This document shows positions 1 to 64,000 of a stretch of 64,000 nucleotides of DNA, one piece after another; within the stretch, counting starts at the first letter, position 1; each line of letters starts with the position of its first letter. Both the position numbers and the translations under genes were made by a program. The notes below the pieces were generated by a model. That model was not told where the DNA came from. It was given only the letters and a program-made list of their open reading frames with translations, and ran no database searches. This stretch comes from Selaginella moellendorffii (taxonomy: Eukaryota; Plantae; Lycopodiophyta): NCBI RefSeq assembly GCF_000143415.4, contig NW_003314441.1, positions 37,042 to 101,041 on the forward strand. The letters are read 5' to 3'.

Positions 1-49
1 GCTTCAACCACAGCCGGCTCATGCGTCACTGTAGCTGGTCTATCATGAT

Positions 50-748
50 CTATCGTCTCCAAACTTGGTTATCGCAGTGTCCTGCTATATGATCCAATAC
101 TTCGCGACTGATGCCCAGGGCGTCTGCTCGTTCTTGTAGCGAATTCCACTGTTCAGCATTTGTTTGCTGAGCATGTCCAGCAACACTGAAGAGCCCAGAA
201 ACCCTTTTATATACTATTCTTCTGGAACGGTTCACTGCTGCAGTTAAGCCTAGGGAATGAGCTCTTTCAGACATAGCAATAAACTCTTCTTTTGTGCCAG
301 ATGTTGCCTTTTGCAGAAGTTGCAGCTCAATACTTTTCATTCTCGCTTTGAAAGCAACGCTAGACTTCCTGACAAGATCGTCCATACCCATTCTTTGTGC
401 ATTTTGTAGCCACTGCTCAAACGCGCTGTGTAACTCTTTGTCAATGGCTACCTCTATGCTCCGTGCGACTACATTCTCCCTTGCTGATATAGCAGCCTCC
501 GTTTTCATGGCGACCTCATCCAATCCAATTTTCCTCGCATCTTCTATACGCTTTTCTAGTGCCGGTCTGTCCGCATCCCATGTTTGGATTACCTGAGCTA
601 GCCATTCAGATATCTGACACCTTTTCAAGATCATCTCCTCCTCCAAACTGGCAACCTCATCAACGAGACCTAGTCTGTTTGCACGCTCCATGTACATCAT
701 ATAATCACCAATGTCTCCATCCCGAATGATGTCTTGAGGCTTGACCAT
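50..748 (-). CDS. Uncharacterised alpha-helical repeat protein (five ~46-aa repeats); may continue by splicing beyond the left edge
   Basis: Open frame from ATG at 748 (MVKPQDII...). A recurring [EQ]-x-A-x-x-[LIM]-G-[LIM] motif has its Gly at residues 27, 75, 121, 167 and 212. A possible GT donor lies near position 64. Confidence 0.6.
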   Translation of the reverse strand: MVKPQDIIRDGDIGDYMMYMERANRLGLVDEVASLEEEMILKRCQISEWLAQVIQTWDADRPALEKRIEDARKIGLDEVAMKTEAAISARENVVARSIEVAIDKELHSAFEQWLQNAQRMGMDDLVRKSSVAFKARMKSIELQLLQKATSGTKEEFIAMSERAHSLGLTAAVNRSRRIVYKRVSGLFSVAGHAQQTNAEQWNSLQERADALGISREVLDHIAGHCDNQVWRR

Positions 749-879
749 GTCGCATCGCACAACAACAAGAAGCCTTTTTCGGTCATGAGGCCCTACGCAA
801 GTGAAGGAAATTAGAGGCCACCGGGAAGCACGAACAAGGAAAGAAAAGAACGCCCTTGCGGTTCTAGAATATTCCCTTT

Positions 880-3800
880 TTACATAGCATTTCGGCAAAA
901 CGCACAGCAGCCATGCCTGAGGACGGTGAAGTCCCACTCTTCCAACTCAAAAAAGTGCTCGCACGATGGGCACTGAAATAGTGACAGTGAAGGTTCTAGA
1001 CTTATGAAGTAGCGAGCTTGAATGGTGGCACCTCCAGTTGGCACGACTGCGAAAAACTGCGAGGCCTGCAGCTTAGACAGCGTTTTGTCATCCATATAAA
1101 CTCGTCCAGTATGGAGGTTGTGCTGCAGGCCCAAGTACTCCACGTTTGTTCCATGCACATCAGACTCGTTGTAGCGCTGCAACAGTTCCAGTGCCTGTTG
1201 ATGTGTGATGCCATCCTTTAGGAAGACTTGAACCTGGCACGTGACAAAACGATGCGCGCCTCAATAAACTCCATACTTTCCGAACCTTACCACAGGAAGC
1301 TGCCGGAAAGTCAAGAAAGACCAGAACTTGGGCTGACGGCATTTGGCGCACGAGTCGGTTTCAAAGTAGGAGACGAAGGGGGATGTCCCAGAGCATATGA
1401 AACAAACGGAAGGGCCGATGGTCCTGCCAAAAGCGCGAGCTCTGGAAGCTAAAGTGGCAGCCTCCAGCTTGTCTGCCCAGCTTGAGGGCACCCTCAAGCG
1501 CCGCAAATGCTCGTATGCTTCCTTTGCAACGTCGTGTGCACCTGCCCGAGACCAACCGATAAGAGGGGCGTGAATAAACGAATTGCCCACCTAGTTGTTC
1601 CCCATGCCTGGCAAGTGTAACCAAAATGTTGGCGACGGAAACCCCTGCAATGGAGTTCCTAGGAATTCGGGCAAGGACGAAGCGTGCAGTGCCAATGAGC
1701 GTCTCCGGTAAGGTTGTTCTGAATGGTTCGCTGATGGACTGGTCTATATAGGAGTAAGCATAATATATGTCTGCACACAGCCGCAGCCGTCTATGTTCTT
1801 CGTCCTCAGATTTTCCATCCATACCCAGTAACCACGAACTATGTGCAGCATCTTTGAACCTCTTTTCTTTCACCTGGACGCAGTCGACAACAAGTGACGT
1901 GTGAGGGAAGAAAAGGACTTACAGCGTTTTCAATGAGCTGAGCAAACAGACGCTCTGACAGATCAGGCCGCCCGGCTTGTCTGTAGACCAAATGGGCGTC
2001 CTCAAATCGGTCTCTGCTGATTAGCCATTGTGCATACGGTAGATTCACATCTTCTTGAAGCTCGGGGTGAAGTTTCTTTACTGTAAATGCTTCCTCCCAT
2101 TGCTCAAGCTCTATATGGAGCAGCAAAGTCGATCTGACCTGCAAGGTAAGTTAAAAGAGAGAGACAGAACGTGTAACACCCACCGAAAATCAGAGAGCTT
2201 AGTATATGTCTCCAAAGCATGGGTATACAACCCATGTCTGTGCATTAGTGATGCACACTGTTTAAGTTCCTGTATATCCGACTTGTTAAGCCTTCGTGAA
2301 ACCTGAAATCAAGAGCATCTTTCAGCAGCCTCCTTTAAGGAACGGGCGGAACACATTAACTTACCTCAATAAGCTTGAGTGCTGGACCATGAGCAGCAAG
2401 AATACTCAGAGCCTTCTGAGGTTGGCCCGCAATGATGTACATGTCAACTGCGGTGTTGTGGTCGTTTGTCTCTTCAGTCCATTCGGCTTGCCTTTGAATT
2501 ATGTCTCTCACGTTCGCTTTGTTGTTCTGGTCCTTGTTTTGGATGCATTCGGCTAGTGCTTTAGCTTTTTCAAACATCCGTAAATCGGCATACATTTCCA
2601 TTGCTTTGTCAACTTCTCCAGATTCACAGTAAGCTTGAGCAGCGGCTTCAAAATCTCCCTGGCTAGGCAAGGTTAGCCACAGCCACGAAGATAAGAACAG
2701 CAAAGAAACCTGGAAGGCATATGTGCAGGCTGCAAGATGACAAGGTTGATAGTCAGCTGCGTGGCTTAGGAGATCGAGAAAAGGAACGTCTCTGAGACGC
2801 ATAAAGCCAGCCCGAGCTACTTTCCAGTCCTGACCCTTCATAGCTTCAAGTGCAAGTTCCCGCCAGTCCATCTCTGTGACTCCCATACAAGCCACACGGT
2901 ACGCGTTCTGATAGTCCCCTGTCCGCAAATACTGCCGCATACTTGTTGATTGAGGAACTTCCACAGTCTACCCAACAACATTTGCCGAAGATTTGAAGGA
3001 GAAACGAATTTCCCTTACCTGCATTGTAAAGTTCTGAAGGCTAAACATTCTTGATCCCTGAAAGCCAACAACATTGCCCTGCAGCTTCTGCCGATGCACT
3101 GGAAAGTCTGCCGTTTTGATGCTCAGCATGCCATTGCCAGAATAGCAAAGCATCGAGTCCAGCTTTGTGTTCCAGGCCACTGAGCTTGCAGATGTTTCCT
3201 CGTAACAAACTGTCCTGCTCTGAGGAAGGGATAAAAGGCATGAAGCAGCAGAACGTAAACCTTTGACCGGTACCTGGAGATCGTAGACGACCAGGTTTGA
3301 CATCTCATCAACAATAGCAAGGCGAGAACCGCTGGCAGATAGATCTAGGCAACGGATCGGATTTTTGTGACTGTACAAATTCACTGCAAAGGCATTGTTT
3401 ATCCACAGCCGTACAACCTGTCCAGCCTTCGTCCCAACAAGCAAACCTTCTCCTCCTACCGGTCCTCCACAAACCTGTACTTGTCGGCCCATAAAAGGGG
3501 ACAACAAGAAAAAGAGAGCTCACCTTGATATAGCGAATTGAGGATTCAAGAAACCATTCACGTTCTTTCGTCCCAGACAAGGAATAAAGCTGCAGCTCCG
3601 TTTCCTGCCATCCGAAGCCATCTCAGCAAGAGAAGGAAAGGGTTAGAAACAAGTCTTACATGGCACAGAATGAAGTGGCGTGATGTAAGTACCAACAGGT
3701 TGCATTCCATCCGTCCGTTAAGCTTTGCGCGAACTTGATAGTCAGATGCAGCAAGGCCACTTCCATGCAATTGATACACAATGATTTTGGTAGGCATCTG

Positions 3801-4943
3801 TATTGCTAGGTTGTTTTGATAAACTGCAATTTTCTTCACGTAGTCGTGACACTTGATACGGACCTGGCATTGCACAATGTTGTGAGCAAAGGGGTTGAGG
3901 GATGAAGGCTAAACCTTTTCGTTGGAGATGAGGTTCTGGACAACGACACTGGTCAGTGTGTCTCTGTATGCGTACCTTTCTTGGTATAAGCTGTGAACCT
4001 GAGGCAGACAAGACATATAAGACCTTACTCGGACATGGCATTACCATTGAAAACACCAGCTGCAACATAGAGATGCTCCCATCATTGCATCCCACCGCAA
4101 CGTAGTCTGCCTTGGGGTGAGAGCGAACGGCCCAAACCCAATCGCTCGTCTCACATATCGTGGTAAGTTGGATGCCTTCGTTGGACAGAAGCTCTACCTG
4201 CAAGTGGAGGGCAGGGTAGTCGACGAAAAGGGCAGCCAGTGGAGCTCATCACCTTTCGACCAGATCCAGCAACGCAGAGATACCTGCCATCACACGTGTA
4301 CGAGATGCTGCAGGGATCGAAGCCCAAGTCTGTGCATCTCCCAAACTGGCAAGACCACAGGTAGACGCATGCTTTTTCAAAAAGCAAACCAGCGAAGCAA
4401 ACCTGCTTGCCTGATATGTTGAAGAATGTGAGTGTGCCATCCCAGCAGGCCACTGCTAGGGTATCAGAGGCTCTGTTGTGGACGTTCCACTGCAGGGACC
4501 AAACTGGAGAAGACTTTTCGATCATGGCCTGGTGGGACAAACATTTGTGAATATGGATGAATCCAATCCCGCACAGCCGCTCACTTGTTCGTTTCCGAAT
4601 CTGTCACAGAGGTAGACGTGGCCAGTGAACATGCCAAGAGCCAGGATCTGGCCATCCTTGGTCCAGGACGCACAAAGCACCTGACATTCATATGTGATGT
4701 TAGTAGCGTTTTCAGCCACCCAAGCCAACCTTGGACACGGTTGTGTGTTTCAAGACTGACTTTTGTTCAGGGGACCAAATCCCGAAATCGCTGGCCGTCC
4801 CACTCGCAAGCTTCACGCAAATGGAATTCAATCAAGCAGGCAGGGCTTTTGCGTCCAGACGTCCCACCTGTTGGGTGACTGGGTTATATGCAAGGCACTG
4901 AATGGAGTGGGCGTGGCTGTATTTGAGAATGCCTTCGGCCTGT

Positions 4944-4979
<36 letters not shown>

Positions 4980-5443
4980 ACAGGTGAGGAGGAGGAGCTG
5001 TGCAGCAGCGCCTCGTGCCTTGTAGGTCCACACGATGATGGTCTTGTCAGCACCCCCCGAAGCAAAGCGTTTCCCATCACGAGAGTAGGCAAGGCAGTAG
5101 ACCGCACCTTTGTGGCCTGCAAGGGTGGCAACATGCATTATAAAGGGGGATCTGTCCATCCTTCCACCTTTGAGCGAATGCAGAAGGTCGCCGGTTGCTG
5201 CATCATACATGAGGACTCGGCTACCCACTGCAGCAATAAGCTGGCTTCCATCTACGAGGCGTGGTCATGAGTTAGCAAGTTATGCATAGTAGCTAGCATG
5301 CGGGTACCAGGCCTGAATGCCAAGTCGTAGCAGACGGCCTTCGGTGCTTGCAGGTGCTCCGGCTGCATTGCAAGTGAGAGCGGTGGGCGGGCAGCTGGAG
5401 GACGACTTACCGCGTGATCTGCCCACGCAACCACGACTCGCAT
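880..5443 (-). CDS. IFT122: Intraflagellar transport protein 122 (IFT-A, WD40/TPR), multi-exon
   Basis: Exon peptides [91 protein letters not shown], and a C-terminal CPSC...CAFC zinc finger. Many short GT-AG introns. Confidence 0.95.
4945..4975. repeat. (CA)n microsatellite in an IFT122 intron
   Basis: Run of about 15 CA units. Confidence 0.95.
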
Positions 5444-5541
5444 CGCAACACTAGGGCGTAGGGGGACGCACCAAGAAAGTAAAGCAGAAGATGATGTTGC
5501 CTCTCGGGGAATCGAACCCCTAATCTGCATTTGCTACAATC

Positions 5542-5943
5542 TCAAAAGTGATGGATGAGGGACTCTTTCTTGGATGGCCGAGTTGCGATGTACTCGATGG
5601 CATCGGCGCAGGAGACGATCTTGTCCGAGTCGCTGTCCGGGATCTCGATCTTGAATTCATCCTCGAGGGCCATCACCACTTCGACAGCATCCAGGCTGTC
5701 CAGCCCCAGGTCCTTTTGGAAGTGCGATGTTGGCGAGAGCTGCAAGGAGAAGCCGTGAGTGAGCCCCTTCTTTCCCTCCCACACATGACAACTCACCTTG
5801 AGGATGTTCACCTTGGGGAAGTTCTTCACCACGTTGAGCACTCGATTGGTCACCTCCTCGCGGCTGGCGTACGCCTCCTTGCCGGTGGCAAAGCTGCGCA
5901 CAGTGGCACCAAGCCTGGCCGCGGCGCAAACCGCCCTCCTCAT
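5542..5943 (-). CDS. mtACP: Mitochondrial acyl carrier protein (NDUFAB1-like), 2 exons (intron about 5740-5796)
   Basis: Arg-rich presequence [12 protein letters not shown]; [20 protein letters not shown] phosphopantetheine motif. Confidence 0.95.
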
Positions 5944-5998
5944 CCCCAACCAAAACCCTAGCTACCCACCCTTTACCTAGGGCACAGTCCTGTCTCCA

Positions 5999-7410
5999 AT
6001 GGGGGACGGGGTCGCGGCCGCCGCGGCGCACCTCCCCGAGCAGGAGATGCCCGTGCACCTTGTCACGCTGCCGCTGCAGTTGCCCCGCTGCTTTGTGGAG
6101 CCCAATGCCGCCCACGCCCTCGCCATTGGCCTCGACTGCGAGGGCGTCGACCTCGCCCGTCATGGCCGCCTGTGCATTATGCAGGTAAGCACACATGACA
6201 TCGCTACGTCTTGTGAATCGCTCTTCTCCGCAGCTCGCGTTCCAGGATGCGATCTACCTGGTGGATGCAGTCCAAGGTGGGGACGCGCTAATGCAAGCCT
6301 GCAAGGCTGCTCTCGAATCTCCACACGTTACCAAAGTCGTGCACGACTGCAAGCGCGACAGTGAGGTAGAGTGTGTGCCTCCCCCCCTCTTTGAGTATCT
6401 GCCTCCCTCACCACCCTTTGAACAACAACAGGCATTGTACTTCCAGCATGGAATCAAGCTCAACAACGTCTTCGACACTCAAGTGAGCGGCTGCTCTTGT
6501 TGCTTGCCTGGTACATCTCATGGCTTTGTAGATCGCACACTCGCTGATTGAGCTGCAGCAAGGAAGGCAGTGGATCCCAGACGACTGCATCTCATTTGTG
6601 GACCTGCTGGCAGATGCCAAGTATTGCGGTAAGAGGTAACCTGTCTTGGAAAAAGAAGCCAACCTCTGGGAAGTAGGTGTTGCATATGACGAGAAAGATG
6701 AGGTGCGGAGCTTGTTGAGAAAGGTATCGTCGTGCTGCTTCCGCAAACTTGTCTTGCGCTTATGAAAATGTGCTGGCCAGGATCCTGAGTTTTGGACGCA
6801 CAGGCCGCTAACGAACATGATGAAGCGTGCTGCCGCGGATGACGTTCGTTTTCTCCTTCGGATCCACCGGAACATGGTGCAGAGGCTAGACGCCTTCTCT
6901 GCGTGGGAGCTGTCCATCAGGAGCTCGCTCTTTTGCCGGTGCTTCTGTGGCGAGGATGACGGGTTTGCCAACTGGCCTGCTCTTCCTGCTATACCAGGTA
7001 CGTGCGTGCGATTGCTACCAGTGTCGAAGCTTTCAGTCATGTTGCTTGCCTTGTCAGAGGAGCTTGCCGCTCGCCATGAGGATCCGGAGGAGGTGCTAGC
7101 AGTCGTAGATGTTCCAAAAGGTCGAATGGGGCGCATCATCGGTAGGAAAGGAGCGTCCATTGTTGCCATCAAGGAATCATGCAGGTACGTAGCCTTCTTG
7201 TGCTGCCAGTTATGATAGGCGCTCGTGTACATCCAGGGCCAATATTTTCATAGGTGGCACCAAAGGTCCTCCCGACAAGGCAAGCTCAGCTGTCTGCTGG
7301 TTTTTTTTTTTATTGATGGAGAGGAACGTCCATGCATGCAGGTTTTTGTGATTGGGCCCCTGAAAGAAGTCCGAAAAGCGGAAGCGATTCTCAGAGGCAA
7401 AGTTGTGTAG
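5999..7410 (+). CDS. DEDD 3'-5' exonuclease (EXD1/Egalitarian-like) with C-terminal KH domain, multi-exon
   Basis: IGLDCEG, VHDCKRDSE and AAADDV exonuclease motifs; KH GxxG loop MGRIIGRKGASI. The last intron is GC-AG (7280-7341). Confidence 0.9.
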
Positions 7411-7869
7411 CTCCCGAGCGCAATAAGGTTGTACACAACCAGAAGCTCGTACAAGGTACGCACGCTTAGTGAATAAGGACGCTGGTGCTTGTTTTACGAC
7501 TATGCTGCGATCCCTTCGGCGCCAAATGACAAACTGAAACAAGTATATTCGTGTGTCGACTCGCTCTCGCCACAGTAATAAATACGAGATGCGCGGCCAA
7601 GACAGGAAAGGGGCCTCGCGACGGCAAGGTCAGCTGCTTCCTCAAAAAATTGGGAGGGTTACATGTGGCGTGGAGTAAATAACTGTTAAACAAAATTAAA
7701 AATTATAAAATCCATTCATACTCGGTTATAGTGTTAATTAGTAGAAAAAAAAAGTATATGACCTAGCTTTTATAGATGGATACCTTCTGTGAAAATAAAA
7801 TGGCGTGTGGTGGGATCGTTGTGGCTGCCGCACTGGGTAATATTTCTAAACATTCCGATGCCGAGACTT

Positions 7870-9691
7870 TGAGTCATTATCTAGAGACAACAGGCTGGGA
7901 GAAGATAACGTCTGGCATCAAGAGTAGCTGCGGGATATTTCGACCAATGCGTGACGAGTGGCGACGTGATCACAGCCACCTCCACTGACACCCTCCTCAT
8001 TCACGACGCCATGGGATAGTTCTGCTCTTGTCCTCTGCTTGTGTGAGCAGCTTGGTGACGGGGATAAGCATCTCTCTGGCGACTGGTGGGCTTAACTGCA
8101 ATCCCGTTGCTGCTGGGCGCTGGAGGTGTGTACATGGCTGTCTATACCACCTTGTCAGCGCAGGCCTCAGCAGGCGTGTTTGCGTCTTCTTCCTCATGCC
8201 CGAGGAAAAGAATGACGATGTTAACCATAAGCAGGCCTGAGACACAAGCTCCCATGCTTCCCAAGAGTGCTAAACTCCACGTCTTGCCCTGGTGACACGC
8301 CTCGTCATGCTCACATTAGTGCTTAGAAGAAGCTCTCACCTGGCTGTGGATACGGGCGACTGTTTCAAGCTTCGACTGTGATTGCACAAGAGAGCTGTAC
8401 ACTGAGTCAGAGCTGCTAATCGTGTGGTCCGCTTTCTACAAGACGCGCCTGGTGGAGGACGAAGATCTTGTGGTGAAGACACTTGTTTTCACTCCCTGCG
8501 CCTTGTGTACCAATGTTTTTTTTCACTGTCCAGCGCCTTGTGTACCAAGAGCTCCGACTCTGTGTCAAGCGCACTGGTGGCCTCGTCTAACAAAAGGATG
8601 GCTGGATGGCCCTCAGCCTTTGTTTCTGCCCTCCCGGAAGTTGCACCTCAATCTGCTCTGAATGGCATCAGCTTCACAGCAGTTGAAGGAGAAAGCAGAT
8701 TGCAAGTGATTTTGGGCTTGGGAGCCTGGCCAGCACCGTGCTGCAGTACTGTGTGTGAAAGGCAGCATGTATGTCCTTGTTGACATGAGCTCCTGCAGGT
8801 AGGTTGCGAACAGCGGCCCGGCGCTCACAGCACGCCTGTCAGCCAATACAACAGCGGTGAGGGGCATGCTGAGCGATACTTACAGTTTGTTTGTGCAGAG
8901 CCTGATCGCCATTGTAGTGAACGTGCCCCTTGCAGCAAGCGTTCCGGAGCAAGGGACTTAAGACATCAGAGCGCCAACCAGATTGCTGCAGAAGCTGCAT
9001 CCAGCATCCGCACCGGCATGCATGGAAGCATTCAAGCAGCGGCTGCACCAAGCGGTCCGTGGTGCAGGGAGTATGGTCATGTGGGCTGGTGAAGCGCGGC
9101 ACGTTCGAGCCCGTGTTAAGAGCCATCACGGCACGGTGATCAGCTTCGGATAATCCCCGAGTTGACGAGGGGAGGGGCCACACTGGAATGCATGCTTGCC
9201 ACTATCTGCCCGCGGCCGAGATTAAGAGTGACCATCCACGAGGGGAGCGGCCGGAGCAAGTCATGGTTGGTTCCGTGGAGCTGGAGAGCGGCAGGAGGCG
9301 CCCCTGTTTGGAGTGTCCATTCGGGACAACATCCTGTTTGGGAGGGGAGGTGGTGGAGGGTGCAACTCTGGCAAACGCGCACGACTTCATCAGCAGCCTG
9401 CCCGGGCGCCCGAGCGCTACGACACTCAGGTTGGCGCAGGGGGTGTCTGATGTCCGGTGGGCAGCGGCAGAGGATTGCCATTGCGCGAGGCATGATGACG
9501 AGGCCAGGATGCCGAGTCCGACGGCATCGCCAGCAGCGACGCCCGAACAACCATCAGCGCTGCGCAAAGACTGCATATTCGGCATGGACAGCAGGCGTAT
9601 AGTGGAGAGCGGCCGACACCAGGAGCTGCTCAAGGCAGGGACAAGTTATTATGCGCTCGTCACCGCCCATGGCCACCACACCAAAGCATGA
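7870..9691 (+). pseudogene. Decayed ABCB (P-glycoprotein) transporter pseudogene
   Basis: TMD remnants YFDQCVTSGDVITATSTDTLLIHDAMG* and AIPLLLGAGGVY; NBD remnants LANAHDFISSLP, MSGGQRQRIAIAR and IVESGRHQELL. Frameshifts, stops and large deletions. Confidence 0.8.
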
Positions 9692-9741
9692 GCATGAGCA
9701 ACAAGTTGTGCCTGCTAAGAAACATTCACTGGTTACTACTA

Positions 9742-10530
9742 CTACTTGCGCCTCTGCTTCTTGAAGCTCTGCGGACCTGAGCTTGGCCTAGCAGATCGCT
9801 TCAACCCACCTGCTGCGGAGTCGGCCGTGTTCTTCTTGCTCAGGCCCTTACGACCACCATAGCCGAACTTGGCATCCCTCTGCTGCCTGCTCTTGCTCTT
9901 GTGACCAGCGAGCTTCTTCCCTCCGGACCTGTCCCATGGAGCAGCCGCGTTGCGTTTTGGCTTGGCATCTGGAGCATCCACAGGAAAGTCGTCCTCCCCT
10001 TGCGTGAAGTCGCTGTCCTTGCGCATCTTTCGCCACTTTTTCACGCTCTCAAAGTCGTGCTTCTTCTGCCTGGCCCGCTCCTTCATCTTCTCGGCCTGCA
10101 CCTCCTTGGCATACTTCTTGGCCTCCCGCGCCTTGCGCCTCTCCTGCTCCTCCTCGATCTGCTTCTTGTCGCTCAGCAGCCGGTCCTTGACCTTGAGCAT
10201 GTGAGTGTCCGACTTGACCATCTCCGCGTAGTAGTCGCTGGGGCGGAGAAAGGGAGCGCCCAGCTCCTGCAGCTGGCTATACGCCTCGCGGGCGCCCTCC
10301 AGCGCCTGCGTATAGAAGCACATCTCTCGGGCCAGGTCGTCCTCCACACTGACGCCGCCCTCGTCCATGGGCACGGACACGGACAAGGAATGGATCCACC
10401 CTACCTCGCCATCCCACGCAATGTCTTCCAGCTTATCGTGCAGCCCATCCACATCGTACACTGCATCCCTGCGGGCCTCCTCCAGCGGCTGCTCCTCCTC
10501 CTCCTCCTCCTCCTCCTCGTGCTCCGCCAT
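9742..10530 (-). CDS. EBP2: rRNA-processing protein EBP2, intronless
   Basis: DDLAREMCFYTQAL, PFLRPSDYYAEMVKSDTHM and RDAKFGYGG motifs. Confidence 0.95.
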   Translation of the reverse strand: MAEHEEEEEEEEEQPLEEARRDAVYDVDGLHDKLEDIAWDGEVGWIHSLSVSVPMDEGGVSVEDDLAREMCFYTQALEGAREAYSQLQELGAPFLRPSDYYAEMVKSDTHMLKVKDRLLSDKKQIEEEQERRKAREAKKYAKEVQAEKMKERARQKKHDFESVKKWRKMRKDSDFTQGEDDFPVDAPDAKPKRNAAAPWDRSGGKKLAGHKSKSRQQRDAKFGYGGRKGLSKKNTADSAAGGLKRSARPSSGPQSFKKQRRK

Positions 10531-10663
10531 TGCCCTAACCCTAGCTTCGGCCGGCGGGATATTCCCTGGGCACTGTCCACATCAGCCCTAACGCCCAGGC
10601 GGAGCAGGCGATTGGTCGTGGGCAAGTCATGCGAAGCTGAATGTGAAGCATGAATCTTCTGGA

Positions 10664-12140
10664 ATGGGGGGCAGCAAGGGACCCAGCGTCTTGGCAGGCG
10701 AGCAGCCCCCCGTTTTTGACATCAAGCCCCCCGTGGCCAGGCGTCGATTTACAAAGTCCACATTTGGACCTCAGGTGGCCAACAGCTACACACCCTGCGT
10801 TAACGTCTGTGCTCTCTCTGCAGATTCTTTCCTCCAGGCTCACAGAGCCATCGGTGCGATTTGGGCGAGGATGTCGCATTGGAATGGAGAAGGTTGGGCG
10901 CACTCTTACATAACCAACATCACCCACTCTCAAACATTTCCCCTTGTCATGGTCGTGGTCATGGCAGCTCTACATCGATGCCGAGATTTCCAAACTGACA
11001 CCGGGGCTGAGCCCAGGTATGAAATCATGCATGCCGATAGCTCATCATCTCATGATTGCATTTGTGGAGACAGGGCCTGCATACGAGCTAGTTCCCTCCA
11101 TCGGGAAGCAAGTCAAGTCGGACTACCAGAACCCCGCAGAAGTTGCGTTCCCCTTGGCAAGACGCTTCACGGTAAATGCTCGCTTTGAACCAACACAAAA
11201 GAGTCTCGGATCCTCGCCCTTGAATGCTTTAGAAGTTCAAAGGAGGAGACGCACCCGGGCCCGGAGCATACGAAAAGGCATCGTCTTTCGGAGACCAGGT
11301 GAGCTGCTGCGGGCCAGTATGGTCTGGCTCACGGAAGCCACTTGGTGTTACGTGCAGGTGCTCTCGTACCAAAAGTCGCCGGAGAAGGCAGTCATCGGTT
11401 CCGCGACAAGGAAGCAGCAGCAGAAAGTGTACCTGAGTCAAGACTTCAACAAGGTAAAACGAGCCTGCAACCCTGAAAGCTCACAACTCTGAGAGCGTGC
11501 TTTGTTTGTCAACAAAGAGCTTGTACGGAATAGAGTCCCCAGGACCGGTGGTGTGTGACCTGAGGTCATCCATTGGTGACCAGATGCACTCGGAGAACAG
11601 GAACGCTCCACACATCAAGTTCCCCATGGACAAGCGCTTCAAGGTCCGTAAAGAACAAGAGTTGTCGTTGTTATTCATGAATTATTCACCGTGGCAGCAT
11701 GGCAAGATCTCGGCGATCACAGCGACGCCCGGAGCAGGAGAGTATAAATGTGTGGCCGCAATCGGGAAGCAGCCCCAGTCGAGCAGGCTCAATCAACCTG
11801 TCATCTCTTTCACACACTCCCGACGAGAACAGCGGGAGAAGGTAAGTGGAGATAACTAACAATCACCTGGTGACAGCTTTTGTCAGATTTTCATATCTGT
11901 GGAGCACGAGAGAGGCAACGTCGGCTTGGAGTCGCCAGGACCGGCTGTGAATATCAAGCTCATATCATCCTTGGTCAGAGCTATACCCAAACTCCACACT
12001 GACTGACTTGCCGCGGCTGCATGCAGGGCCAACAGCCAAACTCGAAGAAGGTGTCGCCTCCGAGCTACTCCTTCAGCGGCGCCAAGCGATTCAAGAGGGT
12101 GTACGAGACACTGCCGGGGCCTGGGGAATACGACTGCTGA
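10664..12140 (+). CDS. Flagellar PG-rich repeat protein (STPG/SHIPPO/ODF3-like), about 9 exons
   Basis: Spliced repeats SPGPAY, APGPGAY, SPGPV, TPGAGEY, SPGPA and LPGPGEY, each followed by [SA]-[IFL]-G-x-Q...P...F. Stop TGA at 12138-12140. Confidence 0.8.
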
Positions 12141-12177
12141 TCCAGTCTCTGTTGTCTAGCTCTAGTAACGTGACTGA

Positions 12178-12181
<4 letters not shown>

Positions 12182-12217
<36 letters not shown>
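12182..12217. repeat. (GA)n microsatellite between convergent genes
   Basis: About 18 GA units. Confidence 0.95.
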
Positions 12218-12224
<7 letters not shown>

Positions 12225-12249
12225 GGGACATATGAATCGTCTCCCCGAC

Positions 12250-12744
12250 TCAGGCCCAGTAGATTTCTCCAGCTAATTCCACAAACTGATGTACACTCCC
12301 GTCGAGAGCACACAAAGGTCCCTTGAGCTTGACCGGTTTTGTGCGCGTGTCGACTAGTTCCAGTCTCAACCGCTTCCTGTGATCGCGTGATTCTTGCAGA
12401 AACTCCTGAGCAACGTCTCCGTCCTCGTCCGCTCGGAGGAGCTGCGAATACCACCTCAGTCCCTGCGTTACATGTCTTTATTTTCATCCACTCGAGATTA
12501 AGTCCCAGGCAGGGAGAGCGAAACGAACCTGGACTCCACCATTGCCATAATTGCATTGCGAAACCACTGGGCCTCCTCCGTCACTTGTGCTCCCGGGGGC
12601 TGGCATCGCCATCCTGGTGCTGAATCCTCCTCCTCCTCCGCCTCCTCCGCCCCTGCTAAATCCATCTCGCCTCCTCCCATCTTCGCCCTCCTTCTTGAAT
12701 CCCAAGTGGTTGAGCACCTTCCGAAAGAAGCCTGGAAGCGCCAT
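12250..12744 (-). CDS. Small conserved plant protein of unknown function (GGVQGLRWY...DEDGDVAQEF), 2 exons
   Basis: Exon 1 ends CNYGNGGVQ. After an intron at about 12463-12528 it reads GLRWYSQLLRADEDGDVAQEFL...EIYWA*. Confidence 0.8.
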
Positions 12745-12973
12745 CCAGTGCCTCCCGTCGCCAAAAGGAATGCGCAGCTAGCTGCTACATCCCCCCATCG
12801 CCGGAGCAGCTCTTGACCTAAAACCCTTGGATGTTCCCTTGTCTCTCTTTATTATTGTGATCACTAACATAGCATACATGACATCCAATATACAGCCAGC
12901 CAGCCAGCCGCCACCGGGACACAAGAAAATGGTTTCTACCCTTCCCCTAGCTATGATGCTCCAACCATGGAAG

Positions 12974-14462
<1,489 letters not shown>

Positions 14463-14678
14463 ACCCTGCTTCCTTGGCCTGGGCGTGCGCGTGGCTCCAG
14501 GAACCCTAAAAACCCCTCCCCCCCATTTCCTCCGCTCCACTCCACAGTCAGACTCACCACTGTTGCGCCTTTGCCCCCAACCCAACACGACACTTCTTAT
14601 TGGCCACTTTAAACCCCCCTTTGACATGGCTTTAAAAAGACGCGAATATGCGCTCGCGGACTTAGGGTACAAGTGGCT

Positions 14679-17600
14679 ATGGCGGAGGAGGAGGAGGAGG
14701 AGATCAGAGCGCCCCTGCTCACGGGTGAGTCGGACGCGAGCTCATGGGATCCGGAGGCACTCGATCCTTCCCCTCCTGGTGCTGCAGCTGCTGCCGCCAC
14801 CGCCCTGCCCGAGACCTTGAACAATGAGCTGGGGATCGAGAGCCTCGACTACGATCCAGTCTTTAGCGTCGTCCACGCCAAGACAACCACGATCAAGCAA
14901 AATCGGCGCCTCTACGGGTAAAAAACCCCCCTCCCGTCTTATTGTCTTATCTCAGCAGCAAACTAAAAATGCCACAGCTACACGGGGGCGACGTTGGCCA
15001 AGTGGAGCATCACGATTTGCATTGGCGTTCTCGTGGGTATGTGTGTGGACGAATCGAATGCCATACCTCAACTTGCCATGTTTTCAGGCTTGATCGCGTA
15101 CGTGATCGAATCGTCTCAGGAGTTCCTAGTCACGGAGAAGGTTAACACTCGCGACTGCACTCGTAGCTCTCACCTGTTGTCGTTTCTTTTCCATGGCCGC
15201 CAGAAATCATTTGCTCAGAAAACAGTGGAGGGGAGCCTCATTCTGTCCTTCCTTGGATTTGCGGGTTTCAGCGTTCTCCTGATCCTCATCTCCAGCTGCC
15301 TTGTTCTGTTTTGGGCTCCTCCAGCTGCTGGTGGAGGGGTAAGCTGCTCACATACGTCTCTCATCTCACGGGTGATGTGACGCAGGTAACTCTTGTCATG
15401 GCTTATCTCAATGGGAACGATATCCCCGATTTTTTCAAGCTTAGCACACTTATCACAAAAGTAACCCTGTTGATCGCTTCTTGTTATTCAACATGCTGAT
15501 CAGCTCGTGTCAGATTATTGGAACAATCTGTAGCATCTCGTCTGGCCTGTTGGTAGGATTCAAAATGATTCATTGCTTTCTAACTCGACACGTTTGTGCA
15601 GGTCGGCCAGGAAGCTCCAATGGTTCACATTGGAGCTGCGATCGCTTCAGCAATGACTTGGATGCACGGATCACTGCCGTCGGACAAAGATGCCAGCACC
15701 AAAAGCTCGCGATCGTGCTGGAATGCAAAAGCCACGAACTTTGTAAGTGCACCCGTGCCTAGAATCCGTTGATTGAATCTCTCGCAGGACTTCTACAACG
15801 ACAAAGATCGTCGAGAGTTTATTTCAGCCGGTGCTGCAGCCGGGTAAGCTCAAGTTTGATACGCCAAACTTATTTATCTATTTATTTCCAGCTTAGCCGC
15901 AGCTTTTGGTGCGCCGATTGGCGGGGTATTGTATTCTTTAGAAGAAGCTTCGAGTTTTTGGTCTAAGAAGGTAAACTGTGGACCGTCTTTACTCATGGCG
16001 CTGTTTCAAACTTTAGGTGATGTGGAGATCACTTCTTTGTTGTACCTGCGCAACAATGGTACTGGCATCAATCAATGAATGGTAAGTCTTTTTTTTTTCT
16101 TTTCTTTTTTAAATTTTTTGTGCAATTTACCCCCCACTTCAGGCAGTTTTCAATGGCTTTGCCTGGCAGCATGGCGTTTCGTCAGCTTAAGGTACTAGTT
16201 GCTGGGCGCATATCCTTTCTCTTACACTTTAATCTTCTCATCGGCAGCCTGGCTTTCGAATCAGAGACTTACCACTGTTCGCGGTTACGAGCGTTTTTGC
16301 TGGTGTCCTGGGCGCGTTTGTAAATATCGTTCATGACAGGGTTGATCGTTTAAGACCTGCAGCAACACGAAAGTTTTCAAGGTGATATATCAGCGCTCGT
16401 TATCCATAAATGATTGTTTGGTTTCTTTTTAAAGACTTTTGGAGGTTTGCGGTATCACCGTCATATCCGTCGCGGTAATGTACTTGCTTCCTCTTGCTCT
16501 GGGGTCGTGCTTACAAGTTCCCGAGGGTCCTCTCCCTGACGGGTATGTACTCAAAGGATGTTTGTAACTAATAAGTAGATGCTTGCAAACTTCAGGAAAA
16601 TGGACGAAAAGTATTGGCTACGATACAAGTGCTCCAAAGGTGAATACAATGATCTGGCTACACTACTATTCTCTCTTCCTCGAAAGGTATTCGGCGTAAG
16701 CGCGCTAGGTCCTACTTATGGCAAGTTGTGTTTGTCATTTCAGAGCATGCAACAGCTATATAACATGCAAGGAGTAAAGCATCAGTTTCCAACAGCAGAC
16801 CTGGCGATTCATACCGGATCAGTACTTTTCTTGTTTATTATTGCGTATGGAACAGCCACTCCTGGTGGCATTTTCATGCCCTCCATGCTCGTAAGCACCT
16901 CCTTGTTTTCTTTTCCTTGACTTCCAAGCTGCCAATGTCAGGCTGGAGCATCCTTCGGAGCATGCATGGGAACAATTTTTCAGGCAATTTTTCCAGGGTA
17001 GGCTGGTTATTACTTACTTTTCCACATAAATCTCATGGAGTCTTTTGCAGTGAAAATATACAACCAGGACTTCATGCGATCGTGGGATCAACTGCAATGC
17101 TGGGAGGGGTGTTCCGGGCCTCCATATCTTTGGTACATTTACATTCTGAACTTTTAGAAGTCAAACAGCTGAAATAAATTGCAGGTAGTAATCATGGTCG
17201 AGGGAACGGGTGGCATCGATTTCATCCTGCCGATTATTGTGGCCATAGTCGTCTCAAACTGGGTTGCACACCACATATATCACGCTGGCGCCTACGAAGC
17301 CGACTTGGAACGCCTTGGTAAGCAGCTGGCGCGACAATTATTTCTAGTGTGACACTGTGCTGATTTATTTTAAGGTGGAGTCTACTTCATGCACAGCGAG
17401 CCTCCACACCAACTGGCAGCCTTGACTGCATCGGATATTATGTCGCCCAATGTCATATGTTTCCACGAGGTATGCAGGCGAAGTTCAAGTTGCTGGAGTT
17501 TTGATCCCGTCTTGAAATTGATACTCAGGTAGTTCCTGTGCGGGAGGTGCTTGAAGTTCTTCGCAACACTAGGCACAATGGCTTTCCGGTGCTGAGACAC

Positions 17601-18325
17601 CCGAGCGTGGACAATTCTGGAGCAGGCGAGAAATTCGTGGGTCTCGTGTTAAGGCACCAGCTTCTCCTCCTCCTTGAGGAAGGCCTTTTCTCGGAAGTTG
17701 ATTCCTCCAGGCAGCAGCACAGATTTTCCTTGTACGAGAAGCCGATTCCCAAGCAGATGCTCATCCTGGAACATTCAATGCGTGCTTACCACCACTACCA
17801 TCATCCTCACCGGAGGTTTTTGTCATCCCGGCCTCAGGAGGTCGCTAGGATTGAAGCAGAGCTGGCAACGAAGAGAAATCTGGCCGAGGCGGACATGGCT
17901 CCAGACAAGAAGACAAAGAAAGTTGTAGCACTGGATTTGAGACCTTTTATGAATCGGGCACCTCTAACGGTAAGGTTTCTCGTCTGGGTGGCACTGACAA
18001 ACGACGTCGTGTGTGCAGGTTCGTCGGGAATGCTCGGCTCAGCGTGTCTATGTCATATTTAGAACCCTGGGGCTTCGTCACCTGTGTGTGACAGACTCTC
18101 ACAACAGGTTTCCTGTCATTACCTTGCCTTGTTGTATCCGTGGTGACGTGCATTATACACAGGGTAATTGGGATCATAACACGGAAAGACATTGCGATGG
18201 CCCAGAAGCAAGGCTTTCAGAAGAAATCTCTGCAGCACTGGGACTCAGACATCAGGAGCTTGGTGGCAGAGGCTAGCACCAGCGAAACGAGCAAGAATAG
18301 AAACAAGCTGTTCAACCTCCCATAG
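14679..18325 (+). CDS. CLC: CLC anion channel/antiporter with two CBS domains, more than 20 exons
   Basis: IESLDYD N-terminus, [50 protein letters not shown]. Confidence 0.93.
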
Positions 18326-18993
18326 ACGGAGGGAGGCGGGCATATACCTTGTCACACAGTTTTACAGTTGGAACGTTCAGAGATCTCAGCAACGATTCTT
18401 CTTATAGCACCTCTCCGAATAAGAAGAAACAACCTTGTAGGAAAAGTTGGCAAATAATGGAGAGGATATGGATGTGGGATTCTCCCAAATGCGATGGCTA
18501 GTTCTATAAGAGAACTCAAGGAAAAGAGAAAACAAAGCAGGTCTTTAATGTTCTCTAAATCGGAGCGTTCCATCCCCACTGACACGAACAGCTTGGATGG
18601 ACTCTGCTTTCAGCATGCACGCGTGAAACCGAGGGTGATCAGCCACAGCAATCTATCTATCGATCTGGTCTGCCCAACAAATGCAAGTGTGTTGTGAGCC
18701 GTTGAGAATCTTGCTCCTCGCTCCACCCTCCATGTAGTCTTCAGGCTTTAAGCTTTCATACCGAAGTCCCATCCTTCAAGCTCCACGCTCCATGCTTTCC
18801 AAAATCTTCCGCCATCCAGGCTCTTTCAGGCTTTGCCGAAAGTATATCCCATCTTGAGCTTGAGGAGGTCATTCCTCGCTCTTTCGCTCTTAACTCCCAC
18901 TTTGAGCAGCAGTGTGCTTATCTACGAGTATCGATAGACTGCTAGACCCGAAGGCAAAGACCTTTGTCGGCACCACACTATCCTACCTCAAGG

Positions 18994-20311
18994 CTAGCTC
19001 TCATCCATGCTGCTTGTAGTGGACAGAGGTAGCATCTCAATACTGCCGCTGCTCACCTCTTCGGATGCTGCTGGCCGCTGCTGCTGCTGCTGCTCGCGAT
19101 TGATTTCATACTCGTCATTGGAAACCGAGTTGCAATTGACCACCAGCCACGGCTGACGCTCTTCCTGGAACAGTCTGACAGACGCCAAGAAAACATCGGT
19201 CAGTACCAAGCTCAGGTGTAGAGCAGAGGGTTGACGCTTACGGGTGCTTGCAGAGCATGGGGGCCTGAAAAATCACAGTGTACTTGCATGTGGGAGATTC
19301 TTTGATGGAGCTGATTAGTAACATCCCGGAGTCTGCACATACAAATCGGACCTGCCAGAACACTGGCTGCTTAGCGGAGTACATCAATTGGTAGGATCGT
19401 CTCTTACTTCTGTCTCCCTTGGAGCACCCGTAAGATCGCACTTGGTACCATTCACGTACATATGTGCGAAGTACCTAGGACGCGGCGAGAGGTTAGTTTC
19501 TCTGGGACGAAACAGAGCAGTGCTCACTTGAGTGCAGCAGTTTGCGAGCGTGGATCCTTTTGAATCAAAACTGGGGTGGATGAGTGAAGGCGAGCGGTCG
19601 CTTCGGCATCATACACGCCCAAAACAAATTCCTGAGCTTCCTGTAGACTGGGAAGATTAGAGCGACCGGAAATTGCTGAGGAAGGACTCTTGCTAACCTG
19701 GCTCTTCTTGTCCTTCTTGGATGTCTCAAAGTGCACCTGCCGGAACTTACCGTGGTAGCACAGCTCGTAGGTCCACCATCCCTCGTGCTGGTGAAAAATA
19801 TGCATGTAGGCAAGATGCAACATGACGCTTTAAGATTTTACCCTGTGGAAGCACCTGTCTTTGAGAACATCCAGCAGCTCTTCCGGCGTCCTCCTCGAGA
19901 TCTCGGCCAGCGTCGCTTCCGTCTCGTTGGCCCCGTCGAGTGGGGAAGCCTCTGGTTTCCTGGGTAGAAAGCACTCAAACTTTCTGCCATCTCTGTCCGT
20001 CATGCGAACCATCTCCGTGTCCGGATCCTCCTGTCAAGAGAAGGAGATGAATCGGGGGTTGGCAGCGCAAGATCAAAAAGGGAACAAACCGGGCTGTATG
20101 GATCTTGCAGCTCATGGAACTGGAGCTTGTACTTGGGGTCCTGAAAGCTGGGAAGGGCACCTGAGATATACATATGTATGTGATGAAGCAAGATGAAGTG
20201 GCGAGCTGAGGTACCTGAATTCACAGGAAGCAAGCGATTTGAGTCGGCAAAGGCGCCAGCCAGGAGGAGAGCGGCCGTCCACGCCCATGTTGCCCACCGC
20301 GATGCCGCCAT
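18994..20311 (-). CDS. OS9: ER lectin OS-9 (MRH domain, ERAD), multi-exon
   Basis: Signal peptide; GWWTYELCYHGKFRQVH, QEFVLGVYD, YVNGTKCDL, ESPTCKY...PMLCKHP. Confidence 0.92.
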
Positions 20312-20359
20312 TTGCTCCAGTTTACCCTAGCTGGGGAGGAGGGCCCTATAATCGTCCAC

Positions 20360-21265
20360 CTATAAGTTGCGTGCGTCGTCGTCGTCAATGCGGAAGCAGA
20401 GCTTGGCCTCGTCCCACGGCCCGTTGATCTCGAACTTGTACTCGTGGATCCGGAGCAGCCAGAGCGGGCACACCAAGGTGATGACGAGCAACGCAGCGGC
20501 CAGCAGCAGGCAGGCGGGGACGCTGAGGGGCAGCAGGAGGCCGAGCGCGGCGAGCAGCAGCAGGGAGGAGAGGACGAGGTGCAGCTTCACGGACGCCCGC
20601 TTGACGGAGCAGCTGAGAGGAGGGAAGAGCAGGAAGAACTGAAGAGAGAAGAGCATGGTGGCAAAGACGAGGGGTGTGGACGGCAGGCGCGAGGCAATGA
20701 GGACCGAGGCGAGGATGGAGGCGTGGAGGGAGACGCTGGCGACGACGGAGGTGGAGGTGGCGGAGGTGGTGGAGCAGCACGAGTAGTCGTGGAGGAAGAG
20801 GTGGAGGAGCAAGAGGCAGATGGCGCAGGCCCAGATTGAATCGGAGCTGATGGAGGTGGTGAGGGTGTGGAAGACTGGGGTCATGACGTAGAGGCCGGCG
20901 ACGAAGTAGAGGAGGTGGCGGAGCGTCGTGGTGGTGGTGTGGCGGCGGTGGCGGTGGTGGTGGAGAGTGGTGAGGAGCCAGATGCACAGGCCAAGCGCCA
21001 GGAGCAGCGCGTCGAGAGTGAGGAGCGCGGCGGCGGTGAGGCGGTGGCAGAGGGTGTAAGCCCACACACTGGCGATGATGGCAACCACACACAGGTGCTG
21101 CGCCACTCCCACTGAATCCAGCACCGTGGTCCACAGATCCCGCCGTACCACATTCGCGTTCATCACCATGTCCTCGAGAAACGACGAGTCGGTGTAATTG
21201 TCCGGGAAGCCCCCCTGCATTCCGCCATACACCACCTTGCTCCACCCTCCCTCATGAGCCGCCAT
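20360..21265 (-). CDS. PIGC: GPI-GlcNAc transferase subunit C (PIG-C/GPI2), intronless
   Basis: WSKVVY...FPDNYTDSSFL, LTTSISSDSIWA, SVLIASRL, KFEINGPWDEA. Confidence 0.95.
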   Translation of the reverse strand: MAAHEGGWSKVVYGGMQGGFPDNYTDSSFLEDMVMNANVVRRDLWTTVLDSVGVAQHLCVVAIIASVWAYTLCHRLTAAALLTLDALLLALGLCIWLLTTLHHHRHRRHTTTTTLRHLLYFVAGLYVMTPVFHTLTTSISSDSIWACAICLLLLHLFLHDYSCCSTTSATSTSVVASVSLHASILASVLIASRLPSTPLVFATMLFSLQFFLLFPPLSCSVKRASVKLHLVLSSLLLLAALGLLLPLSVPACLLLAAALLVITLVCPLWLLRIHEYKFEINGPWDEAKLCFRIDDDDARNL

Positions 21266-21886
21266 GGTCGCGCAGCCCTACCTCTTCCAAGGAATATTCC
21301 TTGTTTACGAAAAAACGGACACACTGTACCTAAGTAGTGTAGGGAAGGTCGCTCTCTTCTCTCCGCTGGGGTCGCAGAGGCGTAATAAGCTAGCTAGCTT
21401 GCCATGCTCCGCGCGTGAGCATTGTCGGGCACTTAAGCGCAAACTAAAGTGCCAATTAAGCGCAAAGCGGGGATGCTTAGGGCATATACGGCGTGCAGAG
21501 CATCTCCCCGATGTGGGCGAGAGAGAATATCTACTCCCATTGCTTGCTGGGCTTCCGGCGGGCAGCTGTTACGGAGAGAGCACCATACGCGCACTAGTTT
21601 CTTCCTTTCTTTTCCTTGCCCCGTCCCGTCCCGTCCTCCTCTAATCATCAGCTCGGGAATCAGGCACCAACTAAGTGTTGGTGACTTTGAGATCCGCCCC
21701 CCCCCCCCCCCCCCCACTTCACTCGTCTCCTCCCCGTTGCGTTGCTTTAATACCCACAGCGGAGGCAGGCGCACATCTCCTCAGATTTGCTAACAGAGAG
21801 AGCACACGCGACAAGATCTCCCCCTCGATTGTACGCAGCTACAGCTCCCAGGTACATATTAGCGCTCCCTCTCTCCCTTGGTTGCC

Positions 21887-23782
21887 ATGGCACCAGATTT
21901 GCTTGCCTTGAGTGCCTTGTCGCTGGAAGCAGATTCGCTTCGCAATGGCGACCCCTGCTACCCTCTCCCCTCGGACTCGTCCAAGAACGCCCCCAACAAG
22001 GCAGCTGCAGCCGAGAGAAGCCGCAGCGATCCGAGCCCAGTAGTGGGGGCAGCAGCAGCAGCTGCTGCAAGCAGCCCGTTGCTGTCCCCTCGGCCAACTC
22101 TCATGAGGCTCGAGACTGTCAAGAGCAGCGAGTGCCTGGAAGCATTGATGCTGTCGCCCAGCGTCCGGTCCACCGTCAGCGGTGGACTGTTCTCGCCCCG
22201 TATTCACTCGTTCGAGCCTCACCCCATGATCGGGGAGGCATGGGAGCATTTGCGCAGATCTATCGTCTACTTCCGCGGCAATCCGGTGGGCACCATTGCT
22301 GCCAACGATTCGGTCGAGGAAGTGCTCAACTACAACCAGGTATGGTCACTTTTTGACTTCTAGGTGACACCGATTTTATCACCAGGTGTTTGTGCGCGAC
22401 TTCGTGCCCAGTGCCCTGGCCTTCCTCATGAATGGCGAGTCCGACATCGTCAAAAACTTTCTGCTCAAGGCGCTCCGGCTGCAAGCGTGGGAGAAGCGGA
22501 TCGACAACTTCACGCTGGGGCAAGGGGCCATGCCCGCCAGCTTCAAAGTCCTCCACGACCCGGTGCGGAGGACAGACACCATGGTGGCGGACTTTGGAGA
22601 GAGCGCCATCGGGCGGGTGGCGCCGGTGGACTCGGGCTTCTGGTGGATCATCCTGCTGCGAGCCTACACCCGCTCCACCGGGGACCACAGCCTGGCCGAC
22701 ATGCCCGACTGCCAGCGGGGTATCAAGCTCATCCTCACGCTCTGCCTGGCCGAGGGCTTCGACACCTTCCCCACGCTGCTCTGTGCCGATGGCTGCTGCA
22801 TGGTGGACCGGCGAATGGTAACTCTCTTGTCTTACGCCTGCGTAATGTCACTCACTCGTGGTGCTGCGCATGTGTGCAGGGGATCTACGGCTATCCCATC
22901 GAGATCCAGGCGCTCTTTTTCATGGCCCTGCGCTGCGCCAAGACGATGCTCAAGCAGGAGGCGCCGGGCAACAAGGAGCTGCTTGAGCGCATCGACAAAC
23001 GGCTCAACGCGCTGAGCTACCACATGCGCAACTACTTTTGGCTCGACCACCACCAGCTCAACAGCATCTACCGCTACAAGACGGAGGAGTACTCGCACAC
23101 GGCGGTGAACAAGTTCAACGTCATCCCCGAGTCCATCCCCGACTGGGTGTTCGACTTCATGCCCATGCGCGGGGGCTACTTCATTGGCAATGTCAGCCCC
23201 GCGCGCATGGACTTCAGGTGGTTCCTGCTCGGCAACTGCGTCGCCATCCTGTCGTCCATGGCCACCTCGGAGCAGGCCGAGGCCATCATGGACCTCATCG
23301 AGGAGCGCTGGGAGGACCTGGTGGGAGAGATGCCGCTCAAGATCTCCTACCCGGCCATCGAGGGACATGAGTGGCGGATCGTGACGGGCTTCGACCCCAA
23401 AAACACGAGGTGGAGCTACCACAACGGAGGCTCCTGGCCAGGTGACTTTTGTCTTCAGTAGGATTGTTCCTAACAACGTGTTGCAGTACTCCTGTGGCTG
23501 CTGACGGCGGCGTGCGTCAAGACGGGGAGGCCACAGATGGCACGCAGGGCGATCGAGCAGGCGGAGCAGCGGTTGTCGCTGGACGGGTGGCCCGAGTATT
23601 ACGACGGCAAGCTGGGACGCTACATTGGCAAGCAGGCCCGCAAGCTGCAGACGTGGTCCATTGCTGGCTACCTGGTTGCCAAGATGCTGCTCGAAGACCC
23701 CACGCACTTGGGCATGGTGTCGCTCGACGAGGACAGGAACATGAAGACACTCATGACGCGATCCGCCTCTTGGACGGTGTAG
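21887..23782 (+). CDS. CINV: Cytosolic alkaline/neutral invertase (GH100), 4 exons
   Basis: [62 protein letters not shown], ending RSASW. Confidence 0.95.
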
Positions 23783-23989
23783 CTTAAAGATCCCTTGGTA
23801 CCCCCACACCAGCGACAGAACTCCATAAAATATACATCTATTCTTTTCTCCTTCCTTTCATCACGAGGAAAGGAGCTCCACATTGTAGCCTAGCCTAGCC
23901 TAGCTATGGAGGTGACGCCGCTTGGCTCTTCCCGCGCTTGTCACCGGTATAAGTTGCACAGCGGCTAGCAAACAAATTACAGGCGGGCA

Positions 23990-24170
23990 TGGTCGCACAT
24001 TTGAAAATTTCATCAATATGCTGGCATTCCCATAGCAATGTTTTGCTTGATGCTCGTTGCGAACAGAACCGGTTCCTGGCTCACGAGTCCGGTCTGATTC
24101 CATAGCCACTTGAGCTGGATTGTCTTGACGTCCGTTCCCCCCATCTTCACCTCGCCTGCATGCGTCCATC
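23990..24170 (-). pseudogene. ABCB nucleotide-binding-domain fragment
   Basis: [43 protein letters not shown] with no Walker A or signature context. Weak TMD-like debris near 24640-24850. Confidence 0.75.
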
Positions 24171-26006
24171 TCGAGAGCAGCATTGGTGCCTTTTGAATGT
24201 ACCTGACTGCGACCAACGAGAGCGACTGTCTGGCCTTAGCCTAGCTATATAGATATGACTTATTGGCAGATACTCGATTCACATCCCGTCCAGGTAACAC
24301 GGGAAAGCTTCCCTGACAAAGTTTGCTTGCTGTTCCGTCAAGGATCATCTGCAAGCAAAAACTTCGCTGAAGGTAGGATTGGCCGCTCTAAACAGCAGCT
24401 GCGTGTATCTTAAGATTTGGATGTGGCTATGAGCTCAGGCATGCTAGCAAAATACATTGACAAACTTTGATACTTTTGGCATAGAAGAAGATAGCAGCCC
24501 TCATACTTGGGCATATTACTAGGACGTGGTTCTTGTCTGAGAAATATCTCTGACGGGCAAGAAGTTCCAAAGAACTCCCTGGCGCAGTACAGGGTGGTGG
24601 CTGGCAGCTCTACAGGTCTTTTGAAAATCAGATCTCGTTCATTCCTCATATGCGTTCGAGCTCTCGTGATCAGGAGTTTGCAAAGCGATAGGCACGAAGT
24701 AGAGTTTCCGTGCGGTCAGGCCAGGAGTTGCCAGCGTGATCATCGGCGCTGAGAGCATTGGCGAGCACAACCTGCAGGGGGGGTTCCGATTGGCAGGGAT
24801 CCTCCACTCGATCGCTGGTGATTGTGGCGACGAGTACAGGTAGGTAGTCACAAAACCAGCTCCATCACGATAAGTACGTGGATCATGCTTGTTTCCAGCT
24901 CAGATGGATAATCATGCTTTCCACCGACATTACTCGTGAAATTCTGATTAAGCCGTCTCCCGGGGATTCGCAGCCTGGAATTATATTTAATGAGGAACGC
25001 TATCATGTTCATGATTCCAATTCAAGGACACAAGGAATACGAAAGAGTGTTTATGTGTCCGGGACATCTGCGCTCGCCTGCCAAGTCTTTTGCACGGGAT
25101 TGGACACCGAGATGCATATGGCATGATGAGTGGGAGCTTGGCGCCTTCCCAGCGAGCGGTGCAAGGCGAAGTGGAAGGCAGCTTCAGCGAAGCCGCGCCC
25201 CGAATACGCACGAGGGCTGCGAGAGATGCGAAATGTGCTGGAAGCGACGTAGCGATTGTGGCTTTGGCATTTCATGCAGCATGGCTTCGTATCAAGTCTC
25301 TTTAGTGATTTGTGATCTGGGAAATTACTACTTTAACGTGCGCAACAAAGCTCAAGGATTGATCTGGGTGGATGCGCCTGGAAAAAGGTGGCTGGCCAAT
25401 GGACCTGACAACAACATTTCCGAGAGGGTTCCGTGGTAAACTTTGATCGTGGTACTTGCTGGGAGTGGAAATTATATGGTGCTCGAGGACGGGACCCATA
25501 GGAGAGAGAATATGCAGAGCGATATCAGGCAGGCGTGAAGTGAGAGAAAGCAAGAGATCTCGTGAAGCTCTCGCGAAGCCACTCGTCCCGGCGGGCGCTC
25601 TCATCTCAAACAGTGAAAGAAGAAGAAAAATTAAAAAAGGAAATTGCAACCAAACTTTTTCACTCATTTCATTCCCTGACTGTACCCATTCCTCACCTCT
25701 CCAGGGCCACCACCACCAGCCATGAAAGCTCCTCCTCGTGTCCACTTATTCTTTGCTTGTCCAATCTTTCCTCGCCTCCGCTCGAGAGCTCGAGTAAAAT
25801 GAAGCGCTCCTTCTCTAACCTCCTATAAAATGCTTAGGACAGCTCTCGACTAGGACGACGTCAACCGACACTGGTTCAAGCTAAACACTTTGTCTGTATC
25901 CTCCCAGGCCCTCTCCTCTAGATCTCCCTCCGACTACAAGGCCCGGTGTGTGTGTGCGATTGCTTGCTTGCTCCTCCTTTGTTAACTTCCATCCGCGAGT
26001 TGCACA

Positions 26007-26441
26007 ATGTCTTATAAGAGAGCAAAGCCGAGGTCGGTTCTCAAAGTTGTTCAAATCTTCAATCCTACAATCATAAGAACGGATGCTGCCAGCTTTAGGG
26101 AGCTCGTTCAGGAGCTAACTGGCATGAATTATCAGCCGGCTATAGCTAGACGATCCGGAAAGCTGAGATCAAAGTCCTTCCGCACCACCAAGCTCATCCA
26201 ATCTAATACTGCTGCTACCACTGTTATCGATGGCAATCGTGATCAATCAGCAGCTCCAGCGTTCTCGGACGAGGCCGGGCTTGCTCCATACAGTCCAAAC
26301 TGGAGTGACAAGTCTTGTGAAGAGGAAACTAGCAGCAGCGGTGCCAACTTTGACGACATGGACATGGATATAATCTCGGCCTTGCTGGATTCTTCGCGGC
26401 CACTTCCAGATTGCACCATGCTTCCGCCCCTCATTTACTGA
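26007..26441 (+). CDS. VQ-motif protein
   Basis: IIRTDAASFRELVQELTG matches FxxxVQxLTG. Intronless; TATA-like TATAAAA near 25824. Confidence 0.9.
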   Translation: MSYKRAKPRSVLKVVQIFNPTIIRTDAASFRELVQELTGMNYQPAIARRSGKLRSKSFRTTKLIQSNTAATTVIDGNRDQSAAPAFSDEAGLAPYSPNWSDKSCEEETSSSGANFDDMDMDIISALLDSSRPLPDCTMLPPLIY

Positions 26442-26894
26442 CAGTTTATGGTCGATGGGATGGTTACCGTGTGATCGTCCACGACAAATTTTGTGAGCAC
26501 TCCACTTGGAAGAACGACATGTAAGAGAGAAAGAGAGAGGGAAGTGAACACTCTGTAAGAGGTGAATGTAACGAAGTTCCATTCACCCGGAGCAGGAACG
26601 AGTGATAAACAGAGAGAAAGAGAGAACGCTCTGTGCGAGCTGAATGTTAACAAAACTCTATTCATCCCGGAGCAAGGCAAATAGCGTTTGCAGATGTAAG
26701 CGATCTAGGGTTCGAATCGCGGTACCACTTTCCCTCCATTTTCCCAGGAGCGCGAGAGCTTTGTTAAGTCGCATGATGTCAATGGCGCCTAGCTAGGGTT
26801 CTTTCCAGCGGCCGGAGCACAGCACAGCAAAGGTGAGAGATTTCCCCCCTTTGTCTTGCTCCTCACAGCAATGGCGCAGCGATCTGGCTGTGCG

Positions 26895-29384
26895 ATGGGG
26901 ATCCAGGGCCTTCTTCCGGCGCTCAAATCCATCACGACATCGACGAATGTGAAAGAGTACTCGGGCATGAGGGTCGCTGTAGACACTTACTCGTGGCTGC
27001 ACAAGGCCGCATTTAGTTGTAGCAAGGACATTTGCGATGGTCGGGCGACAGCCAGGTGTGTGTAGCTCACCGAGGCCTCTTCTTCTTTCTTACTCTTACA
27101 ACCAGAGCTTGCTTAGCAGCTTTCTGAACTACTGCATGCACCGCGTGAATCTCTTGCGACACCATGGGATCAAACCTTTGCTGGTTTTCGATGGAGGCTC
27201 ATTGCCAATGAAAGCCGAGCAAGAAGAAAAGCGCTCCAGGTAACTTCACGTCTATCTCCGCATCGCATTTTGAAGTTTCCATTCCAGAGCCAGGGAAGAG
27301 CATCTAAAGCTCGCTCGTGAATGCGAAGCATCTGGAAATCATGCTGCAGCCTACGATCACTATCAAAAGGCAGTAGACATTACTCCCGAAGTTGCGCACC
27401 AGCTTATCCTGGTTAGTAATGCAAAATCACATGTCTGTTTTGCAAATGTTGTTTAAGGCTATCAGGTCCTTCGCAGAGAAAATGTGGAATACATTGTCTC
27501 TCCGTATGAAGCCGATGCACAGATGGCCTTTCTGGCACTGCGCGGTGTTGTTGACGCTGTAATCACTGAAGACTCGGACCTGGTTGCGTACGGTTGTCCA
27601 AAGGTTTTGAAACGCTTGGTGTTATCTTCTCTTTCATGCTAAAGATCAAACAATCTGGCAGATCCTTTTCAAAATGGACAAGAATGGTCAAGGTTTTGAG
27701 CTTCAGTATGCTGACCTGGTGAAGAACAGGGACTTGAATCTGACGAGTTTCACAAAGAGGATGATGCTGGAAATGTGCATCCTTAGTGGCTGCGACTACT
27801 TGCCATCTTTGCAAGGCATGGGAGTGAAAAGAGCTCATAATTTAATCCGCAGATTTCGAAGCTACGAGAAGGTATGGCACTCTATGTTCTTCAGACGTAG
27901 AATGACTTGGTTCCTTTCAGGTGATTAGACACTTGAAATTTTCGGGTGTAATGATACCGAAGTCTTACGAAGAAGGCTTCAGAAAGGCATTGCTTACTTT
28001 TTGTCATCACCTTGTCTATGATCCTACGCAAGATGAATTGGTGCACCTTACTGAACTTCCCGCCGACTGCAGCGAAGAGGTGGAGTTTCTCGGACCATAT
28101 CCTTTTAAAAGTCTATGCATTCTACACTCGGAACTTAACTCCGACAAACAAAGCTTTCCCGAAGTCTCGTGCAGCAGATTGTCCGAGGCGTCATACATCC
28201 GGAAACTCATGCTCCACTTCAGGTATACTAGGCTTTGTATTGTCCCGTATGCTAATCACCGTGTGCTAACAAGCTTGCTGAGCCGTCACAGTCTTTATGC
28301 GAAGATAGAAAGCCAATTGCAAAACAAAAAGAACAAAAGCGTCTCAACTTACCTGCGCAGAGGAATGTGCTGACAAACTATTTCAGTATCCACAGCAAAA
28401 GTGTTCTTGATGATAGAGCATTCATTTCCTTAGCCGATGCAGTTTCGAAGTCGGAGGCATCAACACAGCAGTTCAAGGCTCCAAGAGCTTCAGACTCTCC
28501 TGAGAAAGCGGAAATGGAAAGCGAGTCCCTTGCAGGTCCTGCGAGTTGTTTGAGCCCCAGGACACCAAATTCGAGCCCTGACCGCCATCATGTTGTTCGT
28601 TTCACTTCCAACGAGGTGCAATGTAGCTTGAAAATAGAGGTAAGGGCTGGTCCGTTATTTTGTGAAGCTTACCGGATATGCTGTTCTGTTTGCAGGAGGA
28701 TACAGAAATTCGTCATGGCAACAAGAGAATCTGCCTTGAATATGGTAGGCGTTATGTCTTACTTTACTTTGCTTGTCCTTTTCCCTGATCCTTTTCTATC
28801 CTTAGAGGAGGAATCAAGCAACGACTCAGACTGTGATATGAGCCAAGAACAGTCTGCGAAGGTGTACTCGATGCAGCAGCGAAGGTTTGTTGCACGGGGT
28901 AACTATGTTGTTTCCAGGCCATCGAACGTCAATGACGAGAACGCAATGCGGGTGAGGTGTGTCCTTGTTTCTTGCGGGTCCCTGACGTACTGATCTCCAG
29001 CAAGGAATTAAGAAGGTTAGGAAGGCGGGAACTTCCAAGCCCTGCTCGAAGGCAATGAGAGGTAAGCTGGTCTTATCGTACGTAGTAGAACTCGCAAACT
29101 AAAATGTTCCATCAGGGAAGAGGTCTCCACCTGCGGAGGCATCGCTTCCGAAGTTCAGCAGCAGTCTACTTGGTGTAAACATGGAGAAAACCGCCACACT
29201 CTCTGCAAACGTCGACCATACACAGCGATACTCAGCCATTGCTCAAGAGTCGATTGAAAAGTTTGCGCAGACGATATCCGCGTTTGCTCATGGTGCTCGA
29301 GTGAGCGGGCTGCGCCGACCACCGCTGAAGAGCAACTTGACAAACATCAACAGGTACGTAGAGAATAAATCCGAGGCAAGATAA
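26895..29384 (+). CDS. EXO1: Exonuclease 1 (XPG/Rad2 family), multi-exon, with two U12-type introns
   Basis: [55 protein letters not shown]. Confidence 0.95.
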
Positions 29385-29548
29385 GCACTTGTGCTGCTTG
29401 CGCAGGGAGGAAGATGGACTATTTAACAGGGGCCTGGTAGCTAATTTGTGGCAGCTATAGAAACCGAGAGTCGAACCGAGGACCACTGGTCCTATATATA
29501 TATATATATATTTCAGAGCGACGCCTCTTTTCTAGTTTTAGGGCAGCA

Positions 29549-30160
29549 ATGTGCAAAGCAATGGGAGGGTACCTGATCAAAGGCAAGGAGAACATTGCGT
29601 CGGTGAGGCGCGCGGCATCGTCCAACGCCTCTCCTCTCGCGGACAACGGGCAGTCGAGGAGGTGCGCAACAATTCCAACAACCAGGCAAGCGCAAGCAGC
29701 TGGGGGCGGGTGTGACACGAGTGACCTGTGCGGCGATGGCGTCCTTGACATGGATTGCTCGCAGCCGAGCAGCAGCAGTAGCAGCAGCTGCCACTGGATG
29801 GACAATGGGCCTGACCTGCTGAGAAAGCGAGGGCTCCAAGGCGGCGAGGCTGGTGGCCCAAGGGCATGGAAGAGGAGGAGGGTTGCGACGCTGAACAAGA
29901 GGCGGGGCCACAGGGACGAAGAGGGTGGTGGTGGTGGGAAGCGCGCAAAGACGACGGCAACAACAAGACCACCTTGGTGGAATGCGAGCGAGCGAGACGA
30001 GGAGCGAGCCAAGAAGAGGCAAAAGGTCGTGGACAAGAAGAGGAAGCGGTGCGAGCAAGGAGGGGAGAGCAGCATTGGCGTCAAGGCCGGCTTTGGCGAT
30101 CCAAGTGCCGCCCAAGTCCAAATCCAGCAGCACCGTTTTGCTCAGGCGCTGCTTTTGTAG
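29549..30160 (+). CDS. Possible orphan basic, low-complexity protein
   Basis: Uninterrupted 203-aa ORF after a (TA)n tract, with a KEN motif and several KR clusters. No recognised domain. Confidence 0.35.
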   Translation: MCKAMGGYLIKGKENIASVRRAASSNASPLADNGQSRRCATIPTTRQAQAAGGGCDTSDLCGDGVLDMDCSQPSSSSSSSCHWMDNGPDLLRKRGLQGGEAGGPRAWKRRRVATLNKRRGHRDEEGGGGGKRAKTTATTRPPWWNASERDEERAKKRQKVVDKKRKRCEQGGESSIGVKAGFGDPSAAQVQIQQHRFAQALLL

Positions 30161-30298
30161 AAATTCGTTATCTTGTTTTTATAAAGTGGAGTGGATGCTT
30201 TATTAAATCAAATTCAAAGGGCAGTACTGCCAGGTGGAAGTGGCAGCGCAGTTGACCGTCTGCCCGCGGGCAGCCCGCCCTTCTCCCCTTTGCTGCTC

Positions 30299-30306
30299 TT
30301 TCCCGC
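30299..30306 (+). promoter_or_regulatory. E2F-binding site upstream of the TSO1/CPP gene
   Basis: TTTCCCGC is the canonical E2F consensus; further GCGGGA cores at about 30355 and 30363. Confidence 0.5.
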
Positions 30307-30709
30307 GCCTGCGTTTTGTGAAAAGAAAAAGGGTTGCTAAATAGGCGAGAGCGTGCGGGAAGGCGGGAGCCAGCCAGCCAGCGATGCCCACCCATGCCCT
30401 ACCCTAAGCTCAACCCTATACCCTCTCCCTCCCTGGCTCTGCTGGCGGACAAGAAGAGTGGAGCTCGGATCTAGCGCACGGGCCGCGCCCCGCCGCCGAA
30501 TCTCTGTGGTTTTGGGGCTCATCTCGCGCCCCGCCAATGCCTGCCACGGATCGGGGCATGGCGCCTAGAGGGTTTGTTGGATCTCGCTTCTTGGCATGAG
30601 CAAGGTACGCTGCTGATGATCTAGGGTCGCAGAATGCCCCGCATTTTCACACATCGTCCGTGGCCGCGCAAACAATTTGCTCACATTGCCCTTGTCTCAG
30701 GTGCATGGC

Positions 30710-33278
30710 ATGGATTCTCCTAAACGGGAGCAGTGTCTGCCTCCCTGCGGGGAACTCCAGGTGAGTATGACATCCTCTCTCCTCGCTCATCCAGCCGCTA
30801 GCTCTGCTGTGCAGGGGTCTCCACTGTTTAAGTTCCTGTGTAGCCTTTCTCCTATCAAGCAGGCCAAGTCCGCTCATGTCGCCCAGACGTACTCGGAACT
30901 AAGCTTCCCAGCACCTCTTCCAGTCTTCGTCTCCCCCAAAAAGAAGAGGTGAGGAGCTGCCTACGTTGGCCTTGGTACCATGTCTCTCACGTGTGCTGCT
31001 CAGAGAACGCGCTGGAGTTGCTCGCACTAGCGGCCCTACTTCTCGCGAGTCCGAAACGACTGAGGCGTCCGATTTAACTTGCTCACCTCCTGCAGAAGAA
31101 GTGCTCACCCAGCAACAGAAAAACACGTCCGATACATCAGCAGACGCTACCGAAGAAATACCCTCCAAACAAGATGCAACGCTGGCTAGTTTTCTTCCTG
31201 GCCAAGACCATACCCCCGAGGGTGCAGCGTCATTCAAGGACTTGGGTGACGAGCCGGACAGTGAGGCTGCCAATTTGGAGGTTGCAAACATGGAAAAGCT
31301 GGCAATTACTGGACACACCGATCACACAGACTCTACTGTCGAAGATGTGCGGGTAAGCCAGCGAATGCACATTCCAAAGCATCTGACCGTTTCTTTGTCC
31401 CGGCTTGCAGACGAGTAGGAACCAGCGGGGAGCCAGACGGAGATGCCTGGATTTTCAGTCCGACTCGCAAGGGTCGAATGCCGAAAATCTTAGCTGCATT
31501 GTGTCCCCTGGTGTCTCCTCGACGCCAACCTCCGGGCCAGAGTCTCTTAGTACGCTTATTAGCAGTTTGTCCGGTTCTGCATGCTCTGATTCTTGTAAGA
31601 AGCTCATGCGGGAGGCCGTCCCATCTGGTATCGGTTTGCATCTCAACAGTCTGGGACTGCTCACGGCACCACGAGGGGTTTCACTTCAGTCGCTCGTATC
31701 GTGCTCGCAAGAGATGCAAAGTGCTGAAGGATTTGCCTTGTGTGGACAAGGTCCTATGAACTTGCGGCCTGGCCTTTTGTTCTCAGTCGTGGAGAAGACA
31801 AGAATGGAGCAGGAGGTGCAAGGTACTTCTGGTTCCCAGGAAGGCTTACTTACGTCAACTACGTGCGTCCGATCTCTTACGCTTGGTATTCAAGCAATGG
31901 ACGAGGGTACTCCGTTTGGGATTGAACAGGTGGTGACACCAGGGAGGAAGCGCTTGTCAATGCAAAGCGATTCCATGGATGGTGAAATGGGCCGGACTCC
32001 TAAAAAGAGGAGGTAGTATCTCATATTCTTATGGCTTTGCAAACTTATCTTGCTTGCAGGAAGTCTCTTGGAGAAAAAGCTGGCGACGGCTGCAAGCGAT
32101 GTCACTGCAAAAAGTCGAAGTGCCTAAAACTGTGAGATTGCATTGCATGTGGCTTTGAAGGTTTCTGACGATTTGCTTAACAGATATTGCGAATGCTTTG
32201 CCGCTGGAGTCTATTGCCTTGACTCTTGCGCCTGTCGGGACTGCTTCAACAAGCCCGAGTTTGCTGACACAGTCATGGGAACCCGTCAGCAAATCGAAAC
32301 TCGTAATCCATTAGCATTTGCTCCCAAAATTGTACAGACATCTGATAACACACCGACGGAAGGGGTTGGTATCTGGTTTTCGCCCTCGCGACATGCCATG
32401 ACTAACAGCCTCTTTTGCATTGCAGCCCAATTGCCCCGATACAACAGGATCTGCTAGGCACAAGCGCGGCTGTAACTGCAAGAAGTCGCTGTGTCTGAAA
32501 AAGTACTGCGAATGCTACCAGGTACAATCAAGTCAAGTCTTTCTGCTTATACTTACCATGTGCGCTTGGTTTTCATCTGTCTAAAGGCTGGCGTTGGCTG
32601 TTCGGATGGATGCAAGTGTAATGGCTGCAAAAACATTTACGGCATCAAGAAAGGCACGTCTTTCCTGCTGGTTTCATGTTTCGATTTTGACGGTTGTCTC
32701 TGTTCCAGCTCAAGACGAAGCTGATCCATTGGAAGACCCACTCCAGATCAATAGCAACAGTTCTTTAACCAGCCTCAGCCCAATAACCCCCACGCTGATC
32801 CAGCATGCATCTGTGTAAGACGTGCTTCCTGTTTTTTCATTTTTGATGAATGACGTTGGTTACTTTGTGTAGATGCACCAGCATTGTGCCATGCGACTCG
32901 ACAAATACGCCTTCATCGACAACTCCAGCCACATCAGTGAGCAAGCTCATGGACTCCAACAGCTTGGCTTGGGACGAGACCCCCGAGTTTCTGAGAGCCC
33001 CGCGCTCGTCTCCCAGGTCGATGCTCAACGACCTGCTGTCGTCAGACGAAGCTCCCGAGTTCATGAGAGCTGAGCGCTCGTCTCCCAGGTCGGGGATCAA
33101 GGGCTCGCCAAAGCAAAAGCGAGTGGCCCCTCCCAACGCCGGCCTGCTCGCCGCTGGTGGCGCCCCGTCGTCTTCCTCGGTCCTCAAGAGCGGCAGGAAG
33201 CTCACTCTGCAATCACTCCCGTCACTTCCGCCGGTGACACCGTTTTCGTTTCCACACCAGGGATGCAAACGTAGCTGA
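30710..33278 (+). CDS. Tesmin/TSO1-like CXC (CPP) protein, multi-exon
   Basis: [15 protein letters not shown]-terminus; [32 protein letters not shown] hinge, [21 protein letters not shown]; C-terminal [12 protein letters not shown]. Confidence 0.92.
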
Positions 33279-33522
33279 AGGAAAAGGCCGCGCTCCTTCA
33301 CTTTCGGTAAAACAAACTTGTATTTGTATGGACCAAGTGGGATGCTGCCTGTCCCAAAGTGAGATATATATATATATATATATATAGAGTGAAATGGTCC
33401 TCGTTGACTGTCCAAGCAGAATGTCAACGGGGTGGCACGTCTTTGACGAGGGATGGGGCATGTTCGATCAGCTGGCCGCAAGAAGAGGACATGACTTTGC
33501 TCGAAGTTCGTCGCTATGGATG

Positions 33523-33530
33523 TATAAAAG
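33523..33530 (+). promoter_or_regulatory. TATA box of the CLE-like gene
   Basis: TATAAAAG about 60 nt upstream of the ATG at 33589. Confidence 0.55.
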
Positions 33531-33588
33531 GAGCGTCCTTCTCTTTTGGGATGCGGCACTGGACACTCTATTCACATTCTTGCCTTTA

Positions 33589-33806
33589 ATGATGCCAATC
33601 ACAGCGGATTTTCGAAGGCAATGCTGCTGGTGCTTGATCCTTGTTTCTTTTGTTGCTTTGGCGATGATCCAGGTGGTGGAGGCCTCCGGAAGTAAGCCAC
33701 TCACTCACCCGTAAGCCTACCAGTTTCTAACACTGTTGTTATTGCAGAAAGGCATTGCGCTCGAAGGTGTGTGCCTTCTGGACCCGATCCATCGGGTAAC
33801 AAGTAA
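33589..33806 (+). CDS. CLE: CLE-like secreted peptide precursor, 53 aa, 2 exons (33589-33691, 33748-33806)
   Basis: Splicing GTAAG (33692)...CTAAC...TGCAG (33747) gives MMPITADFRRQCCWCLILVSFVALAMIQVVEASGKRHCARRCVPSGPDPSGNK*, a signal peptide plus the dodecamer RCVPSGPDPSGN. Confidence 0.78.
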
Positions 33807-33936
33807 CCCAAAATGCAGCCACCAAAATGTTGTAAATAAATAATCGGGCAACAAGTATGCTTGTAAATAATAATACACTTGAAAAGTTTTTGGTTGACCA
33901 TGCGGACGGGCTAGGGTCTTCTTGTTAAGGGCAGCG

Positions 33937-35001
33937 ATGGTGGTGCGCTACAGCCGAGAGGAGCTCCAGGCGCTGAGGCACGACGCCTCGGAGGAACTGC
34001 CCGCGGGTGTAGATGCCGCAGGTATGCTCCATGACAATGTGGTGGTGAGGAGCAAGAGGAAGCGACGTAGGCCTTCTAGGGCTAGCAGCAGCAGCAACAA
34101 CAAGCGCAGGAGAGTGTCGGCCGATTCTGACGAAGATGGGGATTTTGGGGGGATGTTTGACGAAGAAAACACCGTCTTCCCGGGCTTCTTGGAGGGCCAC
34201 GATGGCGATTACAACATTGAAGACGACGAGGACGACTACCAAGACCTTGGGCCGATCCAGAAGGTCGCTTTCGTGGTAGAGGGAGAGCCCGACTTCGACA
34301 AGGAGGAACCAGACGATGGATGGGAGTACGTGCGTCGTGTCAAGTGGGAGGCAGCAAGGTACCCAGCCGTCAAAGTTGCTACCATCTCTCCCCAACACTC
34401 TGTGGACAAACGAACTCACTACGTCCCAGTGGTTCCGGCTATTTCGGCTTGCGATCCTCAGCTCCTGCCAACACAGGACTGGGAAGCCAAGTTCTTGCTC
34501 ACTTTCGCCAGCCTCAGGTCTAGGTTCGAAGCTCGCGAGCCAAGCTCGTCTCACAGGCCCGTGCCGCACATGAAAGACGACTGTGGATGGAAGGCTCTGT
34601 GCTTTGGCAAGGGAGGTGGTGGTGTGGAGGATGGCGTCCCCGTGGCCGAGGAGCTGGAGGAATTTGGTGCCGGGCCACTGCTTTTCTACCGGGGAGAGCT
34701 CCACACTCTGCTCGACTTGGATGAAGTGAGTCGAGCAGATCTGCTGCAAAAGCACATAAGGTGGTTTCAAGGCTTGGATCACCTCCCCCACGACAGGGCA
34801 GTGTGGCTCTTTGCCTTGACTGCAGCCGTGGGCAAGCCCATTGATGCAGAGACGAGCTTTGCCCTGAGGACGCTATTGAGAAGCTGCGCTGCAATCCGAG
34901 CTTCCAAAACGTTTAAAGACCAAGGCGAGCTCCAGATGCTCAACATGATTATCACAGTTGCTGGTAAATACTTTGGACAGGATGACAGTCATTGCTTATA
35001 A
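33937..35001 (+). CDS. GEMIN2: Gemin2/SIP1 (SMN complex), intronless
   Basis: EGEPDF...PDDGWEYVRRVKWEA...VKVA; WLFALTAAV.KP..AET..ALRTLLR; LNMIITVAGKYFGQ. Confidence 0.9.
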   Translation: MVVRYSREELQALRHDASEELPAGVDAAGMLHDNVVVRSKRKRRRPSRASSSSNNKRRRVSADSDEDGDFGGMFDEENTVFPGFLEGHDGDYNIEDDEDDYQDLGPIQKVAFVVEGEPDFDKEEPDDGWEYVRRVKWEAARYPAVKVATISPQHSVDKRTHYVPVVPAISACDPQLLPTQDWEAKFLLTFASLRSRFEAREPSSSHRPVPHMKDDCGWKALCFGKGGGGVEDGVPVAEELEEFGAGPLLFYRGELHTLLDLDEVSRADLLQKHIRWFQGLDHLPHDRAVWLFALTAAVGKPIDAETSFALRTLLRSCAAIRASKTFKDQGELQMLNMIITVAGKYFGQDDSHCL

Positions 35002-35043
35002 GAAAAAGGAGGGAAAATTCTAGAAAAGCGCGTTCCTTCCTAC

Positions 35044-36213
35044 TTAGATGGTATTTAGCTTCTTCTCCAGCAGCTCCTCCTCCACCTCGCAGTAGTCCAT
35101 TGCCAGCTTGAGCCGTCTCTTCATGCTCGAGTACTCAGCAATTTGGTCCTCCAAGTTCCTCTTGCGGCTCTCCCGCGATCCTGCCTTGGTCAGCTCGCTT
35201 CCCAGCTTATGGCTTGCCATGACGGAGTGTAGCAGTGAAGCCGCTATGGTGAGCACCGGATCCGAGCTCATGGCGGTTCCTCCATCGCCACCCTTGAGTG
35301 CCGCCTTGAGTTCGTCGCCAACTCTGTCTTCGCCACCCTTCTTGGCCGGAGTCATCTCCACGTCTCCATTGCTGTCCTCGCCAGCATGGTCGGCCGGGAG
35401 ATCTCGCCCCCACAGCTGCTTGAACACGGCCTGCAGTGCATCCACGGCCTGGCTTCGCTTCCGCCCACCCGGCTTGCTGCTCTCGTACTTGTCAAACTTG
35501 GCCTTCATGCGCCGGTGCTTGTCGAATATCTGTTCCTTGGTGAAATCGGTGGACAGCTTCCCCTTGAGCGAGTGGCAAAGCTCCTCCCAGTAAGGGTCCG
35601 TCTTGGGCTTGTCGTGGAAGTCGGAGCCGGCCTTGAGATCGTCCAGCATTTGCTGTGCCAGAATGCTCTCGTCTTTGGCCACCCACAGGCCCTTCTTCGG
35701 CCCCGACTTGGGCTGCTGCGGTGCGTCCGTGCCAGCGCCATCCTTATCTTGTTGCTGCTGCTGCTGCGCCTGTGATGCTGGGGCCGCTGGTGCTGGCACT
35801 GCTGGCGGCGGCGGCGGTGGTGGCGGCGGTGCTACTACTGTGTCAGTCTCTTCACTAGACCTGTCCACGCTTTGACGCTTCTTAGCCTTGCGAGCAGCCT
35901 TAGTCTCCTTCTCCTTGTTGTCCCTCTCCTTTTCCTTGAGGTTCTCCCTCTCCTTCCCTTTGTCCTCCTTCTTCACCACTTTGTTGGGCTTCTTGGGCGG
36001 GGGCGGGGGCGGCTCTGGCGCCTTGACAACCTCCGTGCTGCTGTCATCCGACTCCGACTCCGTCTCCGTCTCCGACTCTTCCTTGGCCGGGACCGCGACC
36101 TTCTGAGCTGCCACTGCCTTCTTCACTTCCTTGGGAGCCGGGGGAGGAAGAGGGGCGGTGTCGTCGGAGCTCTCGTCAGCTAGGATGCTCTCTCTCGTTT
36201 TCTTCTTCGCCAT
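35044..36213 (-). CDS. GeBP/STOREKEEPER-like DNA-binding protein
   Basis: LWVAKDESILAQQMLD...FTKEQIFDKHRRMKAKF...FKQLWG core; acidic, Pro-rich N-terminus and coiled-coil C-terminus. Confidence 0.75.
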   Translation of the reverse strand: MAKKKTRESILADESSDDTAPLPPPAPKEVKKAVAAQKVAVPAKEESETETESESDDSSTEVVKAPEPPPPPPKKPNKVVKKEDKGKERENLKEKERDNKEKETKAARKAKKRQSVDRSSEETDTVVAPPPPPPPPPAVPAPAAPASQAQQQQQQDKDGAGTDAPQQPKSGPKKGLWVAKDESILAQQMLDDLKAGSDFHDKPKTDPYWEELCHSLKGKLSTDFTKEQIFDKHRRMKAKFDKYESSKPGGRKRSQAVDALQAVFKQLWGRDLPADHAGEDSNGDVEMTPAKKGGEDRVGDELKAALKGGDGGTAMSSDPVLTIAASLLHSVMASHKLGSELTKAGSRESRKRNLEDQIAEYSSMKRRLKLAMDYCEVEEELLEKKLNTI

Positions 36214-36306
36214 TCTGACAAGAGACCACGAGTAACAAGCTCACCTTGCTCCGCCGATAAAGGAACCCTAGCTATAAAACCTTGACAGAATATTTTCTGG
36301 AATTAA

Positions 36307-39297
36307 CTAGCTCGCTTTGATGCTGTTGGACAGCGTCACGTACGTGGAGGCCGGAGGCCAGCACGACTCGGACAGGAATCGCTGCCCAGCTTGCCTTCCT
36401 CGCTCCACATCACCGTGCAAGGTGCACGACGCAAGCAGGGCCGACCACGCGTCGCCGCTCACCTCCGCCGCCAACTCCTCCGCCTCCGCCAGGCGTCCGC
36501 TCCGACCCAGCAGATCCACAATGCAGCCTTTTTCGATGCTGCTGGGAGCCACTCCAAAGTCCCGCTCCATGTCCCGGAACGCCTGCCATGCGCCTTCCAA
36601 GTCTCCCGAGTGGCTACACGCGCTCAGCAAACTCACAAACGTACAGTTTGCTGGATCCACTCCCTGCTGCTGCATCCTGTGGAACAAGCTCTTTACTGTC
36701 TCCGTGACTCCCTGCCGGGCACAGGCCGCCATGAACACGTTCCACGCCCCCGACGAGCTTCTGTGCCATGCAATCCTCTCAAAATGCCTGCTCGACTCCG
36801 CCAGCTTCCCACACCTGGCGTAGAGGCTCACCAGTCCGGTGGCCACGCCCGTGTCCGACTCGAGTCCCAGCTCCCGGACTAGCCTGTCAACCGCTCGGCC
36901 TTGCTCGAGTGCTGTGGACTCGGACAAGGAGTCGAGCACAACAGCCAGGGTGACCCTGCTCGGCTTGCACCCTTCCACCAGCATGCCTCTCAAGAGCGTC
37001 ATGACCACCTCATCATCACGTCTCGTCACGTCCTTGGAACAGGCGGAAATGAGCGCGTTCCACACCACCACGTCTCTCTCGGTCGTCACCTCAAACACCC
37101 GCCTCGAGTCCTCCCACCTCCCGCACTCCCCATACATGTCGATCAAGCTGCTCGCCACCTCTGCGTCGTCTTCCAGCCCGAGCTCGCGGACGTGCTGGTG
37201 GATGATGCCGCCTTGGCACAAGTTGCCATGCTTTGCGAAAATGCTGAGCGCCGTGATCAGCGTCACCTTGCTAGGAGTCACTCCTTCCAGTCGCATCCTC
37301 TGCAAGCATGCCACCGCCTTTTCACGGCAGTCCTCCTCGTCGCTTGTCTCGTCGTAGGCCGACAGCAGCGCCGTCCATGACACCACGTCTCGCTTCTCCA
37401 TTCCCGAGAACACCACCTCCGCGTCGCGTGCACACCAACACCTGGCGTACATGTGAATCAGGCTGTTGCTAACTTGAGTGCTGGATCCCAGCCCGCGTTC
37501 GCGAATCCACTCGTGAATCTTCTTGCCTTCCTGCGTGATCGCGACCTGACAACCACCGCTGCAGCAGCTCACTGCTGTTGCAGCCGCCATCAGAGTGATT
37601 CCGTTTGGCTTCTCTCCTTGGAGCTGCATTCTCCTCAGCAGATGCAATGCCTCCTCCCAGTAGCCGCTCTCCGCAAACGCTCCCAACATTGCGTTCCACG
37701 AGACCACGTCCCTTCCCAGTCCTTCGAAGGCTCTCTCGGCCTCCACTAGCATTCCGCACTTGCCATGCACGCTTATGAATGCGTTACGGACCAGAGTGTC
37801 CGTCGCCACTCCAGCCTCTACTGTGCAAGTGCCAAGAAGCTGCCCGAGCTGCATTTTCTTCTTTTCATCCAGCCCCGCGTACGACTCCAGTGCGGAGACG
37901 ATGGTGAACCGGTCCGGCTGCTGGCCGTCGAGAAGCATCTGCAAAAACAGCAGCCACGCACCTCCAGAGTCGTCGTGGTTTGCATGAGCGGTGATCATAA
38001 CGTTCCACAACACACTGTCCCTATGCACCATGGTGTCAAACACGTCTCGCGCCCGCCCCAGCTCCCCAAACTCTGCGTACAACTTGACAAGGACGGTCTG
38101 GATGACCACGTCCACTGCGATGCCGGCGTCGGTCATGCAATCCACCAGGCCCTGCAGCGTCACTGGCACGTCGCACGCCGTGAAGATCCTCGCAAAGCTA
38201 ACTTCGTCTGGAGATGACGCACCATCGAGGAGCATATTTTGAAACAGCACCATCGCTTCCTCTTTGAAACCGAGCTCGACGTAAAGACCGATCATGGTGT
38301 TCCAGGAAGCACTCGTCTTTACGTATGCGGCGCAGTCGAATATCCCCCTGGCCTTTTCGACACCACCCCCGCATTTCCCAAACATGTTGAGCAGCGCATT
38401 CACCACGGGAGCGTCCGTCCGGCACTCGTGCTCGGAGATACAAGCGTGAATCCGGCTGGCGTCTGCTAGCAAGTCCGGGGTAGAGCAGGCCGTCATAACG
38501 TTGATTAAGGCGATCTTATCAGGCGTCACTCCCTCGAGGTGCATCGAGTAGAAAGTTGTCACTGCTTCCTTGTTCCTGCCATTGCTCACGTAGGCGGCCA
38601 TCAAAACGCTCCATGGTGCAGAGCGCTCGTGGCACACTGTGCTCTCGAACACCAGCCGTGCATCTCGCAAGCTCCCACACTTGCCATACATGTTCATCAG
38701 TGTTGTTCCCACGAAACTGTCCAACTCGTAGCCGCTGTCCAAGATCAAAGTGTGTAGCAGCTTTCCCTGTGCAAGGTGGTGACGAGAGTTGAAAGCCTTA
38801 AGTAGATTGACGAAGGTGACGTTGTTTGGAGGCACTCCTTCGAGTTGCATTCTCTGGAATAGCATCATGGATTCTTGGAACATGGTATCTTGACCAGCAT
38901 ACACCGCAATGAGAGAGCTCCAGGATATGACATTCGGCTCCAGGATGCGGTCAAACGCCTCTTGGGATTCCCTCGGCTTTCCGCACTTGCCATACATGGT
39001 CACGAGGATGTTTCCAATGTAGCAATCCTGTTCCAAGTCACTCCTCACCTGCTTGAGTTCTTGGTGGATGCGTTTTGCTTGGATGTAATCCGCTGCGTTG
39101 CCGCAAGCCAGCAGCAGTCGAGCATACTCCGCTGCCGATTTCTCCCCCACTGGGCATTTATCGTCCATCCCCTGTTTCGAAGCCTGTGATCTCTGCTCCG
39201 CGGCCATAGTGGCAAACCAAATTCTTGGAGGCCATTCTCTCTTTCCCCACGCTGCTTGAGCACGAGAAAGAGCTCTTCCCGAGGGAGACAAGCGCAT
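36307..39297 (-). CDS. PLS-class pentatricopeptide repeat protein with E domain (putative organellar RNA-editing factor), intronless; start uncertain
   Basis: Repeated LVTMYGKCG, DVVSWNAML and TFVSLLSACSHSG; CIVDLLGRSGRL...WSALLASC...YVTLSN. No DYW domain. Confidence 0.92.
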   Translation of the reverse strand: MRLSPSGRALSRAQAAWGKREWPPRIWFATMAAEQRSQASKQGMDDKCPVGEKSAAEYARLLLACGNAADYIQAKRIHQELKQVRSDLEQDCYIGNILVTMYGKCGKPRESQEAFDRILEPNVISWSSLIAVYAGQDTMFQESMMLFQRMQLEGVPPNNVTFVNLLKAFNSRHHLAQGKLLHTLILDSGYELDSFVGTTLMNMYGKCGSLRDARLVFESTVCHERSAPWSVLMAAYVSNGRNKEAVTTFYSMHLEGVTPDKIALINVMTACSTPDLLADASRIHACISEHECRTDAPVVNALLNMFGKCGGGVEKARGIFDCAAYVKTSASWNTMIGLYVELGFKEEAMVLFQNMLLDGASSPDEVSFARIFTACDVPVTLQGLVDCMTDAGIAVDVVIQTVLVKLYAEFGELGRARDVFDTMVHRDSVLWNVMITAHANHDDSGGAWLLFLQMLLDGQQPDRFTIVSALESYAGLDEKKKMQLGQLLGTCTVEAGVATDTLVRNAFISVHGKCGMLVEAERAFEGLGRDVVSWNAMLGAFAESGYWEEALHLLRRMQLQGEKPNGITLMAAATAVSCCSGGCQVAITQEGKKIHEWIRERGLGSSTQVSNSLIHMYARCWCARDAEVVFSGMEKRDVVSWTALLSAYDETSDEEDCREKAVACLQRMRLEGVTPSKVTLITALSIFAKHGNLCQGGIIHQHVRELGLEDDAEVASSLIDMYGECGRWEDSRRVFEVTTERDVVVWNALISACSKDVTRRDDEVVMTLLRGMLVEGCKPSRVTLAVVLDSLSESTALEQGRAVDRLVRELGLESDTGVATGLVSLYARCGKLAESSRHFERIAWHRSSSGAWNVFMAACARQGVTETVKSLFHRMQQQGVDPANCTFVSLLSACSHSGDLEGAWQAFRDMERDFGVAPSSIEKGCIVDLLGRSGRLAEAEELAAEVSGDAWSALLASCTLHGDVERGRQAGQRFLSESCWPPASTYVTLSNSIKAS

Positions 39298-39369
39298 TGA
39301 AAAGGCAAGCTTTCCACCCTTTACAAATACCCCTGCAAGGCACACACGGGTTCATCCCGGTCATCTTGA

Positions 39370-39510
39370 AGAAACTTCAAGCCCGCCACCAGATAAGAAA
39401 CAGTGCTGTGAGGATCAAGCACGAAAACGTGGTGCACAGCTCTTAGGCCCCGAACAAGGTCCCCTTGATCTCTGCAGCCACCCAGCAGACTAATCCATGC
39501 CGCCCGCGAC
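39370..39510 (-). pseudogene. Orphan PPR E-domain fragment
   Basis: AWISLLGGCRDQGDLVRGLRAVHHVFVLDPHSTVSY with no upstream PPR array. Confidence 0.65.
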
Positions 39511-40963
39511 ACTCTCTCCCCACTGTGCTTGATCTTCATTCCATCACCTTCTTCGACGTTTCCGACTTTTTTTCTCTGTGAGCTTGAGCAATAGCAGAGC
39601 TCTCAGCTTTAACACAGAACAAGAAATAAAGCAGGAAAGAAAGAGAGAGTTATCGTCGAGAGAGGATTGTGATCAGAGAGCTACAGTGGTGCTAGCACTC
39701 AATCACATTCTCATTGCCGAACAAGAGTGATCATCCAGGATTGCCTAATAAAATGAAAGAACTTCGAGCCCTTCGCTGGAAAACAAAAACATTCCTGGCA
39801 AATAAACTCTTTGTGATTAAGACAAACCTTTTTCTCTATCGAAAAACAAAAGGAAGAGACGTGCATTTTTTGAGTCAGTCGTGAAATGCCCGAGCGGAAA
39901 CGAGTGCCATTTCGTCCAAAGTGATCACGAACCATACAAAATAATTCCCATTATCTCTGTGGCATTATAAAAAATCTGCCAAATGGATCGTGCTGTCTTC
40001 TTCGAGATCTTTCGTAATTTTTCTTTTTTTGCTTACCTCAATTGATAGGGAAAAGTTTGTTTATATTGTTTCTTAAACAAGAACCAAGCTCCTCTCGTTT
40101 TGTACATATTTCCTGTGGTCAAGTTCACATTAAATCAATCGGGTGATACTCACCTGTGTTTTCTTTAATTTTCTTGATGCTCGATCTTCTGTGTCCCTTT
40201 TTCCTGATGAAAGCCAAGCTGAAAAGCCAAACGATTCAATCAATCAATGAGTTTTGGCTGATTTGTATCCTTTGGAGAAAACTTTCATTGAGTTAGAAAT
40301 TGTGGACCACGTCTTCACCCTGGAAATAAGAAAAGATAGAAAACAAGTTTTAATCTTCATGCAATCGATAAACAAAAGATTAATAAACCAGCAGCAAGAG
40401 CAGCAGCAATCATGAACACAACAGCTGTTGTGCAACAAGCACTGAAATAAAAAAAAAGGAGAATAAAAGGGAAAAGAAAGAGAACTGCATTGGAAGGCAA
40501 AACATCAATTAAATAGAGCAGTCTGGAGTAGTGAGTTTAAGCTTTTCTTCTGCATGCTGCAAATTTGGGTGATAGCAGTATTTTTGTCAATAGTGATTTT
40601 GTCACTCTAGATTCCCTGCTTGTCATACGTTTTGAAACAATTCACCAAAGGTATGGTCACATGGTGAGGAAGTCTTAAACATTAGTTGACTTAATGGATG
40701 GGCTTTCAGGCCTGGTGTTAGCAAGCACTACTATAAATGGAGAGGGACTTCATAGGGATAAAAAAAAATGATATTAGAGAATGGTGTCCCCTATATCTTG
40801 TGGTCATCCCATGACTATTTACGGATGGATGGCTCAATTGTGGAAATATGGTATTGTAATATGGGTGGTCTTATATTACTAATAAGATATTAAGAATGGA
40901 CACAATTTTAGTGTTAAAGGCAAGTACATTAATAATACTTTTTAGGTGTCTAAAGTGGGACTG

Positions 40964-42810
40964 TGTAAGCAATTAACTCCTTATAGTGTCATATGCTAAA
41001 ATATCCCGAAAATCATGACTAGAACAATAAAAAGTTTATCAAATGAGATTAAGTCCAAGATCAAGTCTAATACCAACTCCAAGACCAAGTTCGAGATCAA
41101 GTCCGAGATTCAAGATTGGGTCCAAGACCAAGTCTGAGATTGAGTTCAAAACCAAGTTTGAGGTCAATTCCGAGATTGAATCTGAGACTAAATTTGAATA
41201 TGAATACAGATTGTGGAGTGAACGCTCAAAATCATCATCCCCCACCCCCGCCCCCTGCAGGGAAGCCTTTGCAAGGGGTTCCAAACGTATAATAGGGATA
41301 ATGAAGTTAAATACCTAATCTTGAAAGAACTCTCCAATAGTACTTTTAAACCAAATTGAAGTTGGGATTAGGGGTTAGTGGCCTTTGATGGGAGTGAGTA
41401 TGGACTCAAGGGATGCTAAAGAGGCCTCCCAAAGAATTGCACAAAAGCAACTCCCACTCTTAGATAAGAAATTGATTGCAATGCTCTTAACTCATATGGA
41501 GTGGTGCTCTATTTAAGTACTATACAACTTATTGGTCCTTGCTCCTTCCTAAGGGCTTGAGCATTCTTTTTGGGACAGAAGTGAGGGAGTCAAGATACCT
41601 ATACCAGGCTATTAAGCCACAGTGTTTCCCTTTGTTGTTTCCAAGTAAAAGATGCACTCAAGGCTTGGGATTTAGAGGATCCTATTAATAAACTTTGTGT
41701 ATTATGGGATGTTGAGAACTTCAAAACTTGGTATGCTTAATTGCTTGTACTTATGAGGAGTGTAGCCAAATTTTAAGTTCAATCTAACATAAGGAGAGGG
41801 ATGGAGAGAAAGTTTGAGAATATGTGGAGTAAAACCTTGTTGGTTATATAATAAATAGCTGGACCTAAGTATTGATCAAGCTAGAGTTGGTAAGATAGGT
41901 GGGATCCTTAGTAAAGGAATTTAATTAATGCCAAGGCAAAGATGTTCGAATAAATGAGGTAAGTTAGTAAACTGGTAAAGGAAAATTTATAACTTACAAT
42001 TTGGTATAAAATTTTTTTCTATAGTTCTAGCAAAGGATAAGGTGGATTGCTATGAAATGGCTAAGGTAGATAGAACCTCCTCCAGAGATGGAGCCTTTGA
42101 TTGAACAAAAAGTTGTGGATGAGGAATCCCTAGATGAAGACGACTCAAGTGAGAAAACTTCAAAACAAGAATTTGGGGGTGAGGTTTAGTTGTCCAAGGC
42201 TTGATTGGATACTCTAAAAGGATAATTAGTACGTACTAATGCTCTACTAAAGACCCTCATACGCAAGCTAAAGCGTGATGAGAAACAATTCGAGGAGTTG
42301 GGATTATAGTTAAGCAAAGATATTCAAGAGACAAGCTTAATTCATAAATGATTGATCTGGCCACAGAACTTGATGAGATTCTAGTGCTGTGCAAACAAAA
42401 TTTGTAAGATAGAGTGGAGAAATTTGCTAATAAGCATCACAAATTTTGGGAATATAAGGTGGGTGATATTATTTTTATATGAGTGATCTTTTCATTAAAT
42501 GAGCGGCGAAACACCTTAGTGCTATTGTGAAATGGGAAGAGTGATAAAATTTCTCATAGATATGTTAGTCCATATAAAGTGTTAGAGTGCATTGGTAAGG
42601 TGGCTTATCGGATGCAGCTATCAACTAGAGTAAAAATTCATTTGGTATTTTATGTTAGCCAATTGAAAGATATACTATCTTGGAGTGAAAGGCCCAATGC
42701 TTCCTTGATATATATAGATATAGAAGATGGACCAAGAACTTTAGCAAAGTTCTCTAGAATAGGTGATCATTAGTACAACTTATTCTTAGGATAGAAGGGG
42801 GGAGAATTGT
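40964..42810 (+). mobile_element. Decayed Ty3/gypsy element: LTR 40964-41998, PBS, integrase C-terminal remnant, PPT
   Basis: TGTAAG...CTTACA followed by TTGGTAT; PYKVLECIGKVAYRMQL...IHLVFYVSQLK at about 42570-42670; AGAAGGGGGGAGAA followed by TG at 42793-42809. Confidence 0.75.
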
Positions 42811-44559
42811 TAGATGCCAGCTTTGACTCCATGGTTAACATGGGTTAAAGGGAAGCTCAAAGGCATGGAATTAGGGTAAGGGTTAACTTATCTTAGAGCT
42901 CATAATGGACCAATGGGGTAGTGGAGCTCGGGGGTGGTTGGGTGGTGAACCTTAAGAGGAGATTTAGCATAATCTAGAAAAACTAAATCTTTATCTTTTA
43001 GCACTGAGTTTTAACAGTGTTAGGTGTTATAAATTTGTATTGCTAAGATGTGGCATTTATGTTACATTTTGTCAAATTGAGTTGGCACTAGATACTAGTG
43101 TAAAACTTTGTAGTAGTGATTGTGGTGTTTTTTGATTGATGATCAAGTCATTGTGATTTTTATATCATATTCTAGTGATTGTGAGAAATGTGTTTATAAA
43201 GTTGTTTGGTCAAAAAATGATCAATCTTAAGTGATTGATAGTGAAACTAATTTACTTGCATGCAGTAGCATTGTAATAACTTTTGCTAAGTTCTCAATAA
43301 TGATCCATTATGCTAAGCTTAATTTGGTACCTTAGTTCCTTGAGTTTGCCCATTGGAGTTTTGGAAAAGGTTATGGCTTATTAGTGAGTGTATAAGCACT
43401 TGGAATAAATTTTTGGATGGAGAAAGTGTGTAGCTAAGCATTAATATTACTAACACTTGTGTTAGTGAAGGTGGCATTTTTATGATGAGTGATTAGGAAT
43501 TTTCTTTAAAGCTTATTTTTCATGTTATTTTTCATATTAGTGTTTTGGCTTCACATTGAATCTTAAAGGTGATTGAAGAAGTGTATTAGTACAATATGGA
43601 TATCTAAGATATGGTCTTTGTTAAATGGGGCTTTTATTCACTAAACCCTATGTTGAGTTCGTTAAGACATGAAACTAGTAAAGAGCCACAACAAAAAGTT
43701 TTGTTATGCACAAAACCAACAAAGAGCAAAAAGGGTCTTCATATGGTACCTTTAGAAAATTCGTCATAACCTTTTATCTCAAGTCTTAGTCTTTGCTTTG
43801 AGTAAAGTTAGCAAGAAGATAATAGGAGAAACTTTAGGTGCCAAGGGGTTAGTTTTGAGAGGGGAGTTGCTCATGAGCTTGATAGCTCATATTGCCGTAA
43901 ATGTGGAATTCAAAACACCATTTCTTCATTAGTGTTCATAATCATTTGTGAATACTTGCCTCTCTTGTAAGATATAGTCTTTGTGATCGAGTTTAGGGTG
44001 TTCATTTTGCATTTATGGATGTTTGGTGTTAAATGTCAAATATATAAACATGTTATTAAATCTTTAAGCATATTGTTGGGTTATAACAATTTATGTTGAA
44101 ATGAACCTATGGGATGTTTTAGGTAGGAGGAAGTTGGTTGAGTGTTGGAAGTTTGTATTTTTGGACGAAAAGTCATTCTTTCTCTAGGATGGAAAACTTT
44201 CCATAAATTTTTTGTAGGCTTTTTAATAGTTAATCTATTAATCACTTTGCCCAAAAACCATTCTATTTTCATAAGCCATTGCAAACTGGTGAAAGGGTTG
44301 GAGTTCACTTCAATTGATTTAGACCTTAGTAGGTAATTTGTATGATGCAACTCAAAAGGGATGTTGAGTTTTTAGGGCTAAGGCAATTGAGTTGGATAGA
44401 GTTTAGAATTGATATAGAAAAGTGGCTATTGCACTTTTTTAGAAAAGTGATCTTTGTGACTTTCTTTTATAACATTATACTTGGTAGTAAGTTGAACCTT
44501 ATATTGGGTTAGACTTTATGAGAGTAGTGAGCTTATTGATCTTGATTTGGTCTTGATGG

Positions 44560-44955
44560 TGTAAGCTCTTAAATTTGGATTTCCCAGGAAGTCATCCAAC
44601 CCAGTACTATTCAAACCCAAGGATGCTTTACCCCAAGTATTTTAAGACCCTTAACCGATTCAAAAAGGGGGTGCACTTTTATTCATGGGCCCTTTCCCTC
44701 TATATTTGAACCCTATGGATCGTCTCTCAAGTTGTTCTCTTTGGTTGCTTACAATCCACCACGCTTCCCTACAAGTTCATGCCCTCATGAACGGAAGCTG
44801 AGAGCCACAGCTCTCCCAAGAGTCTCGCTCTCTTAACACCCTACCTCTCGGGTCGAGCCCAGTTGAAGCAAATTAGACTTGCTAGATGTCAATTAATATG
44901 TGGTGCAATTCCCCTAACCAACCAATAGAGTCAAACTTAAGACCCCTTTAATGCT
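44560..44955 (-). mobile_element. Cassandra-type TRIM, truncated (LTR 44560-44753 plus internal domain)
   Basis: 194-bp TG...CA LTR with 5S domain; internal part homologous to 46976-47180. Confidence 0.85.
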
Positions 44956-45697
44956 ACCATCTAAGTCTATACTCTCTCCCACCCAAGGCTCTTAAGCCCT
45001 AGTCTCAACCTCAAGTTAGTTTGGAAGCACCACTGAAGAGTTCCTTCAAAACTTATTCTTGGATCTCACTATCCCTACTATACTTTTGGAACCCCCTATG
45101 GCCCTCCCCCCCACAGGAGACACATGCTTTCACGGCTTTTACCCCACGACTTGTATTAGTATTCGAACTCGGTCTCGGACTTGATCTCAGACTCGATCTT
45201 AGACTCAACCTCAGACTTGATCTCAGACTTGACCTTGGACTCAGTCTTAGACTTGATCTCAGCGATCTCGGACTCGATCTCGGACCCAACCTCGGACTCT
45301 GTTTTGGACTCGATCTTGGACTCGGTCTTGGACTCAGTCTCGGACTCAGTCTTGGAATCATGCTTTTGGGGATCCTTTAACTTATAACACCTTAGGGAGT
45401 TGGTTCCTTACATGGTGGGGTGTGGCATTTATGTTGCATTTTGTTGAATAGAGTCAGCATTTGATACTCATGTAAACTTTTGAAGTAATAAGATGGGCTT
45501 GCTTGTGGTGTTGCTCAATTGATAATCAAGTCATTATGATTTCCATATCATATCTATATGATCGTGACTAATGTGTTTACAAAGTTTCTTGGTTAGACGA
45601 TAATCAACCCCAAAGTGGTTAATAGTGAAGTTAGTCTACTTGCAAGTAGTAACATTAAAGTAGCTTTGATTGAATTCTTGATGGTGGTCCAATTATA

Positions 45698-45961
45698 TGT
45701 AAGGGAACAACTCAAGAGATGATTCATAGGGTTCAAATATATAGGGAAAGGGCCCATGAACATAAATACACCCCATTTTCCAATTGATTAAGGGTTTTGG
45801 GATACTTGGGGTTAAACGTCCTTAGGTTTGAATAGTACTGGGTTGGGTAACCTCTTAAAAAGTCCAAATTTAAGAATTTACATTTGGTATCAAAGAGGCC
45901 TTAGGTCCGACTCTATTGGTTGGTTTAGGGGAATCACACCACATGTTGATTGACATCTGGC
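45698..45961 (+). mobile_element. Cassandra-type TRIM fragment (LTR, PBS, partial internal domain)
   Basis: Reverse-orientation copy; the LTR ends CA at 45882, then TTTGGTATCA (initiator-Met PBS). Confidence 0.8.
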
Positions 45962-46381
45962 ATATTAGAGAGGGAAATGAAGTTGCACAATATGTGCAAT
46001 AAAAGGTGTCGGAGACACCAAGGAAATTGACTTCGAAAAGTCAAAATTAAAAGTTCCAAGGTGAATTAGTTATATTAATAGAAGTTGAGACTACTCAAGA
46101 ATAAGTAATGGGATTGAGCTAGAGAAGGTGTCTCTAATGGGTTTAGCGAGAGCTAAACCAATAAAAGGGAGAGAACCACATGAGGTGGTCAAATGAGTTT
46201 ATATGTTGGAGACACTATGCTCCTTAGAGGTTAGACAAGGCATGGCAAGCCTTCAGTGTCAAACTATTGACGAATATAGGCTAGGTGCCAAGGATGGAAA
46301 AGGTAATATATGTTGGTGTTACTTTATAAAATGGTTTATCGTTCGATGAGGACATCGAACTTTATCTATGGGTGGTGGAGT

Positions 46382-48279
46382 TGTCAGACACGAATCCCTA
46401 AGCCCCAAAGTGGAGCCGAAAGGGTGTCATGTGGTACTGGCCGAAGTGAAAGCCAAACGAGCATAATACGTTTGGACTAAAAGGCTTCAACTTAAAAGGT
46501 CGAGAGCAGGAGTGGAACTCCCAACGTAGTGCTCAAGGAACGAGCATGAAGTGAGCAATAAAAGAGTCTCTAGAAAAGTGATACAAGAGGACCCGAGATG
46601 GACCCGAGATGGAGTCCGAGATGGACCCGAGATGGATCCGAGATGGACCCGAGATGGATCTGAGATGGACCCGAGATAGAGTCCAAGATGGACTGAGTCC
46701 GAGTCCGAGTTCGAGTCTGAGAGGGTGAAAGCCCAAAGCGTTCGTCTCCCAGACCCTGGGGGGTTTGGTGAGCTCCAAAAGTGTAAGCTCCTGAATTTGG
46801 ACTTCCCAGGAGGTCACCTAGCCTAGTACTATTTAAACCCAAGGACACTTAACCCCAAATATCCCAAGACCCTTAACCAATTGGAAAAGGGGGTGCACTC
46901 TTATTCATGGGCCCTTTTCCTCTATATTTGAACCCTATGGATCGTCTCTTGAGTCGTTCCCTTTGGTTGTTTACAATCCACTACACTTCCCTGCAAGTTC
47001 ACGCCCTTATGAACAAAAGATGAGAGCCACAGCTCTCCCGAGAGTTCCACTCTCTTGACACCCTACCCCTCGGGTCGAGCCCAGTAGGAGCAAACTAAAC
47101 CAGCCAGATATCAATCAACATGTGGTGTGATTCCCCTAGCTAACCAACAAAGTCGGACCCAAGACCCCTCTAATACCAAATGTAAGCTTCTGAATTTGGA
47201 CTTCCCAGAAGGTCACCCAGCCCAGTACTATTTAAACCCAAGGATGCTTAACCCCAAATATCCCAAGACCTTTAACCAATTGGAAAAAGGGGTGCACTCT
47301 TATTCATGGGCCTTTTCCCTCTATATTTGAACCCTATGGATTGTCTCTCGAGTTATTCCCTTTGGTTGCTTACATTTGGTCAAGAAAGGCCAATTTGGCT
47401 TAAGAAGGCTGTACCTAAGTGTTGGGTGATGGGATAACCACTGGGAAGTCCAAGGCTAGAGTAAATACAGAATAACAAGTAGGGTAGCTTGGTGAAAGTG
47501 TTCAAGAGCCGGCTCTAGTTCCCCCGGGAGATTAAATAGCTGATGCTCTCAGTCGAAGTGTGGGTGGCACTACCTACTTGGATACCTGGCATGGCTCAAT
47601 GGAACCTCGCTCTAAGCTCATGGCTAGAGCAGCCAAAGGCAGAAGGTGGGGAGAGTACCCATGGGGCTCGCGTAGGGCCACGGTGTTCCGAAATGTTGTC
47701 CTAAAGTCTTAGACTATGGAAAGGAAGAGGAATGGTCCTCTAGTGTAGTGACCAATGATATGGTCATGTGGTGAGGAAGTCCCAGAGAATAGTGGGACTT
47801 AGTGGTCGGGCTTGTAGGCCTTGATCTAGTGGTAGTGATAGTGAACTTGGCCATGGATAGAAAGAGTCTTCGTGAGGACCGGAAAAGGGATATTGAGGAA
47901 GGCTATTCCCCATGCCTGCGGGCATCCTAAAGATGCTAAGAAGTGGATCCAAGATGATCACTCATGGATGGATGGCCCAGTCTTTGAGAGACAGGACTGT
48001 GATGTAGGTGGTGTTAGACTACTGGTGTGACCAAGGTAAAGGGGCATGGCCTTAGCGTAACAGGTTGATATGTCAGTGGTACCTTGGGGTGTCGGTCATG
48101 GGATTGGACACGTGGAGCACTTGGGCCAAGTGCAAAGGTTGAATGGCGGGGATGCCATTATCAGGGCTAGCATGCCCAAGTCTGGAATAGGACTTATGGA
48201 GGTTGTGAGTGAGACTTCTCCATGCAGTTGGAGGTGTGGTTAAGTGACTAAAGTAGAATGGAAAAATTAGTCGCTTATA
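46382..48279 (+). mobile_element. LTR of the 1.95-kb minisatellite-bearing family, preceded by a PPT and interrupted by a Cassandra
   Basis: Reverse complement of 60944-62893; GGGTGGTGGAGT lies just upstream of the TG start. Confidence 0.8.
46782..47374 (-). mobile_element. Complete Cassandra-type TRIM (593 bp: LTR 46782-46975, internal 46976-47180, LTR 47181-47374)
   Basis: Two 194-bp TG...CA LTRs with a 5S A/IE/C-box domain. On the minus strand, PBS TGGTATTAGAG and PPT GGGAAGTGTAGTGGAT. Confidence 0.9.
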
Positions 48280-48417
48280 GTTCTGCACCACTATCCTTTA
48301 GATATATAACATGTCACATGTGGCATATAACACGTGGCATATAGAGGGTTTAGGTTCCACTTCATGGTTATTTTATGATAAATCACCATAGGATAAAAGG
48401 TGAAAACCACATGTGCT

Positions 48418-48998
48418 TTCCTTTTATATTTGAACCCTTATGGATCATCTCTTGAGTCGTTCCCTTTGGTTGCTTACAATCCACTATATTTTCTTGCAAG
48501 TTCATGCTCTTGTGAATGGAAGTTGAGAGCCATAACTCTCCCAAGAGCCCTACCCTCTTGGCACCCTACCCCTCGGGTCAAACCCAGCTGGAGCAAACTA
48601 GACCTGCCATATGTCAATCAACATATGGTGCAATTCCTCTAAACCAACTAACAAAGTCAGACTCAAGGCTTCTTTGATACCAAATGTAAGAGTAATAACT
48701 CTCCCGAGAGCCCCGCCCTCTTGGGACCCTACCCCTCGGGTCAAGCCCAGCTGAAGCAAATTGGACTTGCCAGATGTCAATCAACATGTGGTATGATTCC
48801 CCTAAACCAACTAGCAGAGTCAAACCTAAGGCCACTCTGATACCAAATATAAGAGCTACAACTCTCCCCAGAGCCCCACCCTCTTGGCACCCTACCCCTC
48901 AGGTCAAGCCCAACCAAAGAAAACTGGATCTACCAAATGTCAAGCAACATATGGTGTGATTCTCCTAAACTAATCAGCAGAGTCGAACCTAAGGCCCA
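48418..48998 (-). repeat. Tandem array (about 3 x 165 bp) of Cassandra internal domains with LTRs almost entirely deleted
   Basis: Repeated ACTCTCCC...ACCCTACCCCTC...CAACAT...GATACCAAAT units after a partial LTR. Confidence 0.8.
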
Positions 48999-51900
48999 TC
49001 CTAGGAAGTTCTCCACTTGAGGGCACTATCATCCACCTTTCTATTTTGTGCCACCTTTGGCATTAAGTTCCAGCTATCATAAGTTGTGTTAGAGTTGTCT
49101 ATGGCTTTATCATTTGGCTACTTTGCCGCTCCCTCCCTTGGAGCTTTCGCCTTTGCCAACTTGGAGCAATTGGGAATCCATCTTTGGAAGCACACTTTCT
49201 TTCTCATAATCCGTTAGCATCCAACACATTAGTGTCCCATGCCTAGCTTTGCCATTTAGATTCCTTCGAAAGAACTCCATGGCCCACAGTTGGCCACTAG
49301 TTTTTTGCTTTTATCCATTGATTGTTGCACTGAGCAACATAGGATCACTATTTCCATTTTCGATGTATCCTTTTGGTTCCATGACAAAGGTTCTACTTTG
49401 CTAAGTTTAGAGGGTGCTCACTTCTAGTAGGTCTTTTTAGCATTTTCTGTTACGGGCTCTATTCACGGCCCAATTTTGTGACCCTCCCATAGGTCTTTCC
49501 TAGAGACTACTTTCTTGGACTTGCTATACCATCTTATTGGCACAACTGATTTCCTTTTAGGTGTCCTTCCCACTTGGTCACCTTGACCAAGCCACACCAT
49601 TATCAATAGTTCAAATTAACACTTTGAACTTAGATTTATATTCCTTAACCCAAACAAAGACCTTGTCCTTGTTTAGCCACAAAATCACCTAGTGATCTCA
49701 TCTTAACCCCTTATTAGGTTTACCAATAGGAACTAAGTTTTCCAAACCCTTTTAAATTGTTGACTATGACTATAGAGGCATCCCCCACACTTGGCAGTGC
49801 GCCCAAGACAACCCTTCCGACCAAAGGTCCATTGCAACTAAGAGTGGGTGTCCCCATCTCATTCACCACATCCTTGGTGCCCTTTGCACCAAAGTGTTCA
49901 AGTTAGATATGCCGAACTTTCACTCTAAGCAACCATGCATCATGACTCCGGAGCATCCCTTGCTTGGCGGTGTGCCCAAGCCAATCTCCTCACTAAGAGT
50001 CCATGACCACTGAAATATAAGTGTCCTCATATTCCAAACCATCGACTCAAACCCAAACACTAGAGGGTTGGGACTCGAACCTAACCTTCGTATATGCATT
50101 TATGGATGGCATCACCCAGGATGCCTGGCGTGACTCCCCATGCCGGTGCGCCAATTTATATCCAAAGCACACTACGAATCATAGCTTAGGAACTTAGTCC
50201 CTCCAAATTGCCAAGTCTTCTCACTCGACAAGTCTATGATCATGCATAGACTGCTCCATGCTTGGTCCCATAGCCCACCCCTTTTGAAGTTAGCACTTTC
50301 AATTAGGGGATTTGTTCCCCTAACTTGCCACTCTCACTTAGCAAGCCATTTGATCAATGTAACATGGTTTCATGTATAAGCGTGAAAGTCTTTGACTATC
50401 GACTTTTGTTCAAAGTTATCTTTTTGAACACTTGGGAACTACTTTCCCAACCTTGATAGCATTGCCTTATGGCAAGCTTCAAGACCACACTTTTGCTGTG
50501 CAACTCTAATTTCGCACTTTCTATGAACCATTTACACTTGCCTTTCTAGGTACTACACTACCTGGAATTGTCTTTGGGAACCTTGAAGGAACTCTGTCCT
50601 TTAGCTTGCTAAGGCCTCTCCTTTCGCAAGCTTTCTAATTGCTATATGATCTAACATGGATAATTCCATATTTTAGACTCCCCATGGCACCACGGTTACT
50701 AGTAACAACATGCTTGAGCACCCACTTGATTCTCCACTCCCAACTAACATAACCACCATTGGTTATGCTCTTCAATTCCTATGGTTTAGTTCTATCCCCT
50801 TACTATTTGTTTTTGGCCTCACACATTTCCTTTAGTTATTTGCCTCCAAACTAGGAGGATAACTTTGCTTTGTCATTTCGGTCAAGCTTTTGGGGATCCT
50901 TTAGCCTACGACATCTCGGGGAGTCGATTCCTTACATCTCCACCACCCATAGAAGAAGTTCGATGCCCACATCGAACGTCTCTTTTTATCCTACGACTTG
51001 TTGACCATGTCTCCGGGGGTATCCCCCCACTTAGCGGTGTGCCTAAGTTAGCCTCCCCGGCCAAGAGCCCATGACAATGGAATATAGGTGTCCCTATACC
51101 CCTCACCTCACCACGCCCTAGTATGGGGTTGGGACTTGAACCCATCCTTGCTTTACTAGGGGGTTGGGACTCGAACCCAACCTCTGTAGAATATGTCTAC
51201 AGATTTGACATCCCCACGGGTAGAAGATCGAGTCCAAGACTGACTCTGAGACCGAGTTCGAGATAGAGTCCGGGATTGAGCCGAGGCCGAATCGGAGACC
51301 GAGATCGAGACCGAGTTCGAGACGGAGTCCGAGATCCAAATCGGGTCCGAGACCGAGTCCAAGGTCGAGTCCAAAGTCTAGTCCGAGATCGGGTCCAAGA
51401 TCCAGTCCGAGATCGAGTCCGAGACCGAATCCGAAGTCGGGTCCGAGATCGAGTCCGAGATCGAATCTGAGACTAAGTCCAAATACTAATACGGGTTAAG
51501 GGGTGAAAGCCCAAAGCGTGCGTCTCTCGGGGGGGGGGGGGGGGGGGGTGCTGCAGGGGGTTCCAAAAGTATAGTAAAGATAGTGAGGTCCAGGATCCAG
51601 TCTTAAAGGAACTCTCAAGTGGTGCTTCCAAACTGACTTGAGGTTGAGACTAGGGCCGAGGGGCCCTGGGTTGGGATTGACCTTGGCCTGGGTGGTGCCC
51701 GAGGGGCCACCCAGGGAAGTGTTCAAGAGCAGCTCCCACTCCTGAAAGGGAAACTGACTGCGGTGCTCTCGGCTCATGTGGAGTGGTTCCCCACTTGAGT
51801 ACCTTGTGGCTCATTGGTCCTCGCCCTTCCTAGGGGCTTGAGCCTTCCCTTGGGGATGGAAGTGCGGGGGGGTAGAGGTACCCATACCAAGCCGTTAGGC

Positions 51901-52300
51901 CACGGTGTTTTGCCCCGATGTCCCGAAGCAAGTGTTGCACCCAAGGCTTGGGATTTAAAGGGTCCCATGATTAAGTTTTGTTGTACCAAGGGGTGTTAGG
52001 AACCTGGAGGCTTGGTGTGCTTGGCTACTTGTGCCTGTGGGGAGTGTAGCCGAACCTTAAGTCTAGTCTAACCCGGGGAGGGGGATTGGGAGAGATTTGG
52101 GAATCTGTGGATGGAAGGCTAACGCTCCATTGCTTGTGCAGTGAGTAGCTGAAACCAAGTAGGACCAAGTAGGAGCTGGTACAATAGGCGAGAACCTTGG
52201 CGAGGGAACTTAGCACAAGCCAAGGTAGTGTTGGTCGGATAGACGAGGTAAGCTGGCAAATTAAAAAGGAAAAATTTGTAGCTTACACTCTAATACCAAA

Positions 52301-52483
52301 TGTAAGCTCTTGAGTTGGAGGTCACCCAGCCCAGTACTATTCAAACCCAAGGATGCTTAACCCCAAATATCCCAAGACCCTTAACCAATTGGAAAAAGGG
52401 GTGCACTCTTGTTCATGGGCCCTTTCCTTCTATATTTGAACCCCATGGACCGTCTCTCGAGTCGTTCTCTTTGGTTGCTTACA
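52301..52483 (-). mobile_element. Cassandra LTR with PBS
   Basis: Same 5S-bearing LTR with a small deletion, flanked on both sides by CTCTRATACCAAA. Confidence 0.85.
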
Positions 52484-52934
52484 CTCTGATACCAAATTGT
52501 AAGTTGTGTTAGAGTTGTCCACGGCCCTATCATTTGGCTACTTTGCCACCCCTTCCCTTGGAGCTTTCACCTTGCTAACTTGGAGCATTTGGGAATCCAT
52601 CCTTGGAAGCATACTTCCTTTCTCGCAATCCGTTAACATCCAACACATTAGTGTTCCATGCCTAACTTTGCCATTTGGATTCTTTCGAAAGACCATTCTC
52701 AAGATATCCTTTTCATTCCATGGCAAAGGCTCTACTTTGCTAAGTCTAAAGGATGTTCACCCCTAATAGGTCTCTTTAGCATTTTTTGCTATGGGCTCCG
52801 TCTACGACCCAACTTTGCAACCCTCTCATAGGTCTCTCCTAGAGAATACTTTCTTGGATTTACTATACCATCGTATTGACACAATTGATTTCCCTTTAGA
52901 TGTCCTTCCCACTTGGTCACTTTGACTAAGCCAC

Positions 52935-53128
52935 TGTAAGCTCCTGAATTTGGACTTCCCGGGAGGTCACCCAGCCCAATACTATTCAAACCCAAGGACG
53001 CTTAACCCCATATATCCCAAGACCCTTAACCAATTGGAAAAGAGGGTGCACTCTTATTCATGGGCCTTTTCCCTTTATATTTGAACCCTATGGACCGTCT
53101 CTCGAGTCGTTCCCTTTGGTTGCTTACA
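52935..53128 (-). mobile_element. Cassandra solo LTR (194 bp)
   Basis: Best 5S match: GTTAAGCGTCCTTGGGTTTGAATAGTATTGGGCTGGGTGACCTCCCGGGAAGTCC. Confidence 0.9.
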
Positions 53129-56020
53129 GCAATAGTTCAAATTAACACTTTGAACTAAGAATTATATTCCTTAACCTAAACAAAGACCTTGTCCTTGTTT
53201 AGCCACAAGATCACCTAGTGATCTCATTTTGACCCCTTAGCAGGTCTACTAATAAGAACTAAGTCTTCCAGACCCTTTTAGATTGTTGGCTATGACCCCG
53301 GGGGCATCCCCCACACTTGGTGGTGCGCCCAAGTCAACCCTTCCGGCCAAAGGTCCATTGCAACTGAGAGTGGGCATCCCCATCTCATTCACCACGTCCT
53401 TGGTGCCACTTGCACCAAAGTGTTCAAGTTGGATATGCCGAACTTTCACACTAAGCAATCTAATTGTGCATCACAACTCTGGGGCATCTCCCGCTTGGCA
53501 GTGTGCCTAATCTAATCTCCTTACTGAGAGTCCATGACCATCTAAAAATGAGTGTCCTTATATTCCACACCATCACCACACCCTAGTGAGTTGGGACTCA
53601 AACACAAGCACTAGAGGGTTGGAACTTAAACCCAACCTCTGTATATGCATCTACGGATGGCATCACCCAGGATGCCTGGCATGACTCCCCACGCCGGTGC
53701 ACCAATTTATACCCAAAGTGCGCTACGAATCATAGCTTAGGAACTTAGTCCCTCTAAATTGCCAAGTCGTCTCACTCGATAAGTCTATGATCATTGCATG
53801 GACTCCTCCATGCTTGGCCCCATAGGCCACCCTTTTTGAAGTTAGTACCTTCAACTAGGGGATTTGTTCCCCTGACTTGCCACTCTCGCTTAGCAAGTCA
53901 TCTGACCAATGTAACATGGTTTCATGCATAAGCGTGAAAGTCCTGAACTATCGACTTTCATTCAAAGCAATCCCTTTGAACACTCAGGAACTACTTCCCT
54001 AATCTTGATAGCCTTGTCTCATGGCCAGCTTCAAGACCACGCTTCTGCTGCGCCACTCTAATTTCACGCGTTCTATAAACCATTTACACTTGGTTTTCTA
54101 GGTACTAAATTACCTAGAATTGTCTTTGAGAACATGGAAGAAACTCTGTCCGTTAACTTGCTAAGGCCTCTCCTTTTGCAAGCTTTCTAATTGCCATATG
54201 GTGTAACATGGTCAATTCCATGCCTTACACTCTCCATGGCACCACGGTTGCTAGTAATAACATGCTCGAGTGCCCACTTGATTTTCCACTCCTAACTGAC
54301 ATAACCACCCTTGGTTATGTTCTTCGATTTCTATGGTTTGGTTCTATCCCCTTACTACTTACCTTTGGCCTCACACATTTCTTTCGGTTATTTGCCTCTA
54401 AACTAGGAGGATAGCTTTGCACTTTTTACCATGCCTTAGCAAATATTCTTAGAGATGAACCTACCTGATAGCCTAGGGAGTGGTTCCTCAATCTGGTATG
54501 CTCACCTTATAATCCCATACACCAGAATTAACATTACTACATATGGGCCTTCATGTACCCATCATTAACCTTGCCAAAATTCCATTTTTGGCTTTGTCCA
54601 ATTTGGGTCGATGGACTTCTCCTGTCTCCACAACCTTAGACGTTTGGATAGCACCTTCTATCCAGGGACTTAGTCCCTTGGGCCTTATTTATTGCCTTCG
54701 CGACATCAAACACCAACTCCTGGTGTTCTAGAGTGTTTGGGTGTCCCAATGATGGCCTCCTTGACAATGAGCATTCCCTTTACGACATTGACTTACTATA
54801 TCGTAACATAAGCAATTCATTCTCTATAAGGGTATATTTACCTTCCTTATCCCAATAAAAAGTCTTAGGTAGTTACCTTCTACCAGTTTCATTAATTATT
54901 TTGCACCTTTTGCTTAGTTGCCTCATAATTGTCAAGTCCTACAACTCATTGCTAATGCTTCCACACCTCCATCATTGTTTGGGTCACCACACTCTACTAC
55001 ATGCTTTCCAGCTTAGGCTATGTCATTCCCATTTCCATTGGGATTCCCTTGGCAAGAGATTCTTATGAACCCACCAATATAACCTCAAGGTATCACACTT
55101 TGGCACATTTGGTGTCCCCACACCATCGGCTCCACGAGCCTACCTTTATGACACTTCCACTTGTGTCTAGGTCTTTTGCCAAGACCAACACAGTCATTTC
55201 TCATGCCAACTATCCATTATCACTTCACCACAATGTTCTCACACAACTCTGCACCAAAGTTGCTTTCTTCTAGGAACACCTTTCCCATGACTTTAGTATG
55301 GCACATTTTGCCACCCATGAGATACCCACTGTTCTCACACTTGGATCTTATGATCTTCCCCATCCTCCGTGGGGCACAACACACCTCAGTCCAAATGCTT
55401 CCATTAGTTCTTTAGGAGCATTCCTTGACTCCACTCAATTCATTCAACTTGTTGGACTTTTTCTAATCCCCCGACCTATAAGGTCTTACTTTTGAGGTGT
55501 GAGCTCATTAGAATACAACTTCTTATATTCATGTCCTACTCACCAGGACCACCATTACAAGTGTTATTCCAACACTTGACTATTTTTCATTCCTTGTGGG
55601 CTACCTTCACCTATTAGAACTATCTGTTCATATAATGAGAACATCGATTCATCCTCTAATCACACCCCCAACTCTTGGGGTTGTTCTAGCATTTATTCAA
55701 GGTAGCCTCGGCTACTATTTCAAGGACTTATGACCTCATCTGTATTTAACCTCCCACGGTCATTAATTCTGGCATCAAATTCATGAGCACCAGCCTCAAC
55801 TTCAAGAGGGTAATCTTGTGACTCCTTTATCGTTTTGGAGTTTCTATCTTCCCCGTGATCCCAAATATAGTTGTTTACCACAACTACATTAGCCAGTTTG
55901 CTGAGTTAAACACTCATCTGGATCACATCCTCAACTCAATGAGGAAAACCTTACACTATTCCCAAGATCCTAAAGTCGTTCCATTATTGGCCCTTTTCTA
56001 TCCACCACCTCACCTACAAG

Positions 56021-57121
56021 TTGACTCCTTATTTGCTCACTTCATGCTCGTTCATTGAGCCCTCCATTAGGAGTTCCATTCCCGCTCTTGACTTTTCAAG
56101 TCGGAGCCTTTTAGTCCAAACGTGTTACGCTTGTTTGGCTTTTGCTTTGGCCACTACCACATGGCACCATTTTGGTTCCACTTTGGGACTTAAGGATTTG
56201 TGTCTCACACTCTCCCCACCTTCCACCTTTTGGTGCTCTAGCCATGGGCTTAGAGTGAAGTTCCATTGAGCCATGCCAGGTATCCAAGTAGGTAGTGCCA
56301 CCCACACTTGGACTGGGAGCATTGGCCATTCGATCTCCCAGGGGAACTAGAGCTAGCTCTTGAACACTTCACCAAGTTACCCCACTTGTCGGTCCATATT
56401 CACTCTAGCCTTGGACTTCCCAGTGGTTATCCTATCACCCAACACTTAGGTACAGCCTTCCTAGGCCAAACTGGCCTTTCCTGGCCAAACTAGCTCAACT
56501 AGAGTCCTCTACTTTTGGAGCTCACCAAACCCCCCAAGGTCTAGGAGATGAACACTTTGGGCTTTCACCCTCTCAAACTCAAACTCGGACTTGGACTCGG
56601 ACTCGGACTCAAACTTGGACTTGGGCTTAGGCTCGGTCTCGGTCTCAGTCCTGGTCTCGGTCTCGGTCTTGACTTCAGACTCTGTCTCGGGTCCTTCTCG
56701 GACTCCATCTCGGGTCCATCTCAAACTCCATCTCAGGTCCATTTTGGACTCCATCTTGGACTCCATCTCGGGTCCATCTCGGGTCCATCTCGGACTCCAT
56801 CTTGGACTCCATCTTGGGCTCCATCTCAGATTCCATCCTCGGGTCGATCTCGGGTCCATCTCGAACTCCATTTCGGGTCCATCTCGGACTCCATCTTGGG
56901 TCCATCTCAGGTCCTCTTGTGTCGCTTTTCTAGAGACTCTTTTATTGCTCACTTCATGCTCGTTCCTTGAGCACTCCGTTGGGAGTTCTACTCCTTCTGT
57001 CGACTTTTCAAGTTGGAGCCTTTTAGTCCAAACGTATTACGCTCGTTTGGCTTTCGCTTTGGCCACTACCACATGGCACCCTTTCAGCTCCACTTTGGGG
57101 CTTAGGGATTTGTGTCTCACA
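56021..57121 (-). mobile_element. Two nested partial copies of the 1.95-kb LTR family
   Basis: The terminus ...GTGTCTCACA occurs at about 56209 and at 57121; minisatellite at 56575-56910. Confidence 0.75.
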
Positions 57122-58443
57122 AGAACCCAAGTTTCAGGGCCTTGGGCCACTAAATGAAACAACGGAGCTAAACTCCTAAGCATAGAGCTAAGGAGCGAAA
57201 GAACCGGAGCACGAAGTGACTCTCGAGTGTTTAACCAAAACAGTGAAGAGACAGTGGGGGGTTCTAAATGTATAGTAGGGATAGTGGGTAGGTCAGGCAT
57301 GGTTGACCAACCAGAGGCATAATTTAGCTCCCGCTTGCATGCTTGTTTTTGTTCTGTATCTAACTTAGGTCTAAGCCCAAGTTTTATACCATGCTAATTG
57401 GTGGAGTACCCATATCCTCGCATTAGACCACTAGTATGCTAAAATAGTGCCAAACTCCATTTGGCTTTGTTTTGCATGTTGGTTTTGGTATTGGGATGTT
57501 AGATGCTCTATAACTATTCTAAGTTGCTTTGTGCTCCTGTCCCTTAACTCCTTGGGTTGTATACTTGGGAGTTGTTCCATGTTTCTATTCTATCACTCCT
57601 TGACTTCATGCTTAAGAGTTTGGCTTTTTTCTTTTGTTCAGTGGCTCAAGGCTTTACTTCATAGTTATCCTATAGTAAATCACCATAGGATAAAGAGTGA
57701 AACCACATACACTACAATATCTCATTTTACTCTAATATCAATATCAACAATATCAATGGTTGAGCATATTTCAATGTCATCAACACTAAAATAAAACTAA
57801 AAGAAAGTAAGAGTGAATCACCACTCAACCGTCTATAGAACTAAGCTAACCAAAGTTGAAAATACTTTATTTAGTATTTGAGACCAATCCTTCAATAATA
57901 CTTAGTTATAAATAACATATCATCAAGGAATGATTCACCACATCCAAGACTTAATGAAATCTAAATGCAACCAAATGATATTGACAGAAGTAAAATGGAT
58001 ATATAAACATGAAAAACTATGTAAAACCAACGACACAATCCTCCACAATACCATCTGGGAAAGCAAAGCTATCACTACTAAATCATTATTGAGAGAAGCA
58101 AATGTCAATTGTCCTTGATAAAGTTTACATGTAATTATTAGTCCCAAGGTAATCAAAAACCACTTTTCAACTTGCCTTCACAAAACCCAAATACTAAACT
58201 CATCATTGTTTTAGATAATTATCCAACAAGAAAGTAATACCCCAAATACAAGATATAGGAATATAGATAAGAATGGACTAAATGACCAAATGGTTAGTTA
58301 TATATGATCAACACTCAACCAAAACTAAAATAAAGACCATAAGATGGATTTATATAGTACACAAACAAAGCTATAATATAGATACTAACACCTCAACTGT
58401 AAACAACTAAGTTGGGTATCACCATCCTTAGTGAAGGCACAAA

Positions 58444-60378
58444 TGTGAGACACAAATCCCTAAGCCCCAAAGTGGAGCCAAAAGAGTGCCATGTGGTAGT
58501 GGCCAAAGTGAAAGCCAAACAAGCGTAACACAATTGGACTAAAAGCTCCAACTTGAAAGATTGAGAGTGGGAGGGGAACTCCTAACGAAGTGCTCGAAGA
58601 ACAAGCACAAAACGAGCAATAAGTGAGTCTTTAGAAAAGAGACCCAAGATGGAATTCGAGATGGACCTAAGATGGAGTCTAAGATGGAGTCCAAGATGGA
58701 CCCGAGATGGAGTCTGAGATAGGGTCTGAGATGAAGTCTGAGATGGACCCGAGATGGAGTCCAAGATGGACCTGAGATGGAGTCCAAAATGGACCCGAGA
58801 TGGAGTCCAAGATGGACTCGAGATGGAGTCCAAAATGGAGTCTGAGATGGACCCAAGATGGAGTTCAAGATGGACCCGAGATGGAGTCTGAGATAGAGTC
58901 CAAAATGGAGCCGAGATGGAGTCTGAGATGGAGTTCGAGATGGACCCGAGATAGAGTCCAAGATGGCATCTGGGATGGAACCGAGATGGAGTCTGAGATG
59001 GACCTGAGATGGAGTCCCAGTTGGAGTCCGAGATGGACCCGAGATGGAGTTTGAGATGGAGTCTGAGATGGACCTGAGATGGAGTTTAAGATGGTGTTTG
59101 GGATGGAACCGAGATGGAGTCCAAGATGGAGTTTGAGATGGGCCTGAGATGGAGTTTGAGATGGAGTCCAAGATGGAGTTTGAGATGGACCCAAAATAGA
59201 GTTCGAGATGAAGTCCGAGATGGAGTCCGAGATGGAGTCCAAGATGGACCCGAGATGGAGTCCAAGATAGACCCCAGATGGAGTCCAAGATGGACCCGAG
59301 ATGGAGTCCAAGATGGACCCGAGATGGAGTCCAAGATGGACCCGAGATGGAGTCCAAGATGGACCCGAGATGGAGTCCAAGATGGAGTCCAAGACGGAGT
59401 CTGAGATGGACCCGAGATGGAGTCTAAGATGGAGTCCAAGATGGAACCGAGACCAAGACCGAGTCCGAGTCTGAATTTGAGTTCGAGTTTGAGTTTGAGT
59501 CCAAATACTAATACAAGCTGTTGGGTGAAAGCCCAAAGCAATCATCCCCCGGGGGGGGGGGGGGTTGGGTTGCTGCCGGGGGTTCCAAAAATATAGTAAG
59601 GAGAGTGTGGGGGTTGGACCCCAGTGGAGCTAGTTTGGCCAAAAAAGGCCAATTTAGCCTAGGAAGGCCATACCCAGCTGTTGGGTGATGGGATAACCAT
59701 TAGGAAGTCCAAAGTTAGAGTGAATATGGACTGACAAGTGGGGTAGCTTGGTGAAGTGTTCAAGAGCTTACTCTAATTCCCTCGAGAGGTTGAATGGTCG
59801 ATGCTCCTAGTCCAAGCATGGGTGGCACTACCTACTTGGATACCTGGCATGGCTCAACAATACCTCACTCTAAGCCCATGGCTAGAGCACCCAAAGGTGG
59901 AAGGTGGGGAGAGTACCCATGAGGCTTGCATAGGGCCGCAATGTTCCAAAATGTTATTCCAAAGTCCCAGATTATAGAAAGGAAGAGGAGTGGTCCTTTG
60001 ATGTAGTGACCAAGGATACGATCATGTGATGAGGAAGTCCTAGAGGACAGTGGGACTTAGTGGTCGAGCCTATGGGCTTTGTCCTAGTGGCAGTGTTGAT
60101 GAACATAGCCATGGATAGAAAAGGGACATGGTGAGGACTACAAAAGGGGTATTGGGGAAGGCTATTCCCCATGTCTGCGGGCATCGTAAAGATGCTAAGG
60201 AGTGGATCTAGAATGATCACTTATGAACGGATGGCCTAGTCTTTGAGAGACGGGATTGCAATATAGGTGGTGTTGGACCACTTATATGACCAAGGTGAAT
60301 GGGTATGGCTTTAGTGTAACGGGCTGATATGTTGGTAGTACCTTGGGGTGTCTGTCATGGGATCGGACACGTGGACAC
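58444..60378 (+). mobile_element. 3'-truncated copy of the 1.95-kb LTR family with an expanded minisatellite
   Basis: Starts TGTGAGACAC and is colinear with 46382-48120. Confidence 0.8.
58640..59500 (+). repeat. (GAGATGGAGTCC/GAGATGGACCC)n minisatellite plus a hexamer tract
   Basis: About 70 units of 11-12 bp. Related arrays at about 41045, 45165, 46590, 51230, 56575 and 61940. Confidence 0.95.
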
Positions 60379-60943
60379 GTTGCCCATAGAGAATAAAATC
60401 AAGTATCAATGTAACACTTGTAAAGATGGTCCTTGTAAATAGGACATGAATACAAGAAGTTGTATTCCAGTGAGTTGTTACCTCAAAAGTAGGACCTTAT
60501 GGGTCGTCAAATTAGCAAAGTCTAAAAAAGCTGAATGATTCAAGTAGAGTCAAGAAATGGTCCTAAGCGAGTGATAAGAGCATTTGGACTGAGGTGTGTT
60601 GTACCCCACAAAGGATAGGGATCCAAGAGGGATTATGATTATAGTGTAAGATGGACATTTCATCATGCTCCCAATGAAGGCCCATGGACATTGCAATATT
60701 ATGCACATGAAAGACTACCATAAAATACTTTTTGAGATGGTAAAGACAAAAATGGAGGATCATAAGATCTAAGCATGAGAACAATGGGTATCTCATCAAT
60801 AGCAGAATGTGCCATGTTAAAGTTGTGGGAAAGGCATTCCCAGAAGAAAGAAACTTTGGTACAGAGTTATATGTGAACACTATAGTGCAGTGCTAACTGA
60901 TAATGGCATGAGAAACAATTACTTTAATCTTGGCAAAGACCCA

Positions 60944-62893
60944 TGTAAGCGACTAATTTTTCCATTCTACTTTAGTCACTTAATCACACCTCTGACCACT
61001 TGAAGGAGTCTCTTTCACAACCTCCATAAGTCCTATTTCGGACTTGGGCTTGCTAGCCCCGAGAATAACATCCTTGCCACTCAACCTTTGCACTTGGTCC
61101 AAGTGCTCCACGTGTCCGATCCCATGACCGACACCCCAAGGTACCATTGACATATCAGCCTGCTACGCTAAGGCCATGCCCCTTCACCTTGGTCACACCA
61201 GCGGTCTAACACCACCTGCATCACAGTCCCAGCTCTCAAGGACAGGGCTATCCGTCCATGAGTGATCATTCCAGATCCACTCCTTAGCATCCTTAGGATG
61301 CCCACAAACATGGGGAATAGCCTTCCCCAATGTCCCTTTTCCGGTCCCCACCAAGTCCCTTTCTGCTCATAGCTATGTTTGCCAACACTACCACTGGGTC
61401 GAGGCCCACAGGCCCGACCACCAAGTCCCATGGTCCTCTGGGACTTCCTCCGCACCCAATTGTATCCTTGGTCACTACACCAGAGGATTATTCCTCTTCC
61501 TTTCCACAGTCTGGGCCTTTGGGACAACATTTTGGAACACCGTGGGCCTACACAAGCCCCGTGGGTACTCTCCCCACCTTCTGCCTTTAGGTGCTCTAGC
61601 CATGGGCTTAGAGCAAGGTTTCGTTGAGCCATGCCTGGTATCCAAGTAGGTAGTGCCACCCACACTTGGACTGGGAGCATCGGCCAGTCGACCTCCCTGG
61701 GGAACTAGAGTCGGCTCTTGAACACTTCACCAAGCTACCCCGCTTGTTGGTCTGTATTCACTCTAGTCTTGGACTTCCTAGTGGTTAGTTCATCACCCAA
61801 CATTGGGTCTGGCCTTCTTAGGCCAAACTGGCCTTTTCTGGCCAAACTGACTCCACTACAGTCCTCCCCCTTACTATACTTTTGGAGCTCACTAAACCCC
61901 CCAAGGTCTGGGAGACGAATGCTTTGGGCTTTCACCCTCTCAGACTCGAACTCGAACTCAGACTCGTACTCGGACTCGGACTCGGACTCGGACTTGGGCT
62001 TGGGCTAGGTCTCGGCCTTGGCCTTGGTCTCGGTCTCGGTCCCGGTCTCGGTCTCGGTCCCGGTCTCGGTCTCGGTCCCGGTCTCGGTCTCGGTCTCGGT
62101 CTCAGTCCCAGTCCCAATCTCGGTCTCGGTCTCAGTCTCAACCTCGGACTCCATCTCAGGTCCTTCTCAGACTCCATCTCGGATTCCATCTCGGGTCCAT
62201 CTCAGACTCCATCTCGGACTCCATCTCGGACTCCATCTGGGGTCCATCTCGGACTCCATCTCAGACTCCATCTCAGACTCCATCTCGGACTCTGTCTCGA
62301 ACTCCATCTCGGACTCCATCTGGGGTCCATCTCAGACTCCATCTCGGGTCCATCTCAGACTCCATCTCGGTCCATCTCAGACTCCATCTCGGACTCTGTC
62401 TCGGTCCATCTTGGACTCCATCTCGGACTCCATTTCAGACTCCATCTCGGTCCATCTCGGACTCCATCTCGGACTCAACCTCGGACTCCATCTCGGACTC
62501 TGTCTCGGTCCATCTCGGACTCCATCTCGGACTCCATTTCGGACTCCATCTCGGACTCCACCTTAGACTCCATCTCGGACTCCACCTCGGACTCCATCTC
62601 AGACTCCACCTCGGACTCCATCTCGGACTCCGTCTCGGTCCATCTCGGACTCCATCTCGGACACTTCCATGTGTCATGTGTTGGTCCTTTTGGGTCCCTT
62701 TTTGGAGCCTCGCTTATTGCTCGTTTCGTGCTTGTTCCTCGAGCATTTTGTTGGGAGTTCCACTCCCGCTCTCGACTTTTCAAGTTGGAGCTTTTAGTCC
62801 AAACGTGTTACGCTCATTTGGCTTTCGCTTCAGCCATTACCACATGGCACCCTTCCGGCTCCACTTTGGGGACTAGGGATTTTGTGTCTCACA
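60944..62893 (-). mobile_element. Intact solo LTR (1,950 bp) with 5-bp TSD ACCCA
   Basis: TG...CA ends; ACCCA at 60939-60943 and 62894-62898. The empty-site homologue is at about 55160-55185 in reverse. Confidence 0.92.
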
Positions 62894-64000
62894 ACCCAGA
62901 CACAATTGGGAAGTGTCATAAAGGTAGGCTCGTGGAGCTGATGGTGTGAAGACACCGAATATGCCAAGGCATGATGCCTTGAGGTCAAGTTGGTGAGTTC
63001 ACGAGAACCCCTTCCCAAAGGAATCCTAATGAAAATGGGAATGGCATAGCCTAAGCTGGAAGGCATGCGGTTGGAGTATGGTGACCCAAATAATGATGGA
63101 GGTGTAGAAGCATTAGCAATAAACCATAATAAAAATCAAACCCCAAAAACTCCTAAAAATTAGGGTTTAAATATTTTCTACACTATATTTTAAAAATTAT
63201 AATTATAAATAAATTTTAAGATATTAGTTGTAGAACTTGACAACTATAAGGAAACTAAGAAAAAGGGTGCAAAATAATTGATTAAACTAGTAGAAGGTAA
63301 CTACATAAGACTTCTTGTTGGGATAAGGAAGTTAAACATACCTTTATGAGGGATAAATTGCTTATATTGCAATATAGTAAATCAATGTCGTAAAAGGGAA
63401 TGCTCATTGTCAAAGAAAGCCATCATTGGGACACCCAAACACTCTAAAACACTAGGAAATGGTGTTTGGTATCGTGAAGGCATTAAATAAGGCTCAAGGG
63501 ATTAAGTCCCTAATGAATGATAAATAGGAGATGCTATCCAAATGTCTAAGGTTGCAGAGACAAGACAAGTTTGTCTACCCAAATTGGACAAAGCCAAAAG
63601 AAGAATTTTGGCAAGACTAGTGATAAGCATATAAAGGCCCATAAGAAGCAACATTAATCCCAATATGTGGGATTATAAAGTAAGTATACCTGAATTGAGG
63701 AACCACTCCCTAGGTCATCAGGTAGGTTCATCCCTAATGAATACTTGCTAAGGCATGGTAAAAAGTGCAAAACTATCCTCCTAATCTAGAGAAGAATAAC
63801 TGAAGGAAACGTGTGAGGTCAAAAAACAAGTAGTAAAAGGATAGAACCGAACCATAAGAATCAAAGGGTATAACCAAGAGTGGTTATATGAGTTAAGAGT
63901 GAAGAATCAAGTGGGTGCTCGAACGGGTTATTATTAGCAACCCTAATGCCATGGAGAGTCTAAAATATGGAATTATCCATGTTAAACCATATGGCAATTA

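Follow-up and report, generated by a model that had tools for sequence, protein, structure and literature searches.

A candidate CLE (CLAVATA3/ESR-related) gene of Selaginella moellendorffii was located on scaffold GL377745.1 (GCA_000143415.2), where 658 nt separate a TCR/CXC-domain gene from a Gemin2/SIP1 gene. Its layout and translation suggest, with a probability that we put at roughly 70%, a genuine, working, and so far unannotated member of the family. Read from its residues, the encoded dodecamer RCVPSGPDPSGN is a hybrid, with a CLV3-type front and the tail of H-type peptides, and it may be a peptide hormone and an intermediate ligand. Positions refer to the 64 kb stretch of DNA that was analyzed, called the window, and are collected in Table 1. 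When the locus was checked by direct reading and translation, every sequence feature claimed in a preliminary description of this DNA was found in its place, and the precursor came to a total of 53 codons, as had been counted there.

Gene structure and genomic setting

The upstream neighbor of the candidate, the TCR/CXC-domain gene, reaches its stop at 33278. The ORF downstream was identified as Gemin2/SIP1 (Pfam SIP1, E 3e-47) and begins with an ATG at 33937, 130 nt after the stop of the candidate; all three genes lie on the + strand. The order TCR/CXC, CLE, Gemin2/SIP1, GeBP-like, and PPR was common to both haplotype scaffolds. The TCR/CXC–Gemin2 gap was without any called gene on either haplotype (GL377745.1 and GL377595.1), and no matching product was present in the protein collections, which agrees with the earlier suggestion that gene predictors could miss the locus.

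Further features of the surrounding DNA were recorded. A (TA)n microsatellite at 33366-33387, in the presumed promoter or 3'-flank, differed between the haplotypes by a 6-nt indel and one substitution. The region 40001-46000 had a GC content of 0.35-0.39 (about 0.5 elsewhere) and a strong swing in GC skew; this AT-rich block is probably repeat or transposon sequence. An Rfam search of the whole window gave no match.

Table 1 Coordinates of the candidate CLE gene, of the neighboring genes, and of the differences found on the second haplotype.
Feature	Position in window	Strand	Remarks
TATA box TATAAAA	33523-33529	+	60 nt before the ATG; unchanged on the second haplotype; role assigned from position
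Pyrimidine patch TCCTTCTCTTTT	33536-33547	+	downstream of the TATA box, ahead of the presumed start of transcription
ATG of the candidate CLE gene	33589	+	
Exon 1, coding part	33589-33691	+	34 codons and the first base of codon 35; phase-1 junction
Predicted signal peptide	33589-33684	+	32 residues; from hydropathy and the -3/-1 rule only
Phase-1 intron	33692-33747	+	56 nt; donor GAA/GTAAGC; acceptor TTGTTATTGCAG/A (TTGCAG)
Second GTAAGC, cryptic donor	33711-33716	+	out of frame with the main acceptor
CTAAC branch site	33727-33731	+	17 nt before the AG
Exon 2, coding part	33748-33806	+	includes the TAA stop, 33804-33806
CLE dodecamer RCVPSGPDPSGN	33765-33800	+	R before it, a single K and then the stop after it; KCVPSGPDPSGN in the second haplotype
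AATAAA	33835-33840	+	29 nt after the stop; role assigned from position
Local gene-order block, opening with the TCR/CXC-domain gene and then the candidate CLE gene	30937-39345		
Gemin2/SIP1	33937-35001	+	intronless
GeBP-like gene	35044-36213	minus	
PPR gene	36307-39345	minus	
Haplotype difference, A>T	33570		leader
Haplotype difference, T>G	33646		S20A in the signal peptide
Haplotype difference, G>A	33663		synonymous
Haplotype difference, A>G	33699		intron
Haplotype difference, G>A with loss of 33713	33711		intron, shortened to 55 nt; second GTAAGC destroyed
Haplotype difference, G>A	33766		R41K; peptide position 1, giving KCVPSGPDPSGN

At the 5' end of the candidate gene, the pyrimidine patch that follows the TATA box is one that we take to resemble the plant core-promoter Y patch. 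At the 3' end, the AATAAA is possibly the poly(A) signal of the CLE gene or a promoter part of the downstream Gemin2. Upstream, the exon-1 frame has no stop as far back as an ATG at 33394, which makes an unspliced ORF of 106 codons (33394-33714), and a transcript begun further upstream would put 65 extra residues ahead of the signal peptide. An out-of-frame ATG at 33551 stands about at the expected transcription start.

In the predicted signal peptide, a basic n-region (RR) is followed by a hydrophobic core of 19 residues, and V-E-A precedes the predicted cut. Its mean Kyte-Doolittle value over 15 residues reached 2.75 (core 2.5-2.75), a hydrophobicity attained by 0/505 of the Met-started open stretches of 34 residues in the 64 kb window. 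The hydrophobic signal peptide ending in VEA that had been described initially is thus present and, as judged heuristically by hydropathy and the -3/-1 rule, would supply the secretion signal expected of a CLE precursor; the same stretch may instead act as a signal anchor.

Fourteen GT/GC-AG pairs would keep the frame, and only at 33692-33747 does a donor that fits the consensus go together with a CAG acceptor and a pyrimidine tract. Removal of this 56-nt intron, with its strong donor, CTAAC, and TGCAG acceptor, puts the dodecamer in frame, followed by K and a stop, exactly as first proposed: exon 2 completes a Lys codon and continues with RHCAR, RCVPSGPDPSGN, K, and TAA. As rebuilt heuristically from the annotated product length, the TCR gene has eight introns, between 46 and 126 nt long, of which five measure 46-58 nt, and a GTAAGC donor and TTGCAG acceptors are among their signals; since they are alike in size and signals, the proposed intron is typical of the locus.

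The frame of the motif is open over 33696-33803 only and has no start codon inside, so the motif can be expressed only through splicing. This need for splicing explains why it was missing from the list of ORFs, an absence that had been reported correctly.

A second possible donor was considered as well. The GTAAGCC at 33692 recurs 19 nt further on, at 33711, and forms a short near-duplication within the intron; on the other haplotype the second copy carries a mutation. The only acceptor that would keep the frame from the cryptic donor at 33711 is a weak AG at 33751, and the intron would then measure 41 nt. The preliminary description had held that splicing from the second donor only would speak against the gene; on the second haplotype this donor is destroyed by a GT>AT change and a 1-nt deletion, and its loss favors the first donor.

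The dodecamer among known CLE peptides

The dodecamer contains R1, V3, P4, G6, P7, D8, P9, and N12 and ends one residue before the stop, the residues and the placement by which a CLE motif is recognized. The single departure of RCVPSGPDPSGN from the expression [RH]-x-V-P-x-G-P-[DN]-P-x-H-[NH] is Gly for His at position 11. This Gly11 is common to both haplotypes, and the His11 of R-type CLV1/BAM ligands is accordingly missing. When the peptide was compared with the H-type (TDIF/CLE41-like) pattern, G11 and N12 were present; H1 was absent, position 8 was D and not Asn, and position 10 was Ser and not Ile or Val. Ser or Gly at position 11 is normal for the H-type subgroup of CLE peptides, and His11 is nearly invariant in the R-type. 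The peptide had been described as atypical, with an R-type head on a His-less tail, and this holds for the dodecamer of the window. The R-type head itself stands for GL377745.1, which encodes R1, and does not extend to the second haplotype, which encodes K1. Of the likeness of the tail to TDIF, the lack of His stood; SmCLE13/14 and the second motif of SmCLE15 are a closer comparison than angiosperm TDIF.

CLE precursors usually have about 70-150 residues and include a variable domain, which is dispensable for the function of CLV3. The precursor described here has 53 residues, and its variable domain amounts to the nine residues between the predicted cut and the motif; none of the SmCLE precursors among the PMC7552357 entries, which span 105-257 residues, is as short. 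Among the 117 motifs of Table S9 (PMC7552357), the [GS]11-N12 tail was found on H or D heads only, with no R-headed case, and Cys at position 2 was found in none.

CLV3 (RTVPSGPDPLHH) and SmCLE9-11 (RLVPSGPDPLHH) are identical to the new peptide at residues 1 and 3-9 (R-VPSGPDP) and follow the same plan, a signal peptide and then a C-terminal 12-mer. However, their tail is L-H-H, whereas the new peptide ends in S-G-N, lacks His11, and has Cys at position 2; their precursors measure 96-105 residues versus 53 in the new gene. SmCLE13/14 and SkCLE1 (HEVPSGPNPVGN and HSVPSGPNPVGN, respectively) have the VPSGP core and the Gly11-Asn12 tail in common with the new peptide, but SmCLE13/14 (...PNPVGN) have an H head, Asn8, and Val10 where the new peptide has an R/K head, Asp8, and Ser10. 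The terminal (second) motif of SmCLE15 (HSVPEGPDPVGN, ...PDPVGN) likewise has this core and tail, and it shares with the new peptide both Asp8 and a place at the extreme C-terminus. The precursors of SmCLE13/14, SkCLE1, and SmCLE15 are all much longer than that of the new gene. MpCLE2 has K at position 1, as has the second-haplotype peptide KCVPSGPDPSGN. In precursors of the AtCLE19 type, one basic residue follows the motif and is itself followed by the stop, as in the new gene; AtCLE19 differs from the new gene in that its tail is the canonical ...PLHN and its variable domain is normal.

An R-type head was also combined with a TDIF-type position 11 in the hybrids of Hirakawa et al. 2017 (CLE41-R1, CLV3-S11, and KIN; PMC5303819), although these were laboratory constructs with Ser11, whereas the new peptide is encoded in a genome and has Gly11. 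In that work, CLE41-R1 retained TDIF activity, residue 1 thus not setting specificity; CLV3-type activity required His11, CLV3-S11 being inactive yet binding CLV1; and bifunctional CLE peptides were stated as not identified in nature (PMC5303819). The SkCLE1 peptide HSVPSGPNPVGN was TDIF-like in Arabidopsis (PMC4659896).

The second haplotype and searches for relatives

The second haplotype, scaffold GL377595.1, was reached through its 97%-identical Gemin2. Alignment of the gap and translations showed that it keeps the TATA box, the ATG, the open frame, the first donor, the CTAAC, the acceptor, the stop, and the AATAAA. The sole indel in the 284-nt gene region falls in the intron, and the two amino acid replacements, S20A and R41K, are conservative. 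Divergence in the gene amounted to 7 differences in 284 nt (97.5% identity) and equaled the local background (97.8% over 7.1 kb); the haplotypes therefore show an intact gene, not constraint. The coding differences, 2 nonsynonymous versus 1 synonymous, likewise show no purifying selection.

The published catalogues of lycophyte CLE peptides, which had been named at the outset as a check on novelty, did not contain the peptide. The dodecamer RCVPSGPDPSGN was not among the motifs of SmCLE1-15 (supplement of PMC6089843), neither the eight S. moellendorffii entries in PMC7552357 nor the 117 motifs of its complete Table S9 include it, and it was not found in the supplement of PMC4659896. A search of published text for the peptide and its fragments gave no occurrence. 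The candidate is probably an addition to the CLE family, with a hybrid motif that is unusual.

Protein collections were searched with each part of the reading frame. Word-based searches with exon 1 plus read-through (41 aa) and with the 45-aa exon-2 frame of the second haplotype returned no candidate among proteins of about 23-79 residues. In phmmer, the 36-aa exon-2 frame had two matches among 1.84 billion representatives, both repetitive non-CLE proteins. According to the calibration of this search, the exact exon-2 product would score 37 bits (E 1.3e-4) and hence be listed, so these public protein sets do not contain that product. Ordinary CLE relatives, with a match of 12 residues, fall below the threshold, and the result is silent on orthologues. 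The exons, submitted as separate fragments, had no match in Pfam-A at E up to 10, in a copy from which CLE_plant PF27922 was possibly absent. A protein language-model feature search placed the CLE_plant cluster at rank 4 with a score of 0.76, a weak lead only.

Synteny was followed through Gemin2 in other Selaginella, where the only close match was the second haplotype of S. moellendorffii and the next matches were transcripts of about 40% identity. No orthologue of the candidate gene was found in other species by Gemin2 synteny or by phmmer, the latter being blind to 12-residue relatives. Seven metagenome matches to a degenerate VPSGPDPSGN pattern came from high-GC, non-plant DNA without CLE architecture and were set aside as chance.

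Possible maturation, alternative readings, and meaning

If the gene works as its layout suggests, the TATA-box promoter would give a very short mRNA, starting near 33555, from which the 56-nt intron would be spliced out. The 53-residue prepropeptide would enter the ER by its N-terminal signal peptide and be cut after Ala32. The remaining propeptide of 21 residues would have hardly any variable domain, and a subtilase-type cut between the two arginines would release the dodecamer at its N-terminal end. An SOL1-type carboxypeptidase is described as trimming the C-terminal Arg of AtCLE19, and the single C-terminal Lys of the new propeptide would be taken off by an enzyme of this type. SOL1 is cited in PMC4659896. 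Pro4 and Pro7 would probably be hydroxylated, and the 12-mer, once in the apoplast, would have a subfamily-XI LRR receptor kinase as its target, to which the C-terminal Asn would anchor it. The two cysteines of the C-A-R-R-C stretch might close a small loop within the propeptide, or the mature peptide might have a free thiol.

Because Gly replaces His11, because CLV3 activity needs His11, and because the VGN tail is TDIF-active, we expect the new peptide, by analogy, to have no classical CLV3-type activity; TDR/PXY-type action or a lineage-specific receptor preference seems more likely, although Asp8 and Ser10 weaken the case for either receptor class. Two TDR/PXY-type receptors are listed for S. 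moellendorffii (Table 3 of PMC8462819). Since it has the CLV3 head without His11, the peptide could occupy CLV1/BAM-type receptors without activating them, as CLV3-S11 does. We regard it as a long shot that the peptide is a natural hybrid ligand in this sense, either an endogenous antagonist of CLV1/BAM or one that would address both the CLV1/BAM and the TDR/PXY classes.

Several properties of the locus count against a working CLE gene: His11 is missing, Asn8 and Ile/Val10 of the TDIF-type are unmatched, Cys2 looks unpaired, no orthologue was found, conservation between the haplotypes is not in excess, and the gene is squeezed into a gap of 658 nt. An alternative reading is a young relic or a silent CLE gene, for example a truncated duplicate without the variable domain and His11, which has stopped being expressed as a functional hormone, or never was one, and which mutations have not yet disabled. 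We consider this unlikely, although the chance is a real one. The divergence at the background level, the R/K difference at position 1 of the peptide, the missing canonical His11, the near absence of a variable domain, and the failure to find an orthologue or any product in public protein sets, including those from assembled sequencing runs, would all suit such a relic. However, both alleles keep all signals and the open frame, with the only indel in the intron, and the two replacements, K for R at peptide position 1 and A for S in the signal peptide, are conservative ones. Gly11-Asn12 is moreover a normal tail in Selaginella H-type CLEs, and a spliced ORF of 53 codons is expected to be absent from protein sets.

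The three neighboring + strand genes and the 130 nt between the stop at 33806 and the Gemin2 ATG at 33937 raise the question of whether the ORF belongs to an independent gene; it could be part of a long Gemin2/SIP1 5' leader or of the 3' end of a TCR read-through, and at most an upstream ORF. Instead of a poly(A) signal, the A/T-rich elements at 33833-33876 may represent the promoter of Gemin2. A signal peptide, a near-perfect CLE motif, and a consensus intron are nevertheless unexpected for a regulatory upstream ORF, the TATA box and Y patch are at the right distance for a start of their own, and on a shared mRNA, too, translation would fall to the 5'-proximal ORF; a shared transcript appears quite improbable to us. 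A likeness arisen by chance in intergenic DNA has in its favor the shortness of the feature, the lack of a Pfam match, and the seven metagenome matches to the pattern, all of them chance. Against this, the strict CLE expression [RHK]xxPxGP[DN]Pxx[NH] had 1 match when the 64 kb window was read in all six frames, versus 0 in 300 block shuffles, and the back-translated VPSGP[DN]P DNA pattern had 1 match versus 0.01 expected. The hydrophobic N-terminus (0/505), the consensus intron, and the stop one residue past the motif are also all in order and in frame, and the host genome has a known CLE family of 15 catalogued genes, so that coincidence is hardly credible. A second, loose CLE-like string in the window, at 14558-14593, had neither a start codon nor a signal peptide, lay antisense to a weakly kinase-like ORF (13559-14593, minus), and was judged to be due to chance.

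CLE peptides govern stem-cell and vascular fate throughout land plants, and the split between R (CLV3-type) and H (TDIF-type) ligands, with separate receptors, is central to the evolution of the meristem and the vasculature. Among lycophytes, Selaginella commonly serves as the reference, with a CLE set given as 15 genes. On the evidence of this candidate gene, the 15-gene set of S. moellendorffii is not complete, since spliced genes of very small size slip past annotation, and the locus adds a peptide whose head and tail belong to different CLE branches. If the gene is silent, it would be just another decaying member of the family. If it is expressed and active, a synthetic peptide would be a simple means to test what fixes the choice of receptor in an early vascular plant. 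Should the reading as a hybrid ligand prove true, the peptide would be the natural counterpart of peptides made in the laboratory and a living R/H intermediate in an early-diverging vascular plant.
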